Shown here one piece after another: positions 1 to 64,000 of a stretch of 64,000 nucleotides of DNA. Location: NCBI RefSeq assembly GCF_035084215.1, contig NC_090370.1:2852001-2916000 (forward strand). Direction: 5' to 3'. The notes beneath the pieces are model-generated. The model saw only the letters and a program-made list of their open reading frames with translations, made no database searches and was not told the DNA's origin. Both the position numbers and the translations under genes were made by a program. How positions within the stretch are numbered: the first letter of the stretch is position 1; every line of letters begins with the position of its first letter. The stretch comes from Heptranchias perlo (Eukaryota).

Positions 1-35
1 CTGAAGTGGAATACGTTGCACGTTCTTTATTTTAG

Positions 36-252
36 GAACATAGGAACAGGAGTAGACCATTCAGCGCCTGTTCCACCATTCAGTTCGATCCTGGCTGACC
101 TGTACCTCAACCCCATTTACCCGCCCTTGATCCTTGATACCCTTACCCAACAAAAATCTATTGCTCTCAGTCTTGGAAATTTCAATTGACCCAACATCCA
201 GGGAAAGTTCCAGATTTCCACTGCCCTTTGGGTGATAAAGTGCTTCCTGATT
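36..252 (-). mobile_element. CR1-type LINE 3' end fragment
   Basis: aggaacataggaacaggagtagaccattcag... matches the CR1 3' terminus seen at 5272, 6435, 11980 and 62000 in this window. Confidence 0.75.
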
Positions 253-289
253 TATTGCCCATCCCTAATTGCACTGAGATGGCAGTGAT

Positions 290-612
290 GCAACTGAGTG
301 TCTTGCTAGGCCACTTCAGAGGGCAGTTAAGAGTCAACCATGTTGGTGTGGGACTGGAGTCACATATAGGCCAGGCTGGGTAAGGACGGCAGGTTTCCTT
401 CCCTGAAGGACAGTAGTGAATTAGTTGGGTTTTTATGACAATCCAACAGCTTCATGGTCACTTTTACTGAGACCAACTTTTTATTCTATCTTTTTTAAAT
501 TGAATTCAAATTCTCAAACTGCTGTGGTGGGATTGTGAACTAATGTTCTGCTGGATTTATTAGTCCAAGCCTCTGGATTACTAGCCCAGTAACATAACCA
601 CTACACCACTGT
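290..612 (-). mobile_element. tRNA-derived SINE (family B; other copies ~15724-16025, 16612-16775, 19620-19830, 33038-33270)
   Basis: Reverse complement starts gtacagtggtgtagtggttatgttactgg (A-box-like) followed by a B-box-like ttcacaatcccacc; the body recurs several times in the window. Confidence 0.7.
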
Positions 613-2182
613 ACCCTTGAGGCAGAGATGCTGATATCATTTAAAAGGGAATTGGATACGTATTTGAAAAGAATATAAAAGGATATGTGGACAGGGCGGG
701 GAAATGGGATTAGAGTAGACAGCTCCAGTTGATGAACTAGCGTCGGCACAGGCCCGATTGACCCAATGACCTCCTTCATGTAATCTCTATGATTTCAGGC
801 CCCAGCTATCTTTCTCCAGCTTAATAGTTTCTCCGCAAAGCAAAATCATAAATGTACATTTCTTCATACACCGGCACAACCAACCAGTTCCAGCTTTTCC
901 TTTTAGATCGTGAGTGGGGCAAATGACTCATTACTGTTTGGATCCCCTCAGACACCAGTGCTTTCATTGTCTTTGGGGTTCCTGATGCAAAATCGCGGCA
1001 CATGAGCAGCAAACTGGACTACACACGACAAGTGTAGAGATTTGTGGGATTTGTCCTGGGCTGTCACATTGTGACAAATCACGTCATAAGGACATGAAGC
1101 TGGACACTAAGTTGTCATAGTAACTGAGCTATTTCTTATTTTGGCAGAATTAGAGAGCCTTCAGGCCAACTTCCAAAAAATTGGTCAGATTTGAAGAATT
1201 GTTATAATTCACCCACGTTTTGAATATTTTTGTGGAAATCATGAGTACAGAAGTTGTGACCCCGAGAACCAGTTGGACAAGTTATGACAATCAGCATCAC
1301 TGCTGATGAAATCATTTAACCCGGGGGCACTTTAGCAGTTGCCTCATTTCAGACATATGTTAGTTTAACTTCCCTGCGCTGCTCGGCTCAGTAACTCTTC
1401 CCACTCCATTCCTTCAGTGATCATCACTGGTCTCTTAGAATCATAGAATCGTACAGCAAAGAAGGAGGCCATTCGGCCCATCAACCTTGTGCCGGCTCTT
1501 TGAAAGAGCTATTTAATTAGTCCCACTCCCCCCTGTTCTTTCCCCAGAGCCCTGCAAATCTTTCTTTTTCAAGTATATATCCAGTTCCCTTTTGAAAGTT
1601 ATTTAGGTGCTTGTATATTTACTGTTTATGTAGTTTGGAGTGTTAATACCTGCTCCCTTATTCTGACAGCAGAATTGTCTCAAGATGGGAATTAACTGTT
1701 CGATCTAGTATAATGAGATCCCCACACAACTTCTTTACAAATACAGCCCGTGTTAACAAGATTGAATAATATCTATTGAATGAATTTGTCATAGAATCAT
1801 AGAAAGTTACAGCACAGAAGGAGGCCATTCGGCCCATCGTGTCCGTCATACATGCTTTGTAAAATCTCTTTCTGGTATAAAATGTCAGACCCTTCAAGTG
1901 TTTCCCAGAAAGACAGAGCTGTACAAGGGTTAACCAGATCTGCCAGCTTGTTTCTTTTACTTTTACTCAAAGAGCAGGCAATCACTGTTACACAAGTGCT
2001 TGTGGTTTTTTATATGCTTAGTGTGTCAGCAGTCACCCGCTCTGAGTAATCTACTCCGCAAGCAAGCAGAGCAGGTCCCGGTGCTGCAGATCAGCAGGGA
2101 CGAAGGCGGGGAACTGACATGATCAGATCGATGTAAGGAATCTTACAACACCAGGTTATAGTCCAACAGTTTTATTTGAAAA

Positions 2183-2219
2183 TCACAAGCTTTCGGAGCT
2201 TACCTCCGTCGTCAGGTGA
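2183..2219 (-). ncRNA. Minimal type I hammerhead ribozyme (opposite-strand copy)
   Basis: Reverse complement reads tcac-CTGACGA-c-ggag(gtaag)ctcc-GAAA-gc-TT-gtga. Confidence 0.8.
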
Positions 2220-2228
2220 GTGACTCAC

Positions 2229-2265
2229 TCACCTGACGAAGGAGGTAAGCTCCGAAAGCTTGTGA
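2229..2265 (+). ncRNA. Minimal type I hammerhead ribozyme
   Basis: tcac-CTGACGA-a-ggag(gtaag)ctcc-GAAA-gc-TT-gtga: stem I tcac/gtga, CUGANGA core, stem II, GAAA, palindromic mini stem III (AAGCTT), UH cleavage site. Confidence 0.8.
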
Positions 2266-3431
2266 TTTTCAAATAAACCTGTTGGACTATAACCTGGTGT
2301 TGTAAGATTCCTTACATTTGTTCACCCCAGTCCATCACCGGCATCTCCACACCACGATCAGATCAGACACCCGTTTTACACCCTGCTCAATTTTGTCTCA
2401 GTTGACTTCAATGGAAAGTAAAATCAGGCGGCTAATCTGATCAGATCCCCCCCGCCAGATGGGTTAGCTTAAAATGACCCCCTAAAGAGTATTAGCCAAA
2501 CTTTACTTTTGCTTTCATTGTGATTATCCTGCCTTATCAAGTGTCCACTCCCTTACTTCCTGAAGGCAGTGCATCATACAGAGTTACAGTTCCCCAGGTG
2601 CTAGCTCAATCCATGGTCTGTGCCAAAGTAGCTCATTTCAGTTGGGGAGGAGGTGGTGGGGACACTGGAATTGGCCTCAGTACCAATTAGGGAGGAGTAG
2701 TCAGGCTCCTGCTCCTGATCACACAGTGACCCCTGCCAAAAAGGGTACGTGGGTGCAGTCCTCACCTGAGGATAGGATTCATGCTTGGCTGTTGATGTCC
2801 CCCTTGGTTGAATAACCTGCTGGTAATGGACATTAAACCATCATGTGGGACAGAACATCATTTTAATTATGTCATTTGGAAAATTGCACATTTAGTCTTT
2901 ACGTCAGAGAAAAGAATTTCAGATTCCCTGTTGAGAGGTCAATGCAATGGGGAATGAGCTTACTCACCAGAATGGATTTTTTTCACATTATTGAAATTAT
3001 TTCCTGCTAAATCAGACTCAGTGACCACTTCCCCAAAAATTGGCCATGAACCTTTGGTCCAATGCAGCCCATGTCTGCCTCCTTATGTCCTTAAGTGTGT
3101 GGGAACCAGGAACCAACACATGCAGTTTAAATTTCAAAATTTTTGTGATTAAAGGAGGGGGAGCAGAATCAGGAGGAATTTCCAGCTTATCACAAAAAAT
3201 TGTATTACTCCCCGCACCCCCCCCTCGCAATGGTTAAATAGATGAATGCACTGCCCAGTGTGATAGTGAGTCATACAGAGCAGGAAGCTCTGAGCTCAGT
3301 TAGCTGATCTCCACTAGGGCAGCAGTTGTAGTTCTACAATTGGCCTCAGTACCCCTGTGTTAGGGAGGGGAAAGTCAGCCAGGGTTCCTGCTCCTGATCA
3401 CTATCCAATGTCTAGGGTGACTACTACTACA

Positions 3432-3854
3432 GAAGGTCATGGGTTCAAGCCCCACTTCAGAGACTTGAGCACATAATCTATGCTGACACTCCCAATGCAG
3501 TACTGAGGGAGTGCTGCACTGTTGGAGGTGCTGTCTTTCGAATGAGACGTTAATCTGAGGCCCCGTCTGCCTCTCAGGAGGATGTAAAAGATCCCATGGA
3601 GTTGGAAGAAGAGCAGGGGAGTTCTCCCCGGTGTCCTGGGGCCAACATTTATTCCTAAACCAACATCACTAAAAAAACAGATTATCTGGTCATTTATCAT
3701 ATTGCTGTTTGTGGGATCTTGCTGTGCACAAATTGGCTGCCGCGTTTTCTACATTACAACAGAGATTACACTTCAAAAGTACTTCATTGGCTGTAAAGCG
3801 CTTTGGGATGTCCTGAGGTTGTGAAAGGCACTATATAAATGCAAGTTCTTTCTT
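3432..3854 (+). mobile_element. Deu-domain tRNA-SINE (SacSINE1/AmnSINE1-like), 5'-truncated, with 14-bp TSD
   Basis: Deu-like core gctgcactgttggaggtgctgtctttcgaatgagacgttaa...gtaaaagatcccatgg; L2-type tail aaaggcactatataaatgcaagttctttc; tgactactactaca duplicated at 3418-3431 and 3855-3868. Confidence 0.8.
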
Positions 3855-3868
3855 TGACTACTACTACA

Positions 3869-4172
3869 ACAACAACAGCAACCACAACGCCTTTAACATG
3901 GTAAAACGTCCCAAGGCGCTTCACAGGAGTGTAAATCAGACAAAATTTGACTCTGAGCCAAAGAAGGAGATGTTAGGACAGGTGACCAAAAGCTTGGTCA
4001 AAGAGGTAGATTTTAAGGAAGGTCTTAAAGGGGGAGAGAGAGGTGGAGAGGTTTCGGGAGGGAAGTCTTGGGGCCTAGGCAGCTGAAGACACGGCCGCCA
4101 ATGGTGGAGCGAAGGAAGTGGGGGATGCAAAAGAGCCCAGAATTGGAGGAGCGCAGAGTTCTCGGAGGATTG
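3869..4172 (-). mobile_element. L2-type LINE 3' fragment
   Basis: Minus-strand translation YNPPRTLRSSNSGL...IGGRVFSCLGP (L2 ORF2 C-terminus); same sequence at 44385-44730 and 46530-46750. Confidence 0.75.
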
Positions 4173-4599
4173 TATATATAATATATATGTGTATAATAGT
4201 ATTTTTTCTTGCCTCTCATTCTGTAAACTACCAGATGTAACTAGAGGTGTTACATCTCTATGGGCCAACGCATATGAGGGGGTCTTTAGTCATGACGATC
4301 AGAGAAGCAACCTTACAATGGAGTTTGAACATAAGATGCATAGCCTTACAGGAAGTGATCTGCTCTGACTAAGAGCAGTCAGACCAAGTACCATTTTCAG
4401 AAGTCAGGGGCTGACATGGTAACTTGCATCACTGTTATGTGGATTGGCCAGGAATGATATTGAATATCAAAAGAGAAAGTGACATAACACCATCCTCTGT
4501 ATTTCATTTTCATCGGCTTACTAAACTGTCTCAATCGCACAGCAGTCAGATTTTAGCTTGATGGGAGCAGTGTTGTCATAGACTGAACATAGGTAAACA

Positions 4600-4860
4600 G
4601 AAGGGAGGGAGAAATGAAAGGGTGAATAAGAGAGAAAAGAGAGAAATGGGGGAGAAAATAAGAAAGAGAGAGAATTAAGAAAGGCAAAATAAAGGGAATG
4701 AGAGAGAAAGCAAGGAGAAGGAGAAAAAGGAGCTACAACGAGGGAGAGAATGAAAAAAAGAGTAAAACGGAGAAAGGGAAAAAGATAGGACAGAGGAAAA
4801 AAAGAGACAGAATAAGTGAAAAGGCTAAACGAAAGGAAGAGAGAGAGAAATTGTTAGAAA
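4600..4860. repeat. GA-rich low-complexity tract
   Basis: Purine-dominated run (agagagaaaagagagaaatggggg...). Confidence 0.7.
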
Positions 4861-5271
4861 GTCTTTCATTTTGACTCATGAGCAAAGTGAAGATTAATGT
4901 GAAAGAAATACTGATGTGAGCACTAGCCAGCACTTCAACTAAAATCCCTCCCCAGTGTGTTCTAAACATGCATGCGCAGAGTTCTTATTTGCCTGGCTAG
5001 CGAACGACATAGAGCTGATAGTATAATGCAGGTCTGCTTATTGCCTGTTGCTATAAGCAGGTACTGGTCTGAAATCAGTACCTGTATAACAGTGCCAGAA
5101 CACTTAAAAACAAATTGTCAGCAAAACACAATGGGGCATAAACTGGAGCCTCACCAGCCATGAGTATGGGTTAGGCATAGGGCTACAACACTGTAGGCCC
5201 AGTCTGTGCCCCAAGTCCATGTCTAGGGAAGCTCTATGCTGGCAGTGGGCCTTGCCATTTCTGCCTTAATA

Positions 5272-6055
5272 GAAACATAGAAAATAGGAGCAGGAGTAGG
5301 CCATTCAGCCCTTCGAGCCTGCTCCACCATTCAATAGGATCATGGCCGATCCTCTATCTCAATACCATATTCCCGCTCTCTCCCCATACCCCTTGATACC
5401 TTCTGTGTCTAGAAATCTATCTGGCTCCTTCTTAAATATATTCAGTGATTTGGCCTCCACAGCCTTCTGTGGTTGAGAATTCCACAGGTTCACCACCCTC
5501 TGAGTGAAGAAATTTCTCCTCATCTCAGTCCTAAATGTCCTACCCCATATCCTGAGACTGTGACCCCCAGCCAGGGGAAACATCCTCCCTGCATCCAGTC
5601 TGTCTAGCCCTGTCAGAATTTTATACGTTTCAATGAGATCCCCTCTCTCGTGAACACAGACCTAATCGACCCAATCTCTCCTCATACGACAGTCCTGCCA
5701 TCCCAGGAATCAGTCTGATGAGCCTTCGCTGCACTCTCTCTATGGCAAGTATATCCTTTCTTAGGTAAGGAGACCAAAACTGCACACAATACTCCAGGTG
5801 TGGTCTCACCAAGGCCCTGTATAACTGCAGTAAGACATCCTTGCTCCTGTACTCAAATCCTCTTGCAATGAAGGCCAACATACCATTTGTTTTCCTAACT
5901 GCTTGCTGCACCTGAATGTTTGCTTTCAGTGACTGGTGTACAAGGACACCCAGGTCCTTTTATACATCAACATTTCCCAATCTATCACCATTTAAATAAT
6001 ACTCTGCCTTTCTGTTTTTCCTTTCGAAGTGGATAACTTCACATTTATTCACTTC
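5272..6055 (-). mobile_element. CR1 LINE 3' fragment (RT C-terminus), frameshifted
   Basis: ORFs 5630-5911 (LYRALVRPHLEYCVQFWSP) and 5359-5583 (RRNFFTQRVVNLWN). Confidence 0.9.
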
Positions 6056-6434
6056 AGCTTCAGGGAAATACCACAACACTTAATTACTGCTCTACTAGTG
6101 GGCACCACAGGATTTAAACTGTATAATCAACCCTGACACTGAGATCCTGCTTTACCTTTACTTTCGGCTTCTTTCAGTTTGATTGGACCTCGTGTCAGAC
6201 TCTTTTTATTGATGATGCCCTCCTCAGATTGAGGGGGCACTTGTGGTGCTGATTTCTATCCCAGTGACAGTGTAGGTAAACACGCAGCTAGGTTGCCAAA
6301 CTCTGAACCTCAAACAACTGAATTACTCATTCAGTGAGTGCTGTCTTATAGAAAAATAGAAAAACAGACCTCACACAAAACTGATGATTGAATTGCCTCT
6401 GTGTCCATTCGCATGCACACTGGTTCTGGGTAAG

Positions 6435-7305
6435 AACATGAAAACATTAAAAAAGGAGCAGGAGTAGGCCATACAGCCCCTCGAGCCTGCTCCGCCATTC
6501 AATCAGATCATGGCTGATCTTCGACCTCAACTCCACTTTCCTGCCCAATCCCCATATCCCTTGATTCCCTTAGAGTCCAAAAATCTATTGATCTTAGTTT
6601 TGAATATACTCAATGACTCAGCATCCACAGCCCTCTGGGGTAGAGAATTCCAAAGATTCACAACCCTCTGAGTGAAGAAATTCCTCCTTATCTCAGTCTT
6701 GAAAGGCTGACCCTTCATCCTGCGACTATGCCCTCTCGTTCTAGACTGTCCAGCCAGGGGAAATAACCTCTCAGCCTCTACCCTGTCAAGCCCCCTCATA
6801 GTCTTATATGTTTCAATGAGATCACCTCTCATTCTTCTAAACTCCAGACAGTATAGGCCCATTCTATTCAATCTCTCCTCATAGGACAACCCGCTCATTC
6901 CAGGAATTAATCTAGTGAACCTTTGTTGCACCGCCTCCAAGGCAAGAATATCCTTCCTTAGAAAAGGAGTCCAAAACTATACGCAGTACTCCAGGTGAGG
7001 TCTCACTAAAGCCCTGTACAACTGTAGTAAGACCTCCTTACTCTTGTACTCCAACCCCCTTGCAATAAAGGCCAACATGCCATTTGCTTTCCTAATTGCC
7101 TGCTGTACCTGCATACTAACTTTTTGTGTTTCTTGTACGAGGACACCCAAATCTCTCTGAACACCAACAGTTAATAGTTTCTCACCATTTAAAACATATT
7201 GTGTTTTTCTATTCTTCCTACCAAAGTGAATAACCTCACATTTCCCCACATAATACTCCGTCTGCCACCTTCTTGTCCACTCACTTAATCTGTCTATATC
7301 CCATT
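6435..7305 (-). mobile_element. CR1 LINE 3' fragment (RT C-terminus)
   Basis: ORFs 6977-7249 (KCEVIHFG...RDLGV...RPHLEYCV) and 6527-6940 (RGDLIETYK...RNFFTQRVVNLWNSLP). Confidence 0.9.
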
Positions 7306-10300
7306 ATCCAAGCCCATTACTTCTATCTCTCTTTCTTTTTATTGGCTTCTCTTGGGCCCTTCTCTCCTGTCTCCTTCCCTTCCTCTTGCCCAGTCATGCC
7401 ACCTTTCATTTCTCCCCTCTCGGGTACTTTGCACCGCCGCCAACCCATCACTACTCCTCTGCCTTCGTACTTTCCTGGCGCCATCCCAGGCTTGACTCCT
7501 CCTTAGGTAAGCCCAAAGCTTCCCTCTGTGCCTCTCACGGTATTCTCCAAAGGCCCATCGAGGCACTCGTCGATGCCTCCTTACGAGCAGAAACCCCAAC
7601 TGCCCCCTCCTACTCTCTCACCAACCTTCCTGCCCGGCATGCCTTCTTAAAGGGGCACTGTCTTCCTGATAAAAGTGACCAGCAAACTTTGTTTTGATTG
7701 GGGACTGAGAAGAGGTGTAGGGTAAATTGACTGAGCCTATGCTCCCAGCGGAGAGCTGTGCTCAAAGGCAGTGTAGGTTGGCGATGGGGCCACTACACTG
7801 CAGCGCAATTCTCCAACCTGCCCCAGGGAGCAGGAGATCAATGCACTTATCCTCACGTCACTTCTGTCACATCTGTTAGAGTTGTGTATTGATATGATTT
7901 ACCTCTTTGATGAAAGATAGAAAGAACCAACTTGCATTTAGATAGCACCTTTCACATCCTCAGGATGTCCCAAAGTGCTGCACAGCCAATGAATTACTTT
8001 TAAAGGGCGGTCACTGTTGTTATGTAGGCAAACGCAGCAGCCAAGTTGTACACAGCAAGATCACACAAACAGCAAATGACCAGTTAATCTGTTTTGGTGG
8101 TGTTGCTTGACGGAGGAATCTTAGCCCCGGACACTGTGGAAACTCCCTGATCTTCAACTAGTGCCAGATGAACCCTTCTTTCTACCTCAACTATTTGTTG
8201 GTGGAGAGATTAGAACCAGATCGGCCATGTGCCATTTTTGTCCAATGATATCGTGCACACACAGGGGTTAATTGTGACTTTGGGCGACAGTGTAAAACGG
8301 GCAATATCAGATCAGCTGCCCGTTATACATCTCTCCCCATTTTCATTTCCACTGAGAGTGCGGCAATATTTCTAGGTGGTCCCCCACACACAAAGTTTGA
8401 AAATCACTGATATAAATTGATAAAAATAAATATTTTTTAAAAAGAAAGAGAAAAACAAGTTACAAGTGTTATTAGTATATAATAAAATTAGGGCAAAGAA
8501 AAGTGCAGGCCCCATTAAATCCTTCCCTATACATCCCAACCATCCACTTTTCAACCCATGTGTCAGGTTGTCAGCGTTTCACAAGAAACATCAACTTTTT
8601 TTCACTGAAGTTGGAAGTTATCAATATCAACCAATCAGATCATTTGGAAGGTGGAGCTGGAGCCAGTCAGAAGCAGATATCTTAGAAGGTGGGACTGGAA
8701 CCAATTAGGTGTTACTTTTTCCCATTGTGTATTGCGTACAAACTTGAGACGGAAAAATTGAAAATGAGAGGTTGGTTCCTGAGAGTCCCAATAACAAGCA
8801 TGTTCATTTCATGTTTCTTCCCAAAGACATTTTATATAACAAATAAGCTGGTAAGATGCAGCTTTGAAAAATGTTTTCTTTTCCTCTAAAGGAACTTTCT
8901 GGGGCATACCTAGCTGTTGTCTTATGTGAAGGTTTATTTTCTTCAGTACTGGTTGTAGCTGTTTTTCCAGATAAGGTAGATATTCCCTGGTGTGAATGCA
9001 TTAATTAGCTCAATTTGACAATTCTTGTCACTGTACTCTTCTGACACATGTGTCACTCAGATTGGTCAATTGAATAGAAAGGTGTTTTTATTTGAAGTTT
9101 AAGGCATATAAGAGGGTGCTTGGCACATCTCTCAGAAGATTCTCTATGTTTCTTCCATCCTCTTTAGTTTTTTTCTATGGTAGCTTTCATCTAACATATG
9201 TCAAAAGGTGTCGCCACAAAGGCCAAAGTGTATCCAGGACAATGAGGAAGAGAAGTTAGATTGTGCGGCTATATTAGCTATATTAGGCAGAGTTAAATGT
9301 GTTTCTTAAATGGACGTGTGTTCCTGGGCTCAAAGAAGGAAAGGTTTAAGCCAACTAGTTCAAATACAGTTACTAGTGCATAAAGTGGATTCAGCCAGAG
9401 CCGAGGATCCAAGAGGAACGAACAATTTCTCTACAGATGGAGGCTCATCACTTGACATCCCAGATGTTGACATCATCGTCCAAAGGGAGGCTAGCAGTCA
9501 ACTCAACCACTCAACTCATAAGGACAAGGTCGTATAAGTTCTGGAAAATTGCTAATCACCGGCACATAGATTCCAATCTATCCAATAGGCTGGCTATCTT
9601 ATACTGCTAACTTGTTAGCTGTCTAGGGAGCCAAACCCTAAATTAATCTCCCAAATTATATCAATCTCAGACACTGATCTCGATAGTAATTTGATAATCA
9701 ACGATCTATTTAATGTTGAATCACTGCACTACCTTTATAACCTCTTTCGTTCATTTTGTTTGTTAAACCTGTCTACAACTATTTCTATCAATAGCTGTTT
9801 ACATACTCAATGTTTAAGGTTAAGTATTGCTAATCATGATTTTGAAGTTAATAAACAATTGTTAGTGCAACGACTTGTTGTCTGTCTACTCCTTTGTTGA
9901 TTTGGCAAGAAAGGGTTAATGAATTCACTCAGTAGCTTGCGGGTATCCTAATTGAATATGGTTGCTACGGTAAATATTAATTCCATCCGTGCTGAGTGGT
10001 GTAAGACGGTTTGGAGCCAAACCTCGGCATCGTTCACTCTGAGGCATAGGCTGGGTGGTAATCCCCAGAGGGTTCCTTAGCGAGAAATTAAGGTGAAAAG
10101 GTTAAGGATTTGTCTGGCTCTTTGACATATATTTGTCTGGAAAAAGTTTATCTGGTTACCAACCCCCAGCATACTTACAGCCTGCAGTGTAGTTAAGCCA
10201 AGCCCGTGGTCCTCTCCAAGTCCATATTCAAGGCTGTTTTTGAGCTGTCTGCTTTTTTGAAGCTGTTGGTCACCTTTTGCTAGCTTTCTAAGATGGCACA

Positions 10301-10844
10301 TGTTCTTGCCTCCGACCTTTGAACCAATTACCTCTACATGGACAGATGTCTCGACAAAACTCGTCCTATGTAGGACACATTATCCGGAGAACTGGGTTCT
10401 GGAATACTGTCTCAATGGAGTACTTTGAATAATGTATCCACTTAGGGCTGTTTCACTGGAAAAATCCATCCACACCAGTCCTGTTCGTGTGAAGTCAATA
10501 ATTTGAGTTGATCCTGTTACCATTGACTTGGAAATAGAATGACTATACTACCTAGTTTACCTGTGGGTGACATTTCGTTGATTTATGTTTTACATAGGAT
10601 TAGAAAAGAAAGAAAGACTTGCATTTATATAGCGCCTTTCACGACCTCAGGACCTCCCAAAGGGCTTTACAGCCAATGAAGTACATTTTTTGAAGTGTAG
10701 TCACTGTTGTAATGTAGGAAACGCAGCAGCCAATTTGCACACAGCGAGGTTCCACAAACAGCAATGTGATAATGACCAGATAATCTGTTTTAGTGATGTT
10801 GGTTGAGGGATAAATATTGACCAGGACGCTGGGAATAATAATAA

Positions 10845-11770
10845 AGTTTTTTTAGTTATATTAAAGGAAAAAGAAAATTGATGGATGGAGTGGGGCCACT
10901 GAAACTGGGATTGAATGAGGCCATGACAACTGATGCTACACAGGCTGCAAATGTGCTAAATAAGTCTTTTGCCTCTGTTTTTACCAAGGAAGAGACAAGT
11001 AACTTGGGACCTCTTTTGTTAAATATCTTCATAAATGATCTGGAGCTAGGAGTCACAAGCACAGTGGTTAAATTTGCAGATGATACAAGACTAATGAAGG
11101 TGGTGGACTCCAAAGCTGAACAGGATAAGCTACAGGAGAATTTGAATATACTTGGAAATGGGCAGACAGATGGCAGATGGAATTCAATGTAGAGAAATAC
11201 AAAGTGCTTCACGTGAGGACAAAAGCTCCAGGAAGGGACTATTACTTAAATGGAAAGAAAATAATGTGCATGGAAAATGAAAGAGATCGGGGAGGGTGGG
11301 GGTGGGGGTGGTGGGGGGGGTGGGTCCTGATCGACAATAAATTGAAGCTATCGCAACAAGGCTCGGTGGTAGTGAGTAAAGTAAATCAGATGTTGGGAAG
11401 TATTAAAGGTCAATATTGAGCTGAAATAGTGAGGTAATCCTGCCACTTTATAAATCATAGGTGCGACCGCACTTAGAATACCGTGTACAGTTCTGGTCAA
11501 CAGTACAAAAAGGATAATGCAGCTGTTGAAATGATACAGGAGAGCAACCAAAGTGACTGAGGGGATGGAGAGATTGGATTATAAGGAGTGATTATGTAAA
11601 TTGGCCATGTTCTCACTGGAAAAGAGAAGGTTGAGAGATGATATAGTTGCTGTTCATAGGATTCTAAACAGACTAGATAATGTCGACCATGACCAGCTGG
11701 TTCACATTGTCCAGAACAATAGAACCAGAGGACACGGCCTGTGCTTGAAATTCAAAACTAATCGGCGGAA
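10845..11770 (+). mobile_element. Degenerate CR1 LINE RT remnant
   Basis: LGPLLLNIFINDL...KFADDT RT motif; FSLEKRRLRDD...RTRGH; multiple frameshifts. Confidence 0.85.
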
Positions 11771-12695
11771 TCATTGGCCCCGATATTTACGGGGAGGCAG
11801 GGAGAGAGCAGAAGCACGTGTCAGGGGCTGGGAAACCCGGAATTACTGGGAAGGCAAAGGTCCCATCGAGAGAAAAAAAAATTCTAAATTAAATATCAAC
11901 AATACAATGAAAATTTGTTTTTGAAAGATCATAAAGATCTTCTAAGAGAAAATAAAGACATTTGAAAAGAAATAAAGACATAGGAACAGGAGTAGGTCAT
12001 TCGGCCCCTCGAGCATGTTCTGTCATTCAATTAGATCATGGCTGATCTGTATCCTCAAACTCATTTACCGCCTTTGTTCCATATCCCTTGATACCCTCAC
12101 CTGACAAAAATCTATCGATCTCAGTCTTGAAAATTTCATTTGACCCCCAGCATCCACAGCCTTTTATTTCGAGAGAAAAAGTGTTGTAACAAAATACCTT
12201 CTCAAAGAACATAAAGATGTTCTAAAAATAACCATACGCACAACTTCACGGGAAACACAGCAGAGGGAGCGTGTACACTTACCGTGTCTGTACCATAATA
12301 TGTCACCGCAATATTTTGTCGAGCAAAACGATGTTGTGCCAATATTATCATACCAACGCTTAACGTTTTGGCACCAAATTTCTCACTCCGCTATGTTAAC
12401 AGTGTTGGCCGCTTTAACAGGTGAACCGTTTTGTTCAATAGCAGACGGGGCAATACGCATCCGTACGAAAATATCGCACAGTGCAATTTTTAGGTGACTG
12501 GAGGAATTCGTTACCGAGCTAAATAACTGAACACTACCAGCTAGTAAAGAACTGGTCCGTTTCGAACCGAGAATTCCCCAGTGGAAACTACGTGTGTTTT
12601 ATAGGTGATAAAGAGCGAGTTTTGCTCTGCGTGCAGTGTCCCGGTGGGAGATAAACATTCGTAGGGCAGTACAGGTAAATCGGTGGAGGTGTTTT

Positions 12696-12776
12696 ATTTG
12701 CATAGAATCACTCTCTTCCTCTCTTGACGCTTTGCATTGAGTGGGAAATCCCGCTCCATCTCCGAGCCCTATATAA
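12696..12776 (+). promoter_or_regulatory. IL23A proximal promoter: octamer ATTTGCAT (12696-12703), NF-kB site GGGAAATCCC (12743-12752), TATA box TATATAA (12770-12776)
   Basis: Exact consensus motifs within 170 bp upstream of the ATG at 12862; a further NF-kB-like gagaattcccc at 12569-12579. Confidence 0.8.
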
Positions 12777-12861
12777 GGACATGGCTTATTATGCCTTGTA
12801 TCGGATAGTGTTTGACCATCTGTTGTGGCTTTGAGTCGAGCTGTGACTTTTTCAGTGAAAG

Positions 12862-13014
12862 ATGCGGAGATGCTGCGAGTTGCTGGTGCTCAGCCTGTTA
12901 CTCAGTGCAGGTGGGATCATGGGCTCAGTCCCGGATCAGCAGCCCAGCTGGTTATCCTGTCGAATCCTTTCCAGGAACCTCACTTCAAAGACTTTTAACT
13001 ACACGCACAGACCC
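12862..13014 (+). CDS. IL23A: Interleukin-23 subunit alpha (p19), coding exon 1 (signal peptide and helix A)
   Basis: MRRCCELLVLSLLLSAGGIMGSVPDQQPSWLSCRILSRNLTSKTFNYTHRP; hydrophobic signal; PxWxxCxxLSxxL resembles human p19 PAWTQCQQLSQKL; donor gtgagt at 13015, phase 0. Confidence 0.85.
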
Positions 13015-15603
13015 GTGAGTTATTGCAAAGTTCATTATTATTTAAATAGTTTATTTAAAGTTTTATCAACAAATGATTATAACAAGAGAAAAAATATTTA
13101 ACTAAGTAAAAACTTTTTTTTACATTGGGTAACTCCAAGTAAAATATTTACATTTTAAGAATTAAATATTTTAAAATTCAGTGTTATAAAACACGTCTGC
13201 ACTGCATTTTAAAACGTTTAATTGGGACAGGAACTAAATCTATAAAAATGATTAAATCTTAGGAATAATGGTTTTAGTACAAATATTTTATCATTATTAA
13301 TTTTAAAGCTGTCTGATTCCGTTATGTCTTTAATATTTGTGCCAGTAATTTTTTTCAGAGCGAATATTAACGAAAAGGTTGGACGCACAGGAGAGATTCT
13401 CGGTTAAAATGTTTCGAAAATATATAAAACCAATATCAGTAGTTAAAATAAAAGCAGAACGGGGTTGTGGTTTGAAGAAAGCAATAAATATCAGAAAAAG
13501 AGAGAAAAGCTCGCAAAGTTCTAAAACACTGATATAAATGTGAGAGAGTCGATAAATGTTAATAAGCGCCGCTCAGTCGTAGCCGGGGGGCTGAGGCTGA
13601 GGTTCTCCTCTATACCCGTACTCAGGAGGCGGGAGAGCGAAGGAAATTCTTAATTAATAATAATAAATGTACAATAAACAGGATTATTAATAGGAGGATT
13701 AGGAAAAACATAATTGTTATGGAGCTGTTTCTTATTTGGGTGATAATTGTACCATTTAAAATAATTTATATTTTGGGAAGTATTCTCCAATAAGCACAGA
13801 TCCTGACTGCCTTTGTATCCGTTTCAGCTGTAATTATGTGAAGAACCGTAACTTTTAGTAATGGGTAATATAATACTGTGTATGAAACCTACAGATTAAT
13901 ACTAAACTAAAGATTAAATGATTAAAAAATAAATATTATATACCTGGGTAACCAATTTCAATTCTTAATTCTTAAATCTTTAAATGATGGGTTTCATGGA
14001 TAAATGTGACAATAGTGTGGTACTGAGCTCCACACAGAGCAGGAAGGGGCCAGGATCCATCGCCAGCCTGCGTTGAGTTAGCTTATTTCAGATGTTGAGG
14101 TGCTGAGCCCCTTACAGAGCAGGGAGGGCGCAGGGATCGAACCTGTATAGTTTAGGTACTCCTTGCATGAACTCTCTGAACCACCAGCCGAACATTTTTA
14201 ATTAAAGACTGTGTCCCTTTAAAAACATATGGCTTAGAATCAACGTATCCCCTTGTGCCATCACCCTGAAATCTGTCAGGAACAACGGATGAGTACTTTC
14301 CCAACACATAGAAGGAAGTCTTCTGTACGGGGAGGGGAAATGGAATTAAAAAGAATCTGCATTTTAGCTGTTTATGGGAATTTATTGTGCAAACACATTT
14401 CTTTCCCGCCACCTTGAGTCCCGTTGAAATGAATGAGAAATGGACTTCAGTGAATAGATGTCCGCAGGCTTCAAAGTGACCTCGTCACTTACTTGCAGTG
14501 GTGCTGAGGAAGAGGAGACTGGTGACACTGCCTGTTCTGGTGAATGTTTCTGGTTTTACTGACATATAGGCACCCCTGGACTTGTACTGGCACGAAAACC
14601 AACTCTCATGCAGGGCTTTGGCATACTCTAGCTGTCTCTCCCACCTAGGTTTGAATGGCTGTGCAAACTAATATGACAAGTGCACAGTTTAACACTGAAG
14701 GTCCCCCTAAGACCCAGATCCATTCTGTCCCCCCTAGCTATGTGATCTCCCAGCATTCCAAACAGCTACAAACAGCTGTTCGGCTGCGTTGCCCACAAGT
14801 ACTCCAACTGCTGCAGGAATAAACTGTGCCCCACGGTGTATGTCCGTTAACAGACATGCTCTCGTGCAGCGTAAGTTCAAAGTTTGCGTAATGGGAATGT
14901 AGAAATGACAGAAACTACAGACTTTGTACAGAAGGTGTACGTAAATCTGACTTTTTAGGGTAGAAGTTGTTGCATCAAAATATATTTACACAACAGGAAA
15001 TTAGATGAGTCGATGATTGTGTATCTGTATATCACAAAAGGTTTTGGAATTCCACTTGATAATTCTCCTGGCCCCTGGCAGGAGCTGACTGGCAGATTGG
15101 CAGATTACCAGATTAACATTTTAACCCTTGCTGTGCCACGCTTGATCAGGCAGCATCCCTTCTTGGGTTTCCACATCCATCGTTGGATTTCTCTCAGTTG
15201 GCAGAGGATAGAATTGACCTGCACAACAAGGTCCCAGGTTCAATTCCTGCTCTGTGCTGAGTTCTGCTGGGACGGTGTTAGGGGGATGTTACAATCAGGC
15301 TAGGGAGGGTAAATCAGTAAGGGGAACATGGCCCCTATGTGTGAACAGGATCAGGCTTGGAGCTGTGGGTACATTTAAGGGCAACGAGGAACGAGGGCAC
15401 CAACAACAACTTGCATTTATACAACATCTTTAGCGTAGTAAAACTTCCCAAGGCGCTTCACAGGAACATAATCAGACAAGGACTGTGCAGCACTGCATAA
15501 AATGTCTATGAATGGCAAAAGGTTACAATAATATGATAATGAGCAATTAATGATATGTTAAAGAGCCATTAATATGATAATCAGACCATGCTTTTCTCAA
15601 CAG

Positions 15604-15705
15604 GAGGGTTGCTTAAGAACTCTTAAACTGAATGACAGTGAGGACATCCCACGCATAGAGATCAGTGACAACTGTGACCCCAACACACTCAGGACTGTCC
15701 CTGAG
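15604..15705 (+). CDS. IL23A: IL-23 p19 exon 2
   Basis: cttttctcaacag acceptor, gtaagc donor, 102 nt; EGCLRTLKLNDSEDIPRIEISDNCDPNTLRTVPE resembles DVPHIQCGDGCDPQGLR. Confidence 0.85.
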
Positions 15706-17285
15706 GTAAGCATTAGGTGACAGGGTACAGTGGTATAGTGGTTATGTCACTACACTAGTAATTTCATGAAAAAAAAAATCAAATCCTACTATGATAGTTT
15801 GAGAATTTAAATTCAGTTTAAAAAAGCTGGTATTAGTAAAAGTGACTGTGAAGTTATCAGAATCCACCTGGTTCACTAATGTCCTTTTGGGAAGGAAACC
15901 TGCCGTCCTTACTTGGTCTGGCCTATGTGTGACTCCAGTCCCACACCAACTTGACTGACTGCCCTCTGAAGTGGTCTTACAAGGCAACTGGGGGGTGGGC
16001 ACATCCTGAGAATACATTTTTAAAAACACTGTGCACTGGGTGGCGATGGGACATTCAGAAAACGCGCTTGATGGCTGATCCCATTGTTTCACTTTCTGGT
16101 ATAACTGCACTTTGTCCCAAGATATTTATTAACAATTTATTTTCTGTCAGTGCTTTATTTCCATTCCCCAAATGAACCCTCCCAGGTTTGGCCATGGTCA
16201 GGCCCTCAGAGCTCGTGGAGATGGTTAATGCTGTCTCTCGGTTGACACAACAGAAGGAAGTGAATCTGCCCCAACCCGGTGAGATTTCAGTCCCCCTCCC
16301 CTCCCCTCCTCCCTCCAGTGCTCAAAACCACCTTCCTTTCCTTGGATTGTTGTGTAAATCTCTCACCACTAAACTCAGGCTTTGAGTGACATTCCTTGAT
16401 GTTGTTGACCTTCACCATTTCTTGGTCTGGCCTCTAGAGGAGCCCAATGTAGAGGCTGAGTTTTAACGTGCAAGGGGGAAAAAATGACAAGACCATCCCT
16501 GCCCCAGCAGAAATGCATCTACTGCCACTCTGCAGTTGGCTCTATGGTATTGTACCATACAGACCAAGAAACTTCCAGTTTCGATCTTCAGTCTGTACTG
16601 AGTTAGCTGATTAACTGTCCTCTGAAGTGGCCTAACAAGCCACTCAGTTGTATCAAACCACTACCAGCGGTTCAAGTAGCAGGCCCACCACCACCTTCTC
16701 AGGGCGACAAGGGATGGGCAATAAATGCCGGCCTTGCCAGCGATGCCCACATCCCGAGAATACATTTTAAAAATCTCAGGCGGGGTGCTACAATTTGCCT
16801 CAGTGCACTTGGGCTGGGCAGAGAAAACTCAACTGGGGTTCCCACTCCTCATTGCTGTCCAGTGACCCTGCTGGAACATGCTTGGACGGATGTTGGTTGA
16901 AGACAGGATTGGGCAGGGCTTTGATGCCATCTATAGTCAAATAGCCTGCCAATACTCACTGCCTAGCCTCACACACAAAAAATGGCCACTTGGGTGAGCT
17001 ACCGAATGGTTCATGGTGCCCGTGAAACTGAACCCCAGCATGAGTAAGACCCTTAAGGAGAAAAGGTCCTTACAGCTCCATGTGGCCTGGCGCAAAGACT
17101 TTCCATCTATCACATTACCCTGGTGCTTCCAATCTATCAGAAGGCGCATGATGGATGCCAGTTATGGAAAGATCCATGGACCAAACCACTGTGGACTTAA
17201 ATGGGAATGTATGTTATCACGGACGCAGGCATACAACACAAACAACAGTATCACTTATAGTATCATTGCCCTTTGTCTCTTTCAG

Positions 17286-17432
17286 ACATGCCTGAAGAAG
17301 ATTAAGGAAGGCCTGTCGTATTACCACAATCAGTTTAGCCAACTGGGAAGCGTGTCAAAACTCAACAGCAACATTCGAAAATTTTCACATAATCTTTCAA
17401 CAATTATCTTGGCTCTCCTCAAGTCAATCAAG
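17286..17432 (+). CDS. IL23A: IL-23 p19 exon 3
   Basis: ctttgtctctttcag acceptor, gtaata donor, 147 nt; TCLKKIKEGLSYYHNQF...ILALLKSIK carries the CLxxIxxGLxxY IL-6/IL-23 family motif. Confidence 0.88.
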
Positions 17433-17754
17433 GTAATATTTATTTCTACAAACTAGCAGATGTCCCATGACATTGCTAATGGGTAGCCTGGGGGTCTGTG
17501 ATGTTTAGCCGTGTTTAACCTGGCCTGTCCCTTTAAGGCATTCCTAGTGGGGTAGTGCTCCAAATAAGCACATCCGAAGGACAGTTAGAGGCTAATTGCT
17601 GTGGGAGATATCTGTAGATTAGCAGCTGCTTGTGAACCCTGGTTATCAAGGTTGGGAAAACCAGCAGGAAATGACTGGCTTTCCTTCTCTCTGTAAAAAT
17701 ATTTTTGACAAGCACCAGAGATAGAATATATAGCTAGATAGAGAAATATCTTCC

Positions 17755-18555
17755 TCTCTGGTTCAGCCCGAGACAGTGGCCAGGGAACGAAATAGAGTCG
17801 GTGGCGAGGGTATGGAGTTTGTGGCGGGGGCCAAAGACAATGGCTTCGGTCTTCCCAGTGTTTAACTGGAGAAAATTGCGGCTCATTCAGGACTGGATGT
17901 TGGACAAGCAGTCTGACAATACAGGCAGTGGTGGAGAGATAGAGCTGGGTGCTGTCAGTGTACATGTGGAAACTGACCCCAAAGCCTGCAGATGGTGTCA
18001 CCAAGGGGCAGCATGTAGATGAGAAATAGGAGGGGGCCAATAATAGAATCTCGGGAAACGGTGTGGGGTAGAGATGGGAAGAGAAGCCATTGCAGGAGAT
18101 TCTCTGGCTATGGTTTGATAGATAAGAATGGAACCAATAAGGGCAGTTCCACTCAGCTGGACAACGGAGGAGAAGCGTTGGAGGGGGATGGTGTGGTCAA
18201 CCGTGTCAAAGGCTGCAGACAGGTGGAGAAGGATGAGGAGGGATAGTTTACCACGGTCACAATCACAGAGGATGTCATTTGTGACTTTGATTAGGGTCGT
18301 TTCAGTGCTGTGGCAAGGGCGGAAACCTGATTGGAGAGATTCAAACATGGAGTTGTGGGAAAGATGGACATGGATTTGGGAGGCAACAATATGTTCAAGA
18401 ACTTTGGAGAGGAAAGGGAGGTTGGAGATGGGGTGGTGGTTTGCAAGGACAAAAGGGTTGAGGGTGGGTTTTTTGAGGAGGGGGTGATGGCAGCAGGTTT
18501 GAAAGAGATGGGGAACAGTACCTGAAGAGAGGGAACCATTTACAATGTCAATGCT
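17755..18555 (-). mobile_element. L2-clade LINE RT fragment in IL23A intron 3
   Basis: ORF 17998-18639: PISNLPFLSKVLE...QSGFRPCHSTET...LSAAFDTVDH. Confidence 0.9.
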
Positions 18556-18844
18556 TTTGTATCGATTTTTATACTGTGACCTCCACACACTGCCCAAACA
18601 CTGAGAACCCCATGAACTGGCAGAGAGGTGATACTTCATCCCTTCAATCTGGACTGGATTTAAACCCAGGTCCCAGACATGAAAGGACTGTATCTAACCC
18701 ACTGCACCATCCAGGTTCCAGCTGGTTAAATCATTTGTGACACTTACTATGAGATATAATTCCAATTATGCAAGATGTCACGTTGCCTCTACTATATGGG
18801 CTGTTTTTGCAGTCTTGTTAACGCTCAGTACTTTTACGTTTCAG

Positions 18845-19060
18845 AGCTCAGACAGCAGCACAGACGGCAAGGTTGCAGACGACAGGGTCGCAAACGGCAG
18901 GGCCGCAGCCACACCCAAGATCGATGATTGGCAACTGAACTGTACACTGTTTATAACTCTACAGAGATTTCAATCCTTCTCCTCCCTGGTGGCCCGTGTC
19001 TTTGGACATCCTTCAGGAAACCCTTCAGAGCACCATAACACAGGGGGATGTGGGGTGTAA
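18845..19060 (+). CDS. IL23A: IL-23 p19 exon 4 (helix D, stop)
   Basis: cttttacgtttcag acceptor; ...DDWQLNCTLFITLQRFQSFSSLVARVFGH...GV* resembles [28 protein letters not shown]; the four exons join into a 205-aa ORF. Confidence 0.88.
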   Translation, partial: SSDSSTDGKVADDRVANGRAAATPKIDDWQLNCTLFITLQRFQSFSSLVARVFGHPSGNPSEHHNTGGCGV

Positions 19061-19154
19061 TTCAGGGGTCTGCTGGGCAAGGAACAAAGTGCCATCTAGT
19101 GGACAAGAGCCACTATCTGTTGTACCCGGTTATCTTTACATCATCAGGTTACTT

Positions 19155-19480
19155 CGAAACTACAGCACAGAAACAGGCCATTTGGCCCAATTGGTCTATG
19201 CCGGTGTTTACGCTCCACATGAGCCCCCTCCCTACTTTATCTCACCCTATCAACATATCCTTCTGTTCCTTTCTCCTTCATGTGCTTATCTAGTTTTTCC
19301 TTAAATGCATCTATGTTATTCGCCTCAACTACTCCACGTGGTAGCAAGTTCCAGATTCTCACCACTCTCTGGGTAAAGAAGTTTCTCCTGAATCCCCTAT
19401 TGGATTTATTAGCGACTATTTTATATTTATGACCCCTAGTTTTGGACTCCCCCCACAAGTGGAAACATTTTCTCAATGTT
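19155..19480 (-). mobile_element. CR1 3' fragment within the predicted IL23A 3'UTR
   Basis: ORF 19237-19572: ESKTRGHKYKI...RRNFFTQRVVRIWN. Confidence 0.85.
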
Positions 19481-20402
19481 AATTTGGAAGCGCCATTTAA
19501 AAAGAGACAATGTCCAGTTGTGTAGAACACTGTGGCCCACTTCACAAAATGATGCTTTAAAATGGCTGCCATCTGGGTCTCCCAAACACCACTTAACTTT
19601 ATAGGTCATTGTGTTGGACGGGTACAGTAGTGTAGTGGTGATGTTACTGGACTAATAATCCAGAGAACGTGAGTTTAAATCTCACCATGGCAGTTTGCAA
19701 ATTTGAATTCAGTTTTAAAAAGCTGGTATCAGTAAAAGAACCACCACCACCTTCTCAGGGCAACTAGGGGAGGGGCAATAAATGCCAGTCTTGCCAGCGA
19801 TGCCCACATCCCCAGAATGAAACAAAAAAATTCAAATGCATGTGTAAAACCTTTTTATTAATAAAAGCTTTTTATTGGTCTGTACTTTAATGTACAGGTG
19901 GGGGGAAGGGGGGAGAAGGGGAGATAGCATGAGGGAAATCCAGATCTGAGTAGACCGGAATTGTCCTTAAGGTCCCACAATTCCAGAATTACTCCACCTG
20001 AACATTTTTGTGAGTCTGTTTTCTGAAGTATGTTTGAGTCCTGGCTGAACAAAATGAAATACCCTTTCTGGTATTACACCAACACCAGTGACCATCACAA
20101 CAGTTTGATAGATTTTATATTTCGAAATCAACATTATTTCTATAATATGGGCATTCTGGAATAGTTTGATGATCTTGTCAGGAAATTATTTTCCCCCCAA
20201 TGTTATCCTCATTATTTTCCAACCTCCCCTGTAATTAATTAAAAAGCTTTTTAAACAAGAAATCTGAAAGTTAAGCTATCCATTCTATTCTGCTTTGACC
20301 TCTGGGAATGTGACATTTCTCTATGCCTTGTTTACATAGTCACACAGCCACAAGCCAAGTTCATTTGTTCTTTCTTCATTTAGTGAGTTTAACATCTGAT
20401 CA

Positions 20403-20612
20403 ATTTAACATATAGATACACAATATTCTATTTACATTTAGGTATTTACACAATTTAATATCTATTCAAACTTTTATCCTGCTCTTGCTTGTTATAGTCT
20501 ATTGGGACGTTTTCGGGACTATAACTGTATTGTTTAACATTATTTTAAGTTATTTATAAATTACTTTAAAAGTTTGTAAAAGACAAGTTTGTAATGAACA
20601 AACTGTAATAAA
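20403..20612 (+). promoter_or_regulatory. AU-rich element cluster and poly(A) signal, probable IL23A 3' end
   Basis: ATTTA at 20403, 20430, 20436, 20444, 20453 and 20552; AATAAA at 20607-20612. Confidence 0.6.
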
Positions 20613-21371
20613 GCTTGCATAACATACCATCTGCCAAGTGTCTGTTCAAGAACTGGGAGGCTCACAGAAACAGGCTGCGCTGCAGTTGGTACTAAGAGTA
20701 GGTTTTGCTGGGTAGAGAAAGGGCAGAGTGGGACTGGGTGGTACAGTGGATCAACACTTATCCTCTCACCTCCAGGAGCTGGGTTTGACTCCAGCCCAGA
20801 CTGGTGGGATGAGGGTTTCCTCTGTCTGTCTGAAAGCGAGAGTGGGGAGGGGGAAGTGAGGGGGAGGTGGTGGAGGAAGAAAAGACAGAATGAGAAAAGG
20901 AGAGACAGAAAAGAGCAAGAGAAATAGAGAAGAAAGAGCACGAGAGAAAGCAATCAAACCTAATGGAGAGCAAAAAAAAGCTGAGGTGGGAAAAGAAAGA
21001 AGTATACACTGAACAAAAGAGGAACAAGAAAAAAATTAAACAACAAAAATATGCGGATGGAAAGCTATTCCTGAGCCTCGAACAGTGCTGGTCTTTGAGG
21101 AGTTGCACCAACATCTCAGTGGGTAGTCTGGCTCCACCCTTTGACCCTCTGGGTGTGGAACAGCTTGGACCCCATTACTCACCTCACTGAACAACCCAGC
21201 CGAGATCAGGAGATCGAACGTGTCACGTGACCAACTCTCTCCCCTCCCGTTCTGAGCACTGACTCAGGGTGGGGTACAATTACTGGAGTCTGACAGGCCC
21301 TCCATCACCTCATCCAAGTTGCCGTTCTTCACTTCTAAATAAAGCAGATCTCCAAACTGAATGAAAGCGAT

Positions 21372-21541
21372 GATTTTAAGCTAACCCGCCCCGCGAGAAC
21401 AGAACAGGATGGGATAGGATGCCCGTTGTGCACCCTGCCCCACTTTATGCTCTGAAGCCGAATGTATAATGGGACAGGGGTGCAAAACGGGCACCCGACG
21501 CCAACTTGTCCACTTCTCGCCAGGCGGGTTAGCTTAAAATC
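21372..21541. mobile_element. Palindromic MITE-like element
   Basis: 19-bp perfect inverted termini gattttaagctaacccgcc / ggcgggttagcttaaaatc plus an inner imperfect inverted pair. Confidence 0.7.
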
Positions 21542-23719
21542 GGGGCATAAGTGTCAGCGGGTCACACACTTGCCTCTGAGTCAGAAGGTCGTGGGTTCAA
21601 GTCCCTACTCCAGGGAGTGCTGCACTGTCGGAGGTGCCGTCTTTTGGACGAGGTGTCAAATTGAGGTCCCACAGTGCTACCAGGACTTCTTCCCAGTGTC
21701 CTGGGGTCAACATTCCTCCCTCAACCAACACCACCAAAACAGATGATCTGGTCATTCACTGAGCTGTTGTTTGTGGGATCTTGCTGTGCACAAATTGTCT
21801 GCCGTGTTTCCTACATTACAACAGTGGCTACATTACAAAAAGGTACCTCATTGGCTGTAAAGTGCTCAGAGACATGACTCAGTGTTATATATGTGACTGT
21901 TCCTTCCTCCTTCGACAGGTATAAGCACCGACATTTTAAGGTTAAATCCACACTACCGCATTGTGACCCGTAGGGAAAATTCTTTCTCTGATTAGATTAG
22001 TCAGAGTAGGATGACAGACCCTCACTTCCTCATATGGGCAGTTCAGAGCTTTACCTGCGCTGTCCCTGGAAAGAGGATTTACAACACTGGGGTTTTCAGC
22101 CTGTGGCTATACACACGGTCCCTCTCCACAACAATTTGCAACCTAGGGTTCTGTATAAAAATTGATTCATCAGCAAGACTCATCATTGAAGAAAGAAAGA
22201 ACTTGCATTTCTACAGCGCCTTTCACAACCTCAGGACGTCCCAAAGTGCTTTACAGCCAATGAAGTGATTTCGAAGTGTAGGCAGTGTTGTAATGTAGGA
22301 AACACGGCAGTCAATTTGTGCACAGCAAGATTCTCCCTAACCTACCCAGTTGAAACAAGTTGTCTACACAAACACAATCTATTCCCTTAATCATCTTCTA
22401 AACCATGTACAAATCACCCCATAGTCTACGTTTCTCGAAAGAATAGAGACCCAGCTCTTTGAGCCTATCTGCAGACTAATCTCTGTCCAAGGCCCCAAAC
22501 CACCCTGAGAAAACATGTGGGAGAAAATGAAAATTAAATCTACAAAGATAGAAATAAGAGAGGAAAACTGAAGCAACAAAAATCTGCTGGAACTAAATGA
22601 TGAGGAGAAAAAAAGTTGAATACTTGAAAATAAAAGCAAAAATAAATCTCAAAAAGAAAAACAGGTGAAGCAGAGTTAACCTGGGCCCCCCGTGGAGACA
22701 GAAGCTGCTCAGTGGCAGAGGAGGTTGGGACTCACAGAGGGAAAGAAAATTTAGCAGTCTGGTTACGGAGGGGCAGAGGCCTGAGAATCAACTCACCTCC
22801 TGACCCAGGGGCTGACAAAGGGAATTAAAAATAAATCTTTAAGAAATTGTTTTCTGGAGGATAGCAACGAGAATTTTTAAAAATAAACGTTCTTTATATT
22901 AACAGCTCAAAAATGCACAGATAAATGTATCATATTAAAAAGAAATTGCACAGGGTATTTTAAAAACACCCAACAGAAAAGCAAAGTTTATCCATCGAAA
23001 ATTGCCTTTTACACGCAGCAAGGACATGTTTGCCCACAAGAGGGAGTTGCTAAACTCCCCAGCACCATTGCCAATAAATAGGATCTCTCAGCCTAGGCTT
23101 TCCTCGGCAATGATTTGGGACGGTGTAACAGTGGTGCAGCAGGGAAAATGCAGCAGGAGGCCTATCGCCAAATCCCCACCCTTCAATCAGGCCTCACAAA
23201 TTTTCCTCCCCATCCCTCCCCAGCTGCCGGCCTTTGACTGCCCCGCTGCGTTTAAATGACTGTGAGAGGGCAAGGCTTGGGAAACCAGCTGACAGCCTTG
23301 GCTTCTCGTCCCAGTACTGCCAACCCAAAGCAAGGCCAGTACAGGGAGTGGGGGAGACAGGGGTGCGGGTGGTGGTACTGAGTCTGCCGCTGCAGAAGGA
23401 GCACCAAATCCAGGAAAGGACCGAGTCTCGACGACCTCCCCCGCTCCTATGCCCTTCGAGCACTGACAGGACTCTCAAGGGCTCAGTCAGAGCCAGTTGG
23501 AAAAATGGGCTGCAATCTCTTCAGCGGGTGCCTGCCCCTTTAACGGTAGCCCCTCCTGTTTGGCGTTGCAACATTACAGTATTTTCCTCATTTGCAGGGT
23601 GGGCTGAGCTGAGCTGAGTGGGTATCCCCCTGGGAGCCCACCCTCTGTATATAATTGACCTTGACCCAGGAAAATGTGTCGGGGTCATGGCGGGGTCAGT
23701 CTGGCAGGCAGAAAAGAAA

Positions 23720-24090
23720 AAGAAAGAACTTGCATGTCTATAGCGCCTTTCACAACCTCAGGACGTCCAAAAGCGCTTTACAGCCAATGAAGTACTTTTG
23801 TGTAGTCACTGTTGTAATGTAGGAAACGGGGCAGCCAAATTGCACACAGCAAGCTCCCACAAACAGCAATGTGATAATGACTAGATAATCTGTTTTAGTA
23901 GTGTTGGGTGAGGGATAAATATTGGCCCAGGACACCGGGAAAAACGCCCCTGCTCTTCTTCAAAATAGTGATCGTGGGATCTTTTACGTCCGCCCTAGAG
24001 GGCAGACAGGGCCTCGGTTTAATGTCTCATCCGAAAGATTGCACCTCTGACAATACAGCACTGGGCGTGTCAGCCTGGATTACGTGCTCA
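23720..24090 (-). mobile_element. Deu-domain SINE copy
   Basis: Reverse-complement match to 33688-34142. Confidence 0.8.
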
Positions 24091-35090: not shown

Positions 35091-37687
35091 CCAACATTCT
35101 AATGGTGGAGGTTTCAAGTCTTAGACTTCCCCCCATTGATGAAAAATGGACACTGATGCCCTTTGTTCATTGGAGCCAAGCAGGGGAGATCAAAGGTTAG
35201 TATTGCTTCAGAATCAGGATTGTGTCATAATAGCAGGAAATATACTGGATACATTTTCATTCTGGGGCAGGGAAGATATTTGCTAATTCCCCTTCAGCCC
35301 ATTACAATGTGGGTGAGTAATACTTCACCTGTAAAAGGAACCAAGCAGGCAACAACCATTTTAGGCGAAGACTCTGTCTTGGGACATTCCTCCCTTCCCC
35401 CTCTTTATCTTCCTTGGCGGTTGATGATAGCGGAACTGGGAATCTCGGTCACACAGCTTACTGAAGAACTCTCATCGGTTTCCAGGTCTCCTGCTACAGT
35501 CAGATCCAAACAGTTCATCAGGAGCGAGGCTTGCTGATTCTGATAATCCGCCCGTCTGGATGCAACAGGGAGGTTGAATTGAAAGGCTTTAAGATCCAGT
35601 GATACCCAGCTTCGCTAGTAGGGCTACACATAACATCAGGGTGATCTGTTGCTCAACACATAGGAACGCAAGGCCAATGTCACACCAATAGAAAATAGTC
35701 AGCACTCCAGTAGAAGAGGCCTGTGACAGGCAGTGCTGGGAGACACAAACATTTTGCTTCATTCGGGTTTCTTGTTTTTGCTTTCAAATGTTTGCAGTTC
35801 CCTGGAGAAATTGGGATTTTCCATTCCATTCAGGCCCATTGAGAGAATAACATATTTCCCACATTTAACCCACTTATCTGGAATGATCCCACCAATAACT
35901 GGGAATTTCCATGCATGGGTCAACATTCCTGATGTGGCATACCTGCGATTTAAAGAAAAAAATGGTCAATAGGGTCTGATAGGTGACTACTTTGCCAGCC
36001 CTAGCCTCCGACCTGCAACCTCACTCTCTCTATTGCAATCCTTTTTGTCAGCCATGGCTCAGTGGTAGCGCTCTCGCCTCTGAGTCAGACAGTCGTAGGT
36101 TCAAGCCGAACTCCAGGGACTTGAGCCCCATAATCCAGGCTGATACTCCAGTGCAGTACTGAGAGAGTGCTACACTGTCCGAGGTGCTGTCTTTCGGATG
36201 AAAAAAAGTAATTGTCTCAAGGCAAATATGATATAATGAGTCTGTTTTTACACCCATATGTACTGTACAGGTGATATGGTTGTAGAAGAAATATGGTTGT
36301 TACCTCAGGCTTTACTTGTATACAGTAGTTAGGGTCTGTGAAGTGGTGAGCAGGGGTTGGGCAGTCTGGGCAGTATAGTTTTCCACAGTGATCTTTGTGC
36401 TATTCTATGAAGATGTACTTGTAATGGAGTAAGACAGACAATGTGACAAATAAAAAATATAATAGGACTGAGTTACTTGGGCTTCAAGGGCTGGATTAGC
36501 AGAGCTCAGTGGCTACAAGTGGCCTTAGGGTCGCAGACTGGACTCTCCTACCCTGGGGACCATCAACTTTCTGTTACACTGGGTTGGGAACGCTGCATGT
36601 CGCGAGCATGGTGTCTCGATAATGACAGCAGCTGCCTTTTAGTTTATATTGTGAATTGGAAACAATTATTATTCACAAAGATTTATTTCTGCAGATGTGG
36701 TTTATACTTATTTATGTAGCTGCAGGGGGTAAGGAAACACTAACAATTTATTTTCCAGGAACCAATCAAAAACACTTGTTTTACTTCTTATGGGCAAAAT
36801 TCTTACAAACTTCTTTCTAAATTCTCCTCCTCAACTTCCACACCCCAAAACCTCTCGCAAAAGCATAACTTCTAACTCACTGTGAGCAACACCACGACTG
36901 ATTTGCTGGAATATAAAATCTTGCATCTAACATGTGTCCATCCATCACACTCCAAAAATCACACTTTGTTACAAATGCAAAGTAATTCATCATGAATTTT
37001 TCAGACCTGGATCCTGAAATCTACAAGTAACTTACTGACCTCCAATTGACCACAGCAATTTACAAGCCGCTACAATTGCTTAATTTCCCACAGAGAATAT
37101 ATGAGCAATGGCTGTAAACAGACAGGCCAGGTAAACATCATAACCGTGTTCCTGACCCCAGACCACACATGAGCAATGCCAGGGGTGGTCTACTAGTCTA
37201 TAAAGTGCTAGACTGGTCCTCACTTTTACTTTGCTAGTCTTTCTAAGTTACTATTTATTAATGATGCACATGTTGGGCTCTCAGCTGAAAGTTAATTTCA
37301 GGTCAGTTTCCTTGTTTTTTAACATGAAGCACGTCCTTATCAAATCAGTCAATTAAAGTCAAAGCTTTCTGACTGTGGACATGGAACAGGAATTGAAACA
37401 GTTTAAATTACAGATAGTTTATGGCAAAACGTCCTGCCCCATCCACATGTAACGTGCTCAGAATGGGGTTAATCTCTGATCATTTCAGAATAAATGTGAA
37501 ATGATACACCAACCCAGCTCGTTGCAAGTTTAAAAAAAATACTTATTTATTGTTCAGGAAAAGGGAACAAACAGATATATCCCCACCACTACCACCCCAA
37601 TTGAGGAAATAACGTAAAATATGACTGAACTCAGCGGGTTTCATTCCAAAAGAGTATTAAATATTCGAAATGAATAGCACACGGTAT

Positions 37688-38177
37688 GTAAACAATCCTG
37701 GAGAGACGATCATATGTTGGAATGCTATTCACAAAAGCCGGCAGAGTAACCTGCTTACCCCTTTAAGACTCCGGCTTTCCCAATTGTCCAATCAGAAGGT
37801 TCAAGGCAGTTTCAAGGTGTCCCAAGTGTCAATTTCTCTTAAAATCTGTCAATAAAAAAAACCCTCTCACAACTATCGCTTTGGACAAATGAGCAGCAAA
37901 GCAGACCGGCGTGTGTCTGAGCTCTGAGAGAGGAGCTTGCGCATTAGTGGGACCGAGGTAGAGACAGAGCCCGGTCCAAGGGGGAGGTTGTTTACTTGAA
38001 GCCCGGGCGCCTTGAAACGGCCTCGGTCCCATTTGTCCAGTTGTTTTCGCTTCCCTTCTCTGCCCTGTTTGGGGGGTGCTGGAGGAGGGAAGAGTAACTG
38101 CAATCTCGAAGATATTTGGGATCGAACTGTGCCGGGGGGGCAGGCATAAAAAAAATAAATCTTGGTGGTTTTGTCCG
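37688..38177 (+). promoter_or_regulatory. CTDSP2 promoter/5' leader (CpG-retaining, CCAAT box, FOXO sites)
   Basis: CCAAT 37788-37792; GTAAACAA 37688; TTGTTTAC 37988; raised CpG content from about 37740 to 39200. Confidence 0.65.
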
Positions 38178-38250
38178 ATGGAAAGAGCATCTATCATAAG
38201 ACAAGTATCTCGCAAAGAGGAGCATCTCTCGCCTCTGCGATGGAATCCAG
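38178..38250 (+). CDS. CTDSP2: CTD small phosphatase 2, coding exon 1
   Basis: MERASIIRQVSRKEEHLSPLRWNP(G) resembles the SCP N-terminus MExxSIITQ; donor ag|gtaagg, phase 1. Confidence 0.85.
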
Positions 38251-40614
38251 GTAAGGAAGGAACTCCGGGGCAAACTTTGTATCTTGTCCCCTCCCCTTCT
38301 TAAAGAGAGATTTACGTGCTCTCTTTTTTTAAAAAAACAAACCTTTAAGTGAAGCAGAGAGCGAGCAGTAAATTTACAGCAAAAACAAGTGAATTTTCAA
38401 TTAAGAAACAGTGATGGGATGTTTTTTCGAACATTGTTTGCAACATCTGCATTCAGTCCAGATGTTTGGTTCGCATTTCCTTAACTTTTTTTTAGTTTCT
38501 CTCCTAATTTATGGGGAAACTACCCCATTTCTATTAAGGTTTTTGCTGCACTCTGACTCGCACATATTCCCCTCACCCGGCCAATGTTCCGGGTTTTATT
38601 AAAATGAAAATCGTTTCCACGTGAGCTTCGTTTTTGAACTGCAGACACTTAAGGTAAACAACTGTCAACGTTTCGTTCACCTTTTAATGTTTACTGAGTG
38701 ATTCTCGCCTCGCTATTTCCCTCAGTATTGCAATTCCAAACAGTTTTTTTTTGGATGTAGTTTATTTTTCAAATCTACACTCAATTTTTGTCGTGTTTAA
38801 TTTTCATGTTGGTTTCTTAGCTGAAAGTTAATTTCAAGTCAGGTTTCCCTTTTTTGATGTAGCGGTTTCTAGCAGTAGATGCATTACCCAGAGCTGCTTT
38901 TCAGTTTTTTTTAAAACAGACTAGTCTCTCTCTGGCGCTGCTAGGAATGTTGTGCAGACTGAGGTTTGAGGCTCCTTTAAGGGGAGATGGCGGATCGTTA
39001 GTCAAAGGGAGCCCCCCCGTTTGGGATATTCCAGAGCTGCATGGATACCTTGAATTATAACCAATCGTGGGATGGGGTCGGGGCGTGCGCGCGCGGAGAA
39101 TTAACGATCATTACTTCTGTATCCAGTATAAAGTACACTTTATAATTTAGTACGATGGGGCATACCGCTCCGCACTTAATGGGTCTAGCCGGATTTCCCG
39201 AGTACTGCATTAGAATGCCCTGGAGGCAGTGAGAATTCTGGTTTCTTAGTGATAACAAACCACTTGCCCTATTCATAATATTTAAAGTCTTAAAACCAAT
39301 CTTTGTAGGAGACCAGTCATGCCCAAGGGTGGGTGAGGTGGTCGCCTGTGAGGGTAGGTGAGGTGATATTTTCACCTAACCCATGAGTCAGTCAATGCAC
39401 ATGGGTGATGGCTTGTTACCTTGGCAAAGATTTCAGCTTGTGAATTAGGATAATATCTACACAAGTTGTCGATATGTTCAATTTCACCCCATACTTCCTT
39501 GTGGGAGACAAGTGCTTAAAATGGGCATTATAGGTTCAGTGGGTAATGCACTACATGACAGGCAGAACCATGCAGACCAGAAAAGTCACAGGTTTGTATC
39601 TGGTCTCTTAGCTGACCTCGCCAGGGTGAAAAGAAAAGACTTGCATTTATACAGTGCCTTTCACGACCTCAGGACGTCTCAAAGTGCTTTACAGCCAATG
39701 AAGTAGTTTTGAAGTGTCGTTACTGTTGTAATGTAGGAAACGCAGCAGCCAATTTGCACACAGCAAGATCCCACAAACAGCAATGTGATAATGACCAGAT
39801 AATTTTTTTTTAGGTTTTGGTTGAGGGATAAATTGTGTGTGTTTGTCTTTGTTCACTTCCTGTTGCACTTTGTTGATACTGCCCCTTATTGGGAGCACAT
39901 GTTCTATCTGCTGCCTTGTGAGCAACGCCATGGGAGATCTGCCAGTGTACAGATATAGTTGGTATTGGGAGCGATTTTATAGTCGTCATTCAATCGAGGG
40001 GTTTAAACAACTTGAAGCTCCAATGCTTCCTAAACATAACCATCAGTGGAACCCTGAGACAAGGCTACAGCCTCAGTTCACTCTTGTGCAGTTGTACTTT
40101 TTACACCAATTCACTGTGCAGGTCTGTAGGTGGTTTATTTTGCTGCTTTGATGGTGGGGGAATGTGCCCAGGTTCAGATGTCCTCTGTACTTGATCCACA
40201 TTGAAATAGAAAATACTGGACCCACACAGCAACCAGTGGGCTTTGCCGGGTATAGGGTGTCTGGTTGGCATAGATAATCTAAATTAGATTTCTAGTTTTC
40301 TTTAGTCAGTTAGAATTTGTTTAAATGATCATATTAGTGGTGCCTTCTCAAAGAGGGCACTTGTAAAGCTGTCTTTCTGTTGGTGACACAGAGACAACCC
40401 AGTGTCACCCTTATTGGTCAACTCAAAATGGGCATCTGTGCCGAGAAGGCAGTTGCTATTTGACATGTGGATCCTTCATCGGGCAGGTTTATCCATCTCT
40501 AGTTCTTCACTTCTGACCAAGGGTTCACACGTGAAGCATTAACTGCTCCACTCCACCAAGGCCTGACCCACTGAGTCTTTCCAGCACTTCCTGGCATTTA
40601 GATGGTAATGGGGT

Positions 40615-40990
40615 GGTTTGAGGTTTTTAGGATTTTGAAAGGAATTGATAGGGTAAAGAGAGAAACTTTTTCTGCTGGTGGGGGAGTCTAGGACAAGGGG
40701 ACATAACCTTAAAATCAGAGCCAGGCCACTGAGGAGAGAAGTTAGGAAACACTTCTTCACACAAAGGATGGTAGAAGTGTGGAACACTCTCCTGCAAAAA
40801 GCAGTAGATTCTAGCTCAATTAATCATTTTACATCTGAGATTGATAGATTTTTGCTACTCAAGGATATGAAGAGATATGGGAATATGGAGCCAAGGCGGG
40901 TAAATGGAGTTAGGATACATCTCAGCCAGGTCCTCATTGAATGGCAGAACAGGCTCGAGGGGCTGAATGATCTACTCCTGCTCCTATATT
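40615..40990 (+). mobile_element. CR1 LINE 3' fragment
   Basis: ORF 40678-41055: ESRTRGHNLKI...RKHFFTQRMVEVWN. Confidence 0.85.
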
Positions 40991-41729
40991 TGGTTCACAT
41001 TTCCAACATCTGCAATGTTTTGCATTTTAAAAAAAAAAAGTGCATTGAAGTTTGACTGAGGAAATGTGGTCAGTATCGTGTGAAACTGGTTCATTTCGCA
41101 CTAAATAAACCCGTGCCATATTCATGCATCGGTTGAGTCCTTCAAAATATTTTTTACCGTTCACAGTAGATGCTGGTTTGGCAGAAATATTTGCTAGATT
41201 TTTTTTCCTGTTTTGTTTCTTTAATGTTTAATGTTTAAAATTGGAAGCAGTGGGTAAAATACTCAGATTCCTCCCATTTGCTGCCTTGTGTTGTGATTGT
41301 TCCATCATCAATACACAATCTATTTCTGCACCTTAGTCAAGGGTCCCTGGTTATATTAAAGTATACCTGTCTTAGTGGATATCTTAAAGCGCTTGCTGTT
41401 CAGTAGTATATAGCTGCTATTCCACTGGTTTTCCTGCGTTTCCTAGATTACAACAATGATTACACTTCAAAAAGTACTTCATTGATTGTGTGTGTTCTGT
41501 AAAATCTATGTTAACAATATCCAACTCAACTACACCTTTTCCTTGGGATGAAATGCAGGCGGCTGTAATGTTTGCGATGAATTCCTCTCTGTCTAATAAT
41601 CGTAAGTGATGAATTGTTCAGTCAGCTTCAAGTAAACCCATCCCCGTTCCTAGTTAATGAGGCTCTACTGATTGATCAGTAGATGTGTGTTGTTGTCCGG
41701 AGATGTACAGAGCAGAGAGGACCTATGAC

Positions 41730-42055
41730 TAGTGATCTGTACTGAGTTCACTGATCTCGGCCATGGTGACAGTGGGAGTGTTGTAATTGGCCTCCGTGCC
41801 CCGGGCTAGGGAGGGTAAAACTAGCCGGGGTTCCTGCTCCTGATCACCATCAAGTACAATTTCACTGGAAAGATTGTGTGGGTTGGATGAGAGCAGGGGT
41901 CGGGCTTGGCTGTGATGCACCCATGCTCGACTAGCTTGCTCACGCTCGCCATTTAGGTTCCCACATAAATGGCCACTTGAGTGAGATGCCAGTGCACAAG
42001 GGACCCTACCTGCGAGAGCACCAGTACCTTTGGGGCAAGAGGAGGAAAATCCCAA
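41730..42055 (+). mobile_element. Old SINE family C (AmnSINE2-like, tentative); many decayed copies in the window
   Basis: Recurring core gagttagctgatctc...aattggcctcagtgcccctgggctagggaggg...ccagggttcctgctcctgatcac; also ~2600, 3290, 16780, 43520, 45700, 47760, 48580, 58800, 59550, 63540; family name from memory. Confidence 0.6.
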
Positions 42056-42859
42056 TGGACCAAGTCACTTCCTACTTGCTTCATTGTATAGAATTCCTGA
42101 ACAAAGAATAACTCTTAAATGCACAATCCTGATCTTAATTTACAAAATTATCCTTTTAACACTCTGCCACTCTTAATCTGATCATTCCACAGATGAATCC
42201 AGACATCCAGAGGCAGCAGCCCCATTTTAAATCTAGTTGCCATTCTATACTTTTTCCTTTTGATGTCTACCTGAGTTTCTGGGTGACTGCTTTCAGAGGG
42301 CAGTAGGATAAGGATTTGCAAATTACTTTAATCTGGGGTTTACAGAAAGCCTGATCCAGGTCCAACACTTCCTGGTAAACCAGTTCACGTGACGCTGGAC
42401 AGTGAGTCTTGGCAAGCTATTTGACAGTTGGAGGCATCACAGCCAAGCCCAGTCCTGTCCTTGCCCAACCTGCTCCAGCGGTAGTCACTGGGTAGCGATC
42501 AGGAACCCGGGCTGGTTTCTTACCATTTGTTGTTAATAGTTGTTATGACTCGGCAACTCATTCCCCTCTTGGTGAATTGTAACACCAGTGCGCTAATATT
42601 TAATACCACTGCAACTTGCTGTACCTCTGATGTTTACAACATAGACATTAAAAAGAAAGAAATGGAAATCTGAAAGAACACCAGAAAATGCTGGAAATAC
42701 ACAGCAATCAATAATAATCAGATGTATACCCTGTGAGAACTGAATTTGAACATGGACCATTTCAAATGTCAATTCTTTGAGTTATGGTAATTTCATGCAT
42801 TAATGCTGCTTTACTTTCATGTAGAAATAACTGACTTATCTGTCTTGCTGCTTTTTAAG

Positions 42860-43460
42860 TTAGGCCCCTACCTCAGCCCATCTGCTGCCAAAACCCTAAT
42901 TCGTGCCTTTATCAATTACAGATTCTACTATTCCAATTTTCTCCTAGCTGGCCTCCCATTCTCCGTAAACTTCAGCTCATCCAAAACTCTGCTGTCCATA
43001 TCCTATCCCACACCAAGTCCCGCTCACCCATCATCCCTGTGCTCGCTGACCTACATTGGCTCCCGGTCCCCCACGCCTCAAATTTAAAATTCTCATCCTT
43101 GTGTTTAAATCCCTGCATAGCCTTGTCCCTCCCTATCTCTGCAACCTCCTCCAGTCTGATGAACCCCTTCTCCCATAAACTGTCCGACTCTGACTTCTTG
43201 TGCATTCCCACCTTTCTTCGCCCCACCATTGGCAGCTGTGCTTTCAGCCACCTAGGCCCTAAGCTCTGGAATCCCCTCCCTAAACCTCTCTGTCCCTCCC
43301 ATCCTTTAAGTCACTCCTTAAAACAGACCTCTTTGGCCAAGCTTTTGGTCACCCCTCTTGATATCTCCTTTGCCTTGGCGTCCATATTTTGATTACATCT
43401 CTGAACCACTTTGGGCCTTGTTTTCCTGTGTTAACGGCATTATATAATTGCAATTTGGTG
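42860..43460 (+). mobile_element. L2 LINE 3' fragment
   Basis: PYLSPSAAKTLIRAF...LADLHWLPV...LGPKLWN. Confidence 0.85.
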
Positions 43461-45119
43461 GTGGTGAGGCCACTTTTTCTGGATAATTGGGTTCATTCTT
43501 TAACTCTTAGGCTGGTAACTTTGATCTCAGTGGCAGTATGGGTGCTGCAATTAGTCTCTGCGCCCCTGGGTTAGAGAGGAGAAAAATCCAGGTTCGTGAT
43601 CGCCATCCAGCGTGTGTATGAAGGTTGGGTGAATGACAAGATTAGGCTCTGCTGTGGTAGCTCCCTATGGTTAGAGACTGGCAGCATTCATCCTTGGGGC
43701 TCGTGTAAAGCTGTGCCCCAGAATATGTCAGCACCTTTAACGGGGGAGAAGGCGGAGGTGAGCAACTGCTGCTTTCAATGTACCAATCAGCACCGGTATT
43801 AATCACTGGGTAAGTGGTGTCACTCAGTGGAGTTACTTAGTTACGGGGTTAATGGAATGACAGATGTGCTGGGATTTGTTGGTGAGGTGCTGTTTGTTTT
43901 GTTTTAGTAACCTCTGCAAGCATGTATTTATGCTTTTTAATTTTAAAGCTTTCGCCTTGGGTTTTGCCATGTCTTTCCTTTTTATTGCCTTATTCTAACA
44001 AGTAGCCTGTTTGTATTGGTTTGTTGATGGTTAATAGATTATATTTTGCTAGATTAATCCCCCCCGCCGCCCTCCTCTCTCTACACCCCCCCCCCCCGCC
44101 ATTTCTTTCTTCTCTACTGAAGGTGCTATTTCATGCTGGGGTAGGGGCACTGACTCTGCTCTCTGGTAATCAAGCAAGTGGCTATTCTTCATATGTGAGC
44201 CAGTAGGAGAGGCTATTCAACCATGGCAGGCAATGCAGGCTAGCCTGATCCTGTCCTTACCAATGTTCATGTGTGCACATTTCCAACAAGTCAGTCTTTG
44301 GAGTGCTAGTTCCCCCTCCCCCACCAAAAAAAAGCGTGCGTGTACGTGTAGCCAGTAATTGCATCAATTTTCCTGCTATTTGACCCTCCCTATCTCTGTA
44401 ACCTCCTCCAGCCCTACAACCCTCCGAGAACTCTGCGCTCCTACGGTTCTGGCCTCCTATGCATCCCTGATTTCCTTCACCCCACTGTTGGCGGCCGTGC
44501 CTTCAGCTGCCTAGGTCCTAAGCTCTGGCATTCCCTCCCTAAACCTCTCTGCCTCTCTCTCCTCCTTTTAAGACACTACTTAAAACCTACCTCTTTGACC
44601 AAGCTTTTGGTCACATGTCCTAATATCTCCTTATGTGGCTCGGCGTCAAGTTGTGTCTGATTGTACTCCTATGAAGCGTTTTCGGACGTTTTACTACGTT
44701 AAAGGTGCTATATAAATGCAAGTTGTTGATGCTATCAGACCCCAGACCTGGAAACTGTTTCAAGGTCGGCGATGTCAATGGGCTGCTGTAGAAGTGGATC
44801 TGCACAGCTGAGGCTCACCGGACGTGTCACACTAGTGCTGTCCCTCCTTGGTGGCAAGCTGGCGGTTTTACTTTTATTACAGAACATCCAAGTTTAATTC
44901 AAAACAAATGGAAGACTCGTCTTGCTCAGGAGAGGATTTTAGATTCCCATTTAGTATGTGGGCTCGGAGTCGATGAAGTGTGGTCAGAAGGAAAGTGGGC
45001 CACATCAAAGAGGCATCTTTAGAAAGTATATCATAAACGTTCCCTTGACTTTTAAACATGCTTTTAACATTAAACGGTGATGCGTCCTTCTATTTTCTCT
45101 AGCTTTGAGATGGACGATC

Positions 45120-45400
45120 CCAGGTTCTATCCACCCCGGTCTGTGCAGCCATGGCTTGGGTGACGGGCCTCGGGGTTAGGGAAGGGAGAGATCGCCTCGG
45201 ACTCCTGCACCCAATCGTAATGAAGTAATTCCCGCCAGAAAGTGCGCGCGTGCGCCGCTGATGTCCGATAACGACCAGGAGCGGGCTTGGCTGTGACGTC
45301 AGCCGCGGCGGGACACTCGAGCGCATGCGCGAGGTAATGGCGGGCGGCTTGATGAGTGTGGATCTGTACTCGAGTGAGTGAGTCGCCGCCTTCTGGCGAG
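45120..45400 (+). promoter_or_regulatory. Intronic CpG island derived from SINE family C: CCAAT 45211, CRE TGACGTCA 45294-45301, NRF1 GCGCATGCGC 45321-45330
   Basis: Dense CpGs and exact motifs; alignable by eye to family C copies such as 41730-42055. Confidence 0.65.
45337..45373 (+). CDS. Candidate alternative first coding exon of CTDSP2 (MAGGLMSVDLYS-)
   Basis: Kozak-like gtaATGG; donor GTGAGT at 45374 gives phase 1, in frame with exon 2; in-frame upstream ATG at 45325; no transcript evidence available. Confidence 0.45.
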
Positions 45401-48400
45401 TAGGAGAGAAAATAAGAGTAAAATTGAAGGACGCTGATTTTATACCCACTGGGCTTGGGGGGGGGGGGGGGGTGGAGGAGGAGGAGAACTGCAGCTTCTC
45501 AATTGGTGCAACATATAATTTGTAGCATTTTACAAATGCAGCCCTCCAGTCATTATGGTTGCTGCCCTTGGCAACCAACATCCTCGGATGATGTTCTGGG
45601 TGGCGTGTTTTATGAAGTGTTAATAATAGGGTAGATCTAATGCCACTATGACTGGGTGGTCTTTGAGTTCCAGAGTTTGTAAATGGGACCAGAGCTTGAT
45701 GCCTGGTCTGTGCTGAGTTAGCTGATCGCAGCTAGGGCAGACCTAGGGACACGACCATTGACTTCAATCAGCACCACTGAGCTAGGACAGTGGATGAGAG
45801 GAAATGAGCCAGATGACTCCAGTTACTCAATTTCCTAGGTGAGGATAGGATTAGGCTTCAGTTTGATGTCCCCTGTAGTTGAAGAGCCTACTGACATTCT
45901 CTGTCTAGGCTCACATGTGAAACACAGTCACTTGTGGTGAGGTACCAGAGGGCTAATGCAATCCATGGAGCTGTACCTCAGCTAAGAGTCGGTGCCTTCA
46001 CGAAAGGAGGGGAGAAAACCAGGAGTTTTTTTTTTAGAAAGTACATGCAGGCTCTAGTAATTGGGTGGGATTTGTAAGGGAGCCTTTAATAACTAATTTA
46101 GTAACCGTTTCAGGACAGGCAGTGCTATTACTGGGGTGTGGTGTGTGCACACGTTTGCTGTATCTCAGCACAGGAATCTGCTCAAACTACTTTGCCAAGA
46201 AATGTTACGCTGTGATCCGCACTTCACGAAACCAGAGATCAAAACAACCACATGGCAAACTTCTGAACCACACCCTATGTGATCAGTCCAAATCATTTGG
46301 TTTAAAAGCAGCATTCTTCATAACCAACACCGATCTAATTGCAGTTATGTGTAAAGTACTAATCAGAATGAAAAACAATCGGAAACTACTTGGATCAGAA
46401 GCAGTCCAGTGGGAGTGAATGGGAAGGGGTGACTCTGATAAAGCCACTCTTGCTGTTTGTGATGTCGTGTGGTTCTGTGTTACCTTGTCACCCAATCCCA
46501 GCCCCATGCGTTGCCCCCTCCCTTGTATAGGCGGTGAGGTTTAGGGAGGGAATTACAGAGCTTAGAGCCTTGGTGGCTAAAGGCACAGCTGCCAATGATG
46601 AGGCGATGCAAGTGGGGGTGCAGAGGAGGCCAAAATTGGAGGAATGCAGAGTTCTCGGAGGGTTGTAGGGCTGGAGGAGGTTACAGAGATGGGATGGGGC
46701 GAGGCCATGGAGGGATTTGGACACACGGATGAGAATTTTAAAATTCAACATTTTTGGAATCTTGGGGGCGTGGGCTGGGGTTGTAGGTGTTACAGAAGGG
46801 CTAGGAAACGATATCAAAAGGTGGGGAAGGTGGGGTGACAATATTTAACCAGGGAGAGGCCACTTAACTCAGCAACTCTTCAATCCCAGTCACTGCTCTT
46901 GACTGAAGTTGACCTTAATTGAGGCCCATCTGAAGCCTGGTGATGATAATTCTTAATTTGGGAGCTATGGACCCTCCTCCCTTGGCAAACAAGCCTTAAT
47001 CCAAAGTCAACCCTGGAATAATGTTTGACGGGTAAATGACCCTGGAACAGGCGATTTGGCGGAAAGCCGGCATAAACACTTCCCCCAAGGAGCCAAAAAC
47101 CGTCAGCCTAAGTTTTCACCTACGAACATAGCCAACACAAACACTGTTACAGTCACCTGGTATCCTGCCAGCTTGTTCTGTTGCTTGGCAACATAGGTGC
47201 CAGGGATGAGCAAAGTCATTTGGATGACTGATTCTTTGACAGCCTGATTCTGGAAAATGAATAGACTGACTGCAGTAAGCTGGATTCACAGCCACCATTT
47301 TGAAAACTTCTGGTTCTGAAAATCTTTTTCAAAATGGAGGCAAGCCAAGCCTACATTAAGTGAGCACAGTGGACCTTATTCACAGCTGCTGTTTTTGCAA
47401 ATTTCTAAATAATCTCAATAATTTCCTGTGTTTAATTTTTTTGGGGTGTTTAGTGTTGACTGTCAACAGTTGTCCGTTTTCGTGATTGAAATATTAAGTT
47501 GAATCCACACCAGAAAGGTTTATGTTTCCTCAAATTGCCCAAATTATGGTTGGCTTGGAGCTCATCATATCTCCACCCCCCCCCCGCACCCCCCCCCCCC
47601 CCAACAAAGTAGATGAGTGGGGATGTTGGCAGCACGTCCTTGTATCTGGCACTCCTCCGAGTATGTATTGAAGTCCTCCATGGTTGCTTGATGACTCAGT
47701 GGGCAAATGCACTGCATGGTGCAGCACAGAACCATACAGACTGGGAAGATCGCAGATTTGATCCTTAGCCATGCTGAGCTTGCTAGCGGAGGGGCCTGGT
47801 ATAAATGTCCCAGCCTCGCTGAGCTAATGAGGGAAAGAGCATTTCAGGGTCTCTGCCATCCACTGACCTCTGCCTGAAAGTGCAGTGTGTACACAGACAT
47901 TTCTGTATGGATGTCAAGCGGGGACAGGATGAGGCCTGACTGTGTTGACCTGGACATGCTCAGTCTAAGCTCACACAGGAAGACTAGGCAGCTGGGCAAG
48001 GTGCCAGAGGGCTGCTGAAATCTGTGGAACCAGTGCCTGGCAGGTAGATGAACTGCAGTAAAGATCCTCTAGTTCAAAGCTAACATTTGGAAGCCATTTT
48101 ATGGGCAGGCTCCTCTGTGTCCCTGCCAACTAAATGTCAACGCACTTTGAATTGATCTAATGTACAGAGGGTGACTAAGTGTGAAAATGGGCATGTAAAG
48201 TGACTCTAACACCTAGGTGCTGACTTGGACGGGCACAGCCAGGGAACAACTGCTCCCCTGTGGTAATTTGTGGGACCTTGCTGTGCACAAATTGGCTGTC
48301 AGGTTTCCTACATTACAACAGTGACTACACTTCAAAAGTACTTCATTGGCTGTAAAGCGCTTTGGGGCATCCTGAGGTCGTGAAAGGTGCTATCTAAATG

Positions 48401-60555: not shown

Positions 60556-61994
60556 CTTGTCTTTGTTCTTGAGCAAGGGGATTATTGTATTGATTGTGTA
60601 TGACCAAGATGTGGGGTGGTGGTGGCAACTTTGATTATCCCACCGATTTTCCATTCCCCACCAAGAGGACTGTCCTTCATTATACAGGCACAGAAATACA
60701 TCGAAGTTACAATATGGAAACAGGCCATTCAGCCCAACCAGTCGGCGTTTACCCTCCATGCGAGCAAATAGTTCCAATCACAGTGCAGCACGCACTCTAC
60801 TGCACCAGGAGTGTCAGCCTAGATTATATCACTATAAAGAAGTTACTCCTGCCCTCTGTTCGAAATCTCTTGCATTTAATCCTGTATGCATGGCCCCTCG
60901 TTCTAGCGGAACCTGAACTGCGCATCAGTGAGCTCAGGTTCAGAACTGAGCGGAGCTGAAAATTAAACCTGCATTTCCCACTCGGCAGAAATTTCTGATC
61001 CTTGTTCCTAACTCTTCAAAGGCTAGGTATGTCTGAGTTTTCTGCTACGTGCTTTAGTTTTGATTTATGGTTCAAGTCCGTGGGGGGTAATGGATGTTTC
61101 GGATTGATGCATTGCCAGTGCTTTATTCATCATTCACAGAATATATCCATAAATAATTTGTTTGAAATTAGTAGTAGTACCTAGAGGGTAATGCAGCAAA
61201 ATTGATTGTGAATTTGACTGTCAAAATAGCTGGCATCCTGTGGAAAGAATAGTTTTTGCATATGTGAGATTTGGTGTAATAGATTAAAGGGTGCTGAATG
61301 TGGCATTTACAGAATACAATTAGAATTTTTTTTTATTCATTCTCAGGACGCGGGTGTCGCTGACAGTTAGTGCCCATCCCCTAATTGCCCTCGAAGATGG
61401 TGGTGAGCCGCCGCCTTGAACCGCTGCAGTCCATGTGGTGAAGGTGCTGTTAGGTAGGGAATTCCAGGATTTTGACCCAGCGACGATGAAGGAACGACGA
61501 TATATTTCCAAGTCGGGATGGTGTGAGACTCGGAGGGGAACGTGCAGGTGGTGTTGTTCCCATGTGCCTGCTGCCCTTGTCCTAGGTGGTAGAGGTCGCG
61601 GGTTTGTGAGGTGCTGTCGAAGAAGCCTTGGCGAGTTGCTGCAGTGAATTCTATAAATCGTACACACTGCAGCCACAGTGCGCCGGTGGTGGTGGAAGTG
61701 GATGTTTAAGCCAGTAGATGGGGTGCTGAGTGTTGGTTCTCTCACCACCTTCTGCAAGCCCAGTCTTGCTGCTATGTCCTTCAGGACTCAGCCAGTTTGG
61801 TCAGTGGTGGTACTAGAAAGCCACTTTTAGTGATGGACATTGACATCCCTCATCCAGAGTACATTCTGTGCCCTTGTTACCTTCAGTGCTTCCTCCAAGT
61901 GGTGTTCAACATGGAGGAGTGCTGATTCATTAGGGAGGGCGGTTGGTGGTAATCAGGAGGTTTCCTTGCCCATATTTGACTTGAAGCTATGAGA

Positions 61995-62572
61995 CTTCAT
62001 AGGAATAGGAATAGGCCATTCGGCCCCTTGAGCCTGTTCAGCCATTCAGTTAGATCATGGCTGATCTCCATTAACCTGCCTTGGTTCCATATCCCTCAGT
62101 ACCTTTAGCTAACAAAAATCTATCAAGCTCAGTTTTGAAATTTTCAATTGACCTCCAGCATCGATAGCTTTATTTGGGGGAGAGAGTTGCATATTTCTAC
62201 TATCCTTTGTGTGAATAAGTGCTTCCTGACATTACCCACGAACGGCCTAGCCCTTGTTGTTGACCCCTTTCCCCCCCACCAGAGGAAATAGTTTCTCTCT
62301 ATCTGCTCTATTGAATCCCTTAATCATTTTTTAAAATCTTGATTAGATCACTTTGATTTGAAGTGAAAGTATAATCCCATTCCTTGTCAGCATTCTCCCC
62401 CCCCCCCCCCAACACACTTCAATTAGATCACCCCTCAAACTTCTAAACTCAAGGGAATATAAGCCTAGTCTATGCAACCTGTCCTCATAAGTTAACTCTT
62501 TTAGCCCTGGTATCATTCTGGTGAATCTGTGCTGAACCCCCTCCAAGGCCAATATATCCCTCCTGAGGTGCA
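61995..62572 (-). mobile_element. CR1 LINE 3' fragment
   Basis: ORF 62343-62552: LEGVQHRFTRMIPG...LRGDLIEV. Confidence 0.8.
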
Positions 62573-62624
62573 GACAGAGGTGCCATCTATCAGACGTGAT
62601 GTTAAAGGGAATAATTTGAAATAA

Positions 62625-62996
62625 AAAAATTTGCGTTTATATAGCATCTTTCAAGACCTCAGGATGTCCCAAAGCGCTTTACAGTCAATGTAGTACTTTT
62701 GTGGTATAGTCCCTGTTGTAATGTAGGCAAACAACAATGAGATAAATGACCAGGTCATCTAGTTTAGGTGTTGGTTGAGGAATAAATATTAGCCAGGATA
62801 CCATGGAGAACTCTCCTGCTCTTCTTTGAATAGTGCCATGGGATTTTTGCGTCCTCCTGAGAAGAGGAGGATAGGGCCTCAATTTAATGTCTCCTCTGAA
62901 AGACAGCACCTCCAACAATGCAGCTTTCCCTCTGTACAGCACTGGAGTGTCAGCCTAGATTATGTGCTGAAGTCTCTGGAGTACGAATTGATTCCG

Positions 62997-63040
<44 letters not shown>
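62625..63040 (-). mobile_element. Deu-domain SINE copy
   Basis: Reverse-complement match to other copies. Confidence 0.75.
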
Positions 63041-64000
63041 GCTGATACCTTTGCTTGCTAGAACGACATCCTCCTCATAATACCAGGACACAAAGGGCTA
63101 ACACATGAACAGCTTTGGAGCTGGTTACAACCAAATTTTGATGTAAATTATTTCTGACACAGTCACTGTGCACTGCAGCAGGAGGTATGCGACCATGTTT
63201 CTTGACTAGGGTCTGATCTATATTACACTTTGTTACAGGAGTTAAGGAGAGAGTGGAAATGATGTCACTATGACAACCATGACATTAAATGTAAACAAAA
63301 TATAAATTTGGCTGTGGTGAAAGTCTCCAGCAGGTTCCTAAATGTGTTTAAATTTCCCAACTTGCTCTACTGTGGAACAGTGTGTACTGTAGCCAGTGGT
63401 GTGGAGATGACTTGAGGCACTATGATCAGACTCAGATAGTCCTGGAATGTGGGATCATTAAGATCCAAATGGCTTACAAGTGGCTATTAATCCACGTTAA
63501 GGTCCTGCATTCATACGTATGCCTTGATTTTTAGTTGGGGCAGCAGTAAAGGGGATACAATTGTCCTCAGTGTCTCTGAGCTAGGGAGAGGGGGAGGAAA
63601 CTAAATACCTATCCCAATTCATGCCCAGTCACTCCTTTTGGAAAGTACACATGTGGAAGTTGGTTGAGGACAGGATCGGGTGGGACTGTGATGCCCCCCA
63701 TAGTCAAATAGCCAAATGACACTCGCCATCTCGGCTCACACGTGCAAAATAGCCACTTGGGAAATGTACTGGAGAGTGGCTGAGGCCCTTGGAATTTAGC
63801 CAGCACAAACCAGTGCCTTCAGAGAGGAGGGGGGTGATGCTACCTGCTGGGGTCTATCTCAAAATTCTAAGCATTGAAATACATGAATTTGAATGTTATC
63901 TTTATGTGTTAGAGATAATTTATATGAAAATCCCTCTATTGATCCACATACTGACTCATCCCGGGGTTCAGTGTTATCTGCTCTCTGTTGACACGTACAA

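Follow-up and report, generated by a model that had tools for sequence, protein, structure and literature searches.

Promoters born from repeats are common and well known in mammals, where most of them lack CpG islands. The available part of a human atlas (PMC12963367) counts 26,056 transposon-derived alternative promoters or transcription start sites (TSSs), with SINEs (Alu, MIR) as common sources and testis using the widest range, and reports that more than 93% of the human transposon-derived TSSs are without CpG islands and that they tend to be narrow and of TATA type. In mouse cells, according to an excerpt of PMC9729108, the CRE drives IAP LTR promoters via CREB1 once methylation is lost, and NRF1 and CREB1 bind unmethylated sites only. 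The canonical human CTDSP2 promoter has been described as a direct FOXO target, and the accessible part of that source (PMC4613505) mentions no alternative CTDSP2 first exon. A search of the open-licence literature, judged by titles and the beginnings of abstracts, found nothing on the present locus (CTDSP2 alternative promoter/miR-26a, CTDSP2 in sharks, exapted shark SINE promoters).

Here, we describe a candidate stretch in the first intron of the Heptranchias perlo CTDSP2-like/miR-26 gene, which, as predicted from its letters, is probably a SINE-derived CpG-island alternative first exon and a minor second promoter of CTDSP2. The window, that is, the whole 64,000-nt stretch of DNA that was analysed, encodes an exon 2 whose translation is 100% identical to part of P0003 (XP_067832587.1), a Heptranchias CTDSP2-like protein. 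In a tree of 18 proteins, the window protein groups with CTDSP2 (100/99), separate from CTDSP1 and CTDSPL; by this grouping and by the hosted miR-26, the host gene is CTDSP2, not CTDSP1 or CTDSPL. Its relevant parts are as follows:

38178..38250, forward strand: canonical exon 1, coding part, phase 1; contigs join it to exon 2
50988..51142, forward strand: exon 2, CTDSP2-like, with the acceptor common to both first exons and a cysteine run
56465..56545, forward strand: miR-26 precursor in a downstream intron (76.4 bits, E 2.5e-17)

No Heptranchias protein record other than P0003 (cluster of 1) was found, and P0003 carries canonical exon 1. Single assembled contigs, a kind of data that drops rare forms, join exon 1 directly to exon 2 in 4/4 runs of one sample, taken as RNA by guess; therefore, the main form in the sampled runs skips the candidate, which is at most minor or tissue-restricted there. 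The 45373-50988 junction is absent among the contig joints listed for this one sample. None of the four runs has any contig cover (depth 0) across 45016-45466, and with a gene depth of just 8-22 this was counted neither way.

A FOXO-type site is located at 37989, by canonical exon 1, and a tandem FOXO-type pair was observed at 37114 and 37131. Contigs of the canonical transcript continue 655-952 letters past 37800 in three runs (region 36850-37800), and the canonical transcript may thus begin well 5' of the site at 37989. Within exon 2, 51050-51061 encodes four consecutive cysteines compared with two in the relative discussed below, and this region resembles the palmitoylated Cys44/45 of CTDSP1 in the available part of PMC7281111; the cysteine run and the entire catalytic domain are kept in both predicted isoforms. 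An A-to-G difference at 51091 of exon 2 (third codon position), present in runs X1 and X4 and absent in X2 and X3, is probably an allele. A 13-residue exon at about 52456-52494 is present in P0003 and skipped in P0006 of the relative.

The earlier note on this DNA had traced 45120-45400 to an old SINE copy, with homology over 45120-45300. Formal alignment to the repeat family agrees with this origin: a profile of 17 siblings, from which the candidate was excluded, matches 45167-45414 with 38.5 bits (E 1.4e-11), and a second profile, made from 19 copies, scores 32.8 bits where 1000 first-order Markov imitations of the stretch do not exceed 6.1, the family profile being built from copies inside the 64-kb window alone. 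BLASTN of the candidate returned one marginal sibling match (E 0.049). The claimed extent was too short, as the profile match reaches 45414, so that the repeat takes in the NRF1 palindrome, start codon and donor described below.

45167..45414, forward strand: old interspersed repeat copy, tRNA-SINE-like, of a model of about 370-385 nt (model positions 101-370; E 1.4e-11 and 4.1e-10 with candidate-free profiles)
45116..45149, forward strand: probable decayed 5' head of the repeat, tRNA T-arm/B-box-like (seen in global alignments only, outside the local profile match)

The family models comprise 372 and 385 positions and give 20 matches at E <1e-9 in the 64 kb; divergence of the copies is about 30%. 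Because the family is short, dispersed and present on both strands, it is likely a SINE family. T-arm/B-box-like letters, judged by eye against what we take to be the B-box consensus, can be made out in several siblings and, in decayed form, in the candidate; the repeat copies gave no Rfam tRNA match and no ARAGORN match either. Per base, the held-out score of the candidate (0.13 bits/nt) is below that of every sibling (0.17-0.57 bits/nt), probably because of insertions and deletions in the candidate. SacSINE1/CmiSINE and the UCON3-domain SINEs, as presented in the available parts of PMC5499810 and PMC7245038, respectively, have a tRNA-like head and are old, dispersed and found within genes; the window family is likewise old, dispersed and found within a gene, with a putative tRNA-like head. 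The UCON3 SINE rows in that part of PMC7245038 are unlike the window family in a comparison by eye, and we could not match the family to any named chondrichthyan SINE in these partial sources, UCON3 being compared by eye only.

Other repeats were also observed in the window. A weak Rfam tRNA match at 19627-19686 (31.7 bits, no ARAGORN call), located in a repeated stretch, is probably a SINE head. A second repeat family has far more similar copies (29720-29997, 50690-50956 and others, with up to 15 overlapping matches), presumably resembles the Deu-domain SacSINE1, and its like attracts very high contig depth. On the reverse strand, 28191-29630 holds a reverse transcriptase-like open frame of 479 residues within a retroelement that is CpG-rich and probably young, and which we take to be Penelope-like.

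The earlier note described the candidate as CpG-rich unlike its siblings, and the counts agree: CpG obs/exp is 1.22 in the candidate copy and 0-0.44 in 19 siblings. The neighbouring siblings about 240 and 870 nt away, located at 45657-46021 and 44097-44295, have values of 0.18 and 0.09.

45105..45415, no strand assigned: small CpG island of 311 nt (GC 0.60, 30 CpG, obs/exp 1.09), the densest CpG stretch of the window

The island lies above the usual thresholds of at least 200 nt, GC >0.5 and obs/exp >0.6, and reaches the 500-nt standard only when padded to 45105-45755; its obs/exp of 1.09 compares with 0.68 in the canonical promoter. Among ancestral CpG columns (50, inferred by a heuristic), CG is kept in 13/38 in the candidate and 38/624 in the siblings, whose totals were summed by hand (Fisher p 9e-7). 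At non-CpG positions, the identity of the candidate to the consensus, which the siblings themselves built, is 0.70, within the sibling range of 0.64-0.83; thus, copy and siblings seem to be of about the same age, and the copy has lost CpGs much more slowly. The usual cause of slowed CpG loss is focal germline hypomethylation. Since CpGs were kept at about the same non-CpG divergence as in the siblings, the pattern points to long, focal germline hypomethylation of the candidate copy. A CpG 'shore' effect was considered and is unlikely because the nearest siblings are CpG-depleted.

A neutral repeat copy that is CpG-rich by luck, with motifs and protein likeness due to chance, is a very improbable account. 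It would gain from the finding that 14/27 candidate CpGs in model columns fall off the inferred ancestral columns, some of these being new and some alignment effects; against it, weak-to-strong and strong-to-weak changes in the candidate are about equal (23 vs 24), and so no strong GC drive is indicated. The motifs bear on this account as well.

45294..45301, no strand assigned: CRE, full palindrome, the only one in the window (motif as given in the available part of PMC9729108)
45321..45330, no strand assigned: NRF1 10-bp palindrome, the only one in the window, where the alignment has deletions relative to the family model
45246..45255, no strand assigned: second NRF1-type core, overlooked by the earlier note
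45211..45215, forward strand: CCAAT pentamer in weak context, excluded from the evidence

The perfect CRE at 45294 and the perfect NRF1 palindrome at 45321 were both found where the earlier note had placed them. The CCAAT box was also correctly positioned at 45211 and is weak as promoter evidence: the surrounding letters do not fit RRCCAAT, and at least 80 such pentamers occur on the forward strand before position 51,000. The NRF1 palindrome contains a weak-context in-frame ATG at 45325. At the CG column of the CRE, siblings have TG (12), CA (2) or TC (1); because this CG falls on an inferred ancestral CpG column, the CRE half-site was probably carried by the family and hence is old, with only the second half derived.

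In 20,000 dinucleotide shuffles of 45100-45420, a CRE arises at a frequency of 0.0035, any NRF1 core at 0.0055, two cores at 5e-5, and CRE and NRF1 together in 0/20,000. At least three distinct motifs of an 11-motif panel, which is loose and was chosen after the finding was seen, occur in 69/20,000 shuffles and in 9/398 window tiles; two of these tiles lie at the candidate, and the remaining seven qualify through TATA, CCAAT, GC-box, RFX or ZNF143 patterns. The NRF1/CREB motif matches, which are predicted sites, exceed chance. For a neutral copy it can be said that the motifs were picked after looking and that CG-rich motifs arise more easily in CpG-rich DNA; shuffles that preserve the dinucleotides, however, seldom yield them. 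No FOXO-type site was found in 44800-45800.

Three further leads were set aside: a YY1-like core over the ATG is weak (0.015 in shuffles, with flanks that misfit the usual consensus), an RFX-like box at 45561 is weak, being one of six such boxes in the window, and a metagenome scan for the CRE-NRF1 pattern gave one locus (L001, GC 0.65) with no family-profile match, which we regard as chance.

CpG retention and motifs require no spliced product, and the repeat could accordingly have made an unmethylated regulatory element (an intronic enhancer or a promoter of a noncoding RNA) without any coding CTDSP2 start in Heptranchias, the ATG and donor being incidental or relics. We consider this unlikely in view of the predicted exon.

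45337..45373, forward strand: predicted alternative-exon coding part, ATG plus 11 codons plus one base (phase 1)
45374..45379, forward strand: predicted splice donor GTGAGT, phase 1, which fits the exon 2 acceptor at 50988
45085..45102, forward strand: acceptor-like pyrimidine tract plus AG, the most pyrimidine-rich in intron 1 (14/15)

A strong-context ATG at 45337 (G at -3 and +4) and a GTGAGT donor at 45374 in phase 1 matching exon 2 had been proposed before, and all were found as described; the 12 codons plus A give Ser at the junction with exon 2. ATG is present in 0/12 siblings with letters in those columns. GT is present at the donor columns in 2/11 siblings with letters, one of them a full consensus donor, so by this alignment the family appears to be one or two changes short of a donor here. 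This closeness, together with the unconstrained look of the peptide (see below) and the single Heptranchias model, favours a purely regulatory element. On the other hand, ATG, open frame, phase and donor fit exon 2 as well as the length and codons of a relative's isoform, which would be unexpected by chance.

This isoform, P0004 (UniRef100_UPI00398EB665), is a CTDSP2-like isoform X2 of another shark, found by a search with residues 1-110 of P0003. In P0004, 12 different residues plus the junction Ser replace exon 1, while P0005 and P0006, members of the same cluster, carry the canonical one. The window exon has the same length and shares Met1, Ala2 and Val8 with P0004 (3/12 residues); among the remaining nine codons, seven differ by a single base and two by two bases. 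Three sites in intron 1 have an ATG, 11 open codons, A and GT, and their distances to P0004 are 11 (45337) and 18 (the other two). A likelihood score including the donor ranks 45337 first among 12,694 intron-1 positions at four divergences, 7-13 bits ahead, whereas on the peptide score alone it ranks fourth, with 42193, 49061 and 39162 equal or better. The donor term partly rewards the selection made by the earlier note; therefore, independent evidence comes from the exact length, the base at the junction and the rank on the peptide. In the reverse test against the window exon, P0004 ranks 1/207 among distinct N-termini and 1/837 among Met-starting 12-mers. The homologous region of nine sibling copies scores below zero against P0004, so another copy of the family would be a poor source of the P0004 exon.

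The exon of P0004 and the window exon are thus likely orthologous, judged on 13 residues. Isoform models such as P0004 are usually supported by transcript reads. Because the first exon of P0004 is probably this one, the stretch is likely a second gene start. The match is also independent of the choice of motifs, which speaks against a neutral copy. Taken together, the in-frame alternative first exon claimed by the earlier note gains independent support from the isoform of a relative, while the Heptranchias contigs join exon 1 straight to exon 2. Among 15 cartilaginous-fish CTDSP2 records (from the best 120 of 3272 matches), one N-terminus is of P0004 type, 11 are canonical and three are other; no further protein with the P0004 N-terminus was found in the best 150 of the 50%-cluster representatives queried with P0004.

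The frame at 42193-42228 starts with ATG, is preceded directly by AG and is best or near-best on peptide. As true orthologue of the P0004 exon it was rejected: 6/12 residues are identical, it has no donor, and it ranks 4-5 with the donor term. The same relative has P0007, with a third first exon that gives Met and one base only; ATG-G-GT sites with weak donors are found in intron 1 of the window at 39401, 43538 and 50248.

Compared with the relative, the alternative exon requires at least 11 base changes in 33, versus 3/72 in exon 1 and 14/147 in exon 2. The alternative peptide therefore looks unconstrained, and while the new N-terminus of the earlier note is indeed predicted in frame, its functional value is doubtful. 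Simulation found 11 changes ordinary at a neutral distance of about 0.4-0.75 (P 0.07 at 0.4, 0.015 at 0.3); the count fits an unconstrained peptide and an early split, and would tell against orthology if the true distance were below 0.3. The relative is closer to other sharks than to Heptranchias in the 18-protein tree, weakly (85/83), and this may point to an old origin of the exon within sharks. As a purpose of the isoform, loss of the conserved I-T-Q motif was considered and found weak: I[TAS]Q is present in 73/84 homologues starting M-D or M-E, and the window protein and several cartilaginous-fish proteins are already without the motif.

The acceptor-like tract, which the earlier note did not take into account, allows another arrangement, in which 45103-45373 is spliced in between exons 1 and 2 as an internal exon of 271 nt, or serves as a first/internal hybrid. 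The reading frame would stop after residue 49, giving less phosphatase while miR-26 is still made, and an annotation pipeline would place the start at the last ATG, the situation seen in P0004. This is quite unlikely on present evidence. AG 45102 follows the only tract in intron 1 with 14/15 pyrimidines (four acceptor-like sites have at least 13, and real acceptors have 9-13), and a protein record cannot separate a first from an internal exon; yet this arrangement does not account for the CpG island, the CRE and the pair of NRF1 cores, which immediately precede the ATG in a promoter-like layout, and the contigs of one sample skip 45103-45373. First-exon and internal-exon uses could coexist.

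Under the preferred reading of a SINE-derived first exon with its own promoter, the family would originally have been CpG-rich, with a half-CRE and a near-donor. The candidate copy would have escaped germline methylation, probably aided by bound methylation-sensitive factors, and point changes and deletions would have completed the CRE and created the NRF1 palindrome, the ATG and the donor. We infer a Pol II start near 45300-45335 with NRF1 and CREB-family factors bound, translation from 45337 and splicing from 45373 to 50988; the product would be a phosphatase with a shorter N-terminus, together with the intronic miR-26. Probably, the exon already existed when the P0004 lineage branched off. 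What was kept would be the extra transcriptional input, likely not the 13-residue peptide; germline or testis as the tissue is a guess. A bolder version is doubtful as a whole: a Pol III-type SINE would have been rebuilt stepwise into a full housekeeping-style CpG-island promoter with its own ATG and donor; fixed close to the base of the living sharks, it would since have been retained as a source of CTDSP2 and miR-26 that is independent of FOXO and possibly germline, and an optional stop-bearing internal use would uncouple miR-26 from the phosphatase.

The candidate looks like a shark case in which the conversion of an old SINE copy to a CpG-island promoter can be traced, and in which the siblings separate inherited parts (CpGs, half-CRE, near-donor) from new ones (full CRE, NRF1 palindrome, ATG). 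If this is true, a conserved regulator of growth and neurons has gained, together with the microRNA in its intron, a second, lineage-specific input, and CpG retention relative to siblings could flag co-opted repeats in genomes without epigenomic data.

Compared with the canonical CTDSP2 promoter, for which we rely on the accessible part of PMC4613505, the window has FOXO-type sites around canonical exon 1, as in human, whereas the surroundings of the candidate (44800-45800) have none. Similar to the IAP LTRs in the excerpt of PMC9729108, the candidate has a full CRE in a retroelement, with CREB1 and NRF1 as likely methylation-sensitive drivers, their binding being presumed here. The IAP CRE, however, is part of the Pol II promoter in the LTR of the element itself, which methylation silences, while the candidate is a short non-LTR copy whose CRE would have been completed after insertion and which was apparently long unmethylated. 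Like the human transposon-derived promoters covered by the available part of PMC12963367, it is a repeat copy within a host gene that gives a likely second start, here predicted from sequence, and unlike most of them it is of CpG-island, NRF1/CRE type and brings its own ATG and donor. By this comparison, the candidate defines no new kind of system and, as predicted, would work like known transposon-derived promoters.
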